This document shows positions 1-64,000 of a DNA stretch of 64,000 nucleotides, one piece after another. The position numbers and the translations under genes were made by a program. A model generated the notes under the pieces. That model was not told the origin of the DNA. It made no database searches and saw only the letters and a list, made by a program, of their open reading frames with translations. Within the stretch, counting starts at the first letter, position 1; every line of letters begins with the position of its first letter. This DNA comes from Planctomycetota bacterium (lineage in GTDB: Bacteria > Planctomycetota > Planctomycetia > Pirellulales > Lacipirellulaceae), in the NCBI GenBank assembly GCA_039190745.1, contig JBCCXZ010000002.1, positions 32,001 to 96,000 on the forward strand. The letters run 5' to 3'.

Positions 1-1158
1 CGCAGACTCCACCCCTGCTTTACTTGAGCTCTTGCAATCCAATTCAGGGAAAGCTCTACGCAACTCCTGGATCTGCTTCTTCAATTGAATTCCATTGCTC
101 TTGTTCTCCTCGATCTCGTTGTAGAGTGTGCTATTCTCATCCACCTTGTTACCCAGCTCTTCTGTTGCTGATCCCAATGCAGCTTCCTTGCACTTGATCA
201 GCTTCTCAGTATCTTTGATTTCGGAAGCGAGCTTCTTTCTTCCTGCCATGATCTCGCAACGAGTACGCACCTTCCAAGTCTTTTGCTCCACCATCTTCAC
301 CATGGGCAGGCGGAGCTGGTCAACAAGGTCGTTGATAACCAAGTTTCGGAAAGTGGTCGGCAGCAGGTCGTCGCTCAGTACTGGCTCGGCCGTGATGGTG
401 ATCTCGGCCCCCCAACCCTTGCGGGTGAGCTTACCGGGGAGGACCGAGACGGGCATCCGGACTAGGTTGAGCGCGTAGCCTGGCGAGTCACTCGTATCGT
501 CGCCTTCGTTAATGCGGCGTAGCTCGTGCAAGTGATTCACGTAGCGTGAGAGCTGGTCGAGGTAGACCGTGGGTTCTACGTCGATTTTCTCGCCCCCTGC
601 AAAGCGGCTGAGGTCGAGTTGCGCCTTGCTGGGACTGGTGCCATCAAGATCCTGACGAAGGGCCTGCAGGTCTTCGGTGAACGGAACCAGACTCTGCTGG
701 ACAACCTTGGTCTCGACTTCAGTTTCGGGGTTGGTCGTTGTGGTCTCTTTGGTGGAAGTGGCGTTGCCTAATGCCACCGCCGCTGAGGCGAACGACTGGT
801 CCGACTGGCGGATCGCGGCGTTGAGCTTGAACTCGAACTGGTTCAGTTCCTGGTAGAGGATCCGCTCGTATTCGTCCCGGTGCTTGGTGAGCCGGGCTTC
901 GCCCCAGATGTCGGGCTGCTTGGCGACCACCGAGCCGTACTTGTCGATGTGGTGCTCGAGCCAGTCGATGTTCTCGGCGAGCTGCTCGACCGCGCCGTCT
1001 TTGCAGGTGGCCGGCTCGGTGCCGTGGTATTCCTTCTCCTGGGCGAGGCGGACGACGCGGCCGAAGAAGTGGTCGGCGCGGCAGTCGGTCGCCAGCAGGG
1101 TCTGGAGCGTGAAGCTCAACAGCAGCAGTTGAGTCGTGGTCTCGCGGATTCGGCGCAT
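1..1158 (-). CDS. Hypothetical secreted protein (5' part only; runs off the window start)
   Basis: Not in the ORF track because it has no stop inside the window. ATG at 1158 gives MRRIRETTTQLLLLSFTLQTLLATDCRA-DHFFGRV...QLAENIDWLEHHIDKYGSVVAKQPDIWGEARLTKHR, with a signal-peptide-like N-terminus. No stop codon in the stretches I read in frame down to position 1. Confidence 0.8.
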   Translation of the reverse strand, partial: MRRIRETTTQLLLLSFTLQTLLATDCRADHFFGRVVRLAQEKEYHGTEPATCKDGAVEQLAENIDWLEHHIDKYGSVVAKQPDIWGEARLTKHRDEYERILYQELNQFEFKLNAAIRQSDQSFASAAVALGNATSTKETTTTNPETEVETKVVQQSLVPFTEDLQALRQDLDGTSPSKAQLDLSRFAGGEKIDVEPTVYLDQLSRYVNHLHELRRINEGDDTSDSPGYALNLVRMPVSVLPGKLTRKGWGAEITITAEPVLSDDLLPTTFRNLVINDLVDQLRLPMVKMVEQKTWKVRTRCEIMAGRKKLASEIKDTEKLIKCKEAALGSATEELGNKVDENSTLYNEIEENKSNGIQLKKQIQELRRAFPELDCKSSSKAGVESA

Positions 1159-1470
1159 CTCTTCTCTCCAGTTTTGAAGTCCGAGGGCGGGTCCGTGGTC
1201 GGATTGGAATTGGTCGTTTGACGCTTGGGCGGTTTGTACCGGTTGCGCGGCGGCCGTTGATTGCGGCGAGCCGGCAAAGCCAGAAGGTGGCTCGCCACCA
1301 TTTGGTACAAGGGCAGGTATCGGAAACCGAGTAACGGTTTCATTCGGCAAACGCCGAATCTTCATCACAAGAGAAGTGATCACCCCAACCCGCAAAAAAG
1401 AAGTGCGGGTCAGGTAAACCAGGTCGACGGAATGGCCGGATCGAGGGTGCCGATCGGACGGTGATGGTGG

Positions 1471-1971
1471 CTAGCCGTCGATGGCGGGCCTCTCACGGTC
1501 GGGCGTGCTGTCGACGACTTGTGCATCGACGACGACCGATCTCGGCCCGGCTTGGCTACCGTAGACGTGCGTCTCGCCGGAGGCGTCGGTCCATGCCGCC
1601 GTGGTCGACACTTGGACGCTGCTCGAGAACCAGCGGCGGATCAGGCGGCGGACGAGCGTCCGGACGGGCGGCAGCAGCAGCGACAGGCCGACCGCGTCGG
1701 TGAGCACGCCGGGGGTGACCAGCAGCAGGCCCGCGGCGAGGATGAGCACGCCGTCGAACACTGCGGCTGCTGGGAGCATCCCCTGCTTCATCTCCGACTG
1801 GATCCGGGACATCGCCTGCCAGCCCTGCCAGCGGGCGAGCGAGGCGCCGGCGAAGCCGGTAAGGATCACCAGCGCGAAGGTGTTGAACGCGCCGAGCCGC
1901 TCGCCGATCTGCAGCAGCAGCCACAACTCGACAAACGGGACGACGGTAAACAGCAGGAGCAGAAGGGGCAT
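1471..1971 (-). CDS. fxsA: FxsA family membrane protein
   Basis: PFVELWLLLQIG, LARWQG and LLLVTPGVLTDAVGL motifs; hydrophobic helices. Confidence 0.9.
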   Translation of the reverse strand: MPLLLLLFTVVPFVELWLLLQIGERLGAFNTFALVILTGFAGASLARWQGWQAMSRIQSEMKQGMLPAAAVFDGVLILAAGLLLVTPGVLTDAVGLSLLLPPVRTLVRRLIRRWFSSSVQVSTTAAWTDASGETHVYGSQAGPRSVVVDAQVVDSTPDRERPAIDG

Positions 1972-2058
1972 GCGTGGTTCCGGCGGGGGCGGGGATCTGC
2001 CTTAAGTCTCGCGGGTGCGGGCCGGGCGGCAAGGGCAGTTGCAGCCGTGAGAAATAAA

Positions 2059-2074
2059 GTGTATACATGTTCAC
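2059..2074. promoter_or_regulatory. Imperfect palindromic operator, candidate SOS/LexA-type box
   Basis: GTGTATACATGTTCAC in an AT-rich patch 2 nt before the radical SAM ATG. Confidence 0.45.
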
Positions 2075-2076
2075 AT

Positions 2077-3177
2077 ATGTTGTTTCGCCCCGACAACCGC
2101 CCGCCCGGAGACCTGATCCGAGGCCGCGGCGCCCAGTCCCGGCCAGCGAACCCGCACCTACGGACCAACCTTGAGGCCGATCTTGAACAGGTAGCCGGAG
2201 ACGACGAGTACCTGGCGGAGCTGGGCAAACCGCCCACGGTGTACCTCAGCGACGAGTCGCAGTCGCTGGTTACGGAGAACCGGAGCCCGGACATCAACTT
2301 CCGCTACAGCGTGAACCCCTACCGGGGGTGCAGCCACGGGTGCAGCTATTGCTACGCGCGGCCGACGCACGAGTACCTGGGGATGAACGCGGGGCTCGAC
2401 TTCGAGACGCGGGTGCTGGTGAAGCACCGGGCGCCGCAGCTGTTTCGGCGGTGGCTGGCCCGGCCGTGTTGGGCGCCCGAGCCGATCGCGTTCTCGGGGG
2501 TGACCGACTGCTACCAACCCGCCGAGCGTGAGTTCCGGCTGACGCGGGGCTGTTTGGAGGTAGCACTCGAGTGCCGGCAGCCGGTGATGGTCATTACCAA
2601 GAATGCGCTCGTTGTGCGCGACCTGGACCTGCTAGGGGAGTTGGCCAATTGGCGGCTGGCCAAGGTCGCGGTGAGCGTCACCACGCTCGATGATGCGCTG
2701 GCGCGTGACATGGAACCCCGCACGAGCAGCCCGCCGGCACGGCTGCGGGCGATCGGCGAGCTCGCCGCGGCGGGCGTGCCGACGATGGTGATGGTCGCCC
2801 CGGTGATCCCGGGGCTGAACGATTCGGAGATACCCGCGATTCTTGAGGCGGCCGCCGAAGCAGGGGCCCGCGGTGCTTCCTACGTGCTGCTGCGACTGCC
2901 GACGACCGTGGAGCCGGTGTTCATGGACTGGCTCCGCCGGGCGCGTCCGAACTTCACCTCGCGGGTGGAGCACCACGTGCGCTCGACCCGCGGCGGCCAG
3001 ATGTACCAGAGTCGGTTCGGGCTGCGCGGCCGTGGGAGCGGCCCGATGGCCGAGCAGATCGCCCAGGCGTTCGGAGTGTTTGCCAAGCGGTACGGGCTGG
3101 CTGGGGAAACGGCGCCCCTGGACTGCAGCCTGTTCCAACCGCCCTCGTCCGGTCCGGGGCAGCGGATGATGTTCTAA
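2077..3177 (+). CDS. PA0069-family (SplB-like) radical SAM protein
   Basis: SVNPYRGCSHGCSYCYARPTHEY (CxxxCxxC), SGVTDCYQPAE and MEPRTSSP motifs. Start trimmed to ATG 2077 because the longer ORF overlaps fxsA. Confidence 0.9.
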   Translation: MLFRPDNRPPGDLIRGRGAQSRPANPHLRTNLEADLEQVAGDDEYLAELGKPPTVYLSDESQSLVTENRSPDINFRYSVNPYRGCSHGCSYCYARPTHEYLGMNAGLDFETRVLVKHRAPQLFRRWLARPCWAPEPIAFSGVTDCYQPAEREFRLTRGCLEVALECRQPVMVITKNALVVRDLDLLGELANWRLAKVAVSVTTLDDALARDMEPRTSSPPARLRAIGELAAAGVPTMVMVAPVIPGLNDSEIPAILEAAAEAGARGASYVLLRLPTTVEPVFMDWLRRARPNFTSRVEHHVRSTRGGQMYQSRFGLRGRGSGPMAEQIAQAFGVFAKRYGLAGETAPLDCSLFQPPSSGPGQRMMF

Positions 3178-3345
3178 GCGGATGTTGTTTTTTGATTCGG
3201 GGTAGTGCTAGCAGATCGGCCGGCCTTGACCGGCGATGGCGATCGGCCTATTCCGTCCCAATGCGGCCGGATAGGTCTGGCCGCTGTAACGCGATCACCG
3301 CCGCCCGAACACCGACCGCCGCGCTCCGCGCCCGGCCCCATCGCC

Positions 3346-4536
3346 ATGACTACGACGCCCGCTGCCCCGTCCCGACCCAAGGTCCCGCTGCTGGACATCA
3401 AGCGGCAAAACGCCCCGCTTGAAGCGGAGATCGACCAAGCTATTGCGGAGGTCTGCCGCTCAGGCGCCTTCGTGCAGGGGCCCGCCTGCCGTGAGTTCGA
3501 GGAGGCGGTCGCCGACTACTGCGGCACGCTGCACGCGGTGGGCTGCGCTTCGGGCAGCGACGCGCTGCTGCTGGCCTTGATGGCCGTGGGCGTCGGCCCG
3601 GGCGACGAGGTGATTGTGCCGAGCTTCACGTTCTTCGCCACGGCCGGCTCGGTCTGGAGGTTGGGCGCCAAGCCAGTGTTTGCGGACATCGAGCCGGAAA
3701 CGTTCAACATCGACCCGGACGACGTTGCACGGAAGCTCACCCCGGCAACCAAAGCGATCATGCCGGTCCACCTCTTCGGGCAGTGCGCCGACATGGAGCG
3801 ACTCAAGGAGGTCGCCGGAGACCTGCCGATCCTGGAGGACGCTGCGCAGTCGATCGGGGCGGAGTTCCAGGGCCGGCGGGCGGGTTCGCTGGGCACGATG
3901 GGCTGCTTCTCGTTCTACCCGACAAAGAACCTCGGCGGCTTCGGCGACGGCGGAATGATCACCACCGACGACGACCAGCTCGCCGCGCAGCTCCGTGTGC
4001 TCCGCAACCACGGCCAACACCCGCAGTACTACCACAGCACGGTCGGCCTCAACAGTCGATTGGACGCGATCCAGGCAGCAGTCCTGAGCGTGAAGCTACG
4101 GCGCCTCGACGATTACGCCGCGGGCCGGCAGCGCCACGCTGAGGGGTATGCCGAGGCCTTCAAGGGACTCGGCGACTCGGTCATCGCGCCGGCGGTTGCC
4201 GACGGGTGCGTGAGCGTCTGGAATCAGTACACCGTCCGCGCCACAAGGGGCACGCGTGACGCGCTGAAGACTCACCTCGACTCCTGCGGGGTGGGGGCGG
4301 CCATCTACTACCCAGTCCCGCTGCACTTGCAGGACTGCTTCTCGGGGCTCGGTTACGAAACGGGCAGCCTGCCCGAGACCGAGCGGGCTGCCGACGAAGT
4401 GCTAAGCCTGCCGATCTTTGGTGAGCTCACCGCCGACGAGCACTCGCGAGTCGTCGCAGCTGTGAAAGAGTTCGCCGTGCGGGACGCCGGCACTCCCGAG
4501 CCCGACGGCCTTGGCCTCGACGAGCTTGCCGCGTAG
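3346..4536 (+). CDS. DegT/DnrJ/EryC1/StrS family PLP-dependent aminotransferase
   Basis: GPGDEVIVPSFTFFATA, EDAAQSIG, FSFYPTKNLGGFGDGG (PLP Lys) and NSRLDAIQAA motifs. Confidence 0.93.
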   Translation: MTTTPAAPSRPKVPLLDIKRQNAPLEAEIDQAIAEVCRSGAFVQGPACREFEEAVADYCGTLHAVGCASGSDALLLALMAVGVGPGDEVIVPSFTFFATAGSVWRLGAKPVFADIEPETFNIDPDDVARKLTPATKAIMPVHLFGQCADMERLKEVAGDLPILEDAAQSIGAEFQGRRAGSLGTMGCFSFYPTKNLGGFGDGGMITTDDDQLAAQLRVLRNHGQHPQYYHSTVGLNSRLDAIQAAVLSVKLRRLDDYAAGRQRHAEGYAEAFKGLGDSVIAPAVADGCVSVWNQYTVRATRGTRDALKTHLDSCGVGAAIYYPVPLHLQDCFSGLGYETGSLPETERAADEVLSLPIFGELTADEHSRVVAAVKEFAVRDAGTPEPDGLGLDELAA

Positions 4537-4698
4537 GGCGCTCCCAGGCCTAAGCCTGTTTGTGACGCTTGAAATCACGCTTGCGCCCGCTGGGCCTGAG
4601 GGCGGCGAGCGATCCTAAAATGAAGCAGAGCAGGATAATTCCCCAAGCCATGGGTGTTCCTCACAAGGTTGCGGTTAGCTGACAGACGTCTGGCCCGG

Positions 4699-5397
4699 TC
4701 AGCGGAGCGGGAAGAGAGGGGCGTCGCCGACGTTCTCTTCGATGAATTGCTGGATCGCCGTTTCCTGGTTGGCAAGCGTCTTCTCGACCGACTCGAGCAC
4801 GCGCCCATCGGCGTAGGCGTGGGCGAACCAGGGGGCGTCGGTCATGATCTCCTGCAGCAGCGATAACGTCACGCGGGTGGTCTTGGTTTCCGGGTCGCGT
4901 TCGAAGCGCGTGCCCATCTGGTATTCCAGCAGCCGCTCGGCGGGCTCTCGCAGGTCGACCTTCGAGTCGAGGCTGTCGGGCACAATCTCGACCCGTTGGT
5001 CGAGCGTCACAATGTGCTCACCAATGTAGTCGTCCTTCGTGCGAACCTTCAGCACGCCCTTGAGTTCGAGCCGCCAGTCGGGGTCGCTGGAGACGACGTT
5101 CTTGAGCAGGGCAGCGCCGAGGTTGTCGCTGTCGGTGCTGGCCGCCCCGTCGTCCCACTGCTGGTCGACGAACTCGCTGCCGCCGCCCATGGCGATAATC
5201 TGTTTAGCGCCGTCTTTGCGGACGAGCGTCTTGCGGACCTTGGTGAAGTCGTGCTCAATCATAAAAGTGCGCTCGGCGGATTGGGTCGTCGCGTACTGGC
5301 TGGGGACCACGAAGGCGCTGACGACGAGCCCGCCGAACATGAGCAGGGGGAAGCCCAGGAACCAGAACAGGATGATGGCCTTGCGTGGGAGCGGCAT
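4699..5397 (-). CDS. Hypothetical protein with N-terminal membrane anchor
   Basis: 232-aa ORF with coding-like composition and an N-terminal hydrophobic helix. Confidence 0.75.
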   Translation of the reverse strand: MPLPRKAIILFWFLGFPLLMFGGLVVSAFVVPSQYATTQSAERTFMIEHDFTKVRKTLVRKDGAKQIIAMGGGSEFVDQQWDDGAASTDSDNLGAALLKNVVSSDPDWRLELKGVLKVRTKDDYIGEHIVTLDQRVEIVPDSLDSKVDLREPAERLLEYQMGTRFERDPETKTTRVTLSLLQEIMTDAPWFAHAYADGRVLESVEKTLANQETAIQQFIEENVGDAPLFPLR

Positions 5398-5514
5398 GAT
5401 CTGAATCGGACGCAGCGGCGAATGGGCAAAAGTACTACTCTAACCCGCCTGGTCTGGGCCTGCCACAGACCCGGGGAAACGGCTCTCGGCTGTTAGGGCA
5501 GCGCTCTCGGGCGG

Positions 5515-6033
5515 TCAGCCAGTTGCGACCAGGCCGAGCAGCTCTGCGAAAGGGCGGGCCGCCTGCCGAAACACGGGCGTCGGCATCCGGACGGTCTGCC
5601 AGCGTTTGGAGAGTGGGCGGGCAAAGCGGACGTAGTCGGCCACCCGGACGCCCAGGAACGCGTAGCGCCGCTGCTCAAAGGCGTGGAGCTGATCGGCCCG
5701 GAGTGGCGCTCGTTCGCCGACCACATGGTAGGCAAACACGAGCAGCGCGCAGCTCGCGGGCCCGAGCTTCTCTTGCCAAGCCGCCAGGCCCCGGAGGTCG
5801 TCCCAGGTGGACCAGTTCCGCCAGTACTGAGGGTTGGCGGATCCAGAAGGGAACCTGCGTCCCTTCACGTCTAGCGGTAACGGGGTCGCGTCGGAGGGCG
5901 AGACGATGAAGTCGACGTTCTTCAGCGAGCCGTGGGCGTCGAGGCTCCGCCGTGTTTCGTCGACCGCCACGTAAGGGACCCGGTGGGCGCGGAGGTACGC
6001 TTCGAATGCCCGCTCGTAGTGGTTGGTGCGCAC
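5515..6033 (-). CDS. HYExAFE family protein, putative PD-(D/E)xK-fold protein
   Basis: GTG start gives MRTNHYERAFEAYLRAHRVPYVAVDE; also contains NVDFIV...LDVKGRRF. Confidence 0.85.
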   Translation of the reverse strand: MRTNHYERAFEAYLRAHRVPYVAVDETRRSLDAHGSLKNVDFIVSPSDATPLPLDVKGRRFPSGSANPQYWRNWSTWDDLRGLAAWQEKLGPASCALLVFAYHVVGERAPLRADQLHAFEQRRYAFLGVRVADYVRFARPLSKRWQTVRMPTPVFRQAARPFAELLGLVATG

Positions 6034-6146
6034 GTTGCAGTCGCCTCGCCGTGCCAGGGTTTCGCCGGGGCAGCTGGCTGCCGCCCGGGCGGATTCTGGC
6101 GCGCGGCGGTCAGGGCGTCCAGCCGGGCGAACACCCCAAACGGGCG

Positions 6147-6665
6147 TTACAGCAACGCCTTCAGCGCGGCTTGGGCCGCCTCGTAGTCCGGCTCCTCGGC
6201 CACCTCGGTGACGTACTCCGCGTGCGTCACCTTGCCTTCGGCGTCGAGGACGAAGATCGAGCGGGCAAGGATCTTCAGCTCCTCGATGAGCGTGCCCCAG
6301 TTGTTGCCAAACGTGCGGTCCTGGTAGTCGCTCGCCGGGCGGATGTTGGTGATGTTCTCTGCGCCGCAGAAGCGGTTCATGGCAAAGGGCAGGTCGAGGC
6401 TGACGGTCACCGCGTTGATCTGGTCGCCCAGCTCGCCGAGGGCCTCGTTGAACTTCTTGGTCTGCGTCTGGCAAACCGGCGTGTCGAGCGAGGGCACGAC
6501 GCTGAGGATCGTCGGCTTGCCCTTCAGGTCGGCGGGCGTGAGCTCCTGCATGCCGCCCTCGAAGTAGTGGAGCTTGAAGTCGGGGGCGCTTTGGCCGGCC
6601 GAGACGGCCTCGCCGGCGAGGGTCATCGGGTTGCCTTTGAACGTAACCGCTCCTGGACGCGACAT
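6147..6665 (-). CDS. tpx: Thiol peroxidase (atypical 2-Cys peroxiredoxin)
   Basis: VTFKGNP, SVVPSLDTPVC, SLDLPFAMNRFCG and EPDYEAA motifs. Confidence 0.95.
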   Translation of the reverse strand: MSRPGAVTFKGNPMTLAGEAVSAGQSAPDFKLHYFEGGMQELTPADLKGKPTILSVVPSLDTPVCQTQTKKFNEALGELGDQINAVTVSLDLPFAMNRFCGAENITNIRPASDYQDRTFGNNWGTLIEELKILARSIFVLDAEGKVTHAEYVTEVAEEPDYEAAQAALKALL

Positions 6666-6771
6666 GCGGGGGTCTCCTCGCCTGGGGTGTGCTTTGCTTG
6701 GCGGCGTCTGCGCTCTGCCGAGCGCCGCTCGCCGGCCGTGGCCCCGCAGTATGGGGGATTGCCGGCGGCTT

Positions 6772-7323
6772 TCAAGGGCCCGCGGCGTCTAGGTCGCCGA
6801 GGGCGGCCCGGTAGCAATGCTCGAACAGCAGCGCCCACTCGAGCCGCTGGGTCTCGACGCACCGCTCGGCGCCGCGGCCGCCGGCGGCCGCGGCTTCGCA
6901 GGCGTCGACGAACTCGGCGGGCGACCAACGCGGGTCGCCGCACGCAGCGGCAACCGCGGCAAAGACTGGGTGGTCGCCGCCGACGCGGCGGAACCAGTAC
7001 TTAGCGTTGGAGTAGTCGCCCTCGCGGCGGTGCATCACGCCGTGCCAGTAGCTGCCGTCGGGGGTTGAGACCCCCTGGCTGATGCTGTGGGACTCGTCCA
7101 GGTAACTGTGCAGCAGCCAAACGCCGGCGAGGCAGCAGTCGGCTGCGTCGTCGTCCACCAATAGAGCGTGGCCGAACGCGGCCTCGCGAGAGAGCGACCG
7201 GAGCGCACCCTGGACCGCACCATTGGGCGTGCCGGCGTCGAGCGGCATCGACGCGGCCGAATGGATGATCGGCGTGAAAACCGGCCCGTAGTCGTTGCCG
7301 TGCGTTAGGTCGGTGGCCGAGAT
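6772..7323 (-). CDS. Conserved hypothetical protein with HRREGDYxNAxYW motif; start uncertain (ATG 7248 or ATC 7323)
   Basis: LDESHSISQ...SYWHGVMHRREGDYSNAKYWFRRVG. The frame stays open upstream of ATG 7248, and AGGAG lies 7 nt before the in-frame ATC at 7323. Confidence 0.75.
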   Translation of the reverse strand: MSATDLTHGNDYGPVFTPIIHSAASMPLDAGTPNGAVQGALRSLSREAAFGHALLVDDDAADCCLAGVWLLHSYLDESHSISQGVSTPDGSYWHGVMHRREGDYSNAKYWFRRVGGDHPVFAAVAAACGDPRWSPAEFVDACEAAAAGGRGAERCVETQRLEWALLFEHCYRAALGDLDAAGP

Positions 7324-7409
7324 GGCGGTTCTCCTCGCGAAAGCCTGTGCCCTGGAGAGGCAGTGCGCCCTCGGGAGAGTGTCCCCGGCCGGGTTGCCGG
7401 CGGCAAGCC

Positions 7410-9626
7410 TTAGCGTCGCTGGCTGCCTCCGGCAGCAGAGCGACTGGCGACGTCGACCCTCTTAGCCGGCAAAGAGCGGCCCAGCTCGCCATACATGAAC
7501 GCCAGGTTGCCGTAGGGCACGTCGACGGCCTCGGGCTCAAGCAGGCCGCCCTCGACGGCGTTCTCGACTAGGCGGAGCCCCGCCTCGGTGAGCTCGGTGG
7601 CCCGCTCCTGCTGGCCGGTCTGCCAGAACGAGACGCCCATGCTGACGAGGGCCTCGCCGTGGCGGCTCGGGGTGGCGATGGTCGTGACGGGCATCGGGTT
7701 GAGCAGGTAGTCTGCCGCGCGGTCGTACCACTGGCAGGCGGCCTCGTGGTCGTCGAAGTGAACGGCGTAGACCGCGCCCATGTGGAAGTAGAGCTCGCCC
7801 AGCACGTAGGCGGTGTCCGGCAGCTCGTCGCGGGTGTCGGCTACGGCCGAGAGCTTCTCGTCGGCGAGCCGCCCCAAGCGGAAAGCCTCGTCGGGGACGC
7901 CCCGCGAGTACTCGATCTGGGCCGCCAAGAAGTAGACCATGCCGAGGTCCCAAGCGGTCTGGCGGAGGAGCTGCTCGTCTTCGGTAGTCGTGGCGATCTG
8001 CTGGGCGGCCGACTCGGCCTCCTCGACCCACAGGGCGGGGTCGATCAGCGGCTCTAGGCGCCGCGCCGCGGCGAGCGACGTGCGGGCCACGCTGAGGCGT
8101 TCACCGAGGTGGTCGCGGTTGCCTTCGATCATGTGCTCGACGAGGGCCGACGCCCGCGAGACCCACTGGGCGACCGACTCGTTCTTGCCCGACCAGTCGC
8201 CCCGGGCGATCTCGGCCGCGATCGCGAGGTGGGCTTCGGCGAGCAGTTGTTCGGCGGCAACCCGGACGCCGTCGGAGCCGGCGGTCGCGAGTTTGTCGGC
8301 GATGGCGATGGCTTTGTTGTGAAGGCCCACCGACTGCTGGGCGAGCTTCTCAGGGCCGAACGAAGCCAACCGGCCCATCTCGTACAAGGCTTGGGCCCGC
8401 ACAATCGGCTCGACGTCGGACTCTTCCAGCAGCCCGCGGACGAGCTTGACCGCGACGTCGTAGCGAGCCAGCTCCCGCAGGCAGCGGGCCTGCTGCAGAC
8501 GGTGTGCGGCGTTGGCCGGGTCGATCTCGGCGGCCTCAGCCGCGAGGCGCTCGGCCTCGATGGCTTGACCGCAAGCGAGCTTCGTCTCTGAGAGGAGCAG
8601 CCTGGCGATGGTCGAGTTCGGGTCCAATAGGAGGGCCTGCTCCAGATCCGCGATCCGTTCGGAGGGACGCAGCAGAGACGTCTCTTGAGCGCGGAGCAGG
8701 AAGCCGTCCGCCTTGATCGGCTGGATCACGATCGCCGAAACCTGCGCGTCGAAGGCCCCGGCCAGCGGGTTCACCTCAACAGCGTCGGGCAATTCGCCGA
8801 ACGCCGGGTCCTGGAGCAGCTTCATCACCACGCCGCGTTCCGGGTAGATAAAGGCCGCCGGCAGCCCTTCGCCGTCTTGGACCTCAGCGATGCGGACGCC
8901 AGTAAGGCCGAGCGCCCCAGAGAGCTGCGAAGCGGTAAGCGGTTCCTCCAAAGCGACGACGATGTTCTCCAACAGGTCGCCGGAGAAGATCAGCCGGACA
9001 GCGCGGAAGTCGTCCATCTCGTAGTCGAGCTGTGAGCCGTCGGCGGAGGTAGTGACGGCGGGGCCCCACTGGGTTTCAGTTTCTGTGCGAGTCGAAACCC
9101 CCGGGAGCAGGCCGCGGAAGCTGATGGCTTCGAGGACGTCCTCGTCCGCGCGTTCGTCGGAGCTTTCCTCTGCGGTCACGTAGTCGGTGCCGGGCCCCTC
9201 GTCGGAACTAGCTTCCGCCGCGTCTGGGGTTGGTGGTACGGGATCGCTCGTCGGCGCAGGCGGCACGACGGTCTCAACCGTGGTCATGGCCAGTTGCTCC
9301 TGGCCGTGGTCGCCGGCGTCGATCTGCCCAGCGTTGTGATCACTGGCGGCGATCTCACTGGCATCATCACTGGCGTCGATGGCCCTGACGGCGTCGGACG
9401 CCTGAATCGCGTACGCGGATCCGTCGGGGGATTGGGTGATCAGGTCGGTACTGGTAACGACCGCGGGCTCGGCGTCCGATGCGTAGACGATCGGGTCGGG
9501 CAGGCCGACGCCATTCTCCTCGGCCAAAGCAGGGCAAGCGTGCGAGGCTAGCAGAGCCGCCAGAGCGATCGCGCCTTTGAGGGGGCCCGTCCAAGTACAG
9601 CCTCTCGAAGAGTCGTGGCCTGTCAT
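7410..9626 (-). CDS. Secreted TPR-like repeat protein
   Basis: Signal peptide (…CPALA), acidic linker, then Ala/Leu-rich helical repeats (ALLLDPNS, AAEIDPAN). Confidence 0.85.
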   Translation of the reverse strand: MTGHDSSRGCTWTGPLKGAIALAALLASHACPALAEENGVGLPDPIVYASDAEPAVVTSTDLITQSPDGSAYAIQASDAVRAIDASDDASEIAASDHNAGQIDAGDHGQEQLAMTTVETVVPPAPTSDPVPPTPDAAEASSDEGPGTDYVTAEESSDERADEDVLEAISFRGLLPGVSTRTETETQWGPAVTTSADGSQLDYEMDDFRAVRLIFSGDLLENIVVALEEPLTASQLSGALGLTGVRIAEVQDGEGLPAAFIYPERGVVMKLLQDPAFGELPDAVEVNPLAGAFDAQVSAIVIQPIKADGFLLRAQETSLLRPSERIADLEQALLLDPNSTIARLLLSETKLACGQAIEAERLAAEAAEIDPANAAHRLQQARCLRELARYDVAVKLVRGLLEESDVEPIVRAQALYEMGRLASFGPEKLAQQSVGLHNKAIAIADKLATAGSDGVRVAAEQLLAEAHLAIAAEIARGDWSGKNESVAQWVSRASALVEHMIEGNRDHLGERLSVARTSLAAARRLEPLIDPALWVEEAESAAQQIATTTEDEQLLRQTAWDLGMVYFLAAQIEYSRGVPDEAFRLGRLADEKLSAVADTRDELPDTAYVLGELYFHMGAVYAVHFDDHEAACQWYDRAADYLLNPMPVTTIATPSRHGEALVSMGVSFWQTGQQERATELTEAGLRLVENAVEGGLLEPEAVDVPYGNLAFMYGELGRSLPAKRVDVASRSAAGGSQRR

Positions 9627-9789
9627 CGCGGATTCCTTGAGTAGATCGCAGGGCGGCCAAGACCGCCGGCGCAGCTCCGTGAGTGTTCTCCCATCGTGCT
9701 GTATCGGTTGGGGCGACTTTACGCGTTACACCAATCAGCGAGGCGGCGCGGATTTGTGCGAAGTCGCGGCCCGCTAGCGGTGCACGCTG

Positions 9790-10935
9790 CTAGCGGAGCC
9801 TGCCTGGCGCGGCGAGTTCGGCGAGTTGCTCGATGGCTTCCTCCCGCCGACCGGCGTCGCAAGCCGTGAGGGCAGCGGCGAGCTGCTGCTCGTGGCGGGG
9901 CAGAAATGGGACCGCGGCGCCTGCCGCTGGCGGAGTCGGCACGAGCCGGCCAGCGATCTCTGCTAGCAGGCCCTCCAGCCCCCGACCGGTCAGTGCCGAC
10001 ACGATAACGCCCTTTCGATTGGAGGGGTCCGCGATCGCGAGGTCTCGTTTGTTCCAAACTTCAACGACCCGCGGCGGGTCTGCCGGCGGCGTCTCGGCTT
10101 CTGGAGAGCGGACGGTGAGATCGCGGACCCACAAGACGAGGTCTGCCTCCGCGACCGAAGCATGCGTGCGCCGGATGCCCTCCCGTTCGACCGGGTCAAC
10201 TTCAGCGCGCAAGCCGGCGGTGTCCGAGAGCCGCACGGGCCAGCCGTCGACGGCGGTGGTCTCACCAATCGCGTCCCGCGTCGTGCCGGGCTCGGGGTGC
10301 ACGATCGCGCGGCGGTAACCGACGATCGCGTTCAAGAGCGAGCTCTTCCCGGCGTTGGGCCTGCCCGCGAGCACCACACGCCAAGGCGTGGTCAGCCGGC
10401 ATCCCAGGGAGTAGCGGCCGTGCGTCTCGCGGAGCAAGGCGGCCGCAGACGGGAATTGGTCGTCTTGGATCCATGCCATCGCCCGGCGAGCCGCGTCATC
10501 GAGTGCCCCATGGAGCTGGTCGATTAGGACGCCCGCCGCCCGGAGCGTGAGGGCGCCGGCCAGTTCACGCCGGGCCTCCGACGCTACCAAAGAAACGCCG
10601 CTCAGCCGTTCGTCAGAAACCACGGTGCAGCCTGCCTCGGCCAAGTCGCCCATCACGCGGCCCACTGCGGCGGCTCCGCCGTGGCAATGCAGCTCCAGTT
10701 CGCTGGGGCCCCGGCGAGCGGCAATCACTTCCTCGCCGTGCGAGCCGCCCCAGCGGCCGAAGGCGATCCGACCGGCCGGCCATTCACGGGGAGGCTTGCC
10801 GCTGGCGGGGACGAAATGCGTTGCGACGGCGGCTTCGGCGCCAGGCCCCGAGATTCGGACCACCGCGACCGCACCCCTGCCCGGCGGGGTGACTTGCGAC
10901 GCAACCGTCGGCGTCCGACTGTCGCGTTGGTTCAT
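9790..10935 (-). CDS. MnmE/TrmE-like GTPase, shortened and lacking the C-terminal FC(I/V)GK motif
   Basis: TPPGRGAVAVVRISG and ELHCHGG (TrmE N-domain); GRPNAGKS, PGTTRD, DTAG, NKRD and SAL (G1-G5). Confidence 0.85.
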   Translation of the reverse strand: MNQRDSRTPTVASQVTPPGRGAVAVVRISGPGAEAAVATHFVPASGKPPREWPAGRIAFGRWGGSHGEEVIAARRGPSELELHCHGGAAAVGRVMGDLAEAGCTVVSDERLSGVSLVASEARRELAGALTLRAAGVLIDQLHGALDDAARRAMAWIQDDQFPSAAALLRETHGRYSLGCRLTTPWRVVLAGRPNAGKSSLLNAIVGYRRAIVHPEPGTTRDAIGETTAVDGWPVRLSDTAGLRAEVDPVEREGIRRTHASVAEADLVLWVRDLTVRSPEAETPPADPPRVVEVWNKRDLAIADPSNRKGVIVSALTGRGLEGLLAEIAGRLVPTPPAAGAAVPFLPRHEQQLAAALTACDAGRREEAIEQLAELAAPGRLR

Positions 10936-11767
10936 CGGTCGTTGGCCCAGGCGTGGTAGACGCCCGAGAGCACCATGTGCGGCACAAAACGGGCGGCGGG
11001 CAAGCAGCGAGCCAACCCGGCGCCGTCACCCCCGGTGACAAACACTTCGGGCGGTCCGGGCAGGCCTTCACCAAGCTTCGCCACAAGCTCGCGGAGCCCT
11101 CCGACCGAACCCCAGTACATACCCGACTCGATGGCTTGCCGCGTGTCTCGGCCGAGCGGTTCGGGGGGGCTTTCGGCGATGTCTGTTTCAATCAGCGGCA
11201 ATGCGGCTGCGCCCCGATGGAGCGATTCCGCGGCTATGCGGAGGCCGGGCAAGATGGCCCCGCCGAGGAACGCACCCTCGGCGGAGACTAAGTTCACGGT
11301 GATCGCCGTCCCGACGGTCGCCGCGATCGCGGCCCGTTGCGGGCGTTTCAATCGTGCGGCCACGGCGGCACACAGCAAGCGATCGATGCCGACCGAAGGC
11401 GGGTGGTCGACTTCGATCGGGATGCCGATCTCTTGGCCGTCCAGCGTCTGCGGGGGAGTTCCTAACAGCGGGGCGAGCAGTGTCTCGACCCGGCTCGCGG
11501 CCTCCGGGTAGACCGAAGCCACGAGCGTCTCGGCGCGGGGCAGCCCCGGCAAGCCGGTGAGCCATACCTGCACCGATGACTCGAAAGACGCCGCGCTGTG
11601 TGGGACTGCCAGGACGGCCTCGGGGGGACGCACGACCGGTGGAGCAATCGCCAGCGGTCCGCCGCTGGCGGCGGTTTCGCACTCGCCCCCGCCCGGGAAC
11701 CAACCGAACTTGACGAGGCTGTTGCCGATGTCGACGGCCAACAAGTCAGCGTGATTGCCTGTCGCGG

Positions 11768-11771
<4 letters not shown>
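10932..11771 (-). CDS. coaX: Type III pantothenate kinase
   Basis: AVDIGNS, GIDR, GTAIT, GGAILPG and TGGDG motifs. Confidence 0.92.
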
Positions 11772-12769
<998 letters not shown>

Positions 12770-12930
12770 TGGGTTGCGGCCCTGCCTGCCGGCGGCGGCC
12801 CTTGGGGTGTTGGCCGCTTCGGGTTTGTTGGCGGGCTCACTTTGCCAACCGGCTGGCAACGCGCAGCCGAGAACACGGAACCAGCTCGATACTCCGCTAG
12901 CGGGGGCGTCGCTTAGGCTCTCTGGACGAC

Positions 12931-13179
12931 TCAGGCGCTCTGGACAACGTTGATGCGCCGGCCCTTGCGGTCGAACATCACCTCGCCGTCGACAAGGGCG
13001 AACAGCGTGTAGTCTTTCCCCTGGCCCACGCCGGAACCTGGGTGGAACTTGTTGCCTACTTGGCGGATGAGGATGTTGCCCGCGGTGACCTTCTCGCCGC
13101 CGAAACGCTTGACGCCACGCCGCTGGGCATTCGAGTCGCGGCCGTTGCGGCTAGAGCCTTGTCCCTTCTTGTGGGCCAT
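12931..13179 (-). CDS. rpmA: 50S ribosomal protein L27
   Basis: [29 protein letters not shown]-terminus. Confidence 0.98.
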
Positions 13180-13269
13180 GGGAGATCCCCGTTGTGTGAC
13201 GCTAAGGTTTAGTGTGACGCCGGTTGCGGATGTTACCGGCCGCCCGTCGCGGCGGCGGAACTCCACAGA

Positions 13270-14259
13270 TTAGCGGTACACCCAGCGGTACGCAACACCC
13301 TCGTCGCTGCTGTAGGCGTCTGCCCGGCCGAGGGGGGCCCCGAAGCGGATTTCCCGCTCGTCTTCGTCGATGTCGTCCCCGGGGCGCCAAAAGTTCAATT
13401 GCAGGGCCTTGCGGGTGAATGTGCGGCCCGTCCCGGGGGCATCGCCCGGCTGGAAAGCGCCCTCGGGGTTCTCGAACCGGTAGGCGTTCGTCAGGCCCGT
13501 GACGTAGACGGCGAAGAAGTCGATCCGCGGGTCGACATCCTCCCAGATGGCCACGCCCCACTCGCCGCCGACTGCTCTGCCGCTCTCGATAGGCAGGACT
13601 TGGTTGGCCATGCCGACGCTGTTCTGCAAGACGCCCCCGGGGAACTCCCGGTTCTCGATCGGCTGGTAGGCGGTGGGCACGACCCTGTCGAGGTACTCTT
13701 TGCCAAGTGGCTTGCCTTCGGCGTCCTCGTCGTGGCTGACCAAGACAAACTGGGGGATGAAGCGGAGCTCGCCCGGCGACTTCTGGGCCGTTGTGAAGGT
13801 GCCGTCCTCGGCCTGGGAGGGGCTCAAGCCGGCGCCGGTGTTCCGCACCCGGTAGACCAAGTACCAGAGGAGTTTCCGACGCATCTTGCCGTTGGGCTGG
13901 GGGACATCGACCTCGATCATCCGCATCGGTTTGAAAGCGAACTCGAGACACCAGATGTCGCGGCGGAAGCGAATCGTCTCGGCCTTGCCCAGCAGCGTGC
14001 GGGATTCTGCGCTGTGGTTGGGCGTCCAGCGGAAGTCGGGCTGTGCGAGGATCTCGACGAGGCTGTCCGTCTGCACCGTATCGGCAGGGTCGAGCTCGGG
14101 GGGAACGATCTCAAGCACGCCCGGCGCGAAGCGGCCGGCATTCTGACCGAGTGCCGGCGGCGCCAAAGCCGCCGTACAGGCTACGCCCGCGAGTACAGCA
14201 GCCGCTGTGACGAGCCTCGCGACTTTCGAAACGGCGGGGCTAGTGTGGGCTACGGGCAT
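13270..14259 (-). CDS. Hypothetical secreted protein
   Basis: Signal-peptide-like N-terminus; globular blocks WYLVYRVRN and GVAIWEDVDPRIDFFAVYVTGLTNAY. Start approximate. Confidence 0.8.
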   Translation of the reverse strand: MPVAHTSPAVSKVARLVTAAAVLAGVACTAALAPPALGQNAGRFAPGVLEIVPPELDPADTVQTDSLVEILAQPDFRWTPNHSAESRTLLGKAETIRFRRDIWCLEFAFKPMRMIEVDVPQPNGKMRRKLLWYLVYRVRNTGAGLSPSQAEDGTFTTAQKSPGELRFIPQFVLVSHDEDAEGKPLGKEYLDRVVPTAYQPIENREFPGGVLQNSVGMANQVLPIESGRAVGGEWGVAIWEDVDPRIDFFAVYVTGLTNAYRFENPEGAFQPGDAPGTGRTFTRKALQLNFWRPGDDIDEDEREIRFGAPLGRADAYSSDEGVAYRWVYR

Positions 14260-14540
14260 AGATTCGGCGAGGGGGTCGGAGGGTGCTGCTTGCGATCGGC
14301 GGATGAGAACCTGCTGCAAGCCAGTATAAATGCGGGGTTTCCGCCCGCAAAGCAAAACAGGCGGTTCGGGCAAGCCGGCGAGGGTCCCGCTGCGTCGGTC
14401 GTCAGCACCCGCAGAATCGGAACGTTCTACGCTGCCAGCGGGAGGTGGGGCGACCATCCAATGGCCCAGAAGACAAGAAAGGCGGCGGCCCGGAGCCTTG
14501 CCGAGCCGCAGCCTTATGGAACTCTCAGACACCGCGAAGG

Positions 14541-15332
14541 CTACTCGTTGGCGCCTTTGTTCATCCCGAACATGCCGACGATGGCGGCCCCGATGACCAT
14601 CAGCAGGACGCCGGTCGGCTCGGGGATCTCGTTGTCTTCGGCCTCTCGGGTCGTGACGCGGATGTTCAGGTTGTCTTTACTCGCCGAGGCTTGGGTGCCG
14701 GAGCCCTCGGTGGCCGCGAACAGGTTGTTGCTCACCGTGAGGGCGACCTTGGTGACCTCGCCGTCGGGGTCAAAATCGCCCGCACCGGTCCACTGCTCGG
14801 TGAACGAAATCTCACCGGCGGAGTCGACCGAGTGCTGGAAGATGTTGTCCGGTAGAAAGTCGAGGAACAGCGAGTCGGCTGGGACCGCGACCGGGCCGCC
14901 AGCGACCTCGAGGACGCTGAGGACGGCGAACGACTCAACCTTGGTGAGGGCGTCTCCGCTGAACGCGACGGTCAGCGTGGAGAACCCGACTTCGGTGATC
15001 TCGATCGTGTCAATCACAAAGCCCGGCTTAGCCTCGATGGTCAGTGCGAGCTGGCCGTCGGTCTGGTCGGAAGCGCCGCCATCAAGAGACGCGGCGGAGA
15101 AGCTCGCGTTTGGAGAGAAGTCGAGGGCGTCGCCGGCCAGTGTGGGGCCGCCGAACAGAGGGACGACGTCGCCGGGTGCGGCGCTCTCGACGATGTCGGA
15201 AAAGACAACCGTGGAGCCCATGACGTCGGGGTACGACATCGAAGCACGGGCGGCGGGGTTGAGCGCCAAGGCGGCGCACACAGCAGGCAGGGCAGCAGCG
15301 AGGCACGCGGTGCAGAATCTTGTTCGTCTCAT
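14541..15332 (-). CDS. PEP-CTERM sorting-domain surface protein
   Basis: Signal peptide, acidic Ser/Thr/Gly-rich body, C-terminal IPEPTGVLLMVIGAAIVGMFG + K tail. Confidence 0.88.
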   Translation of the reverse strand: MRRTRFCTACLAAALPAVCAALALNPAARASMSYPDVMGSTVVFSDIVESAAPGDVVPLFGGPTLAGDALDFSPNASFSAASLDGGASDQTDGQLALTIEAKPGFVIDTIEITEVGFSTLTVAFSGDALTKVESFAVLSVLEVAGGPVAVPADSLFLDFLPDNIFQHSVDSAGEISFTEQWTGAGDFDPDGEVTKVALTVSNNLFAATEGSGTQASASKDNLNIRVTTREAEDNEIPEPTGVLLMVIGAAIVGMFGMNKGANE

Positions 15333-16090
15333 GGGATCTCTTCTCGGGTGGTGGTGGGTCAGCCGCCTACAGCTGATCTCGCTCGGCAGGAGACGCGCCG
15401 CGGCATTCATTGCCACGACACCGTCGGTTTCAGCCCCCGTCCCGGGGGGGCACAAAAAAACGGCTGCCGGAAAAGCACTGCAGGCCCAACGCGATTGCCG
15501 CGGGGGAAAGAGTGGGTTTCCGGTCGCCGTTTCTGGATTAGCGTTACTCGCGGGGTGCTAACGGGAGGGCGTTAGGCTGTGGGTCTTGCAGTGGAATTAA
15601 GCGTGGTTTGCGGGGCGTAATTTGCGGGCTCTTGCCGTGGTCCTCGTGGTCGGTACACCGCAATGAGTCCACAAAGAGTCCACAAAAAAAGCGACTCCCA
15701 CATACCTTCTCTCGGAGCAGGAACGGACGATTCCTGTCGCAAAAAAAGGGTTGTGAGAGCCGCTCTGTTATTAGCGTTACCAGCGTGTTCGGGTGGGACG
15801 CAGCCGCGTGGTGCAACGGTCTGCGCAACCGAAAGCTAGACGGCAAAAACCACCTAGATCCTTCCAGCCGTCGAGCAAGTTACCAGCCTACGCAGGGCGG
15901 TCAAGCGCTGTTCTGACAAACAAGGTGAGATAATCCAGATTTTCAGGCCAACCACTGAAAGCTCTGCCTGCAGGTGTTGGCGGCGAGTGGCTAAGGGCCA
16001 TCGGAAAGCCGCGGGCCTCGAGGCGAAGCTGGCGCCCCGCCCCGAGGTGGTTGTGTCCTGACGCGGCTGAGATCGGCCCCGGAGGGGTAC

Positions 16091-16864
16091 TCAGAACTCC
16101 TCTTCTCGTTCTTCTCGTTCTTCTTCGGGGGCTCGTTCGTCAAATTCCGGGCGGGGCGGGCGACGGCCTTCGTCCGGACGGCGACGGGGTCCTCGGCGGT
16201 ACTCACCCCGCGGGGGCGGGCCACGCCGCTCGTCTTCGGAGAACTCGCCCCGTGGCGGGCGCGGGCGGTCGAAATCGGGGCGGGGCCCCCTCGGAGGGCC
16301 GGGGGGGCCCGGACGGAAATCGCCACGGCGTTGCGGCAGCGGGCCGAAGCCACGGTCGCCGCCACTCTGAGGGCCGCCCCTACGGGCGCCTTGGCCTTCC
16401 ATACGCTCACGCCTGGCCCGCATGCTGTCGGCTAGTTCCCGGAATTCTTCGAGGTTCAGCTCGCCGTTGCCATCGGCGTCGAATCGGTTGAAGAGCTCTT
16501 CGGGCCGCGGCGGTCGGCGACCTTCCTGACCGCGTTGGCCCCGCGAACCACGGCCTTCGGGGCCACGCCCCTCAAAACCACGGTCGCCGCGCTCCGGCCC
16601 TCGTGCCCGCCCTTTGCCCTGGCCGCGGCCCTCGCCGCGACCGCTTCGGCCGTCGCGTTGCATGCGTTCTCTGGCCGCACGCGCCTCGGCTCGTTCGTCT
16701 TCGCTGAGCTGGCCGTCGCCGTCGGCGTCGAACCGCTGCAGGATCCGCTCTCGCATCTGGGCTCGGCCGGGCTTGGCGCCCTGGGAGTCTGCCGGGGCCT
16801 CCTCGGCGGCTGCCGGCCCGCCGATCATCAGGGCCACTACCGCGGCCGCTAGGTACGTTCTCAT
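16091..16864 (-). CDS. Secreted EF-hand protein with Arg/Gly/Pro low-complexity regions
   Basis: Signal peptide; EF-hand loops DADGDGQLSEDE and DADGNGELNLEE. Confidence 0.88.
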   Translation of the reverse strand: MRTYLAAAVVALMIGGPAAAEEAPADSQGAKPGRAQMRERILQRFDADGDGQLSEDERAEARAARERMQRDGRSGRGEGRGQGKGRARGPERGDRGFEGRGPEGRGSRGQRGQEGRRPPRPEELFNRFDADGNGELNLEEFRELADSMRARRERMEGQGARRGGPQSGGDRGFGPLPQRRGDFRPGPPGPPRGPRPDFDRPRPPRGEFSEDERRGPPPRGEYRRGPRRRPDEGRRPPRPEFDERAPEEEREEREEEF

Positions 16865-17136
16865 CGTTCTGCCTCCTGTTTAGAAATCTGGCTTGTCGCC
16901 TGGGTCTTTCAGTCTGTGGAGCCCCGATTATCGTGGCCCTGTTAGATTCAACTCCGGCCGAGCCCCGAAGTTCCGCGGCTACCCGCCAACCGGATCGACT
17001 CCGGCGTAAAGCATTTTCACAGCAGAAGTTCTGGCCGAGTGCGGTCTGTGCCCTCCGGCGATCCTCGACGTACAATACGGCCGCTGCCAGCACCCTCCCG
17101 GATAGTCCCGCCGCCCCCAGAACACCGGCCAACACT

Positions 17137-19014
17137 TTGACACCCGCTCTGTACATGGCGTCGGTTCTAGCCCTGGGCGTCTTCGCCCAGTGGATCGCGT
17201 GGCGGCTGAAGCTGCCCGCGATCGTGCTGCTGCTTGCCTTCGGATTGGCCTTGGGCCAGATCGACGGGGGCGACGATTCCGCCCAGACAAACGATTCGTT
17301 CTTCGCGATGGTTTCGCTCGCTGTGGGGATCATCCTCTTCGAGGGCGGCCTCACGCTAAACTTCCGCGAGATCCGCGAGACCCGAGGGGTCGTGCTCCGG
17401 CTGGTGACGGTGGGGCTGCTCATCAGTTGGGTGCTCGCCTCGGTGCTGGCGTACTACGTGGCGGGGTTCTCGCTGCGGATGGCGGTGCTGCTGGGCGCTT
17501 TGCTAACGGTGAGCGGTCCGACGGTCATCCTGCCGCTGCTGCGGCATGTGCAACCGGTCCGGCGCGTCGGGTCGCTCGCCAAGTGGGAGGGCGTGATCAA
17601 CGACCCCATCGGGGCGGTCCTCGCGGCGCTGGTCTTCGAGGTGGTGCTCCACGGCGCTCACGAAAAGGTTGCAGAGACTTCTATCTACTCGCTCGGGGTT
17701 ACTCTGCTCGTGGCGCTGAGCTTGTGCGCCGTCACGGCTTGGGCCCTGCTGCTCTGCCTGCGTCGGTACTGGGTTCCAGACTTCCTGCAGAACCCGCTGA
17801 TCCTTGGCCTGGTGCTGGTGGTCTACGCGCTCTCGAACTCGATCCAGCCCGAATCGGGTCTGGTGACCGTTACGGTGCTGGGCCTCGTACTGGCCAACCA
17901 GAGCAAGGTCAAGCTGCAACACGTCGTAGCCTTCAAGGAGAACCTCCGCGTCCTGCTGATTTCGACGCTGTTCATCGTGCTGGCCTCGCGGCTGGAGTTG
18001 GGCTCCGCGGCCTTGGCCTCGGTGGGCTGGCGTGTGCCGCTGTTTGTCGCGCTGCTGATCCTGCTGGTCCGACCGGTGGCCGTATTCCTCTCGACCATCG
18101 GCAGCCCGTTGGACTTGCGCGAACGAGCGTTCCTGGCTTGGATCCACCCGCGGGGCATCGTCGCCGCTGCGGTGAGCTCGTTGTTCGCTCTGGAGATTAC
18201 CAAGTCGCTCGGGCCCGAAGACCCGCTGAGCCAGGAAGCCGACCTGTTTGTGCTCACCACGTTCATGGTGATCGTGGGCACGGTGTTGGTGTACGGACTG
18301 ACGCTGGCCCCCCTGGCCCGACGGCTGGGCGTTTCCGGAGAAAACCCGCAGGGCATCCTGTTCGCCGGGGCCTCGCCCGCGGTGCGTGAGATCGCCAATG
18401 CCGTGCAGGTCGAGGGGTACTCGGTGCTGCTGGTGGACACCAATCCGCGGAACATTGCCGCGGCCCGGATGGCCGGCCTGCCGGTCTCGTACGCGAGCAT
18501 CGGCAGCGAGTTTGTCCACGAAGAGGTCGACCTGGGCGGCATCGGACGCCTCCTGGCGATGACGCCCAACGACGAGGTGAACACCCTCGCCGCGATGGGC
18601 CTCTCCGAGCGCTTTGGCTGGGCCGAGGTCTATCAAGTAGCCTTTGACGGAACAAAGAACGAGAAGCGGCAGAACGTGGGGGCGTACCGGAAGGCCCGGA
18701 TCCTGTTCGCCCAGCCGACGACGGTTTCCGAGTTGGAGAAGCGCCTGAAGAACGGCTCGGTCGTTAAGAAGACGACGATCAGCGAAGACTTCACGATGGA
18801 CGACTTCCGCGCCCGCTACGGCGAGACGGCCGTGCCGCTATTCACCATGTCGGAAGGCGGCGAGTTGGTCGTGGCGACCAGCGACCGTGAGGTCTCCGCG
18901 AAGGCGGGTCAGAAGCTCATCGCGCTCGTCGACGAGGCCGAGGGCTCGGGTATCAGGAAGATGCGGGCGGAACCAGACGGAACAACAGCCGAGTCGGGCG
19001 GCGAGCCGACATGA
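17137..19014 (+). CDS. CPA1 (NhaP-like) cation:proton antiporter with C-terminal TrkA-N/RCK-like domain
   Basis: GIILFEGGL, VSGPTV, WEGVINDPIG and PRGIVAAAVS motifs, many TM helices, then VLLVDTN...LLAMTPNDEVN. TTG start approximate. Confidence 0.92.
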   Translation: MTPALYMASVLALGVFAQWIAWRLKLPAIVLLLAFGLALGQIDGGDDSAQTNDSFFAMVSLAVGIILFEGGLTLNFREIRETRGVVLRLVTVGLLISWVLASVLAYYVAGFSLRMAVLLGALLTVSGPTVILPLLRHVQPVRRVGSLAKWEGVINDPIGAVLAALVFEVVLHGAHEKVAETSIYSLGVTLLVALSLCAVTAWALLLCLRRYWVPDFLQNPLILGLVLVVYALSNSIQPESGLVTVTVLGLVLANQSKVKLQHVVAFKENLRVLLISTLFIVLASRLELGSAALASVGWRVPLFVALLILLVRPVAVFLSTIGSPLDLRERAFLAWIHPRGIVAAAVSSLFALEITKSLGPEDPLSQEADLFVLTTFMVIVGTVLVYGLTLAPLARRLGVSGENPQGILFAGASPAVREIANAVQVEGYSVLLVDTNPRNIAAARMAGLPVSYASIGSEFVHEEVDLGGIGRLLAMTPNDEVNTLAAMGLSERFGWAEVYQVAFDGTKNEKRQNVGAYRKARILFAQPTTVSELEKRLKNGSVVKKTTISEDFTMDDFRARYGETAVPLFTMSEGGELVVATSDREVSAKAGQKLIALVDEAEGSGIRKMRAEPDGTTAESGGEPT

Positions 19015-19795
19015 GCTCTTTCGTGTCGCGGTATCGCTTCTGGGGGACTAGGTGTGCGTTGACCGCGAGCACCATTGGCTTGAGGTACCGCCAAGGACGC
19101 ACCTCGACGGTCGCCTGCTGCAGCGTCACTTGCGATGCTGTCTCGCTCGACCGCTGAGCCGACAAGACGACGCCCCGCTCGTCGCTGACGGTGTACGGTT
19201 CAGGCCAGCTCTCCCGCACTTCGCCGCCGATCGGAGCACGCAGGCACAGCCAAAGACTCATCAAGTCGTAATCTTGCAACCAGTGCAGCGCTTCCTCGGG
19301 GATCCATGAATCGACCTGCCCGGGGTGCTGGTCGTACCACTGCTCCCGCCACTCGTCGCGGAGCGGCTCGTACTTCTTCAGCCAGGCCTCCGCTGCGGGC
19401 GTCGATTTCTCTCTCGATCGCTCCAGTAATGCCAAGAAGTGGCTCGACACCATGAACGCCGCGAGCGGGCCGAGCCGCTCCGCTTCATCAGCGCAGCCGG
19501 TCCAGATTTCGATCGCATCGTCTTGCGGCATCTCGGTGAACGCGGGGGGCCTCCCCTCGTCGTCGAGCCCCGGCCAAGCCTCCCACTGCGCCCAGCCGTC
19601 GTCGTGCCGCACAATCGTGCGGACGATTTCCGCGCGGGCGCGGACGATCGGCTCGGAGGAGTCGTCCTGGAATCGGCTGGGGAAGTGCCTGATCGCCGCG
19701 GCCGCGAGCTCGCCGCTGATGCGGGCGTGCTCGAGCTGCGAGATGAGCAGCCATTGGAGCTCTTCGCCGGGGAACTGAATCTCACGCCGGATCAT
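18953..19795 (-). CDS. DUF3891-like (HD-fold-like) protein
   Basis: LISQLEHARISGELA, RHDDGW, SSHF and DLMSLWLC motifs. 3' end overlaps the antiporter 3' end by 62 nt. Confidence 0.75.
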   Translation of the reverse strand: MIRREIQFPGEELQWLLISQLEHARISGELAAAAIRHFPSRFQDDSSEPIVRARAEIVRTIVRHDDGWAQWEAWPGLDDEGRPPAFTEMPQDDAIEIWTGCADEAERLGPLAAFMVSSHFLALLERSREKSTPAAEAWLKKYEPLRDEWREQWYDQHPGQVDSWIPEEALHWLQDYDLMSLWLCLRAPIGGEVRESWPEPYTVSDERGVVLSAQRSSETASQVTLQQATVEVRPWRYLKPMVLAVNAHLVPQKRYRDTKELMSARRPTRLLFRLVPPASS

Positions 19796-19820
19796 CTTGG
19801 AAAGCTCTCTGTGGGCGCAC

Positions 19821-19854
19821 AAAAAAAACGCCGGCGGCCGCGGCCGCCGGCGTT
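19821..19854 (-). terminator. Rho-independent terminator after fba
   Basis: Palindrome AACGCCGGCGGCCGCGGCCGCCGGCGTT followed by a T-run on the minus strand. Confidence 0.85.
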
Positions 19855-19876
19855 CGGTTCTGGTACCGGTTCGCAG

Positions 19877-20920
19877 TTACACCACGGCGTAGTAGCTGGT
19901 GAACTGGTCGATCGAGACACACTCGATCTTGCCGGCGTTGCCCGCTTGGCCGAAAGCGGTCATGCGGGCGATGCAGACGTCTTTCATCGCGGCGCGGGCC
20001 GGCTTCAAATAGTCGCGGGGGTCGAACTTCTCGGGCGACTCGGCGAACACCTTGCGGATGGCACCGGTGATGGCCAGGCGGTTGTCGGTGTCGACGTTCA
20101 CCTTGCGGACGCCGTGCTGGATGCCGCGCTGGATCTCTTCGACCGGCACGCCCCAGGTCTGCTTCAGCTCACCGCCGTTCTGGTTGATGATGTCTTGCAA
20201 CTCCTGCGGGACCGAGCTGCTGCCGTGCATCACCAGGTGACAGTTGGGCAGGCGGCGGTGGATTTCTTCGATGCGGTCCATGGCGAGCACCTCGCCGGTG
20301 GGGGCGGAGGTGAACTTGTAGGCGCCGTGGCTGGTGCCGATGGCCACCGCGAGGGCGTCGCACCCGGTTTCGGCAACGAAGCGCTCGGCCTCTTCAGGGT
20401 CGGTGAGCAGCTGGTCGTGCGACAAGGTGCCGGTGGCGCCGTGGCCGTCTTCCTGCTCGCCGCCGCCGGTTTCTAGCGACCCGAGGCAGCCCAATTCGCC
20501 CTCAACCGAAACGCCCTTCGCGTGGGCTAGTTCGACGACCTTCTTGGTGACGACCACGTTGTAGTCGAAGTCCGCCGGGGTCTTGCCGTCTTCCTTCAGC
20601 GAGCCGTCCATCATCACGCTCGTGAAGCCGTTCTCGATCGCGCTCTGGCAGGTCTCAGGGCTGTTGCCGTGGTCCTGGTGCATGGCGATCGGGATTTTCG
20701 GGTAGAGCTCCGAGGCGGCGAGCATCAGGTGCCGCAGGTACGAGTCCTGAGAGTACTTCCGGGCGCCGCGGCTGGCCTGCACGATGACCGGCGACTCGGT
20801 CTCCTCGGCGGCTTCCATGATCGACTGGATCTGCTCCATGTTGTTGACGTTGAAGGCGGCCAAGCCGTAGTTGTTTTCAGCGGCGTGGTCGAGCAGCAAC
20901 CGCATGGGGACCAGTGGCAT
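19877..20920 (-). CDS. fba: Class II fructose-bisphosphate aldolase
   Basis: [37 protein letters not shown] and KVNVDTD motifs. Confidence 0.97.
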
Positions 20921-21109
20921 GGGAGGGGCTCCTTCGGAGTTCGGTATCGGTCGGCGTCGACGGTAGACGGCCGGTGGATCTTAGAGATTGATTAATGAGG
21001 GGCTTCGTACCGCTCTACGCACGCGGCCGACAACCGTCAGGCCCCGCAGAATACCAGATTTGGGCGGCCTGCGGAACGGTCCGCCCAGCGAGCTGGGGGA
21101 GCCGAGGGT

Positions 21110-21952
21110 CTAGGGATTGGCGGACGCCGCTTCCACATTAGCGGCATCAGCGGAATCGGCCCGGTCGTCCATGAGTTCCGTGACCGGGGCAGGGGGCAAG
21201 TCTGCCGATTCGGCGTCATCCTCGATGGCTGGGCCGCCCTCGTCCGCCGGGGATTCGGCGCCGGGCGCCGGCTCGCCGAGCAGCGCGGCGTCGATGATCC
21301 GCTTCAACTCATCCGACGGGTCGACCTCCTCGGGCTCGGCGGCGACCTCGGCTTCGTCTGCCAGCTGCTTGGCCGTCTTGAGCAACTCGCGCAGCTGTTC
21401 GTCGGTGGCCTGGGGTCGCATCTCCCAGCTGCCGTCGGGGCGTTTGTCGGCGATGTGCACCATGACCTGATCGAATCCTGCTTCGTCGATTTCCTCATCG
21501 ACCATGCCCCGGATGAATCTCCGGAGCGTAACCCGACCGGCACTCTTTTCTTCGTCGGTCAGACCCGAGTCGTCCAGGTACCCGCGTTCGACGGCCGTCA
21601 CGAGCATCGAGCTAAAGAGTGGAGACTCGACAAGCTCCTCAAAGATCGAGAAGAGTTGCGGGCCATCGAGTTCGCCGGCCCGAAAGGCGTCGGCAAGTCG
21701 CTCGACCTGAACCAAGACCTCGGCCTGCTCCTCCTCGGGGAGGCCGGATTCGGCGAGGGTTTCTTTCACCGCGGCCGAGACGTAATCGCTCATGAGGTCA
21801 CGCCAGTTGCGCGAGACCCACCAGGCGGCCGCCACCAAGAACAGGATGGCCAGTCCGGTGACTACGAGGCAGCCCAGCAGGCAGCCTGAAAGGGCGCTCT
21901 TCTCTTCGGTTCCCTGCTGCTCGGGCTCGATCTCAAAACGGTCGGCGGGCAT
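21110..21952 (-). CDS. Hypothetical single-pass membrane protein
   Basis: GCLLGCL-containing TM segment followed by an acidic helical domain. Confidence 0.8.
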   Translation of the reverse strand: MPADRFEIEPEQQGTEEKSALSGCLLGCLVVTGLAILFLVAAAWWVSRNWRDLMSDYVSAAVKETLAESGLPEEEQAEVLVQVERLADAFRAGELDGPQLFSIFEELVESPLFSSMLVTAVERGYLDDSGLTDEEKSAGRVTLRRFIRGMVDEEIDEAGFDQVMVHIADKRPDGSWEMRPQATDEQLRELLKTAKQLADEAEVAAEPEEVDPSDELKRIIDAALLGEPAPGAESPADEGGPAIEDDAESADLPPAPVTELMDDRADSADAANVEAASANP

Positions 21953-22048
21953 CGCTGTTCGGCTCGCGTGATGGCGGGGCTGGTGTCGCGGACTCCGTCC
22001 CTATCATCCTCCGAGAGCCGAGCGGGGACAACCGTGCCCGGTTCACAC

Positions 22049-22546
22049 TTAGCCCTTTGGCGCCCACTCGGTGAGGATCGCCAGAAGCTTCTGCTCGTTG
22101 TAAGACTTGCCTTGTTCCAACTCGCCGGTGCCCTGGGAATGCAGCACGCTGCCACTCGCGTCGAGGAAGAACAAGTGGGGAAAGGCTTCGAAGTCGGGCA
22201 GCTTCGCGAAGAACTCCTCGTTCTTGTTCTCTTTGCTCCAGTTCACTTTCATCACCAGATAGCCTTCCTCAAGGACGCCTGCGACCGTTGGCGTGTCGTG
22301 GAAGTACTTCTCCAGCAGGTGACAGTAGCGGCACCACTCGCCGCCGATCTGCAGGATGACGTGCTTGTTCTCTGCTTGGGCGAGCTCGAGCGCCGAGGCC
22401 AAGTCGACGGCCGGGTCTCGGGCCGGGTCGTACTTCTCGACCGTGTAGACCGGCGCGGCCGGTCCGCCGCAGCCTGCGGCTCCAAGGCAAACAAGTATCA
22501 AGGCAAGGGCAGCGGGTGGCGCGGCGAGCGTGGGGACGAAGGTCAC
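22049..22546 (-). CDS. Thioredoxin-fold lipoprotein
   Basis: Lipobox-like GAAGC, WCRYC active site and cis-Pro-like AFPH. GTG start approximate. Confidence 0.85.
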   Translation of the reverse strand: MTFVPTLAAPPAALALILVCLGAAGCGGPAAPVYTVEKYDPARDPAVDLASALELAQAENKHVILQIGGEWCRYCHLLEKYFHDTPTVAGVLEEGYLVMKVNWSKENKNEEFFAKLPDFEAFPHLFFLDASGSVLHSQGTGELEQGKSYNEQKLLAILTEWAPKG

Positions 22547-22782
22547 GGCGAGGCCTTCCTTTAGCAAAGCGAGGGGGACGTTTCCGTAAGCGGGGAATCA
22601 GGACTCAGTGCAATCGTACCGCGGGCTGGAGCTGATTTCGGTGACCGAGCCTACAGTCTTACACGGCCGCTCGCGAGTCCGCGGGCCGCGTCTCGGTCGA
22701 TCCCGGGCAATCCGGTTGCTAGGCTAGAGTCTGCGTGGTTGACCACGGGTTCGCCCGGGAATTGAATCGCGAGAAGCAGAAC

Positions 22783-23985
22783 ATGACCAAGACGCTGTTC
22801 GCTATCTGTTGGGCTTTAACGGTCTTCACAGCCGCTACCGTGCCGCTGCGGGCTGACGACCCCGTCGGGATCGGCGCAGAAGCCCCAAGCGAGGGCCCGG
22901 CCGTGCCCGCGGACGACGGCTTCATGACCGCTTACACTGAACGGATCCCCGGGACGGATGTCACTTTCACGATGATCCCGATCCCCGGAGGCGTGCTGGA
23001 AGTCGAAGGGGCCGATGGCGAGACCGTGTCGCTCGAGGTCGAACCGTTCTGGATGGGTCGGTGCGAAGTCACTTGGGCCGAGTACCACGAGTACATGGAG
23101 ATGTACGGGGTGTTCAAAGCGCTGGGCGAGCTGCGCGGGTCTTCCGGCGATGGCGACCTGGCCCATGTCCGGGCGTACCTCGAACAAAACCCGGATGGGG
23201 TCGACGCGGTCACGTCGCCGACGCCGCTCTACGACCCGAGCTTTACCTACTGGGTTGGCGAGGAGGACAACCAGCCGGCGGTGACGATGACGCAATTCGC
23301 CGCTCGGCAGTACACCAAGTGGCTGAGCGGAATCGTCGGTCGAGAGTACCGCCTGCCGAGCGAGACGGAGTGGGAGTACGCCGCACGGGCCGGGACCCAA
23401 ACCGCGTACTCCTTCGGCGACAACGCCGAGCGGCTCGGGGACTACGCTTGGTTTGCAGACAACGCGGAAGAAGAGACGCACCCCGTCGGCAGCAAGAAGC
23501 CCAACCCGTGGGGGCTGCACGACATGCACGGCAACGTCGCCGAATGGGTGCTCGATGCGTACCGAGAAGACCGCGCCGCCGCTGCGGCAGAGTTGAGCGC
23601 CTCCGAGGGGCAGCCAGTGCTCTGGCCCGAGAAGCTGTACCCGCGGACGATCCGAGGGGGCTGCTGGTACAGCGAGGCCGGCGAGACAACCTCCGGCGCA
23701 CGATTCGGCAGCGAGGACCGCATGTGGGTGCTGCAAGACCCCAACTTGCCGAAGAGCCCGTGGTGGTACACGGAAGACCCCGCCACCGGCATTGGGTTCC
23801 GCTTGGTCCGTCCGCTACGCCCGATGGACGACGAGACGCGGCAACGGGTTTGGGATCCGGACACCGACAGCACCCGCCGCGCCGTGAAGAATCGGATCAC
23901 CGAGGGCCGAGGGGCTCAGAGCGCCGCCACGGAGCAGCTCCCCAGGGTGATCGAAGCGATCGAGGCCGCCGGCCTCGTCGAGTAG
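22783..23985 (+). CDS. Secreted FGE-sulfatase (SUMF1)-domain protein
   Basis: Signal peptide; EVT, YRLPSETEWEYAARAG, KPNPWGLHDMHGNVAEW, RGG and GFR motifs. Confidence 0.9.
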   Translation: MTKTLFAICWALTVFTAATVPLRADDPVGIGAEAPSEGPAVPADDGFMTAYTERIPGTDVTFTMIPIPGGVLEVEGADGETVSLEVEPFWMGRCEVTWAEYHEYMEMYGVFKALGELRGSSGDGDLAHVRAYLEQNPDGVDAVTSPTPLYDPSFTYWVGEEDNQPAVTMTQFAARQYTKWLSGIVGREYRLPSETEWEYAARAGTQTAYSFGDNAERLGDYAWFADNAEEETHPVGSKKPNPWGLHDMHGNVAEWVLDAYREDRAAAAAELSASEGQPVLWPEKLYPRTIRGGCWYSEAGETTSGARFGSEDRMWVLQDPNLPKSPWWYTEDPATGIGFRLVRPLRPMDDETRQRVWDPDTDSTRRAVKNRITEGRGAQSAATEQLPRVIEAIEAAGLVE

Positions 23986-24010
23986 CCTTCTGAACCCGCA
24001 GCAGGTCGAC

Positions 24011-24979
24011 GTGTTCCACTGGGACAACGGGCTTTTTCTGACGCGGGCAAAGTTGGGGCTGGACGTCCGCCGCGGCCTGGCGTGCGGCTACATCTCGCAC
24101 GCCCACGCCGACCACATGGGGCCGCACCAGGTTGCCCTGGCGACGCCGGAAACCGCGGCGTTGTACCGCCACCGCCGCGGCGCGGGCAGGCGGGTGCGTT
24201 TGCTGCACTACGGCGAGCCTGAGCGCTTCGGCGGATTCGAACTGACCGCGCTCCCCGCCGGGCACTGCCTGGGTTCTTCGATGCTGCTCGCCAACGACGG
24301 CGGCAAGACGCTGCTCTACACCGGCGACTTCAAACTCGGCCCCTCGGCGACCGCCAAGCAGGCAGAACCGCCTCGGGCGGACATCCTGGTGATGGAGAGC
24401 ACCTTCGGCCGCCCACGCTACCGGTTGCCGCCGCGGGAGGAGGTCGTCGCCGAGTTGGCGGAACTCGTCCGGTCGGTGCTCGCAGAGGGACGCACGCCCG
24501 TGCTGCACGCCTACGAGTTGGGCAAGGCTCAGGAGGTCACGAAGCTGCTGACCGACCGCGGCTTGCCCGTGTTGCAGCACCCTTCGATCTTTGCCGTGAG
24601 CGAGGTTTACCGGCGCTGCGAAGTCGGCCTCGGCGACTGCACGGAGTTCCGGGCTGATCGGGTCCCGGGTCGCGTGGTGGTGACCCTGCCGCGGGGCGTC
24701 AGGAATTTCCGACTGCCGGGGATCGCGTCGCCCGTGAGTATCGCCATCACGGGGTGGGCCATCGATCCGGCGACCAAGCACCGCCTTGGAGTGGACCATG
24801 CGTTGCCGTTGTCGGACCACGCGGACTTTGATGAGTTGCTTCGGCTCGTGGAACTGGTGCATCCCGAGCAGGTGTACTGCACCCACGGCCCCGCCAGCTT
24901 CGCCGGGTGCCTGCAGGCCGCGGGCTGGGACGCCCGCCCGGTAAGCGGTGGCTACCAACGGCGGATGTTCGTGCCCTAG
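24011..24979 (+). CDS. MBL-fold metallo-hydrolase, beta-CASP-type nuclease
   Basis: SHAHADH, AGHCLGS, YTGDF, ESTFG, LSDHAD and THG motifs. Confidence 0.9.
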   Translation: MFHWDNGLFLTRAKLGLDVRRGLACGYISHAHADHMGPHQVALATPETAALYRHRRGAGRRVRLLHYGEPERFGGFELTALPAGHCLGSSMLLANDGGKTLLYTGDFKLGPSATAKQAEPPRADILVMESTFGRPRYRLPPREEVVAELAELVRSVLAEGRTPVLHAYELGKAQEVTKLLTDRGLPVLQHPSIFAVSEVYRRCEVGLGDCTEFRADRVPGRVVVTLPRGVRNFRLPGIASPVSIAITGWAIDPATKHRLGVDHALPLSDHADFDELLRLVELVHPEQVYCTHGPASFAGCLQAAGWDARPVSGGYQRRMFVP

Positions 24980-25224
24980 GCCGACCGAGCCGCCAGTTTG
25001 CGAGCCACCGCAGTTCTCGGCTGAGGACTCTAACGGTTATGCGGGTCGCTAGGGCGCAGAAGCCGGGGAGAAGTCCGTCTATGCGGCCTGTGCCGAGCAA
25101 GCGGGTTGCACTCGCGTCCGATGGTAGCGGTTTTGTTGGTTCGCCGTGATGGCCGGGGCCGAATGTGGGTTCGTAGGCACACGCTACGCGCAGCACCGGC
25201 AGAGAGACCCTCAGCGGGAAGTCC

Positions 25225-26739
25225 ATGGAAAGACGCAACACGGCACGTCTGCGCGTCCGGGCGCCCCTAGTGGCTGCGGTGCTGGCGTCTGGCTGGTTCT
25301 CCGCAGCCCCGCCGGCCGGCGGGGAACCGGCGGGCGATACGCCGACCGACCGCTATTGGCAGTTCTTGGAGCACACCGACGACCCGAGCCTCCGTCTGCT
25401 CCCGGCGCTGGAGTCCTCAGACCAGCACCCCGAAAAGGTCGTCGACGGGCCGACTCTTCTGCCGCCGATGCACTTCCCCACGACCATGGAGCCGCCGTCG
25501 CCGGCGGGTTCCGGGATGGTCGGGGACAGCTCCAAGCTGGTTGATCTGGAAGACTTTGTAGCGGGGCCCGATCCAAACGAAACCGCGGGCGTCGCCGCCC
25601 CTACGAGAAACCGCCCTCAACCGGCGGGCCCTAGCTTGTTGCCCCTCGGGCCGTCTTTGGTTGAGGAACAACCGGCGGGCCGGCCGACGGTCCGTAGTGA
25701 GGCTTCTGCAGAGAGTAGCGAGCCTTCGGCAGAGAGCAGAACGCCTCGGCTGAGCGAGTACACCGCCACCTTGCTCCCGACCGGCTCCCGCGTGCAGCAG
25801 CTTGCAGAGGCGAGCGTGCAGCGGGGTTACGCCTTCGCCAAACGGGGGGCCTACTTCACCGCCGAGCGTGAGTTCATCGAAGCGCTCAAGCTGGTCACAC
25901 GGCAGAAAGACTTACAGAGCAGCCGCTCGTCTCGCTCCGAAGCGTTGTCGGCCGGCTTGAGGGCACTCGACGAGGCGGAGGACTTCTTCCCAGGGGGAAT
26001 GCAGGTTCAGGCGGAACTCGACCTAGCGTCCATCCGGGCGTCGCACCTCACGAAGCTGGACGAGCCGCTAGAGGACCAAACCCAGGCGCAACACGTCTTG
26101 GACCTCTACCTCCGTTACGCACAAGTACAACTGGGGGCCGCCGTCTCGGGCGAACCGGCCGGGTCGATGGCCCTGCACGCCTTGGGCAAACTCCAAAGCC
26201 AGCTGGGCCGGGTCGAGCCCGCCCGGAACCCAATCGCCGCCGAACGGGCGGCCGCGCTCCAACAAGCCGCCCTTTTGGCGCGGTCCGACAACTACTTGGC
26301 AGCCCACGAACTGGGGCTGCTGCTGGCCGAGGCGGGCAGGCTGCAGCGGGCCGAAGCCCTGCTCGCAGGGGTCGCGGCAGATCAACCGAACGCCGTGGTG
26401 CTCCGAAATCTCGCCGCCGTGCAGCGTAAGCGCGGGCAACACCTGTTGGCTCAGCAATCACTCGCCCAGGCGGAAGCGTTGGCTAGGGCGGGCCGCGGCG
26501 GCGGGGCTGGCGTGCAGACGGTTTCGCCACGGCAATTTGCACAAACTTCTGCACGGTCGCAGGCCGCTTCGACGCCGCAGGCCGGTCGCTCAGCGTCGCC
26601 CAGCGGGCCGGGCGGCTCCAGCTTAAGGGTCGCGGGGCGAGGACTGTTCCACGCGGAGCCGACCAACCCCGCCACGAGCCCCAATCCCGGTTCGCGGTCG
26701 GGCACCGATTTCGTCAGCCCCACAGCAAGGTGGCGGTAA
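25225..26739 (+). CDS. Secreted protein with TPR-like helical domain
   Basis: Signal-like N-terminus, Pro-rich linker and helical repeats (LAAHELGLLLAEAG, VLRNLAAV). Confidence 0.75.
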   Translation: MERRNTARLRVRAPLVAAVLASGWFSAAPPAGGEPAGDTPTDRYWQFLEHTDDPSLRLLPALESSDQHPEKVVDGPTLLPPMHFPTTMEPPSPAGSGMVGDSSKLVDLEDFVAGPDPNETAGVAAPTRNRPQPAGPSLLPLGPSLVEEQPAGRPTVRSEASAESSEPSAESRTPRLSEYTATLLPTGSRVQQLAEASVQRGYAFAKRGAYFTAEREFIEALKLVTRQKDLQSSRSSRSEALSAGLRALDEAEDFFPGGMQVQAELDLASIRASHLTKLDEPLEDQTQAQHVLDLYLRYAQVQLGAAVSGEPAGSMALHALGKLQSQLGRVEPARNPIAAERAAALQQAALLARSDNYLAAHELGLLLAEAGRLQRAEALLAGVAADQPNAVVLRNLAAVQRKRGQHLLAQQSLAQAEALARAGRGGGAGVQTVSPRQFAQTSARSQAASTPQAGRSASPSGPGGSSLRVAGRGLFHAEPTNPATSPNPGSRSGTDFVSPTARWR

Positions 26740-26741
26740 GC

Positions 26742-28073
26742 ATGCACAAGACTCGCCCCCAACGATCGAAGTACACCGTCGTCTTGGTCGTCGCGGCCAT
26801 CGCCGCAATCGCCGTGGCCGTGACGCTCCCAGGCGGCGACACTGGCGCCAACGCTCCCGACGCACCTCCGTCGGAGAGACCAGCAAGCCTAGAAAACCGC
26901 TCTCTGAGGCTCGCATCGTTGGATCGGGACAAACGAAGGCCGGACAATCCCAGGCCGGACAGCGACTTCCAACTCTGTCAGGCCCTCGGCCCCGCCGCCC
27001 CGCACCCAGTCTGGGGCGTCGATGGACTCGCCGGCTGCGGACGCGGAGAGGTTGGCTGGGAGGCCCGCGCCCACATCAACTGGCAGGCTTACGCCCAGGG
27101 AGAGTACGTCGGCCACGCCCGGCTGGCGCACGTCCCAGAGTACCGCATCCGGGTCGACGACGAGATCTCGTTCGTCTTCCGGCTCACCCGCGAGAAGACA
27201 GACAAGCCGTACGAGTTCCAGGTCGGCGACACGCTCCGCGTCGAGTCGCTCACCGCCGACGGAGCCACCAACGCGAACGGACTGCCCCAGGACGACATCC
27301 GCCGCGACCTAGTGATCCAACCCGACGGCACGCTCAGCCTGCCGCTGCTCGGCCAGGTACACGCGGCCGGCAGTACCGTGGAGCAGCTCCGACTGCAGCT
27401 CGAAGAACGCTACAAGAAGTACTACAAGCTGCCCTCGATTACGGTCACGCCAATCCAGGTCAACACGCGTCTGCAAGACCTTATCGAGTCGATCGACGCC
27501 CGGCAGGGGCTCGGCGGCCTGCAGTTGACGGTGACGGTGACGCCCGCGGGCAAGATCTATCTGCCAGCGTTAGGCGCCATCTGCGTCCAGGGGCTCACGC
27601 TCGAGGAGTTGAAGTTTGAAATCGACGCCCGTTACGCGGCGACCATCCCCGGGGTAGCGCTGACGCCCGTGCTGAGCCAGCGTGCGCCGCGGTTCATGTT
27701 CGTGCTCGGCGAGGTGGTCGAACCGGGCCGGTTTGAGCTGGAAGGTCCTACCACGCTGATGGGAGCGATCGCGCTGGCCGGCGGGTGGAACCAGGGGGCC
27801 AACCTCCGGCAGGTGGTCGTCTTCCGCCGCGGCGACGACTGGCGGCTGATGGCCACGATGGTCGACATCCGGGGGGCTCTGCAGGGCCGCCGGCCCACCC
27901 CCGCCGACGAGATCTGGCTGAACGATTCCGACATCGTGGTCGTGCCAAAAACGCCCATCGAGGTGGTCGACGAAGCCATCGACCAGTACTTCACCCGTGG
28001 GCTTTACAGCCTGTTCCCGCAGTTCGTCGGCGGCGACTTCACGTTCAGCGCCTTCCGGCAGATCAGCAACTAG
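26742..28073 (+). CDS. Polysaccharide export (Wza/OPX-like) protein with SLBB domain
   Basis: YEFQVGDTL, IQPDGTLSLPLLGQVHAAG and VLGEVVEPGRF...AIALAGG motifs. Confidence 0.88.
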   Translation: MHKTRPQRSKYTVVLVVAAIAAIAVAVTLPGGDTGANAPDAPPSERPASLENRSLRLASLDRDKRRPDNPRPDSDFQLCQALGPAAPHPVWGVDGLAGCGRGEVGWEARAHINWQAYAQGEYVGHARLAHVPEYRIRVDDEISFVFRLTREKTDKPYEFQVGDTLRVESLTADGATNANGLPQDDIRRDLVIQPDGTLSLPLLGQVHAAGSTVEQLRLQLEERYKKYYKLPSITVTPIQVNTRLQDLIESIDARQGLGGLQLTVTVTPAGKIYLPALGAICVQGLTLEELKFEIDARYAATIPGVALTPVLSQRAPRFMFVLGEVVEPGRFELEGPTTLMGAIALAGGWNQGANLRQVVVFRRGDDWRLMATMVDIRGALQGRRPTPADEIWLNDSDIVVVPKTPIEVVDEAIDQYFTRGLYSLFPQFVGGDFTFSAFRQISN

Positions 28074-28178
28074 AGCGCACAACACCGCAGCGTAGCGGCT
28101 TCTCCGTCGGAACAGCCGGCGAACACATCGCCGCCGACGCCATAAGTTATGTGCGACTCGCACTAGCTTCGCCGAAGA

Positions 28179-28511
28179 TCACTCTTGGCGGACTTGCTCG
28201 CTCAACCAAGCCAAGTATGCAGGGCTGCCGCCTTGGACCTCCAAGACGACTGCCTCAGGGCAGTCGTAGCTGTGCAATCGCCCGATCGCCTCGACAACCT
28301 TGTCAGCCATCGCCGCACTTGTCTTGATGGCCAGGAAAAACTCGTCGGCCCGCTCGACCGCGCCCTGCCAACAGTACACGCTTTGGCCGGGCGTCACCTG
28401 CACGCAGGCCGCCAATCGTTCCTCGACTAGAGAAGTTGCGATCGTGTCGGCCTCGGCCCGCGACCCCGTAGAAGTCTGAACCACCACGTACGCGCTCCCG
28501 TTGGTACTCAC
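28179..28511 (-). CDS. cutA: Divalent-cation tolerance protein CutA
   Basis: LVEERLAACVQ, SVYCWQG, IKT, HSYDCPE and YLAWL motifs. Confidence 0.93.
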   Translation of the reverse strand: MSTNGSAYVVVQTSTGSRAEADTIATSLVEERLAACVQVTPGQSVYCWQGAVERADEFFLAIKTSAAMADKVVEAIGRLHSYDCPEAVVLEVQGGSPAYLAWLSEQVRQE

Positions 28512-29740
28512 TGCAGGACCTCTCGCTCGGGAGCATTCTCGTGATCGCCGGCGCCCTCTGATTCAGTCGCCGCCCCATAAAACTCGCGCGCCACAACTTC
28601 GGCGTGCCAGGGCAGCCGGCTGCGGAGCGTGTAGACCCAGTGGCCGCGCATGCTGGGCATCAATCCCCCGCGGTAGTGGCGGTAGTCGACCAGCAGCGTC
28701 TTGCCCTGTTCCGCGACTTTCTTGCCGGCCCGCAATCTCGAGAGGAGCCATCCGGGGCCGAGGTCCTGCTCGAAAAACCGACGGAGCCGCCAGTCGGCGA
28801 CAAACGTCCGGCCGCCGATGAGCAGCGGCGGGAAGTCGGAGCCGGCAATCCCGACCTGCTGCACGGAATCGCGATCCGTGAAGAAAGCCTTCGTCAGCAG
28901 GCCCCGACCGTAGTCCGACGTGTAGGCAGGCAATCCTACCCTGGGCCTGTGATTGACGAAGTGCAGGAGCTTTGCGTAACCGTCCGCCGCCCACGCATGG
29001 CGAATCGGCGCCCCGAAGGAGACCATGTCTAGCTGGAGTCTTCGGACCGGGTGGCTTTCGTTTTGCAGGATTGACTCCGCTTCCTCCCAGTGCGGCGTGT
29101 CGCGGCGGGCCCCCCACCACGAGCGTCGATGGTCGCGGGCCGCGTGGAGCAACGCTTGCAACTGCTCGTTGTCGCTAGCCAAGAGCCAGGACAACAGCGC
29201 CAAGACGTTCCCGCCATGGCTGTGCCCCCAGAGTTGCACCCGCAGCACCGCCTCCAGCTTTTCGGGCGGCAAAGACCCTGCGAAACATGCGAGTTCGTTG
29301 AGTAAACGAATCGCGCCGTCGGCACGGGCGATGTGGTTGTTCTGGCCAGACCAGACAAACCGTTTGACGGAGATCTTCTCCTCGGTGGCTTGATTGATCC
29401 CGCTTTCGAACTCATCGGCAAAACGGGGCACATAGTTCCCGCCTTCGCCCGTGAGCACATCGGTGATCGTCTTTCGGGCGCGCCCGAGCCGCCCTGCGAG
29501 TCCTGGCGCCAAGCGGTCGAGGCCCATGATGACACCAGCAAGATCGTTCCCCACAAAAGTGCCATGCACTAAGTAGACGGCCGCCACCCCAGCTGATGCG
29601 AAGGCGGCACCCGAGGAGGCAAGCCTCTTACGAAACTCGATTTGCTTGGGCGTTACTGGCTGAGGTTCGTCGAAGACTTCGAACGGCGCCGACGGCGGCC
29701 CGTTCGTGTAAACCTGGTGGCGGAACCCGGACAATGCCAT
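28508..29740 (-). CDS. Putative alpha/beta hydrolase
   Basis: VYLVHGTF oxyanion-like motif, WSGQN, and nucleophile elbow WGHSHGGN. Confidence 0.7.
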   Translation of the reverse strand: MALSGFRHQVYTNGPPSAPFEVFDEPQPVTPKQIEFRKRLASSGAAFASAGVAAVYLVHGTFVGNDLAGVIMGLDRLAPGLAGRLGRARKTITDVLTGEGGNYVPRFADEFESGINQATEEKISVKRFVWSGQNNHIARADGAIRLLNELACFAGSLPPEKLEAVLRVQLWGHSHGGNVLALLSWLLASDNEQLQALLHAARDHRRSWWGARRDTPHWEEAESILQNESHPVRRLQLDMVSFGAPIRHAWAADGYAKLLHFVNHRPRVGLPAYTSDYGRGLLTKAFFTDRDSVQQVGIAGSDFPPLLIGGRTFVADWRLRRFFEQDLGPGWLLSRLRAGKKVAEQGKTLLVDYRHYRGGLMPSMRGHWVYTLRSRLPWHAEVVAREFYGAATESEGAGDHENAPEREVLQ

Positions 29741-29810
29741 GCGAAACGCTGAGGGAGGTGATGCTGCGTTCGGTCGTCTCTAGCAAACTACCAAAGGAGG
29801 TCGCCCCGCC

Positions 29811-29852
29811 AAGAAAAAAGCCGCCCGCGATCCAAAGGACCAGGGGCGGCTT
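29811..29852 (-). terminator. Rho-independent terminator after the small-peptide genes
   Basis: AAGCCGCCC...GGGCGGCTT stem followed by a T-tract on the minus strand. Confidence 0.7.
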
Positions 29853-29880
29853 GCTCAAGTATTCTAAGCGGGATTCGTTT

Positions 29881-30126
29881 CTAGAAGCCGATGTAGATCG
29901 ACGGGCCGTGGACGACCGGCGCCGGCGTGTACAGCACAGGGCTGTAGTACACCGGGCGGCGGACGACCCGACGGGCCACGGGGTACGGAGGCAGTACCGC
30001 CCGCGCCGCGACACGACGAACCGGAGCGATCGGACGACGGACAAAGTAGCCTGCGTCGGCGCTCTGGGCTCCAGCGAACGAGAAACCACCAAGGACGGTC
30101 AAAGCGAACAGGGCTTTCTTAAACAT
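29881..30126 (-). CDS. Small secreted Arg/Pro/Val/Tyr-rich peptide (81 aa)
   Basis: AGGAG SD; Sec signal ending SADA; mature part has no acidic residues; ends GPSIYIGF. Confidence 0.85.
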   Translation of the reverse strand: MFKKALFALTVLGGFSFAGAQSADAGYFVRRPIAPVRRVAARAVLPPYPVARRVVRRPVYYSPVLYTPAPVVHGPSIYIGF

Positions 30127-30221
30127 GATTCTTACTCCTCTGAGGGTTGGTGGGCTGCTCAGCCCGACTCGTTGGTTTGGTTGGCTTTGCCGAGTACTTT
30201 GCTCGACAAGAGACTACTAAC

Positions 30222-30238
30222 GCACCGCCTATGCCAAA
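30222..30238 (-). promoter_or_regulatory. Sigma54-type -24/-12 promoter for the 81-aa peptide gene
   Basis: Minus strand reads TTTGGCATAGGCGGTGC (GG-N10-GC). Confidence 0.65.
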
Positions 30239-30252
30239 CCATGTCCTTGATT

Positions 30253-30281
30253 TGTAAATCATTAATAATAAAAGACTTACA
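30253..30281. promoter_or_regulatory. AT-rich inverted repeat / IHF-like site
   Basis: TGTAAATC-N13-GACTTACA; each half is one mismatch from WATCAANNNNTTR. Confidence 0.55.
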
Positions 30282-30362
30282 GAATCGATTGGCTAAAGCA
30301 GCCCAACCCATTGTGACATCGAAAGTGCGACATCATTCCCTCGTTGAGCAGATCAATTCGAC

Positions 30363-30632
30363 TCAGAAACCCACTGAGAAGCTAATCCCGCCCCTGCCGT
30401 AGTGCCCGGGATAGCCGCGGTAGTACCTCGTCGGCGGCCCATAGTACCGACCAGGGTAATAGGCACGACGCGGCGGGCCGTAGTAGGCGACCGGCGCGCG
30501 ATACGGCCCGTAACCCCCGTAGCCGCCATACCCACCGTATCCGCCTCGATAGCAGTAGCCGGCGTCTGCCGAACTGGCGGCCAACGCGGCCCCGCTTGCT
30601 AAGACCAAAATCAATAGAATTTTACGCAACAT
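30363..30632 (-). CDS. Small secreted Tyr/Gly/Arg/Pro-rich peptide (89 aa)
   Basis: GGAGG SD; MLRKILLILVLASGAALAASSADA signal; GGY repeats; ends GGISFSVGF. Confidence 0.85.
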   Translation of the reverse strand: MLRKILLILVLASGAALAASSADAGYCYRGGYGGYGGYGGYGPYRAPVAYYGPPRRAYYPGRYYGPPTRYYRGYPGHYGRGGISFSVGF

Positions 30633-30705
30633 TTGGTTGCCTCCGTCAAGCTGCCTGCCTGTACGGGGAAGGACACCAAACCCCGTCGCCCGAAGTGGCA
30701 AAGCA

Positions 30706-30721
30706 GGCATAGGAACTGCCG
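30706..30721 (-). promoter_or_regulatory. Candidate sigma54 promoter for the 89-aa peptide gene
   Basis: Minus strand reads CGGCAGTTCCTATGCC (GG-N10-GC). Confidence 0.45.
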
Positions 30722-30878
30722 CGGAATATCTGGGCAGCCGCCGTGCCGGAAGCTCTACATTTACAATAAAGCTTTATTAGACATGGCTTTATGCAATGCC
30801 ACCGGTCCGGCCAGCGATGGCCGAAGGAAGTCGGTCTGAGCACAAATTGCCATCCGACTCGCTACGCTTGCTGTCTTG

Positions 30879-30894
30879 TGGCACATCAATTGCA
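30879..30894 (+). promoter_or_regulatory. Consensus sigma54 promoter
   Basis: TGGCACATCAATTGCA matches TGGCAC-N5-TTGCA exactly. Confidence 0.7.
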
Positions 30895-31141
30895 CCATTA
30901 ATGAATCGTTGACGCCAACCGGCCAGCCTTGGAACAGCGGGGCCGGGACAGAGAAGAGAGTGCCTACGGGGTCGGCAGAAGAAGAGGCAGTAGAGTAGAC
31001 CGTCGCTAGTTGCTGATTTTTTAGTGTTTTGTGTCCCTGTGGAGGCACGGAACGTTCAGCGATCAAGCAAAGCGGGTCGTCAGGGCAAAGGCGAGTCCGA
31101 AGGCAGGTAAAACTGCTTTCGGGCTCGCCTGTTTTGTTCCA

Positions 31142-31164
31142 GGATGTTCAATAATCGAACATCC
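31142..31164. promoter_or_regulatory. Palindromic operator upstream of the DUF1549/DUF1501 operon
   Basis: GGATGTTC-N7-GAACATCC, a perfect 8-bp inverted repeat. Confidence 0.55.
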
Positions 31165-31354
31165 GCTCTTTTTCGATACACCTTTTCGGTTCCGAAGGAA
31201 TTTCGGCGGTACTAATCATTGCTGGCAGGGTTAGCCTGGAAATAGAGCGCGACGACGAGGTTTCGTCCATCGAACCCTGTGACCGCGAACGTCTAAATTC
31301 GGCTTGAGGCTAGGCTCAACGCTCCCACGTCCACTCAGCGGGGTCACCGGCTTG

Positions 31355-33139
31355 ATGCTCGGCTATTACCGCAGCCTGTTGATTGCTTCTTCGGCGCTCA
31401 TGGTCTTGCTGTGCTCACCGCGTGCCTCTTGTGCGAGCCCGCCCGCCTACTCAAGCCCGGCGGATGCAGCCCCAACCGTTGAGCGGATCGATGAGTTGAT
31501 ACGCCGGCACTGGGCCGACCACGGCATCCGACCGTCGCCACAGGCCGAGCCCGGGAAGTGGTGCCGACGCGTCTACCTCGATGTCATCGGCCGGACCCCA
31601 AGCATCGAGGAACTGAACACCTTCCTCGAAGGTCGCCGCGGAACGCGCAAGCGCCAGCTCGTCGAGAAACTCCTCGGACCGGAGTACGGCAAGGAGTACG
31701 CCGAGCACTGGGCGGGGCAGTGGACCAACACGCTCGTCGGGAGGACCGGCGGGGAAACGCGCCGCTCGTTGACCGACCGCGACGCCCTCCAGGGTTTCCT
31801 CCGCGAGTCTCTTCTCGAGGAGAAGCCCTACGACGAGCTGGTGACCGAGTTGCTCACCGCCAGCGGCGCGAACCGGTCGGGCATGGACGGCTACAACCCG
31901 GCCGTGAACTACCTCATCGAAAAGATGCAAGAGAAGGCGGTGCAGGCCACCGCCAAGACCGCCGAGGTATTCCTCGGCACATCGGTCCAGTGCACGCAGT
32001 GCCACAACCACCCGTTCAATGAGTACAAGCAGGACCAGTTCTGGGAGCTGAACGCGTTCTTCCGCCAAGTCCGCGTCCGGCGAGATCGAGACGGCGACGC
32101 CCGGAATCGTGCGACGCTTGCTGACGCGGACTTCGCGGGAGAGGGACGCAGCCTGTCGTCCGAGCCTCGACGCGACATCGTGCTCACCGACGCATCAGGC
32201 AGCCTAGCCGACAGCCGCGCGCAGATGATGCGTGCGGCCCCCGTATTCTACGAACTCCGCAACGGCCGCGTGGAGATGGCGTTCCCCGTCTTCATCGACG
32301 GCACGTCGCTCGCCGAGGTCTACAGCGACCGGGGAAGAGACTTCGGAAAAAGCGGGTACCTGGAAGATGTCAATCGGCGGGCGGAGCTCGCAACTCTCAT
32401 CGTAGGGTCGACCGATTTTGAGCAGGCGATCGCGAACCGGATGTGGGCCGCGCTGCTCGGCCGCGGGTTGGTGAACCCGGTACACGACATGGGCCCTCAC
32501 AACAGCCCGTCGCACCCCGAGCTGCTTGCGTACCTCGGAGAAGAAGTGCGGTCGGCTGGCTTCGATCTGAAGTCCCTCATCAGGTGGATCGTCCTCAGCG
32601 AGGCTTACGGCCTGAGCAGCCAAGCGGGGCGGGCGAACGAGGCGGACGACGCCGCTACCGGCGGCCCCGGTCGGTTCAGCCGTTTCTACTTGCGGCAGAT
32701 GTCGCCCGAGCAGCTCTACCGCTCGTTGATCGCGGCGACTGACGCCGGGAACACGGTAGACCGAGAAGACCGAGACGACGCGCTCGACCGGTGGCTCCGC
32801 CAGTTCAGCGAAGCGTTCGGCACCGACGACGGGGCAGAATCGACCACCTTCAACGGCGCGGTCCCGCAGGTGTTGATGATGATGAACGGAGAGCTGACGC
32901 GGCGGGCGTGCGACACCAGCAGCGGCAGCTTCCTCGCCCGGGTGGCGAACGACCCGGGCCTGTCGAACCGCGACAAGATCAGCCGGCTGTACCTCGCCGC
33001 GTTGTCGCGGCAACCGACGAAGCACGAGCTAAAGATCTGCAACCGCCTGCTGGCCGCACGCGGCGGCAATGTGGTCGAGACCCTGCAAGACGTGTGGTGG
33101 GCCCTGCTGAACAGCAACGAATTTATCCTGGTTCACTAG
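31355..33139 (+). CDS. DUF1549/DUF1553 (planctomycete cytochrome-c-like) domain protein
   Basis: RRVYLDVIGRTP, CTQCHNHP (CxxCH), NRMWAALLGRGLV, PSHPELL and WALLNSNEF motifs. Confidence 0.92.
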   Translation: MLGYYRSLLIASSALMVLLCSPRASCASPPAYSSPADAAPTVERIDELIRRHWADHGIRPSPQAEPGKWCRRVYLDVIGRTPSIEELNTFLEGRRGTRKRQLVEKLLGPEYGKEYAEHWAGQWTNTLVGRTGGETRRSLTDRDALQGFLRESLLEEKPYDELVTELLTASGANRSGMDGYNPAVNYLIEKMQEKAVQATAKTAEVFLGTSVQCTQCHNHPFNEYKQDQFWELNAFFRQVRVRRDRDGDARNRATLADADFAGEGRSLSSEPRRDIVLTDASGSLADSRAQMMRAAPVFYELRNGRVEMAFPVFIDGTSLAEVYSDRGRDFGKSGYLEDVNRRAELATLIVGSTDFEQAIANRMWAALLGRGLVNPVHDMGPHNSPSHPELLAYLGEEVRSAGFDLKSLIRWIVLSEAYGLSSQAGRANEADDAATGGPGRFSRFYLRQMSPEQLYRSLIAATDAGNTVDREDRDDALDRWLRQFSEAFGTDDGAESTTFNGAVPQVLMMMNGELTRRACDTSSGSFLARVANDPGLSNRDKISRLYLAALSRQPTKHELKICNRLLAARGGNVVETLQDVWWALLNSNEFILVH

Positions 33140-33189
33140 CTGGGCTTTTCCTGGCGTGTTGATGCGGCGAACCCGAGGAGACCCCGTCG

Positions 33190-34473
33190 ATGAGAAGCAC
33201 CCGATCGATAAGCAACCTAGTCCCTCGCGGGATGTCGCGTCGGCACTTCATGTCGCACCTGGCCGGGTCGGCGTCACTGCTGGCTCCCGCGACGGTGTTG
33301 ACCCGTTCGGTGATGGCGGGGCAGCGGCAACTGCGCCGCAATCACAAGTCGTGCATCCTCCTCTGGATGGGCGGCGGTCCGCCGACGATCGACATCTTCG
33401 ACATGAAACCGGGGGCAGCGACGGGCGGGACTTTCAAGCAGATCTCCACCGCCGGCGAGGCCCAGATCAACGAGCTGATGCCGGAGCTCGCCAAGCAGAT
33501 GGGCCGTCTGTCTGTGGTGCGTTCGATGAGCACCCGTGAGGCGGATCATGATCGGGGCCGGTACTACATGCACACGGGCTTCGTTCCGAACCCCAGCGTC
33601 ACGCACCCGAGCTACGGTTCGGTAGTGGCCCATGAGTTGTCCCCCAAGTTGGACGGGCTGGAGATGCCGCCGTTCGTTTCGGTCGGCGGGCCGAGCGAGG
33701 GGCCGGGGTTCTTGGGGATGGGTTATGCGCCGTTCCAAGTCGACGCGAATGGCCGGGTGCGGAACCTGGAAATGGGCGTCGAACAGGCCAGGCTGGCCGA
33801 CCGGATGCAGCTGCTGAGCGTGATGGAGAAACGCTTCATCCGCGAAGACCGAGGGGCCGCTGCCGGGGAGCACGCCAAGGTGCTCAACAGCGCCTTGGAG
33901 CTGATGACGAGCGAACAGATGCGTGCGTTCGAGGTCCGCTCCGAGCCGCAGTCGATGCAGGAGCGGTACGGCAACACATCGTTCGGCCGGGGCTGCTTGA
34001 TGGCTCGCCGATTGGTGCAGGCGGGTGTTCCGTTCGTGGAGGTAAACCTCGGTGGGTGGGACCTGCATCAGAACTGCTTCACCCAGCTGCAGAACAAGCT
34101 GCCCGAGCTAGACAAGGCCTGGAGTGCTTTGGTGGCTGACTTGGAGGAAACCGGGCTGTTGGACGACACTGTTGTGCTGTGGATGGGCGAGTTCGGCCGG
34201 ACGCCGCGGATCAACGGCACGTCGGGCCGCGACCACTGGGCCCGGAGCTGGAGCGTGGTGGTCGGCGGCGGCGGCATCGAGGGCGGCAGGGTGATCGGTT
34301 CGACCAGTGCCGACGGCACAGCAGTCGAGACCGAGCCCTACAGTGCCGAAGACCTAATGGCCACGGTCTGCAAGACGCTGGGCATTTCGCTAGATACCGT
34401 CCACACCGCAGGGAACGGCCGCCCGATGAAGATCGCCGGGGGCGGCAAGGTGATCGAGGGGCTCTTCGCCTAG
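33190..34473 (+). CDS. DUF1501 domain protein (Tat-exported)
   Basis: SRRHFM twin-Arg signal; LWMGGGP, ARRLVQAGVPFVEV, GWDLH, GEFGRTP and GRDHW motifs. Confidence 0.93.
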   Translation: MRSTRSISNLVPRGMSRRHFMSHLAGSASLLAPATVLTRSVMAGQRQLRRNHKSCILLWMGGGPPTIDIFDMKPGAATGGTFKQISTAGEAQINELMPELAKQMGRLSVVRSMSTREADHDRGRYYMHTGFVPNPSVTHPSYGSVVAHELSPKLDGLEMPPFVSVGGPSEGPGFLGMGYAPFQVDANGRVRNLEMGVEQARLADRMQLLSVMEKRFIREDRGAAAGEHAKVLNSALELMTSEQMRAFEVRSEPQSMQERYGNTSFGRGCLMARRLVQAGVPFVEVNLGGWDLHQNCFTQLQNKLPELDKAWSALVADLEETGLLDDTVVLWMGEFGRTPRINGTSGRDHWARSWSVVVGGGGIEGGRVIGSTSADGTAVETEPYSAEDLMATVCKTLGISLDTVHTAGNGRPMKIAGGGKVIEGLFA

Positions 34474-34543
34474 CCAACGCCTTCCTGGGGCACGCCTTGG
34501 CTTTGTCCTGCTTGCTTCCGTTTGCTGGCCTCCCCGCTTGAGC

Positions 34544-34571
34544 TTGACTGGGGGCGGAGGCGGGGTAGACT
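34544..34571 (+). promoter_or_regulatory. Sigma70-type promoter for tRNA-Leu
   Basis: TTGACT-N16-TAGACT. Confidence 0.65.
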
Positions 34572-34626
34572 CGACGGACTATTGCCTGCTCCGCCGCTTA
34601 CACAGGCGGGGCGGTAGTGAGTGGAC

Positions 34627-34710
34627 GGGCCCGTGGCGGAATAGGCAGACGCGCATGCTTGAGGGGCATGTGCCCGAAAGGGCGTGCTGGTTCGACTCCA
34701 GTCGGGCCCA
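34627..34710 (+). tRNA. tRNA-Leu (anticodon GAG), CCA not encoded
   Basis: Acceptor stem GGGCCCG/CGGGCCC-A; D-loop GGAATAGGCAGAC; anticodon arm CATGC-TTGAGGG-GCATG; long variable arm; T-loop GGTTCGACTCC. Confidence 0.96.
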
Positions 34711-34767
34711 CTCACTTTGCAGGACCGGCCACCTTTGCTGGACGGGCTCGCCGGATCGGCCTCACTG

Positions 34768-34805
34768 AAACCGGCGGCTGGCTGCCGGCTTGGTGTTTCT
34801 TTTTG
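34768..34805 (+). terminator. Probable terminator after tRNA-Leu
   Basis: CCGGCGGC/GCTGCCGG hairpin followed by a T-rich tract. Confidence 0.45.
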
Positions 34806-35276
34806 TCCTGGGTTAGGCGGCTAAGCTCCGGCTGGACAATAAGCGCGCCTTTTGTCGGTGCGGCTTGCCGGGGCCCCTGCGACGCATAGCGTCGCCGCTG
34901 CTTGCTGACGGACACAATGCTCTGGTTTTGAGCTGAGGCCGTTTGCAGAAGTGCTTTTCTTTTGTCCATTTTCTCGCGCTGCGGACACTGGGAACACAGG
35001 GCTGCCGTTGCGGCAAGTCGGCCAGAAATCACTTGGGTTCTGCGTAGCCTCTGGAGGCTGAACGGACGGAAACCGGGGCGCTCGGCTCACGTCGCCGCGG
35101 ACCGGCGGCGGGGATTGTGGGGCTGGCTCGTGGAGCTCTGTTAGGTTGTCAAAGAGCGGCAGCGCCGGTGCTCTGGGTATACCATCTAGCGCGGCCATTT
35201 CCTATTATAATCGTTTAGGCAACTTCGAATTCCGCTGCCACCGGCAGCCCTCCTCTCCGAAGGTGAATCACGACCC

Positions 35277-36620
35277 ATGATTGGCAACGAAGGCGGTTTG
35301 GATCGACGGGGTTTCTTGCGGCGGGCATCGGTTGGGGCGGCGGCGTTGACGCCCTACCACGCTTGGACCAGCCGTGCGTTTGCGAATCGCGAGAAGAACG
35401 ACCGGCCGCGGATTGGCTGCATCGGAACGGGCAGCATGGGCACGGTCGACGCACGAGACCACGCTCGCTTTGGCGACGTGGTGGCGGTGTGCGACGTCGA
35501 TTCCCGCCACATGCTGCGGGCGAAGCACGACGACGCCATTGGCAAGGGCTACGCGGACGCCTACGAAGATTATCGCCGGGTGCTCGATCGCTCGGACGTG
35601 GACGTGGTGAGCGTGGTGACGCCGGACCACTGGCATGTGAAGATCGCGATCGAGGCGCTGCAGGCGGGCAAACACGTTTTTGTGCAGAAGCCGCTGACGC
35701 TGACGCTGGAAGAGAACCGGCTGATCCGCGAGGCGTGCAAGAAACACGCAGACCAGACTTTCTTCATCGGTACGCAACAACGCAGCAGCAAGGACCTGTT
35801 CCTGCGGGCGGTGAACATGGTGCAGAAGGGGCTGCTGGGGGACATCAAGAAGGTTGTGGCCGGCATCGACGGGGCGCCGACGGGCGGGCCGTTCCCAGTA
35901 GAGGCGCCGCCGGCCGAGTTGGACTGGCACATGTGGCTGGGGCCGGCGCCGCTGGTCGACTACCGGCGTCGGCGTTGCCACTACGAGTTCCGCTGGTGGT
36001 ACGAGTACTCGGGGGGGAAGTTCACCGACTGGGGCGCCCACCACGTAGACATCGCGACGTGGGCTTTAGGGTTCGACGGAGAAGGGCAGGGACCCGTGGA
36101 AGTCGACGGCTCCGACGCGAAGCACCCGGTTGCGTTTGAAGACGGTTACCCGACGGTGGACGACTCGTACAACACGTCGCACGACTTCAACGTGGTGTGC
36201 CGGTACGCGAGCGGCCAGGAATTGCACGTCACGAGCCGGGGCTCGAACGGGGTGCTCTTTGAAGGGACTAAGGGCCGGTTGTTTGTGAATCGCAAGAAGA
36301 TCACGGGCAAGCCGATCGAAGAAGAATGGGACAAAGACCAGTTCGGCGAAGAAGACCTCGTGCGCCTCTACCGCGGCAAGCCTTACGAGGGGCACAAGGA
36401 GAACTTCTACCGGTGCATCCGCGAGGGGGGGCTGCCGGTCTCGGATGTGTACAGCCACGTGCAGACGATGAACACGTGCCACTTGGCGGCAGTCGCGGCG
36501 CGGCTGGGTCGGGCGGTGCAGTGGGACCCGGCTGCGGAGGCGTTCGTCGGTGACGAGCAGGCGCAGGCTTTGGCATCGCGGGAGAGCCGGGCGGGGTTCG
36601 AGATACCGCGTGTGGGTTGA
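35277..36620 (+). CDS. Gfo/Idh/MocA family oxidoreductase (Tat-exported)
   Basis: DRRGFL Tat signal; IGTGSMG, TPDHWH, QKPLT, GTQQRS, WLGPAP and DWGAHHVD motifs. Confidence 0.95.
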   Translation: MIGNEGGLDRRGFLRRASVGAAALTPYHAWTSRAFANREKNDRPRIGCIGTGSMGTVDARDHARFGDVVAVCDVDSRHMLRAKHDDAIGKGYADAYEDYRRVLDRSDVDVVSVVTPDHWHVKIAIEALQAGKHVFVQKPLTLTLEENRLIREACKKHADQTFFIGTQQRSSKDLFLRAVNMVQKGLLGDIKKVVAGIDGAPTGGPFPVEAPPAELDWHMWLGPAPLVDYRRRRCHYEFRWWYEYSGGKFTDWGAHHVDIATWALGFDGEGQGPVEVDGSDAKHPVAFEDGYPTVDDSYNTSHDFNVVCRYASGQELHVTSRGSNGVLFEGTKGRLFVNRKKITGKPIEEEWDKDQFGEEDLVRLYRGKPYEGHKENFYRCIREGGLPVSDVYSHVQTMNTCHLAAVAARLGRAVQWDPAAEAFVGDEQAQALASRESRAGFEIPRVG

Positions 36621-36766
36621 TGGCGGAGTCGGCGTCGGTCCTGTTTCTGGGTGGTGCCGGCATCTTGCCGGTGTCCGAATACCGCTTCCTCTACTGGTGA
36701 CACGCCAGTTCTGCCCGCTGCCGCTTGGGGTCGAATGTGGCATCTAGGACGGGCGCTCGCCATTGA

Positions 36767-36824
36767 TTGCACGTTGTAGATCGGTTTGCTACGATAGAGG
36801 AACATATCTGAAACTGTTTCAGAT
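36767..36824 (+). promoter_or_regulatory. Sigma70 promoter plus downstream palindromic operator for the GH16 gene
   Basis: TTGCAC-N17-TACGAT with extended TG, then the perfect inverted repeat ATCTGAAAC-T-GTTTCAGAT at 36806-36824. Confidence 0.7.
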
Positions 36825-36857
36825 CTTTTCTCATCGGACTCCGAAGCGGGCGATAGC

Positions 36858-38462
36858 TTGATGGTCGGTTCTGACTCCCCCCGCTTCCCTCTGGGACGCG
36901 GCAGGTTGATCGTTTGCTTGGTTTGGTTCGTATCGCTTTCGTGCTGCGCAATGCCCGCCTGGGGGCAGGTTCCGGACCTGCCGGGTTGGGACCTCGTTTG
37001 GAACGGCGAATTCGACGGCACGTCGCTCGACACGACGAAGTGGACCGCACTGGACCGCCGAGACAGCTTCAACGACGAGTTGCAGTACTACCACCCCAAC
37101 CAAGTCGCCGTCACGGGCGGCAACCTGGAGCTGACGGCCATTAATGTCCCCCGACAGGGCAAGCAGTATCAGTCGGGTTTGGTCACCTCGAACGACCTGT
37201 TTGGCCCGGGACGGTTCGAGGCCCGCATCGACCTGCCGACCTCGCAGGGCATGTGGCCGGCGTTCTGGTTGAACTCGAACCACGTGCAGTGGCCGCTGGG
37301 CGGCGAGATCGACATTCTGGAGAACCGCGGGAGCGAGCCGCACATCGTCTCTAGCGCCTACCACTGGCAGACAAACCCGGGCCCCTGTTGCGACCAGCGC
37401 GAGTACGTCTTCCGGAACTACAGCGCCACCGAAGGCGGGCAGCCGGTCGACTTCCACGCGGGCTTTCACACGTACGCCGCGGAATGGGACGAGACGAGCA
37501 TCCGCTACTACGTCGACGGCAACCTGTTCTACACGGTGCCCGAGTTCTCCGGCCGGCCGATCTACGAGACCCCGAAGAACATTATCCTGAATGTTGCGGT
37601 GGGGGGCTTTTTCGGCGGCGACCCCGACGGCACGACCGTCTGGCCGCAGACCATGCAGGTGGATTACGTCCGCTACTGGCAACCGTCTTCGACGACCGGC
37701 CCGCCGGTCGACCCGCCGGCTGGCGTCGATCTGCTCAGCAATCCCGGCTTCGACGAGAACGGCGGGACGCTCGACGGGTGGACCGACTTCGGAAACGTGA
37801 TCGACAACGTCTCGCCGAACAACCAGCTGAGCGAAGGCGGGAGGCACGCGGTGAAGATCTACGGTCAGTTCAACGGCGGGGAGAACTTCTCCGGCATCTC
37901 TCAGGGCGTGGCGGTCTCTGAGGGAGACGTGCTGCGGGCCGAGGCGAGCACCCACACCCCGTCGTGGGACACGCTCTTTGGGAAGAGCAACGAAGTGACG
38001 ATGAAGGTGGAGTTCTACAGCGATTTCGGCGCGGGCTACGGGTCGAGCGATTTCTTGGGCGAGGTGTCGCAGATCGTCCACAACGGGTCGTCGCCGGAAA
38101 ACACGTGGCTCGACCACTCGCTGGACGCGGTCGCGCCGGCGGGGGCCGTTGAGGCGCGACTGCTGCTGATGCTGCGGCAGCCGGGCAACGACAACGGTGC
38201 AGTCTGGATCGACTCGGCGGGGCTGTTCTTGGATACCAGCGCCGACGGCGACTTCGACGGCGACGGCGACTACGACGTGTCGGACGCCCTGCAAGGTCAA
38301 CGCGCGGGAGAAGACCTGACCGCGGGCAGCGGTTGGCACACGAACTTCGGTACGGTCGAGTCGCAGGAAGCCGGTGTGGCGGCGGTGCCCGAGCCGGCGA
38401 GCTTGTGGTGCTTGCTGGGCGTTGGGGCTTTTCTGGGCGCGGTCCGGCGGCGCTGCGTTTGA
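36858..38462 (+). CDS. GH16 (laminarinase-like) glycoside hydrolase with CBM-like domain, dockerin-like motif and PEP-CTERM
   Basis: MWPAFW, GEIDILE (EIDxxE catalytic motif) and MQVDYVR; LLSNPGFDE (CBM4/9-like start); DGDFDGDGDYDVSD; VPEPASL-TM-RRR. Confidence 0.92.
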   Translation: MMVGSDSPRFPLGRGRLIVCLVWFVSLSCCAMPAWGQVPDLPGWDLVWNGEFDGTSLDTTKWTALDRRDSFNDELQYYHPNQVAVTGGNLELTAINVPRQGKQYQSGLVTSNDLFGPGRFEARIDLPTSQGMWPAFWLNSNHVQWPLGGEIDILENRGSEPHIVSSAYHWQTNPGPCCDQREYVFRNYSATEGGQPVDFHAGFHTYAAEWDETSIRYYVDGNLFYTVPEFSGRPIYETPKNIILNVAVGGFFGGDPDGTTVWPQTMQVDYVRYWQPSSTTGPPVDPPAGVDLLSNPGFDENGGTLDGWTDFGNVIDNVSPNNQLSEGGRHAVKIYGQFNGGENFSGISQGVAVSEGDVLRAEASTHTPSWDTLFGKSNEVTMKVEFYSDFGAGYGSSDFLGEVSQIVHNGSSPENTWLDHSLDAVAPAGAVEARLLLMLRQPGNDNGAVWIDSAGLFLDTSADGDFDGDGDYDVSDALQGQRAGEDLTAGSGWHTNFGTVESQEAGVAAVPEPASLWCLLGVGAFLGAVRRRCV

Positions 38463-38591
38463 TATTTGGCCGCTGCATTGGCGAGAGGCCAGTGCGAATC
38501 GAGGCCCAGAGTCTGGAATCCAAGGCAGCGGCTGCCTACGGCACGCTGGCCTTAGGCTTGTTGCCAAGACCTGCGGTGCAGGATCCTGAGG

Positions 38592-38762
38592 CTATACCGT
38601 GCCGAAGCCGCCGAAGGCTTTGATCTCGGCCCAGAGGAAACCGCAGCCCATCAGCAGGGAGACCAACGCGATGATCAGCAGCATCGTGTAGACGTCTGCC
38701 GTGTTCTTCTTCTTGGTCGACGCGGGGGCCGCGACCGTTTCGAACTCGGGGGCTTCGGACAT
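38592..38762 (-). CDS. 56-aa single-TM microprotein (VYTML motif)
   Basis: Below the ORF-track cutoff. Translates as MSEAPEFETVAAPASTKKKNTADVYTMLLIIALVSLLMGCGFLWAEIKAFGGFGTV; paralogous to the adjacent ORF. Confidence 0.8.
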   Translation of the reverse strand: MSEAPEFETVAAPASTKKKNTADVYTMLLIIALVSLLMGCGFLWAEIKAFGGFGTV

Positions 38763-38810
38763 GGCTTGGTCGAGAAGGCTTGGTCGAGAGGGCCTAGTCT
38801 AGAGGGCTTG
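38763..38810. repeat. 14-bp-period tandem repeat (about 3.4 copies)
   Basis: GGCTTGGTCGAGAA GGCTTGGTCGAGAG GGCCTAGTCTAGAG GGCTTG. Confidence 0.75.
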
Positions 38811-38842
38811 TGCTGCGGGGTTGGTGGGCGGCCGAGGTGCCG

Positions 38843-39016
38843 TTAGAGATTGGAACGCCAGTTGAAGCCGTACTCTTTGAGCTCGAGGACCAGAAATACG
38901 AAGGCGGCCCCCATGCACAGCACCGCGATCAGCGCGAGCATTGTGTAGACGGTGATCGCCGGCTTTTTTTCGAGGACGCTGGGGGCCTCAGCCAACTCGT
39001 AGCTTGGTTGCGACAT
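38843..39016 (-). CDS. 57-aa single-TM microprotein (VYTML motif)
   Basis: MSQPSYELAEAPSVLEKKPAITVYTMLALIAVLCMGAAFVFLVLELKEYGFNWRSNL; GAAGGA SD-like sequence inside the upstream gene. Confidence 0.8.
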   Translation of the reverse strand: MSQPSYELAEAPSVLEKKPAITVYTMLALIAVLCMGAAFVFLVLELKEYGFNWRSNL

Positions 39017-39827
39017 TGTCGTCCTTCTGGATCTGGCCCTGCTGGAAGCGGCGGATGACGCGGCCGACGGCCTTGTCGGGTTCGGTCTCGAGGATCTCGG
39101 CGCGGCCGAGGTATCGCTGGCCGCGGAACACCTCGACGGTGTGGCCGGGCTTGAGGCCGTCGTCCGAACCGACGGTGATCTCGATGAGCTGCGTGCCGGA
39201 GGCCCGGCGGGTGGCACTGATGACGCCGCGGACCCGGGGGACGACCGCCTCGGCGGGCATATCCGGGTCGAGTCCGTTGGAACGCATCACGGCGCTCTTG
39301 GTGGCCAGGTCGGAGACGACTTGCTTGTTGCGTTCGGTTAGTGAGCTGAGCTGCCCCTGCAGCTGGTGGAGCTCGTCGGTCTTAGCGACCGTGACGTTGA
39401 AGGCTTCGTCGCGGACCTGCTGGTTCTCGCGGACCTCGTCGCGGAGGGACTGCACCTCGGCGGTGAGCTTCTCGTTGTTGTTCTGCGTGGCCTGGACGGC
39501 GGCGGTGTTGGCCCGCTCTTTCTGGCGGAGTTGGTCGAGCTCGGAGCGGATCGCCGAGTTCTGGCTGAGCAGGGTCACGCGCTCGGTTTCGAGCTTGCGG
39601 GCGTTCTGCTTGGCGGCTTCGAGTTCTGCCTGGAGGCGGCTGTCGAGCGACTGGTAGCGGCTTTCGAGCTCGTCGTTCGAGGCCTTCGCCGTGGCGAGCT
39701 GCTTCTGCAGGCCCTGGGCTGTCTGTTGCCAGTTCTTGTGGCTGGCGTAGACGAGCATCGACACGGCCATCACGAAGATGGAGATGACGGTGATCAGGAC
39801 CGTGAAAATCTTGCCGAGCAAGTTCAT
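38988..39827 (-). CDS. Membrane-anchored coiled-coil protein with C-terminal beta domain
   Basis: N-terminal TM (MNLLGKIFTVLI...), long heptad-rich region, then IEITVGSDDGLKPGHTVEVFR...AVGRV. Confidence 0.88.
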   Translation of the reverse strand: MNLLGKIFTVLITVISIFVMAVSMLVYASHKNWQQTAQGLQKQLATAKASNDELESRYQSLDSRLQAELEAAKQNARKLETERVTLLSQNSAIRSELDQLRQKERANTAAVQATQNNNEKLTAEVQSLRDEVRENQQVRDEAFNVTVAKTDELHQLQGQLSSLTERNKQVVSDLATKSAVMRSNGLDPDMPAEAVVPRVRGVISATRRASGTQLIEITVGSDDGLKPGHTVEVFRGQRYLGRAEILETEPDKAVGRVIRRFQQGQIQKDDNVATKLRVG

Positions 39828-39993
39828 CGCGTCGCTTCCTCTTCCGGGAGACGGGCTGCTGGTCGCCGCGCGGGGCGGCGGGGGGCGTCCGAGAGAAGAG
39901 TCCGATCTTCCGCACCGGGACGGCGGGGGGCTTGGCTCTGCGGCCAGGGGGCCCGAAACCAATGCCTCAAAACGAGTTAATCCCTAAGCTCGC

Positions 39994-40023
39994 AGTATAG
40001 TCAGGCGGAAAAATTAGTGTCAA
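39994..40023 (-). promoter_or_regulatory. Near-consensus sigma70 promoter
   Basis: Minus strand reads TTGACA-N18-TATACT. Confidence 0.75.
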
Positions 40024-40172
40024 ATTTCCGCGGGGCGGTTGAGAAACGCCAACGCCGGGCGGGGGATTGTTCGGGTGCTGCGGCCGGGATGCCGGTCGTC
40101 CGGGATACGCCGCCCCAGCCTGGAACCACTTGCCTGGAGCCGACTGCCTGGGAAGCAATACGGCGGGCCGGG

Positions 40173-40394
40173 CTAGCCCTGCGGCGGGAAGCAGCCGCAG
40201 GCGGAGCCGCACGGGCCGGGGGGCGGCGCATCTGTGCCTGTGCTGGGGCCCGCGGCGGTATGAGCGGCGGGGACGCTGAGGAGCTTGGTCAGGTTTGTGC
40301 TGCCGCAGGACTCGCACGCGACCTCGGAGTCGCCTTGGACGAGCAATTCCTGCTCGTCGCCGCAGTCCTGGCAGAGGTATTCGTAGAGCGGCAT
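40173..40394 (-). CDS. FmdB family zinc-ribbon protein
   Basis: MPLYEYLCQDCG...CESCGS...KLLS plus a Cys-rich tail. Confidence 0.9.
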   Translation of the reverse strand: MPLYEYLCQDCGDEQELLVQGDSEVACESCGSTNLTKLLSVPAAHTAAGPSTGTDAPPPGPCGSACGCFPPQG

Positions 40395-40420
40395 GGGGTA
40401 GTCTCTGCCTGTGTTGGGTT

Positions 40421-41188
40421 TCAGTCTTCGCGTCGGCGGGAGCGGAAGCGGTCGGTTGGCCGGTTGAGGATTTCGTTGGCGATCACGAGCTGCGCCATGC
40501 CGCCGGGCTTGGAGAGCAGGTCGAGCAATTCGGTCGCCATCGGGGAGGGAGTGGTCTGCGACTTGGCTGTGGCCTCGGCGTGGGTGAGCGATCCGACATT
40601 GTGCTCGAAGGTTTCTTGGAGGTGGGACTCGAACTTGTCGTCCGCGAGGGCGACCTCCTCGCCCAGGTGGTTGGGCGTCGCGGCGAGCGTAGAGACGGGC
40701 GGTTCGGTCTGCTTCTTGCGGGAGTCCGCTGCAGGCCGATCGGGCTTCTTAGCTGGCCGCGGTTCGGCGGGCGGCTTCTGGACGAGCGGGCGGCGGGGGC
40801 GATCGGGGGCCTGCTGCGGTGCGGCCGGCTCGGTGCGGGCGGCCGGCTTAGTGCGGGCTGGCGGGCGCTCGGCAACGGGGCGTTGAGAGCGGGGCGGAGC
40901 GGCCTTGGCTTCTTGCGCTGGCGGACGGCCTTGGGCGCGGCGGAGGAAGTCTTCGATCTCGTCGCGGAGCGGGTCGTTGGGCCCGCCGGCCGGTTTTCCG
41001 GCTGCGGCGGGCGGGGGTTGATTGGCGGGGCGGGGCGGGGCGGCGGGCCGCCGCTTGGGGGCCGCTTGCTTCTTTTCGTTGCGGCTGGCCATGAACTGCG
41101 CGAGCCCGGTGAGCAGGATAACAATCACCGGGAACATTCGCTGCAGCACGTCGAAGACGTCGGCGAGCAGCGGCATTTGGATATCCAT
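40421..41188 (-). CDS. Pro-rich membrane-anchored protein (YqfB-position gene)
   Basis: N-terminal TM, DEIEDFLRR, C-terminal IANEILNRP; lies directly after floA. Confidence 0.8.
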   Translation of the reverse strand: MDIQMPLLADVFDVLQRMFPVIVILLTGLAQFMASRNEKKQAAPKRRPAAPPRPANQPPPAAAGKPAGGPNDPLRDEIEDFLRRAQGRPPAQEAKAAPPRSQRPVAERPPARTKPAARTEPAAPQQAPDRPRRPLVQKPPAEPRPAKKPDRPAADSRKKQTEPPVSTLAATPNHLGEEVALADDKFESHLQETFEHNVGSLTHAEATAKSQTTPSPMATELLDLLSKPGGMAQLVIANEILNRPTDRFRSRRRED

Positions 41189-41221
41189 GGCGTTCCCTCA
41201 CTGGGTTCCCCGGAGAGGCGG

Positions 41222-42283
41222 CTACTCGGTGCGTGCGACGCCGGCCCCGGCGATCGCGTCACGCATGTCGGTGTCGGCCTGGACGTTCTTCAACTGGTAG
41301 TAATCCATGATGCCGAGCTGGCCGCCGCGGAAGGCGTCGGCCATCGCCTTGGGGACCTCGGCCTCGGCCTCGACGACGCGGGCGCGGTTCTCTTCGATCT
41401 TGGCGGTGTTCTCTTGCTCGGTGGCGATCGCCGCGGCGCGTTTCTTCTCGGCGTTAGCGCGGGCGACACGGGTGTCGGCCTCGGCCTGGTCGGCTTGGAG
41501 GCGGGCGCCGATGTTGTCGCCCACGTCGATGTCGGCGATGTCGATCGAGACGATCTCGAACGCGGTCTGCGAGTCGAGCCGGCGGGCGAGCACGGCCTTG
41601 GAGATCTGGTCGGGGTTCTCGAGCACCGAGGCGTGGTTGGCGGCGGAGCCGATGGCGCTGACGATGCCCTCGCCGACGCGGGCGACGATGGTTTCTTCGG
41701 TGGCGCCGCCGACGAGTTGGTTCAGGTTGGCGCGGACCGTGACGCGGGCCTTCACCTTGAGCTGGATGCCGTCTTTGGCGATCGCGTCGAGCGAAGGCTT
41801 CTTCGACTGGCGCGAAGGGCAGTCGATTACCCGCGGGTAGACGCTGGTTTGGACCGCTTCAAGAATATTGCGGCCGGCAAGGTCGATCGCCGCGGCCTGC
41901 TTGAAGTCGAGGTCGATGATCTTGGCTTTGCGGGCGGCGATCATGGCGCGGATCACCAGCGGCACGTTGCCGCGGGAGAGGTAGTGGGCTTCGAGGTCTT
42001 TGATCGAGATGCCCTCCGAGTCGTCGAGCCCTGCCTGGACAGCCATGATCTTACTGCGGACCAGCACCGACGAGTTCACCTTGCGGAACCGCATGCGGAT
42101 GAGGTCCATCAGGCCGATGTTGGCCCCGGTGGCGACCGAGAGGATGTAGAGGCGGAAGAAGTTGGCCAGGATCGCGATGCCCACCAGCACGAAGATGAGG
42201 GCGACAATCGCGATGAGGAACCAGACCTGCAGCGGGACGTCGGCCGCGAGGAGGATCGGCAGCGAGTGGGTGGCGTCGGGCAT
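41222..42283 (-). CDS. floA: Flotillin-like protein FloA (YqfA family)
   Basis: [42 protein letters not shown] and NVQADTDMR motifs. Confidence 0.95.
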
Positions 42284-42365
42284 CTTGCGGGCAGCTCTCG
42301 CGGGGTGTTCTTTTGCCTTGCAGACTTTCTGTCGCAGAACGCTTTATTAGAGGGAACGGGCCGGG

Positions 42366-42947
42366 CTACGCCAACGGGTCGTCTATGGAATCGAGCCCCA
42401 GGTCTTCGATCGGGCGGTTGAGCAGCTCTTCGGACTGCGTGGGGGCGGCAGGGGCTTCGTCGCGTCGGGCGAGGCGGACGACCACGCGGTTGCCGCGGAC
42501 TTCTTCGACGACAACGGGCTGGCCGGGCTCGATCGCCTGGCCGCGGGCGACCGCGTCGATCAGCCGGCCGTCGATCCGGACGGCGCCTGCGGGGAGCATC
42601 TTGGAATGGGCGACGCCGGTCTTGCCGACCAGGGTGCGGCGCGGCTCTTCGGGCGCGGATTCTTCTTCGCTGGCGACCTCGCCCAGAAATGCCTTGCCCA
42701 TCGGCGTGTGCGGCCAGTACTTGAAGGCGAGTGCCACAGCGACGGGCACGGCAACGACAGAGAGCACGACAAACCCGATGCCGGTTTCGGTGCTGCGGCG
42801 GAAGGCGAACACCACGGCCGCCACGAGCAGGGCGACCGCCACAAAACTAAGCAGACCGCCCGAGGGGAGGAACACCTCCAGCACGAAGCAGGCGAGGCCG
42901 AGCATCATGAGGACGATCGCGATGGTAATCGGGTCGAGGATGGTCAT
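42366..42947 (-). CDS. Short NfeD family protein
   Basis: LEVFLPSGG TM bundle plus C-terminal OB-fold (GKTGVA...PAGAVRIDG...VRGNRVVV). Confidence 0.9.
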   Translation of the reverse strand: MTILDPITIAIVLMMLGLACFVLEVFLPSGGLLSFVAVALLVAAVVFAFRRSTETGIGFVVLSVVAVPVAVALAFKYWPHTPMGKAFLGEVASEEESAPEEPRRTLVGKTGVAHSKMLPAGAVRIDGRLIDAVARGQAIEPGQPVVVEEVRGNRVVVRLARRDEAPAAPTQSEELLNRPIEDLGLDSIDDPLA

Positions 42948-43097
42948 CGGTTCGAGTACTGGGCGGGGTCTCGGGGTTCGATCGGGGCTAACGGACTCTC
43001 TTCTCAGATTCTACCACTGGCCGAACGGATCGGCGAAGCCCCGCGGGTGCTGCGAGGCGCCGTCGGCTTGCCCAAAGGGCCTAGGCTCGGCAGACGC

Positions 43098-45368
43098 TTA
43101 AGCTCGACGGACTACCACGCGGGTGGCCTGGGTGTCGACCACGACAATCGGCGTGCCCTTGTCGATGATGTCGGCCTCGGCGATGACGTCCAGCAGCTCG
43201 CCGTCGATGTCGGCCTTGCCGGCGGGGCGGAGGTCGGTCGCAGCAGAGCCTGTCTGCCCGAGGAGGTGGCTGTAGTCGGCGAGCGTTTCACGGCGCTCCT
43301 GGATTTCCTTTTCCTCCGGGGTGGCGGCGTCGAGCACCATTTCTTTGTACATCGGCGACGAGAAGATCAGCCGTCGGGAAGCGAAGCCGATTACCACAAA
43401 AGCGATCGTCGCGAGCGCCACCGAGCCAATCGAGCGCACAAGCTGCTGCAACTCGCCGTCGCTTGCAGGGACGACGAAGGTGAGGCTTGCGAGCACGAGC
43501 GAGGCAACGATCATCGCGGCGCCGCCGAGCCCGAAAATACCGAAGCCCGGCAGCACGAAAATCTCCAGCAGAAGGAAGCCGATGCCCGCGACAAACAGCA
43601 GCACCTCCAGCCAGCCGGCGGTGCCGTTGAGGAAGTTGCTCCAGAAGAACAGCAGGAAGGCAACCGAAGCGACAAACCCGCCGACGCCGACGCCGGGCAT
43701 GCGGAGCTCGAAGTAGACGCCCATGATGCCGACCATGATGAGCACGGCGCCCAGCTCGGGCGCGGCGAGGGCCTCGACGAATTCTAGGGCGAGGTTCGGC
43801 TTTAGCTGCTTGGGCGGCTCGCCGAGCAGGTACCGCTCTTGCAGTTCGTCGAAGCTGGCGACGACGTGGTCGGCCAGGCCGAGTCGGTCGGCGGCGTCGG
43901 GGGTGAACACGAGCGGGCCATCGTCGGCGAGGGCGGGGCCCACGGCGGCCCAAGCCGCGGCGTCGGGGAGCGAAGCGGCCTCGTCGCGGCTCATGATGCG
44001 GGTCTCGCCGGTTTGCGCTTGCCGATAAACCGAGAGGTCGATGGCCGGGTTGATCATGGCGGCCATGAGCGACCACGTCCGGCGTGCGTTGAGGGCCACC
44101 TCTGTGAGCACGGCCTCGGCGTTGGCGAGCATCGCTTCGTCGGGCGTTTCGAGGCTGGGGCCGACGCCCAGGGCCGAGCCCTCCTGCAGGACGATCTCGT
44201 CGCAGGCTAGCGCGACCAGCGCGGCGCCGCCGCGGGCCTCGACCGGCACATAGGCCACGGTGCGGACAGAATTGTGGTCGAGGTTCGCCAGCCAGCGGGC
44301 GAGGTCGACGCACGCGACGAGGTCGCCGCCGAGGCTGTCGATCCTCAAGGCCACCCAGTTGGCGCGGTCCGCCTGATCGGCGTCGAGCTCCATGCCGACG
44401 AGGGTCTCAACGCGGCGGGCGACGCGGGGCGTAATGGGGCCCGTTAAGTCAACAACCACCGGCCGCCACGCGTCGCCGATGGCGCCGGATTCGGTCAGGC
44501 TGTCTTCGGCGACGCCGACCGACCGGGCCAGCCCGCCGGTGTCGCGGGCGAGATACTTCACGAAGCCGAAGCGTCGGCCGTCTTTGCCGTTGATCGGCCC
44601 GGTCGAGCCGCGGGGGATGACGGTCGACTGGCGAATCAGCTCACGGGTCTTGGTGAACTCCTCTAGGTCGCGGCGGAAGACGAACTGCAGGCCTTGTTCT
44701 GTCTCGACCTCGAGCACCTCACGGCCGGGATCGACCATGCCGAGCGCGAGAGCCTCGGGCACGGTGCGTGTCGAATTGGCGATCTCGCGGTAGGCGGCGA
44801 CGACGGTCTCACTGACGGGCTCGCCCTGCGGGTCGTCGGCGGGGGCGTTGCCGATTTCGGCTGCGGGGGCCATGACGATCTCTTCGCAGGCCATCGCCAG
44901 GAGCACCCCGTGGCCTTCAACGGTTCGGGGGAGGAACGCCACGGTTTTGACGCCGGCCATCTCGCGGCCGCCGAGGAACCGGGCTACCGCGAGCGAACGC
45001 TCGAAGCGGCCGCCCTCGCTGACCGAGGAGCCGGGCACGAGTTCGATCACCAGCACCGGTCGGCGAGCGTCGCCGGTGGCGCGGGCGGCCTCGAGCAAGC
45101 GGTCCCGGCTGCGGGTGAGCGTGCGTTGCACCGAGCTGTCGGCGCTGCCGGTCAGCGGCAGGCGGACGCGGACGAGTGCGGCGGGCGTGGAGGCCTTCGG
45201 CGCTTTCTGATCGCTTTCTTCCGCTGTTTGCTGAGGAGCGGGTGCGGCGTCGGCCTGATCTTGCTCGGCGCCATCCTGGCCGGCAACTGGTGAGGCGGCG
45301 ATTGTGCAGAGCACCAGCGCGGCGAGCCAAGCGTAGGCGTTTTGCTGCGGGTCGCGCATACAGGTCAT
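43098..45368 (-). CDS. Long NfeD family protein with tandem ClpP/crotonase-like domains
   Basis: Signal peptide; two ..AC(E/D)EIV.. repeats; ELRMPG/LEIFVLPGFG TM domain; OB-fold DLRPAGKA. Confidence 0.9.
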   Translation of the reverse strand: MTCMRDPQQNAYAWLAALVLCTIAASPVAGQDGAEQDQADAAPAPQQTAEESDQKAPKASTPAALVRVRLPLTGSADSSVQRTLTRSRDRLLEAARATGDARRPVLVIELVPGSSVSEGGRFERSLAVARFLGGREMAGVKTVAFLPRTVEGHGVLLAMACEEIVMAPAAEIGNAPADDPQGEPVSETVVAAYREIANSTRTVPEALALGMVDPGREVLEVETEQGLQFVFRRDLEEFTKTRELIRQSTVIPRGSTGPINGKDGRRFGFVKYLARDTGGLARSVGVAEDSLTESGAIGDAWRPVVVDLTGPITPRVARRVETLVGMELDADQADRANWVALRIDSLGGDLVACVDLARWLANLDHNSVRTVAYVPVEARGGAALVALACDEIVLQEGSALGVGPSLETPDEAMLANAEAVLTEVALNARRTWSLMAAMINPAIDLSVYRQAQTGETRIMSRDEAASLPDAAAWAAVGPALADDGPLVFTPDAADRLGLADHVVASFDELQERYLLGEPPKQLKPNLALEFVEALAAPELGAVLIMVGIMGVYFELRMPGVGVGGFVASVAFLLFFWSNFLNGTAGWLEVLLFVAGIGFLLLEIFVLPGFGIFGLGGAAMIVASLVLASLTFVVPASDGELQQLVRSIGSVALATIAFVVIGFASRRLIFSSPMYKEMVLDAATPEEKEIQERRETLADYSHLLGQTGSAATDLRPAGKADIDGELLDVIAEADIIDKGTPIVVVDTQATRVVVRRA

Positions 45369-45483
45369 CCGGGGCCTTTCCTTAGTTCCGCAGACCGGAC
45401 CGGATCGGGTCTGTCGATCCGGGCCTTCACGGCGGAATTATAGGCCTGTAACCGCCGGGCAGCAAAGAAAGGCAACCGCGGCC

Positions 45484-46377
45484 TTAGCGGCGTGCGCCGT
45501 ACTGCGACCGCAGGGCCACCCGCATGCCGCCTTTGACGACCTGCTCGAAGCTGCCGGCTGCGGTGGTCTGTGTGCTGGTGAGGCTCAGCGGGCCGTTCAC
45601 CTCGGCGGCGATGGTGCGGCACGTGGCGACCTCGATCGCCATCCGGCCGGTGACCTGGAACTCTTGGGCCTCGCTGTCGCGGTCGACCGCGTCGATGGTG
45701 GTGGCGAACACGGCGCACGATTGGTCGTCGATCTCCTTGATGTGCTCCAGCTGCATGGTCATGCGGCGGACCTCGCCGACGTCGCCGCTGAGGCCGAGCA
45801 GTTGCTCGGCCAGTTCGCGGGGGACCTCGATGGTCTCGCCCATCGGGATCGCGTGCGCCAACAGGAACTCGGCGAGCGGGTTGGGCTTGCCGAACGTCTT
45901 CAGTGATTCGTACACGAGCTCGAATTCTTGCCGCGGCGGGAGCGTGCCGTCGGGTTTGCGGATTTTGAGGCGGTCGTCGACGCGTTCGACGAGGTAGCTC
46001 TTGCCCTCGACGGATTGCGGGGTCATCTCGTCGGGCGTCTCGCCCTCGGGCCCCTGCCGGCGGCTGATGGGGAACGAGACCTCGCCCCGCCGCACGCGGC
46101 CGTCGACCACTTCGAGCACCTTCACCACGCGCTGCTGCTTGCGGTGGATGGTGGAGCGGCTCTCGTGGGCGATCTGCTCGGACTGGGTGATGGTGGTGGT
46201 GACGTCGAGCTCGACCTCGACCTGCTGAACAACGCTGTCGCCGACAGCGGCGGGTTGCTGCTGGAAGCTGACGTAGTTTGTAGTCTTGGGACCGGTCTCG
46301 TCTTCGGCCGCGGATGCGGGCAGGGCTGTGATAGTGACGAACAGAAGAGCGAACGAAGCGCGGCGATAGGTATGCAT
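45484..46377 (-). CDS. Hypothetical secreted beta-rich protein
   Basis: Signal peptide MHTYRRASFALLFVTITALPASA; the longer ORF-track start runs through REP DNA. Confidence 0.8.
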   Translation of the reverse strand: MHTYRRASFALLFVTITALPASAAEDETGPKTTNYVSFQQQPAAVGDSVVQQVEVELDVTTTITQSEQIAHESRSTIHRKQQRVVKVLEVVDGRVRRGEVSFPISRRQGPEGETPDEMTPQSVEGKSYLVERVDDRLKIRKPDGTLPPRQEFELVYESLKTFGKPNPLAEFLLAHAIPMGETIEVPRELAEQLLGLSGDVGEVRRMTMQLEHIKEIDDQSCAVFATTIDAVDRDSEAQEFQVTGRMAIEVATCRTIAAEVNGPLSLTSTQTTAAGSFEQVVKGGMRVALRSQYGARR

Positions 46378-46397
46378 GACGATGCCGTTTATTGTTT

Positions 46398-46471
46398 GGT
46401 GCCATGCCCACGCTTGCGTGGGCATGGCGACCTGGTGATTCACATGCCCACGCAAGCGTGGGCATGGCACC
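46398..46471. repeat. REP doublet (REPIN-like), family 1
   Basis: GGTGCCATGCCCACGCTTGCGTGGGCATG (46398-46426) and its exact reverse complement (46443-46471); each unit is internally palindromic. Confidence 0.9.
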
Positions 46472-46567
46472 GGGGGACTGGAGAAGTGGCGCGGGATGGT
46501 CGCCGCTGGGCGGGGTGTGGTCAACGGCAAGTTGCTGGCGGATGCGGTTGCTAGCAGGCAGCAGCAA

Positions 46568-46646
46568 CGTAGGATGGGTGCTTGCACCCATCTTCTCTGT
46601 CGATGTCCCCTCGCTAGGCAAGATGGGTGCGAGCACCCATCCTACG
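46568..46646. repeat. REP doublet (REPIN-like), GTAG family
   Basis: CGTAGGATGGGTGCTTGCACCCATCTT (46568-46594) and inverted copy AAGATGGGTGCGAGCACCCATCCTACG (46620-46646). Confidence 0.9.
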
Positions 46647-47526
46647 ATTGCTCGGCGAGCATCTGATCTAATGCCGCAACGGCGACCGGCCAGCCGGTGA
46701 CGGAGTCGCGATAGGTATTCCACCAGTTGTGAAGAGCTTCGGCCGTGGGGGCGGGGTCGCCAGGGACACAGTGCCAGGCTTCGAGCGCCGCGGGGAGCAT
46801 CTCCACGCCGCCGGCGGCGAGGCCGAGGTCTTCGCTGGCGGCGAGCGCCACCGGCACCGTGGCCAGCGCCGAAGCACGCGCGGCACGCAGCGGGCCGACC
46901 GCTTCGGCGACCGCGGGCAGGTCGGCGTTGAGCTGCGCGAGGAGCCAGCCTAGGCGGAGCGTCTCGGCGAGGTCGGGGCGGGCGTCGGTGAGCAGGCCCT
47001 CGAACACCACGCGGTTAGTGATGGGGTAGGCGTAGCCGTGGCCGCCGGCGAGCGGGGCGACCAGCACCACCTCGGCCGAGTCGGGCGTGAGTTGAGCACC
47101 GGCTAGGCGGTGCATCGCCTTGAGCAGCCCTGGGCCGCGGGCCTCCCACTGCTCCCGCAGCGGGCGGGTGCGGGCGACGAGTTCTTCGGCCAGCTTGGGG
47201 CGCTGGCGCATCATCGTCGACTCGAGCGACGCGACCGCGGCGGCGAGCGTGCTCACGCGGGCGTCGGTGGTTTCCGATTGGCCGAAGACGCGCACCAACG
47301 CAGCACGGGCCAGCTCGCGGTTGTTCTCAAACTGGGCCGAGAGCGAACCGAGCGCCCGCAGGAGTGCTTCAGCGTTGTCGCCGTACTCTACTGTTGCACG
47401 CAGCAAGCCCTCCGCCTGGGGCAGCAACTCGGCGGCAAGCTGCGTGTCGACAATCTCCAGCCCGTCGCCGATGACGCGGGCGGCGTGGCTGCAGCTGGCG
47501 GAGGTGCTGGTCTTCCAGGTGAGCAT
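46642..47526 (-). CDS. Conserved hypothetical protein
   Basis: 294-aa ORF with coding-like bias; QWEARGPGLL and LGWLLAQLN blocks. Confidence 0.8.
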   Translation of the reverse strand: MLTWKTSTSASCSHAARVIGDGLEIVDTQLAAELLPQAEGLLRATVEYGDNAEALLRALGSLSAQFENNRELARAALVRVFGQSETTDARVSTLAAAVASLESTMMRQRPKLAEELVARTRPLREQWEARGPGLLKAMHRLAGAQLTPDSAEVVLVAPLAGGHGYAYPITNRVVFEGLLTDARPDLAETLRLGWLLAQLNADLPAVAEAVGPLRAARASALATVPVALAASEDLGLAAGGVEMLPAALEAWHCVPGDPAPTAEALHNWWNTYRDSVTGWPVAVAALDQMLAEQS

Positions 47527-47528
47527 GA

Positions 47529-47645
47529 GGAATGTGAGATGTAGGATGTGAGGTTGACGATGTCAGAGGGAAAAGAAATCGCAACGGCAAGTTCAGACCC
47601 GTACCGCTTTCACATCGTCAATCTAACATCTTCCATTTCACTTCC
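47529..47645. repeat. Imperfect inverted repeat with roughly 7-nt periodicity
   Basis: Left arm GGAATGTGAGATGTAGGATGTGAGGTTGACGATGTCAGAG; reverse complement of right arm GGAAGTGAAATGGAAGATGTTAGATTGACGATGTGAAAG. Confidence 0.7.
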
Positions 47646-47649
47646 ACTC

Positions 47650-49707
<2,058 letters not shown>

Positions 49708-50161
49708 CGAGTAGCGGGTTCGGTTAAGGGGTTGCGGCGTGGCTGGGGGCGTATTCTACCGGCAGTCCGCGGGGGCCGGGAGGTCGCTGGCGCCGGAGTG
49801 GCGCGGCATTCGCACTACGGGCGTGCGGCTACGGCTCAATGAGCGGTCGCCGGCATAAAACCCGGGAATTCGCACCCGCGGGTGAGATTGGCCTTGTAGG
49901 AATTACGCATGTTCAAGACAGTCCGTCCCCCCACCGGCGTCCCCCCTTGAGACCTACCCGCAACCTGAGAGACCTACCCCCGCACCGGCGGCGCTTTTGA
50001 GCTGGAAGGATCTGGCCGACGCGACGCGAGTGGTGCACCGCTTCTGAGAACAGACCCGGCTGAGGCTGGCGGCGTTCGCGCTGTTGGCGCCCGAGGGTCG
50101 CCCCACAACCAAGACTTCCCGCTTTGCCGGGCGGCCGCGCTGGTATCCATGGAGGGAACCG

Positions 50162-51646
50162 ATGGCCTGCTACCGCACACGAATATTCCCCACCCTGTTG
50201 TTGCTGCCAACGCTGTTGCTGCTGTTGGCGGCCGACGCTTCTCTCTCGCGTGCCGAGACGACCCTGCTGTGCTTCTCGTCGCCCAGCTGCGGACCCTGTC
50301 GGCAGATGCAGCCCACCCTGCAGCGACTCGCCCAGGCGGGCCACCGGCTGCAGAAGATCGACGTGACGCGCGACCGGCAGACCGCGGCGCGGTTCCGGGT
50401 GGAGAGCGTCCCGACGTTCGTCGTGCTGGTCGACAATCGCGAGATGGCGCGGCTGGTCGGTTCGACCGATCAGGCCACGCTGCTGGGTATGCTCTCCAAG
50501 AGCGAGCACCTCGCCGGCGTGGGCCGGCCGAGCGCCCCGGCGCACTCGCCAGCGACGCTCGCAGGGAACCCGTTCCCGAGCCTCCCCGGCTCTGCCGGCT
50601 CCAGACGGAACGCCGAAGAAGGCCGCATTGTGAAGGTGCAGGCCGAGGGCCCGCCGCGCGGAAGGCTGCTGGGTGCGACGGCGCGCGGGCCGGCCGCTGC
50701 AACGCAGAAAGACCTGATCGCCGTGACGGTGAAACTCTCGGTCGACGACCCGCAGGGGCAGTCCAACGGCACAGGCACCATCGTCGACGCCCGCAAGGGG
50801 CAGGCACTGGTGCTAACGTGCGGGCACCTGTTCCGTGAGTCGGGCGGTTCGGGAGCGATCATGGTGACGCTCTACGAGTCGTCGCCCAGCGGTGCTGTGC
50901 AGCGAGCGACCGTACCAGGCAAGCTGATCGACTACGACCTCGACCGCGACCTGGGCCTGGTGGCGATCCAGCCGGGGGTGGCGGTGCAGGCGGCGGCGAT
51001 CGCCCCGGTCGGCACGGCCACGGCTCCCGGTGAGGCGGTCGCCTCGGTCGGTTGCAACCAGGGCGCCGACCCGACCGTGCTGCGTTCGCGCGTGACAACG
51101 GTCGACCGCTACTCGGGGCACCCGAACCTGCAAGTGGCAGGCGCGCCGATTGAAGGACGCAGCGGCGGCGGGTTGTTCAACAGCCGCGGGCAGCTGGTCG
51201 GCGTTTGCTTCGCGGCCGACCCCGAAGGCAACGAAGGCCTGTACGCAGCGGCCCGTTCGGTCCAAGCCAAGCTCGACGCGTTGCAGCTCTCGATGGTGTA
51301 CCGCTCGCCTTCGCTTGAGGGCGGTCCGGCAGACGGCAATCCGCCCGCGACGGCGCTGGCCGCGTCGCCGCAGCCTACGGCAACGACGCCGGGAACGGTG
51401 CGTGGGCAAAACTCACTGGCCGCGGCTCCGGTGCCGAACCTGAGCCCCGCAGAGCAGGCCGGCCTGGAAGAGATTGTCGCTCGCGCGGTGCAATCGGAAG
51501 TTGTCGTCGTGGTTCGGCCGAAAGAGCTCGGCGGTAAGAGCGAGGTCTTCACGCTCCGCGATGTCTCACCAGAGTTCCTGGCCCGCTTGCGTGAGGCGCA
51601 GCCGGGCCGTTCGACCAACGCGGCCGCGGGCGCCCTGCTTCGGTAG
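50162..51646 (+). CDS. Secreted thioredoxin + trypsin-like serine peptidase fusion
   Basis: Signal peptide; SCGPC and SVPTF (thioredoxin); LTCGH, DLGLV and GRSGGG (His/Asp/Ser triad). Confidence 0.88.
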   Translation: MACYRTRIFPTLLLLPTLLLLLAADASLSRAETTLLCFSSPSCGPCRQMQPTLQRLAQAGHRLQKIDVTRDRQTAARFRVESVPTFVVLVDNREMARLVGSTDQATLLGMLSKSEHLAGVGRPSAPAHSPATLAGNPFPSLPGSAGSRRNAEEGRIVKVQAEGPPRGRLLGATARGPAAATQKDLIAVTVKLSVDDPQGQSNGTGTIVDARKGQALVLTCGHLFRESGGSGAIMVTLYESSPSGAVQRATVPGKLIDYDLDRDLGLVAIQPGVAVQAAAIAPVGTATAPGEAVASVGCNQGADPTVLRSRVTTVDRYSGHPNLQVAGAPIEGRSGGGLFNSRGQLVGVCFAADPEGNEGLYAAARSVQAKLDALQLSMVYRSPSLEGGPADGNPPATALAASPQPTATTPGTVRGQNSLAAAPVPNLSPAEQAGLEEIVARAVQSEVVVVVRPKELGGKSEVFTLRDVSPEFLARLREAQPGRSTNAAAGALLR

Positions 51647-51834
51647 GCCAGGGCTTGGGGTGGCCGGCATATCTGTCGTTACCGGCGCAACCCGGTTCGG
51701 TCCTTGTTTCTACGGGCCGGCATTCCCTGAAGAACAGCGCCCACGCGTGACCTAGACTGCCACTAGGCAGCAAACCGGCCGCCGTTTCCATGAAAGGCCG
51801 GATGAGCCCAAGCCCCCACGGGGACGGTCTACTA

Positions 51835-53121
51835 ATGGTCGCGTTCTTCACGATATCTCTGATCACCAACATGGTGTTGGGGTACGCGCTGGCGGTCTAC
51901 CTGGGCGGCGCCCGCTGGCCTTGGGAAGACGAGCCCGTCGGAGTACTCGACCGTGAGGTGGCAGAAGCCCAGTCTCGTCGGATCGAGGCGATGATCGGAG
52001 CCGAGAGCCGTACAGCAGAGAGGTCCGAAGAGTCAGAAGAAGGAGAGCCGGAGCCTCAGGTCTCAGCTGTTGCCGAGTCGGTCGAGCCGAGCCCGGAAAC
52101 CGCGACCGAGGGCGACTCCGAGGAACAGAATCCTCCCGAGGAGCCGGCGGCCGTCGAAGCCGCCGAGACCCTCGACGAAGCCGAGTTGCTCGCGGCAGCG
52201 GAAGTTGCTGACGCTGGCGATGCGCCCGAGCAAGACGAAGAACGCTCTAGCGACGACAGTATCGCCGAGCCGATCGATGCCGAAGCAGAGCCTGAGCCAG
52301 AAACACTCGCCGCGGCCGGAGCCGACCTAGCGGAAGACAAGTCGGTTGCGGAAGCTCCAGCCGGCGAAGAAGTCGCTGAAGCAGACACAGCCGCCGAAGC
52401 CGAAGCGGAAAAAACCGTCGAGGCGACCGACTCCGATCCGGTTGTCACGATCGAAGAGCCGGAAGACGAGTTGGCCGCTGAAGCGGCGGAGCTTGCAGAG
52501 GCTGCGGAGGTCGCTGAAGAACTGGTCGTCGAGCCTGAATCGGAAAGTACAGAATCGGAAAGTACAGAATCGGACAGCCCAAAGCCCGGCAGCGAATCGT
52601 CGGAAATCGTCGAAGAGGCAGCGGACTCCGTCACCGCCGAAGAGGCGAGCGTTGAGTCTACGGCCAACGACCCTGCGGGCGTTGAGGCCCCGATCGAAGC
52701 TGCTGCTCCGGTTGAAACCGAACCCGCAGCCGAAGACTTCGATGGCGACGAATTGCTCGCCGCAGCGGAAGCGCTCGCGGACGAGGCGTCGGCAGCCACG
52801 GAGGCTCCCGTAGCGGATGAGCCTGCGTTAGAGGCGGTGATCGAAGAGCCGTCGGCCGAAGCAGTTCAAGAAACTGAACCAACGACCGAGCCCGCAGAAC
52901 AGGCGTCCGCTGCCCCGGAAGACGACATCATGAAAGGCCTGGAGGCGTTCCGCAATCAGCTCTCCAGCGCCCGTGAGTCTTCGTCTCTCGACGGCATGCG
53001 GAACAGCAAACCTAAGACACAAGACGAAGCCGAGGAGCCCAAAGAAGAGGGCTCGACGCTCGACGACGCGCTGGCCGGCATCGAGGCGTTCCGCCAACAG
53101 CTCGCGAACATGAACGAGTAA
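51835..53121 (+). CDS. Membrane-anchored highly acidic low-complexity protein
   Basis: N-terminal TM, Glu/Ala/Pro-rich body, duplicated C-terminal helix G(L/I)EAFRxQL. Confidence 0.82.
   Translation: MVAFFTISLITNMVLGYALAVYLGGARWPWEDEPVGVLDREVAEAQSRRIEAMIGAESRTAERSEESEEGEPEPQVSAVAESVEPSPETATEGDSEEQNPPEEPAAVEAAETLDEAELLAAAEVADAGDAPEQDEERSSDDSIAEPIDAEAEPEPETLAAAGADLAEDKSVAEAPAGEEVAEADTAAEAEAEKTVEATDSDPVVTIEEPEDELAAEAAELAEAAEVAEELVVEPESESTESESTESDSPKPGSESSEIVEEAADSVTAEEASVESTANDPAGVEAPIEAAAPVETEPAAEDFDGDELLAAAEALADEASAATEAPVADEPALEAVIEEPSAEAVQETEPTTEPAEQASAAPEDDIMKGLEAFRNQLSSARESSSLDGMRNSKPKTQDEAEEPKEEGSTLDDALAGIEAFRQQLANMNE
52537..52574 (+). repeat. In-frame 15-bp tandem repeat (ESEST, about 2.5 copies)
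   Basis: GAATCGGAAAGTACA twice, then GAATCGGA. Confidence 0.85.
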
Positions 53122-53147
53122 GCACACCGCTCGGTCGTGCCAGGGAT

Positions 53148-53615
53148 TCATTCGTCGGCGAGCTCGAACACCGCTTCGATCTCCACGGCCATGCCTGCCG
53201 GCAAAGAAGCAGCCCCGATCGCGCTGCGGGCCGCGACGCCGTTGTCTTCTCCGAAGACGTCCCGCATCAGTTCGCTAAAGCCGTTGATCACCGCGGCGTG
53301 GCCGGTGAAGTCGCTGGTCGCCTGAACCAGGCCGAAGGTCTTCACAAGACGCGCAACCACGTCGAGCGAGCCGAACTCGGCACGGAGCGTGGCGAGCATG
53401 GCGAGGCCGGTCTGACGGGCGGCCTGGTAGCCTTCCTCGGCGGTCATGTCGTCGCCGACACGCCCCGTGATGAGCCTCTTGTCGGCCAGCAGCGGGCCGT
53501 GACCCGAGGTGTACGCCAGCCCTCCGACACGGAGGACAGGGCGGTAGAGCCCGAGGGCTTCGCCGGCGGGCGGCAGCTCAAGGCCGAGCTCTTGTATGCG
53601 TTGGTCGAAACTCAT
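53148..53615 (-). CDS. RidA/YjgF family protein
   Basis: YTSGHGP, VINGFSEL, ARSAIG and AVEIEAVF motifs. Confidence 0.9.
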   Translation of the reverse strand: MSFDQRIQELGLELPPAGEALGLYRPVLRVGGLAYTSGHGPLLADKRLITGRVGDDMTAEEGYQAARQTGLAMLATLRAEFGSLDVVARLVKTFGLVQATSDFTGHAAVINGFSELMRDVFGEDNGVAARSAIGAASLPAGMAVEIEAVFELADE

Positions 53616-53689
53616 CGGGCCGTCTCTGAATCTAGTGTGCTCTGGTGTGCGTCGCGCAATCGGGCTCGGAGAGCCCCCTACAGTGAGAT

Positions 53690-54067
53690 CTATTCGCCGT
53701 AGACTTCTTGGGGATCGACGACTGGCTGGGAAGTAATCTGCCATGCGTCGCCGTTGCGCTTGCGGAAAAAGCAACTGCTGTAGCCCTCGTGACAGGCCGC
53801 CCCCCGCTGGTGGACGCGGAGCAGGATGGCGTCTCCGTCGCAGTCGACACGGGCCTCAACCAGCTGTTGAACGTGGCCGCTGGTCTCGCCCTTCTTCCAG
53901 AGCCGGTTGCGGCTGCGGCTGAAAAAGACGGCGACCCCTCCGCGGAGCGTTTCCTGCCACGCCTCTTCGTTCATGTAGGCAAGCATCAGCACCTGCTCGG
54001 TGCGGGCGTCTTGCACCACCGCGGGCAGGAGGCCCCCGCCGCGGCTGAAGTCTGGCAAGTCGGCCAC
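53690..54067 (-). CDS. hisI: Phosphoribosyl-AMP cyclohydrolase
   Basis: VLMLAYMN, SRSR..LWKKGETSGH, DCDGD and ACHEGYSSCF motifs. Confidence 0.96.
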   Translation of the reverse strand: MADLPDFSRGGGLLPAVVQDARTEQVLMLAYMNEEAWQETLRGGVAVFFSRSRNRLWKKGETSGHVQQLVEARVDCDGDAILLRVHQRGAACHEGYSSCFFRKRNGDAWQITSQPVVDPQEVYGE

Positions 54068-54341
54068 TCTGGTTGCTCCGGTTTCGTTCGCCGAGGAGTC
54101 TGCGTTCTGACGGCGGTCTACAGCTCGCTCTATAGCCTCGCCAAGGTGGCATCATAACTGAGCAAGGACGGGAAGCCTACGCGCGGGGTTCGGTCGGTGC
54201 TTCCCGCACGATCGGGAAAGGCGCTCCGGATTGCCGCGGGTTGCAGCGGAAACGGCGGGCGGCCCGATACCTGGGACGTGAGGGAGGCGGAACCGCCCCG
54301 CCGTTTTGCCTCGCCGCCGCAGCCCCTCAAGGGAGACGCCC

Positions 54342-54953
54342 GTGCCCCAGCCGAAGACGCCCCAGCCGACGCCCCTCCTGCCGACGATCGTCCTGCCGGT
54401 CCACAACGGCGAGCGCGACCTGCAACGCAGGGTCGCCGCCGTCCTGGAAGTCGCCGCCGACCTCGGCATCGAAGTGCGCGTTGCGGTCGTCGACGACGGC
54501 TCGGTCGATCAGACGTACGAAGCCGCCTGCGAGATTTCCCGCGTCTTCCCTCAGGTGGCGGCGTTGCGGCAACCGGTGCGGAGCGGCCTGAAGGCGGTCC
54601 TGCGGCGTGCCGGCCAGAGGTACCCCGGCGCCGCGGCGATTGTGCACAACGGGGTCGACCAGATCGACGCGGGTTTGCTCCGCAGCATGCTCGAGCCGTT
54701 GGCCAACCGGGGCTCGGCTCCGGCTTCGCACCGTTCGCCGTCTCGGGGCTCTCGTCGGTTGGGCGAGCTGCAGCGCCTGCAAGAGAACATGGAGCGTGCC
54801 CACCGCTCGCCGGGCATGTTCATCCGCGTCCGCCTGGAGGAGTCTGAAGCGGAAACGTTACGCAAGCCGGCCCCGGCTCCGAAGGGCGCCGCCGTAGCTC
54901 CCGCGACTTGGACAGGCTCTTCGATGACGACGGGAATGCCCCAAACGTTCTGA
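54342..54953 (+). CDS. GT2-like N-terminal domain protein, probably degenerate
   Basis: IVLPVHNGE and VVDDGSVDQT present; no recognisable DxD or C-terminal half. Confidence 0.7.
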   Translation: MPQPKTPQPTPLLPTIVLPVHNGERDLQRRVAAVLEVAADLGIEVRVAVVDDGSVDQTYEAACEISRVFPQVAALRQPVRSGLKAVLRRAGQRYPGAAAIVHNGVDQIDAGLLRSMLEPLANRGSAPASHRSPSRGSRRLGELQRLQENMERAHRSPGMFIRVRLEESEAETLRKPAPAPKGAAVAPATWTGSSMTTGMPQTF

Positions 54954-55132
54954 GGAAGTCCTGCCGCTTTCGTTCCTCGGATAATTCCACGGCGTTGAAG
55001 TGCTTTACCAAACCGAGCGGGCGGAGCGCGAGCTCGGGGGCCTCGGTTCCAAAAAGAGAGTGTCCACTGCGCAATCGTGTGGTGACACCGCAAGTACCGG
55101 CCGCACCTTACGTTGCAACTCGCTTGTTTCGC

Positions 55133-55160
55133 TTGTCGCGGGCGATGCCGTGTGTATGAT
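55133..55160 (+). promoter_or_regulatory. Candidate sigma70 promoter for the HTH gene
   Basis: TTGTCG-N16-TATGAT. Confidence 0.45.
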
Positions 55161-55467
55161 GTCGTCGGCCAGAGGATGAGGAGCCGGCGGAGACGCCGCT
55201 TTCAACTCAATCGGTCGACCCTCGGCAGGGGCAAAACCTTTCTTGGCTGGTAGGTTCTGCGAAGGGTCTCAAAAGCGGTAGCGCGGCACTGATCGCTGGC
55301 GGCTGCACACTTATCTCATTTGAACCAGCAGATCTATTTTTACCGCGGCACCGCCGATCGGGCTGCGCAGCAAGCGTTTGGACACGCTCAGCGATTCTCG
55401 CGAGCTTGCTGCCCCACCCTCGATGGCGCACTCGGCGTGCAGCGGCCAGCCAGGGAGCACAGAAGGC

Positions 55468-56004
55468 ATGAGCACCGCGAATTACGACGTGAACACCGGT
55501 GGAGTGGGCGTGGCGGGAGGGATAGCAGCCTTGAGTAGCAACACACGCCCGCTCCATCGGCTTCGAGAAGTGCGTCACCAGCAGGGGGTTTCGCTGCGGT
55601 CCGCCGCGCGGAAGCTCGGGGTGAGCATCCAGGACGTGCGGCATCAGGAATCGCCGGGGACCGACCTGCCGATCTCGACGCTGCTTCGCTGGCAGGCGGT
55701 GCTAGAGGTGCCGCTGAGCGACCTGCTCGTGGACTGCGACGGGCCGCTCTCCGACCCGGTTGAGAAGCGCGCAGCGATGCTCCGCGTGATGAAGACCGCC
55801 AAGGCTTTGTCCGAGGCGACGGCCGGACGGCAAGAGCAGAAGGTCGCCGAGATGCTGGTCGACCAGCTCATCGCCTTGATGCCCGAGCTGGCGGAGGTCT
55901 CCGCGTGGCACACGGTCGGTCAGCGACGGACCCAGGACGAGGTGGGCCGGATCGTCGAGAGGACGATCCCCGACACGTTCTTCTCTTCCGATTCGGTGAC
56001 CTGA
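55468..56004 (+). CDS. XRE-family helix-turn-helix regulator
   Basis: HRLREVRHQQGVSLRSAARKLGVS...LLRWQAVLEVPLSDLL; C-terminal WHTVGQRR. Start approximate. Confidence 0.85.
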   Translation: MSTANYDVNTGGVGVAGGIAALSSNTRPLHRLREVRHQQGVSLRSAARKLGVSIQDVRHQESPGTDLPISTLLRWQAVLEVPLSDLLVDCDGPLSDPVEKRAAMLRVMKTAKALSEATAGRQEQKVAEMLVDQLIALMPELAEVSAWHTVGQRRTQDEVGRIVERTIPDTFFSSDSVT

Positions 56005-59000
56005 TCAAACGCGGCCTTGCACGGCGCCGCTCGGCGCGGGCGTTGCAGACCCGTTCGCCGGGTCGGCGCGGTGTTGGGGGAGGCCCGCTGCGGCGAGCTG
56101 AACGGCGATACACGCAACCGCGCCCGCGGCGAGCAGCGCCTCGGCGGTGCTGAGCGGCAACGCTATTAGCGCAGCGACCGTGACCGCCAGCAAGGCGGGG
56201 AGGAACAGTGCCGCGAGTAGCGCGTCGGTCCAGCGGTACCTGGCGTGGCCCCAAGCGCCCGTTGCGAGAAGCAGAAGCAGAAGAACGCGCTCGGAAGATG
56301 CGCCGCCGGCCGAGGGCTTGGCCGGGAGGTCGGCAACCGGTTCGGAGGTCGTGAAGCTCAGCCGCTGGTCGGCCGGTGCGCCGAACGGGCCGTGGGACTT
56401 GTCAGCCCAACCGGGGGCGCGTGTCTCCCGTAGCCAAGCGTCCCACTCGCTCTCGAGCAGCAGTTGCCTCGCCGCGTCCTGCTCTGCCGAGGCGATCCAG
56501 TCCGTCTCGAACTCTGAAGCAAGAGCTAAGCTTTCCGGAATTGCCGCGGGGTCAGTCAAGAGAATAGACCGGCCCCTTGCCGGGGACACTCGCCAGTAAA
56601 ATCCTCCGTCGCCGATCAGACTCTGGTCCTGATACCACCTCGGTGCGTGGAGTTCCGACGCTTCGCGGGGAAGGCCGTACCAGGCCTCGACTAAACGCGG
56701 GACGCCGGGCGGCTGCACCTCCACGCGGACCCGGGTCGTCCAATCCGCAGACCGCGGGGCCCGGACGCCGCCGACCTCAAGCCGCAGCAGGCTAGCTTCG
56801 TCCGGTAGCCGCAGTTCGAGTCCTTCGCTCGCGCCGGAGGCTACCAGCACCCGGGCCCTGGCCAGCGTGGCGCCGGTTGAGTCGACCACCGCCTCAACAA
56901 GGGTTGGTCCGATCTCTGCTATGGTGTGTAGATTCTCGGCCGACACCGCTTTGCCGCGCGGTGCGCCGGCGTCCAACCGGTACGCAAGGACGTCGTGGCT
57001 GGATTCGTCTGACCCCAAGAGTCCCGGTGGGAGAGGCGTTTGCGAACCGTCTGCAGAAGCAAGCCGCTTCAACATCACCTGACCTGGGGAGACCCGGACG
57101 AACGCCCGCTCTTCTGCAGCGTCGGGGAAGCGCACCAGCACGTCTTCGGCCGAAGGCGCATCGATCTTCGCTTCTGCGGAGAGGCGGAACGGCAGCGCTC
57201 CCCCGGGCGTGAGCGGCTCGGGCAGGCGTAGCAGGATAGTGCGGCCTCGCGGGAGTGGCTCTGTCTTGGACGCACCGTCCCAAGCTATCCGTGCGTTCAG
57301 CCATGACTCGGGTAACTCGCAGGTGATCCATTCCACCGGGCCGTCGGCGGCTTCGACTAATCCGTCAAGCACGAGGCGACGACTCGCTTCCTTTTCCAAC
57401 CACTGCACGGCGGTGCTGACTTGAAACCGAGCCCCGTACTCCGACAACTTCACGCTCCCTGGGTTGGAAACCGACTCGGGCGACCAGCGGGCGTCGCCGG
57501 CGGGAATCGGTTCGTCACCGGCTGTTGCGACCGCGGCGGTAAGCTCAATTGGGACCGCGACCTCCGAAACATCGAGTCGAACCGCTCTCGCGTGCTCCAG
57601 AGACAACCGGTACGTCCCGGGCGGACTGCCTTCCAGCGCAACGCCGGGCAGGGGCATGAGGCCGTCTTCTAGAGGCGCCCGGCCTTCGAGCCGAATGGTG
57701 TGCGGCCCGCCGACTCTTTTCGGTAGGAACACGATCAATCTACCGGTGCTGGGGCGCGTGGTGCGAAGCGAGATCGGCTCTTCGCTCTCGTCGGTCACGG
57801 CCCAAGCCGCACGCAGCTCAAACGAAGGGTGCACCTCAAGCCGATGCAACGCAATCCGGCCTTCAACAGCTGTGATCGCTGCGGAGTAATCGACGCCAAC
57901 CGACGACCGATCGAAGTTGAGGCTGACCCGTTGCTCTGCCAAGAACTCGACGGGTTGCTCACGCACGTCGATGCGCCATGGTCGGTCGGCGTCGCGCGAC
58001 ACGAACGCGGCGTCTGGCTCCGACGGCTTGCTGGGCCAGGCGGACGCGAACGCGGCGGGGTCTGTCTCCTGGGCGCCCGGACGAAGGCGGAGCGAGTAAG
58101 CTAGCCCGGGTTCGACGGTCACCGCCCACTGGATGTCCGGTTCGGGGGCGCCCCCCCAGTCGATTTGGGGCTGGTAGATCCTGCCGATGCCGCCCGATCG
58201 ATCGGCTTCGAACGCCCTCACGGCCCCGGTATCGGTCGCGGAGCCGTTGGGGACTTCTCGGTATGGCACTGGTGTACGCAGCTTTGGGAAGGCCGGGCCT
58301 TCGCCGGCCTCACTTGTCGAATCGAACACCTTCAACCGGACCCTATCCCGGCCGATCCGCAGCCAGCACAACGCTGCCCGGGAGTTGGTCTGTTCATCGG
58401 CGGTCGCGTTCGGCGGATTGCTGAGAAGTAAATCCAATCGGTCGGTGTGGCCCGTCCGCAGCGAGGCCAGGCCCTCGGCGTCGGCCCTGGAAAAAGCGTT
58501 GGTGGTGACGCACTGAACATGGGCGCCCGGCTTCAAGCCGACGACCCGGACGATGGCTTTCGCCGCACGCGGAACCGCCAAGCTAAGACGACCGTATGTC
58601 CCGTCTCTCTCGTGGTCGAAACGGCAAGGCAGCTCGACGCGGTACCGCCCGAGACCGGGGAGATTGAATTGGCAGCGGTCGCCTCCGGCATTCCATTGCA
58701 CCGGCTGTCGGATCCCGGCGACCTGAGCGGTGGCCGACCACTGAGCTTCTTCGCGGCGGATGGCGAGTTCGACCCGGCCGCTGCTGTTGCGGCAATCGAT
58801 GTCCCACACGCAACGCCAGTCTCCGGTCTGTGCGTCGCCCCTGTACTCTGCGTTCACAATGACGAAGCCTAAGCGGCTTTCTGCTCGCGGGTCTGCGATC
58901 TCAGCAAGAAGCCGAATCGCCGTCTCGGATGCGAGCGGGTTGCCGAGCTGGTAATCGGTTCGGTCGAACGGAAGGACGACCACAGACGGCGCGGGGTCAA

Positions 59001-62000
59001 CGTTTGGCGTAGCGTCGGCCGCCATTGCCGAGCGGCTCTCGGCGGTGGCCAAGAGGGCGAACACGAACAGACACGCGGCCGGCGCCGAGGAATGGACGCC
59101 CTCGGCTGCTTGGGAAGCACGGCCCGCCCGACCAACCCAGCATGCGCAAACCGCTCCGAGGATCGCCCCTGCGAACAACGGGTGCGCGAGCCACAACCAG
59201 CCGGGGGGGCCGAGCACTACCGCAGCTGTCGCAATGCAGATGAGCACGGCCCGGGCGCGGGTCGCCCGCCGAAGCACTACCGTCACTCCCGTGGCGGCAG
59301 CCAGTCCGAGGACCCAAGACGGCTCGAACGCCTCGGCGACGCGGTAGAAGGTGATGGGTTCGGGTCCGCCGACCAAGTCGAATCGATAGGGCGTCCAACC
59401 GGGGAACGCCGGCCGTTGTCGACCCGAACCGGCGGGGCCAGCAGTTTGATTGCGAACGACGCCAAACGGCCCGGCGATCCGACTCCAAACCGATGTGCCG
59501 TCAGGCCCGGTTGACGAGAGACAAGCCCGATACCCGGGCGGGGCCCAAGCCACAACGCGGCGTTTTCCAAGTGTGGCTACGCCGGCTGCTTCTGCGGGGG
59601 TTGTTGTGACGCCGCCCCATTCTCGAAGCAACTCGGTTTCGAATCCCACGCGTACTCGCCCTGGAGACTCGCCCCGGAGCAGCGACGCTTCGATGGCCGA
59701 AGTCCGCTGCGAAGGAGCAAGAAGCCGCCGCGCTTCTCCCGAAGCTTGGACCCATGCGTTGCTAGCGTTCGGCGGCAACGGGTACCCCGCAGACCACGGT
59801 GCGAGTGAGTTTGTGCGGAACTCAACCTCGTGGATGGCGCGCCCGTCCGCGAGGTACACCACGTGGTGCTCGGAGTCGTCCGATGAAGGCTGCCCTGCTT
59901 CAGAGCTCCCGGCTGAGCCCTCCTGGGGCAAGACCATCGGCAGCGTCCTGGGGCCCCAGAACCTGCGCGGCGGCAGCCGGTAAGCGGCGACAAGTGGCAA
60001 GGTATCGGCCGGCTCGGGCTGTTCCGCCCCCGGCAATGGCGCGGCAACGGCCCCGCCCGGGCGGACCGATACTCTGCCCGGAGGGGCCCTCACAGCGAGC
60101 CAACTCTGCTGCATCGCGGCGCGGGGGAATCGGATCGCATTACAGCTGGCGTGCGTCTCGGCGACTTCTTCGCACTCGATGTGCAGAACGTACGGCGCTG
60201 GGAGATCGGCCGGGATGCTCAACGTGTAAACGGCCTCGTCTTCTGCATACTCCGAGACGGTGGGCGGCGCTTCGATCCGTTCGCCGTCAGACTCCAGGAA
60301 GAACCGGGCGCCTTCGGGGAGGGGCCTCTGGAATCGGAAGACGAGCGCCGAAAGAGAGCCCCGCTGAGGAGTGGCCTCGCAGCGGTAGCGGTAACGGAAC
60401 TCGTCGCCGCAATCGATCTGCAAGACGCTTTCCACAGAAAAAACGGGGGGCGCCGCTCCGAGCGAAACACGCTGATCGGGCCCGAGTACGCTCAATTCGA
60501 TGGCCTGCTGCCCAAGGCTCATCGCTTCGACAGCGCCGAAAGATTCGGCATAGGACTCGTCGGAGAGCAAAGCCCCGTCGAGAGCCGCCCCGCGATCGGG
60601 CAGCAGTTCTAAGTCGCGGTCTACTAGGAGCGCGTGAGAACGGTTCGTGTCGTCTTGCCACTCGCAGAGCCTTAGCTCGCGTGCAGTGGGCGACGCCAAC
60701 TCGGCGGCGGCGGGTAGTCGGCCGTCGGCCCGCACAACCAAGCGGTCGCCGCCGGTGAGCGGTTCGGACAACGCGACACTGAGCCGACCGTCTCGACGCT
60801 GCCACGAGCGCAGCCGCTCGGGCGGTTCGGTCTCGACCGATTCGATTTCCCACTCGGTCGTGAGGACCCCTTCGATTTGGAAGATGGGCCCCGACTCGAC
60901 GACAAGTTCGGTAGCAAGCGCGCCGGAGGATTCGATCGAACCGAGGTCGATCCGGCTCACGCTGCGTGCGGCGAACGCGCGACGCTGTTGGTGGATCACG
61001 ACTTTGAGTCGGGCAGAGGGGGAATGGTGCGTCGCGGACGCCGCTCGGCCGGCCCCCCCCTCTGCAGGCGATCGGGGCTCGGCAGTGATCGAGGCGTCCT
61101 CCGCTTGCAGATCGATCAGCCGCAGCCCACTGTCGAGTTCCAGCTCCGTCGAACCTTCGGTCCACTCGCCGCTGGATACCCGAATGGCGGGCAGTTCGAA
61201 GGGCCGCCCCAGGACGAGCGGCGAAAGCGTGCGGCAGACGATCGTGCCGGGGGAGCCGGCGAGCAAAGCTAGCTTCACGGATGTCGGCCCGTGCGGCATG
61301 CGTTCGGCCTGTGCACCGTCTGAGGATTGCTCGACCGCGGTGAGCACAGCGTCCCCACGGAGCGACAAGTCGATAGCCCCGTCGATGGGTTCGTCCCGTC
61401 GAAACCGGACCACGTGTTCCCCATGGATGCCTCCGCGGTCGACGCTGAACCGGCTGTGGCAACTCCAGCGGCAGGCCGGTCGTCGGGCGGGATCGCGCTT
61501 CTCGGTAACGCGGAGCCGGTACGCATCGGCGGGAGCGAGCGTGTACCGCAGGGCTTGGGGGGTCGCTTGGTCTTGGTCGGTAGGGCGCTGCGCCGCGTCG
61601 CTCAGATCCGCCTCGCGTCCTTCGGGCAGTTTCAAGTCGAGTACGGCCTTGGTCGCAAGGGGGAGCGAGAACACGTACTCGACCGAAGGGTTGCGGTGCG
61701 CCTGCCGGAACGGTTTGGAAGAGGCCGACCAGGTGATTTCCAGAACGCCGGGCCTCGGCACTGCCACCCCGAAAACGGCTCCCCCCGCCGCGCTGTTCCA
61801 GTACCCGAGAGCGACCGGCTCTTCCGGCCGGTCGACCCATGCGGCGGACTCGACCTGGACGTCCATCGGAGCCAGCCGCAGCACCGAGTTCGTCTTTGCC
61901 GAAGGCAAACGCTCCAGTTGCAATCGGGAGACACCCGCCAAGCGATGGCGTGCGGGCTGCTCCTCGATCTGGTGAGCCGCGCTACTAATCCAAACCGCTG

Positions 62001-62247
62001 ACTGCGAGCCGACGCCTCTGGAGTCGCCGTGAAGTAGTAAGAGGTAGTCTTCTTGTCCGATGTCGACGAGCGGCCCGGTGAGGGGGAGGACCGATTCCAG
62101 GGCGTCCGCGGGGACGAAGAGCCGAGGCACCGGCGGGGCGGTGTTCGAGTGCGACTCTTCTTCCGCATCGGCGCGGCTTACTAAGGGCTCCGCCGTGAGG
62201 CAGGCCAGGACAACTAGACAGCAGGTGGCGGCGCGCGAGTACCTCAA
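56005..62247 (-). CDS. Giant (2080 aa) hypothetical membrane protein
   Basis: Uninterrupted ORF with signal peptide, a mid-protein TM cluster and a C-terminal TM cluster. Confidence 0.85.
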   Translation of the reverse strand: MRYSRAATCCLVVLACLTAEPLVSRADAEEESHSNTAPPVPRLFVPADALESVLPLTGPLVDIGQEDYLLLLHGDSRGVGSQSAVWISSAAHQIEEQPARHRLAGVSRLQLERLPSAKTNSVLRLAPMDVQVESAAWVDRPEEPVALGYWNSAAGGAVFGVAVPRPGVLEITWSASSKPFRQAHRNPSVEYVFSLPLATKAVLDLKLPEGREADLSDAAQRPTDQDQATPQALRYTLAPADAYRLRVTEKRDPARRPACRWSCHSRFSVDRGGIHGEHVVRFRRDEPIDGAIDLSLRGDAVLTAVEQSSDGAQAERMPHGPTSVKLALLAGSPGTIVCRTLSPLVLGRPFELPAIRVSSGEWTEGSTELELDSGLRLIDLQAEDASITAEPRSPAEGGAGRAASATHHSPSARLKVVIHQQRRAFAARSVSRIDLGSIESSGALATELVVESGPIFQIEGVLTTEWEIESVETEPPERLRSWQRRDGRLSVALSEPLTGGDRLVVRADGRLPAAAELASPTARELRLCEWQDDTNRSHALLVDRDLELLPDRGAALDGALLSDESYAESFGAVEAMSLGQQAIELSVLGPDQRVSLGAAPPVFSVESVLQIDCGDEFRYRYRCEATPQRGSLSALVFRFQRPLPEGARFFLESDGERIEAPPTVSEYAEDEAVYTLSIPADLPAPYVLHIECEEVAETHASCNAIRFPRAAMQQSWLAVRAPPGRVSVRPGGAVAAPLPGAEQPEPADTLPLVAAYRLPPRRFWGPRTLPMVLPQEGSAGSSEAGQPSSDDSEHHVVYLADGRAIHEVEFRTNSLAPWSAGYPLPPNASNAWVQASGEARRLLAPSQRTSAIEASLLRGESPGRVRVGFETELLREWGGVTTTPAEAAGVATLGKRRVVAWAPPGYRACLSSTGPDGTSVWSRIAGPFGVVRNQTAGPAGSGRQRPAFPGWTPYRFDLVGGPEPITFYRVAEAFEPSWVLGLAAATGVTVVLRRATRARAVLICIATAAVVLGPPGWLWLAHPLFAGAILGAVCACWVGRAGRASQAAEGVHSSAPAACLFVFALLATAESRSAMAADATPNVDPAPSVVVLPFDRTDYQLGNPLASETAIRLLAEIADPRAESRLGFVIVNAEYRGDAQTGDWRCVWDIDCRNSSGRVELAIRREEAQWSATAQVAGIRQPVQWNAGGDRCQFNLPGLGRYRVELPCRFDHERDGTYGRLSLAVPRAAKAIVRVVGLKPGAHVQCVTTNAFSRADAEGLASLRTGHTDRLDLLLSNPPNATADEQTNSRAALCWLRIGRDRVRLKVFDSTSEAGEGPAFPKLRTPVPYREVPNGSATDTGAVRAFEADRSGGIGRIYQPQIDWGGAPEPDIQWAVTVEPGLAYSLRLRPGAQETDPAAFASAWPSKPSEPDAAFVSRDADRPWRIDVREQPVEFLAEQRVSLNFDRSSVGVDYSAAITAVEGRIALHRLEVHPSFELRAAWAVTDESEEPISLRTTRPSTGRLIVFLPKRVGGPHTIRLEGRAPLEDGLMPLPGVALEGSPPGTYRLSLEHARAVRLDVSEVAVPIELTAAVATAGDEPIPAGDARWSPESVSNPGSVKLSEYGARFQVSTAVQWLEKEASRRLVLDGLVEAADGPVEWITCELPESWLNARIAWDGASKTEPLPRGRTILLRLPEPLTPGGALPFRLSAEAKIDAPSAEDVLVRFPDAAEERAFVRVSPGQVMLKRLASADGSQTPLPPGLLGSDESSHDVLAYRLDAGAPRGKAVSAENLHTIAEIGPTLVEAVVDSTGATLARARVLVASGASEGLELRLPDEASLLRLEVGGVRAPRSADWTTRVRVEVQPPGVPRLVEAWYGLPREASELHAPRWYQDQSLIGDGGFYWRVSPARGRSILLTDPAAIPESLALASEFETDWIASAEQDAARQLLLESEWDAWLRETRAPGWADKSHGPFGAPADQRLSFTTSEPVADLPAKPSAGGASSERVLLLLLLATGAWGHARYRWTDALLAALFLPALLAVTVAALIALPLSTAEALLAAGAVACIAVQLAAAGLPQHRADPANGSATPAPSGAVQGRV

Positions 62248-64000
62248 GCCGACGACCTCGCGCTGACATCGACACCCGAGTGGCTCTGGGCGCTAGTCGG
62301 GTGCGCCCCGGTCCAAGAGTGGGTCGCGGAATCGGCCGTCGCTGCACGCGGAGAGGCGCCGGATGCGTCCTGTGCCAGCGCAGAATAGCGACGCAAGAAC
62401 GTGGCCGCTCCGGCTGCAGACCCTCCTGCAAAAACGCCCAGCGCCAGCGGCAGAGACAGCAGCGGCCACACGGCACAGCAGACGGCCAGTGCCGCCATGG
62501 CGGTCGTCACCAGAGCAACCCGGGAACGCGCTGCGAGGCTGCCCGCCAAGGCAAGGGTCGCAAAGAAACCGAGCGACACAAGCAGGATAACCCAAGCCCG
62601 GTTGAAGACCACAATCGACGTCTCGCCGGGCGGTTCTAGCGAGACCATGACATAGCGGGGGCCGGTCCACGGCGCCGCCTCGGAGTCGGGCCACGCCATC
62701 CATTCACCGATTTCCGCGGCCGTGTCGCGGTTAGCAGCTTGAGATCCAGGGCGTCTCGGCGACGCCATGCTTGCCGCGAACCCTTCAGGGACGCCGGCGA
62801 GCACCTTGCCGGACGGCAGCATCAGTTCCCACACCACCGGGTAGGCTGCATCCACGCCGCTAATCTGCACCGGCGCTAGCCCAGGCGTCCGGCCGTTGAG
62901 TGGCCGCAGCCACCGCACTTCGAGCGTGTGCGTGCGCTCTCCGTCGGCCGCGTCGGTGCGACCCGGTTCACCGGGCAGCGTGACGCGCAACCCCTGGTTC
63001 TCATCCGGTTGCGGTTCGACGCGACGCCCGTCGAGCAGAACTTCGATCGGCAAGCCGACCGTAACGGACGGGAGCGACAGGAGCAGTTCGCTCTCGGCCC
63101 GCAGGCGGAACCGTTGTCGATCTTGCTGAACGCGACCAACCACCCACGACTGCAGCCAAGCCTTCTCGACCGCGACGCTGGAATCGGTCGTTTGTCCCGT
63201 AGGCGAAACCGAAAAGGGGATGGCCCAGGGGTCGCCGCTCGACGAGAAAGACGCTGCCGCCTCGGCAGTGCCGGACGGTGATCGCGACCAAGACGATGCG
63301 TACCGCCCCGCCGCGAGGTTGCACGCGTAACCCTGCGGCGTGCGGATTGTGACCCGCCGGGCCACGCTGTTCGCTTGGGCGGCGCACAGCGGGACGCTCC
63401 AGGCAACCGAGTCGGGTTGGCCGGTCAGGTCGATCGCCCAGCGGTAACGGAGGCCGAACTCCGACAGCCCCTCGAGCGGTTCGTCGAGCCGCAGCCGGAC
63501 CGCTACGGGGTCGCCCCGACCATCGGAGCCGTCTTCTGTTGCGGCATCGGGCGCCGCTACATCGATCGGCCGCCACAGTTCGCCTTCTCTGATCTCAAGA
63601 GCGACACCACGATCGATCAGGGCCTGAGGGACTAGCAGGGCGATTTCTCGCTCCTGCCCATATTGGACGGCGCAGTCGTAGCGCTGCGTGACCGCCGCTG
63701 CGCCGTTCTCGATGTCGATGCTTGTCTGCAGATCAATGTCCAACCGCACCGGTCGTTGGCTCACTCGGGTTGCGAAGGCAACCTCTCTAGAGAAGGTCCT
63801 GTAGTAGAACGCACCATTGGCAAGCCCGCCTTCGTCGCGGTCGATCTTTGCCAGGCTCGAAAGGCCCACCATGCCCTGGGAGACAGGGCTGAGCGCCAAC
63901 GCGGGATCGGCGTCAACCGTCATCGATCCTGGCAGGGTGCTCCCGCCGACTGGCTCGGGCAGGGGCAGGGAAAACTGCCGCCGGTCTCCCTGCGTATCGC
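62244..64000 (-). CDS. Large hypothetical membrane protein (3' part; start lies beyond the window end)
   Basis: Frame is open from 63923 to the window end; beta-rich domain then about 3 C-terminal TM helices; 4-nt overlap with the 2080-aa gene. Confidence 0.85.
   Translation of the reverse strand, partial: DTQGDRRQFSLPLPEPVGGSTLPGSMTVDADPALALSPVSQGMVGLSSLAKIDRDEGGLANGAFYYRTFSREVAFATRVSQRPVRLDIDLQTSIDIENGAAAVTQRYDCAVQYGQEREIALLVPQALIDRGVALEIREGELWRPIDVAAPDAATEDGSDGRGDPVAVRLRLDEPLEGLSEFGLRYRWAIDLTGQPDSVAWSVPLCAAQANSVARRVTIRTPQGYACNLAAGRYASSWSRSPSGTAEAAASFSSSGDPWAIPFSVSPTGQTTDSSVAVEKAWLQSWVVGRVQQDRQRFRLRAESELLLSLPSVTVGLPIEVLLDGRRVEPQPDENQGLRVTLPGEPGRTDAADGERTHTLEVRWLRPLNGRTPGLAPVQISGVDAAYPVVWELMLPSGKVLAGVPEGFAASMASPRRPGSQAANRDTAAEIGEWMAWPDSEAAPWTGPRYVMVSLEPPGETSIVVFNRAWVILLVSLGFFATLALAGSLAARSRVALVTTAMAALAVCCAVWPLLSLPLALGVFAGGSAAGAATFLRRYSALAQDASGASPRAATADSATHSWTGAHPTSAQSHSGVDVSARSSA

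Follow-up and report, generated by a model that had tools for sequence, protein, structure and literature searches.

Genes A and B lie next to each other on the reverse strand of a 64,000-nucleotide stretch of planctomycete DNA (the window), in a 3.9-Mb, 65% GC assembly of the family Lacipirellulaceae (Planctomycetota), among neighbours that carry the planctomycete domains DUF1549/DUF1553 and DUF1501 (Pfam). The initial annotation described them as tandem, sigma54-driven genes for small secreted proteins, which raises the questions of whether they form a conserved system, how it is controlled and what its products do. The elementary parts of that description held on inspection. Both co-oriented reading frames (89 and 81 aa) are where they had been placed; a recount confirmed mature parts of 65 (A) and 56 (B) residues with zero Asp or Glu, and middles that differ in the manner described (17 Tyr in A; 9 Arg and 10 Pro in B); the tails GGISFSVGF (A) and GPSIYIGF (B) can be read in the sequence; an SD sequence and a GG-N10-GC element (30734-30748 and 30222-30236) precede each gene; and the proposed terminator behind the pair corresponds to a GC-rich hairpin with a U-run, which is absent from the output of a simple terminator scan. 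The signal-cleavage context SADA/GY is indeed shared by the two proteins, but it has no special status: it is a signal-peptidase site of the usual AxA kind, and homologs differ in it. The features of the locus are as follows, with signal peptides called from sequence pattern (basic start, hydrophobic helix, AxA) and the bit scores of the gene A and B boxes taken from a matrix built without the host genus.

30363-30632, minus strand: gene A, 89 aa
30561-30632, minus strand: predicted signal peptide of gene A
30552-30554, minus strand: Cys codon of gene A
30366-30392, minus strand: putative C-terminal amphipathic strand of gene A, downstream of a Gly/Tyr/Arg-rich body
30734-30748, minus strand: sigma54 -24/-12 box of gene A, 11.1 bits
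30767-30791, minus strand: dyad core of the gene A promoter, putatively IHF-like, 17 nt upstream of the sigma54 box
29881-30126, minus strand: gene B, 81 aa
30052-30126, minus strand: predicted signal peptide of gene B
29968-30039, minus strand: conserved Arg/Val/Pro core of gene B, residues 30-53
29884-29907, minus strand: tail of gene B with aromatic last residue
30222-30236, minus strand: sigma54 -24/-12 box of gene B, 15.3 bits
30255-30279, minus strand: dyad core of the gene B promoter, 17 nt upstream of the sigma54 box; the top-scoring copy in the genome, 34 bits
29811-29852, minus strand: GC-rich, intrinsic-terminator-like hairpin and U-run after gene B
30879-30893, plus strand: perfect sigma54 box toward the DUF1549/DUF1553 and DUF1501 genes

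Since the last of these boxes is oriented opposite to those of genes A and B, the intergenic region appears to be a divergent promoter region. DUF1549/DUF1553 and DUF1501 genes also lie upstream of A-type genes in several genera. A long intergenic inverted repeat (18 pairs) is found at 31089-31130 of the window, 5' of the DUF1549 gene.

Two gene families and their conserved parts

A search with the single sequence of gene A found one relative. Synteny was more productive: an A-type gene lies near gene B in 18 of 23 B loci, co-oriented and upstream in 17 (one cut by a contig end) and divergent in one. We gathered 26 distinct A proteins through synteny and composition, and not through the tail. 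They consist of two conserved ends and, between them, a low-complexity Gly/Tyr/Arg/His middle of variable length, with an overall composition of 31% Gly, 22% Tyr, 9% Arg and 1% Asp plus Glu, and almost no Lys. At the N-terminal end, a Cys just past the cleavage site is present in 24 of the 26; it does not form a lipobox, as it stands a few residues after the AxA site in varying contexts, preceded by Tyr, His, Arg, Thr or Gly. At the other end, the tail follows the consensus [SG]-G-[VI]-[ST]-[FL]-S-[IF]-G-F, found in full in 24 of the 26 A proteins and in 6 of 2,678 background proteins. A profile of A matched 51 of 251 genomes of the class, including a few spurious low-complexity matches; those at L121, L126 and L127 were rejected because no such ORF exists there. 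The same profile recovered 64 proteins from a collection clustered at 90% identity and 284 clusters at 50%. An aromatic residue ends 63 of 63 homologs from the former and 118 of 124 in the wider set, counts that are partly circular because these homologs were found with the profile. In the same wider set, the Cys is present in 71 of 124 proteins, and in 3 of 124, distant matches, the strand is internal rather than terminal. At least one genus without B has two A-type genes in a tandem arrangement.

Gene B has 140 homologs at E values up to 0.001, of which the 120 matches listed besides the query were examined. The homologs among these matches have in common the core consensus RRVAPVRRVAARAVLPPYPVARR, the conservation of which is partly built in because a word-seeded search favours the core. 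B proteins are rich in Val (21%), Pro (16%), Tyr (13%) and Arg (12%), with 0.2% Asp plus Glu and almost no Lys; there is no Cys between the core and the end. The nearest related locus (L005) comes from a Lacipirellulaceae MAG of the same genus, in which protein B is 89% identical. Between the two B genes we counted 42 synonymous and 9 non-synonymous codon changes, and mismatches concentrate at third codon positions across 26 A and 42 B genes; judged from these codon changes, gene B is under purifying selection. Tandem copies of two or three genes occur, mostly each with its own promoter box.

The two families differ in range. Matches to the A profile were found in 95 of 120 Lacipirellulaceae genomes, and B in 49 of the 120 (6 of 24 genera), including that of the cultured relative Adhaeretor mobilis. 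B was absent from all 300 other genomes searched, a phylum sample that holds no other member of the Lacipirellulaceae, and within carrier genera nearly every genome has the genes (26 of 27 and 13 of 14). All counts of A and B proteins, boxes and dyads come from kin and overstate independence. The homologs of both proteins are labelled 'hypothetical' or 'uncharacterized' by their sources without exception, in agreement with the earlier view of the pair as a candidate for an undescribed system. Pfam and NCBIfam likewise held no family for A or B, and PDB sequence searches returned 0 matches; member by member, Pfam gave low-complexity matches only, the best being PF10917 (4 of 26 A proteins, E 0.0003). 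Judged by this conservation, genes A and B are a cassette with no named family and with a well-supported, predicted sigma54 promoter architecture. The conserved Cys of A, the core motif of B and the upstream dyad, as candidate functional elements, are new beyond the earlier description. The result is two unnamed families with a precise promoter grammar and a set of candidate key residues: the terminal aromatic, the strand, the Cys and the PPYP core.

The initial annotation had proposed a genome-wide search for ORFs with the C-terminal motif. This search returned 11 ORFs, among which the only cationic, low-complexity, secreted products were A, B and one protein of 122 aa; a search by composition added one more B-like gene, of 75 aa. 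Two genes besides A and B for secreted Arg/Val/Pro/Tyr-rich proteins without acidic residues lie at L167:1656-1883 (-), which is G000:C48:15155-15382, and at G000:C22:33970-34338 (-); the 75-aa gene of these two has a weak B-profile match (E 0.03) and is divergent from groES.

Several features surround gene B in its relatives. A gene for a 410-aa protein lies downstream in 20 of 23 B loci; in the window (28508-29740, minus strand) its product has no Pfam match and contains a WGHSHGG motif, which we take to resemble an alpha/beta-hydrolase nucleophile elbow. In Adhaeretor mobilis, two genes for membrane proteins of 301 and 244 aa without a Pfam match (L015:4666-6271, plus strand) follow gene B; in most loci B and the 410-aa gene are separated by a similarly sized gap, which the window lacks. 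A 3' hairpin occurs 34-106 nt after the B stop codon in 14 of 42 B genes (L006, L008-L012, L014, L016-L018, L020, L025, L029 and L044; the locus of the window lacks it), with a conserved loop of consensus AGUGUGCGGG and a stem whose sequence varies while pairing is kept in most copies. Rfam gave 0 matches on five loci, four of them with this hairpin.

Promoter architecture

The earlier claim of a sigma54-type promoter at each gene is borne out by recurrence. A sigma54-type box is found 66-128 nt ahead of 25 of 26 A genes and 30 of 33 first B copies, compared with 1.3-1.7% expected by chance (158 of 11,800 shuffled sequences and 86 of 5,000 stretches drawn at random from the genome). Of 7.78 million positions in the genome, only 20 reach the score of the gene B box. 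For gene A, 130 positions do so; this box is therefore unremarkable alone, and the claim rests on its conservation. The genome encodes RpoN and has 13 matches to PF00158, 11 of them strong. Second B copies lacked a sigma54 box in all nine calls (0 of 9; loci with two B copies include L008, L010-L012, L015, L017, L032 and L044), suggesting that one copy may have another sigma factor.

Upstream of the boxes we found a 27-bp dyad with the consensus GTAAnTCnTTT-n5-AAAnGAnTTAC. Its reduced form YAA-N19-TTR occurs in 45 of 55 promoters, compared with 2.3 in shuffles and at most 6 with any other spacer; a scan of spacers from 14 to 23 gave a single peak at 19, with 0 of 55 at spacer 18. In 43 of the 45 the dyad ends 17-18 nt before the sigma54 box. 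Each half of the dyad resembles the E. coli IHF consensus, reported as WATCARxxxxTTR (PMC3897727), and the E. coli-type consensus itself is present, within one mismatch, in 11 of 55 promoters and in 4.8% of shuffles. The genome has one match to the HU/IHF family. These IHF-like half-sites, together with the single family match, suggest a homodimeric DNA-bending protein, and from this we infer that the dyad is a candidate binding site of that one protein. Such a site would provide a candidate binding motif for a planctomycete HU/IHF-family protein. Across the genome, 70 dyad sites score 15 bits or more, often between genes and most without a sigma54 box, as would be expected of an architectural protein. 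Some of these sites stand 17, 26-28 or 39-42 nt from sigma54-like boxes.

High-scoring combinations of dyad and box at the spacing of A and B occur at four places in the genome, namely at genes A and B, at an Hsp20 gene and at a membrane-protein gene that lies divergent from a gene for an enhancer-binding protein. The membrane-protein gene (L166:468-3089, minus strand) encodes an 873-aa multi-pass protein with no Pfam match, under the same layout of dyad and sigma54 box, and the enhancer-binding protein is encoded at L166:3257-4795 (plus strand). Hsp20 genes in family loci have a sigma54 box in 28 of 30 cases, and both box and dyad in 13 of 30. Hence, stress induction fits A and B as well as development does. 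A published survey reports that chaperones are enriched in the predicted planctomycete sigma54 regulon (PMC12316311). We also considered an activator shared between A/B and Hsp20. A T precedes the TGC in 22 of 30 Hsp20 boxes and in about 3% of A/B boxes; since the -12 elements differ in this way, a common activator is not supported.

The C-terminal tail and candidate functions

The initial annotation had likened both tails to the beta-signal of outer-membrane proteins, for which the prototype consensus is reported as LGLGYRF (PMC10629564). The A tail follows it in part, with a hydrophobic residue at -7 and at -5 in 26 of 26 proteins and a terminal Phe in 23 of 26. Other positions depart from it: Gly at -6 in 3 of 26, an aromatic at -3 in 9 of 26 (most have a non-aromatic hydrophobe) and Arg or Lys at -2 in 0 of 26, where Gly is found in 25 of 26. 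Some of the wider A homologs end in G-[IV]-R-F, and Arg occupies -2 in 10 of 46. The likeness is thus partial, covering the alternating strand and Phe of A and not position -2. It is weaker still for B, where among the 120 matches listed 98 have a hydrophobic residue at -3 and no more than 60 keep the -3/-5 register. The shared terminal Phe that had been described likewise applies to A and not to B: among the matches listed, 119 of 120 B proteins have an aromatic end, as Tyr (59), Trp (39) or Phe (21). B often extends past the strand, with YGW as the end in 19 of 120 listed matches, and the last three residues are very varied among these. An aromatic end combined with a hydrophobic residue at PDZ position -2, where the last residue counts as 0, is found in 24 of 26 A proteins and 97 of 120 listed B proteins, compared with 48 of 2,678 background proteins.

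The A tail resembles the last strand of BamA. In 29 of 29 loci of the Lacipirellulaceae this strand has the pattern F-[ST]-F-x-[VIL]-G, which the A tail, as [VI]-[ST]-[FL]-S-[IFV]-G-F, parallels column by column. An A-tail profile ranked the BamA strand of the host genome 8th among 1,149,842 heptamers and 1st among 16,068 near C-termini. In BamAs from across the class, the last strand was the best A-tail window in only 13 of 29, other barrel strands scoring alike. Nor did the A tail co-vary with the BamA strand of its own genome (2.88 compared with 2.73 identities, p = 0.11; 25 of the 26 genomes). By its residue pattern, the tail is an amphipathic strand of the outer-membrane type whose aromatic end is free, and it would be compatible with three uses: self-association, PDZ binding and pairing with BamA strand 1. 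AlphaFold2 models of the single chains have no globular fold (pTM 0.20 and 0.27) and contain only the signal helix and a short helix in B (residues 35-44); no strand appears at the tail of these 56-65-residue mature chains, and no multi-stranded barrel. These models are too poor to serve as a basis for a fold search.

We tentatively favour the explanation that A and B are inducible, self-associating structural peptides of the envelope, comparable to sulfur-globule coat proteins or chlamydial OmcA/B, although we consider it plausible rather than probable. An enhancer-binding protein, aided by an IHF/HU-type bender on the dyad, would fire the promoter of each monocistronic gene under stress or during differentiation. 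Following predicted Sec export, signal peptidase I would free disordered peptides of 55-70 residues in the periplasm, where the tail, alternating small and hydrophobic residues, could zip into a beta-sheet and partition to the interface of the outer membrane. Interchain disulfides could form through the single Cys of A, and Tyr/Arg contacts in A and the Arg-rich amphipathic core of B might bind each other and anionic envelope polymers, yielding a polymer coat that would reinforce the cell envelope upon induction. We favour a structural role because it is the only reading that covers the ends of A, the core of B, the near-exclusion of Asp, Glu and Lys, the tandem copies with separate promoters and the strands that are not terminal. 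The near-absence of acidic residues and Lys fits binding or assembly better than a three-residue signal would, and tandem genes, most with their own box, suggest an abundant product. The lack of a predicted globular fold, the sigma54-driven OmcA and OmcB of Chlamydia and, as a lead only, the sulfur-globule name of the cluster nearest to A (see below) also speak for this role. That the putative strand is not strictly terminal, given the B ends that run past it and the internal A strands, counts for the structural reading. The strongest point against a coat is the near-invariant free terminal aromatic, which a PDZ or BamA ligand would need and a self-assembling strand would not obviously. The tail strand missing from the single-chain models, the Cys missing from many of the wider A-type proteins and the unmatched sulfur globule profile (see below) also count against it.

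The terminal aromatic is accommodated more directly by signalling. Microproteins such as MucE and DimA are reported to act through such an end (PMC8545111, PMC3819740, bioRxiv 10.1101/2025.04.28.651061); by analogy, a free hydrophobic-x-aromatic end of A or B could bind the PDZ domain of an HtrA/DegS-type protease and trigger anti-sigma cleavage, connecting sigma54 with an ECF sigma factor. The best-kept features of the tail are PDZ positions 0 and -2, and the genome has 14 PDZ_2 matches, but the nine-residue strand register and Cys of A, the B core of about 23 residues and the near-exclusion of Asp, Glu and Lys would go unexplained, the last three residues of the listed B matches are very varied, and no PDZ protease or ECF/anti-sigma gene was identified among the neighbours when flanks were compared with eight window proteins. 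We consider this reading somewhat unlikely. Alternatively, the tail might pair with BamA strand 1 as a mimic of the beta-signal or strand 16, the peptides being one-strand oligomerising substrates or modulators of the lateral gate. The match between the A tail and the last BamA strand of the family and the G-[IV]-R-F ends near LGLGYRF (PMC10629564) argue for this, and beta-signal mimics are reported to bind BamA strand 1 (PMC13067283); the lack of co-variation, the equal scores of other barrel strands, the failure of canonical positions -6 and -2 in A and the -3/-5 register seen in only half of the listed B matches argue against it, and pairing of this kind is in our view unlikely. A narrower form, in which A would be a sigma54-inducible chromosomal copy of the last BamA strand on a disordered cationic scaffold, acting on the lateral gate of BAM as an endogenous ligand that throttles OMP assembly under stress or builds oligomers with one strand per subunit, seems distinctly unlikely. 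We know of no BAM substrate with one strand per subunit.

Two further readings place the peptides outside the cell. They could be extracellular adhesives of a holdfast, matrix or fibre, possibly modified to DOPA or dityrosine and made on attachment, and their Tyr/Gly/Arg composition is presumably similar to that of mussel foot proteins. Planctomycetes are reported to form a holdfast in the sessile stage (PMC2754498). Against this, a Sec signal is all that A and B show, with no visible means of crossing the outer membrane; none of the neighbours was recognised as encoding a modifying enzyme, and other families of the class have A-type genes too. We regard an adhesive as very unlikely. The initial annotation had offered cationic antimicrobial peptides as an alternative; these could be, for example, of the Pro/Arg-rich or BAM-inhibiting kind. 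Net charges of +8 (A) and +9 (B) would suit such peptides, and Pseudomonas Llps are reported to kill by beta-signal mimicry (bioRxiv 10.64898/2026.09.25.754295). However, the chromosomal position and synteny are fixed, the genes are near-universal in carrier genera, the core and tail are invariant rather than hypervariable, and no immunity or exporter gene could be recognised; this alternative is therefore disfavoured, and we judge it highly improbable.

If A and B are structural, the PVC superphylum would gain an envelope coat under sigma54 control, a parallel to OmcAB of Chlamydia; if they are ligands of BamA or of PDZ domains, they would represent a new layer of envelope control. Either would concern an envelope with unusual protein components, such as the Cys-rich YTV proteins, in bacteria with many small proteins that carry no annotation.

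Comparison with known systems

Within the literature searched on planctomycete sigma54, small secreted proteins and YTV proteomes, no title or abstract opening describes A or B, and supplementary tables (PMC12316311, PMC8567305, PMC2754498) could list homologs; the same holds for titles and abstract openings on the Rhodopirellula life cycle, Lacipirellulaceae fibres and planctomycete heat shock. Most subscription papers fall outside the scope of all these searches.

The nearest ESM Atlas cluster of A is auto-named 'putative sulfur globule protein' (0.90), which we treat as a lead only; others among the language-model neighbours of A and B are unnamed clusters. SgpA, SgpB and SgpC of Allochromatium vinosum are reported as small periplasmic structural proteins with a signal peptide that have been compared with keratins or the wall proteins of plants (PMC10386293). 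A and B are likewise small and carry a signal peptide, but differ in their sigma54 and dyad promoters, their conserved C-terminal strand and the Cys of A, and their locus shows no sulfur-globule context. The sulfur globule profile (PF17228) matched none of 26 A or 70 B proteins; a scan of the whole genome with it was uninformative, since the controls were silent too. The nearest clusters bearing a Pfam family were PXPV (PF12778) and WXXGXW (PF12779), at 0.75-0.80 and thus below the lead threshold. They share a signal peptide and a Pro/Tyr/Val/Arg-rich body with A and B; their HMMs matched 0 of 26 A and 0 of 70 B proteins at E values up to 1, and a literature search found no functional study of either family.

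MucE and DimA of Pseudomonas aeruginosa are envelope microproteins that act through a C-terminal aromatic-x-Phe end. MucE is reported to end in WVF, and DimA to have 92 aa, a predicted Sec signal, the end WTF and a low-confidence model (PMC8545111, PMC3819740, bioRxiv 10.1101/2025.04.28.651061); mucE is driven by AlgU and not by RpoN (PMC3819740). The tail of A and B is a longer, Gly-rich alternating strand, and their body is conserved and without acidic residues. With the BAM beta-signal and its mimics (darobactin and the C-terminal peptides of Llps), A shares a seven-residue alternating strand that ends in Phe. In contrast to these, A and B have no barrel body, lectin domain or modifying enzyme, carry Gly at -2 and are predicted to be exported into the periplasm of the producer itself.

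The remaining comparison is with envelope proteins of the PVC superphylum that are cross-linked through Cys. A has one Cys and B none, and there are no YTV repeats and no sequence match to either group. YTV proteins are described as Cys-rich cell-wall proteins of planctomycetes (PMC8567305, PMC12673574), and in Chlamydia sigma54 is reported to directly target omcAB, which encodes the Cys-rich, cross-linked envelope proteins OmcA and OmcB (PMC7482065).
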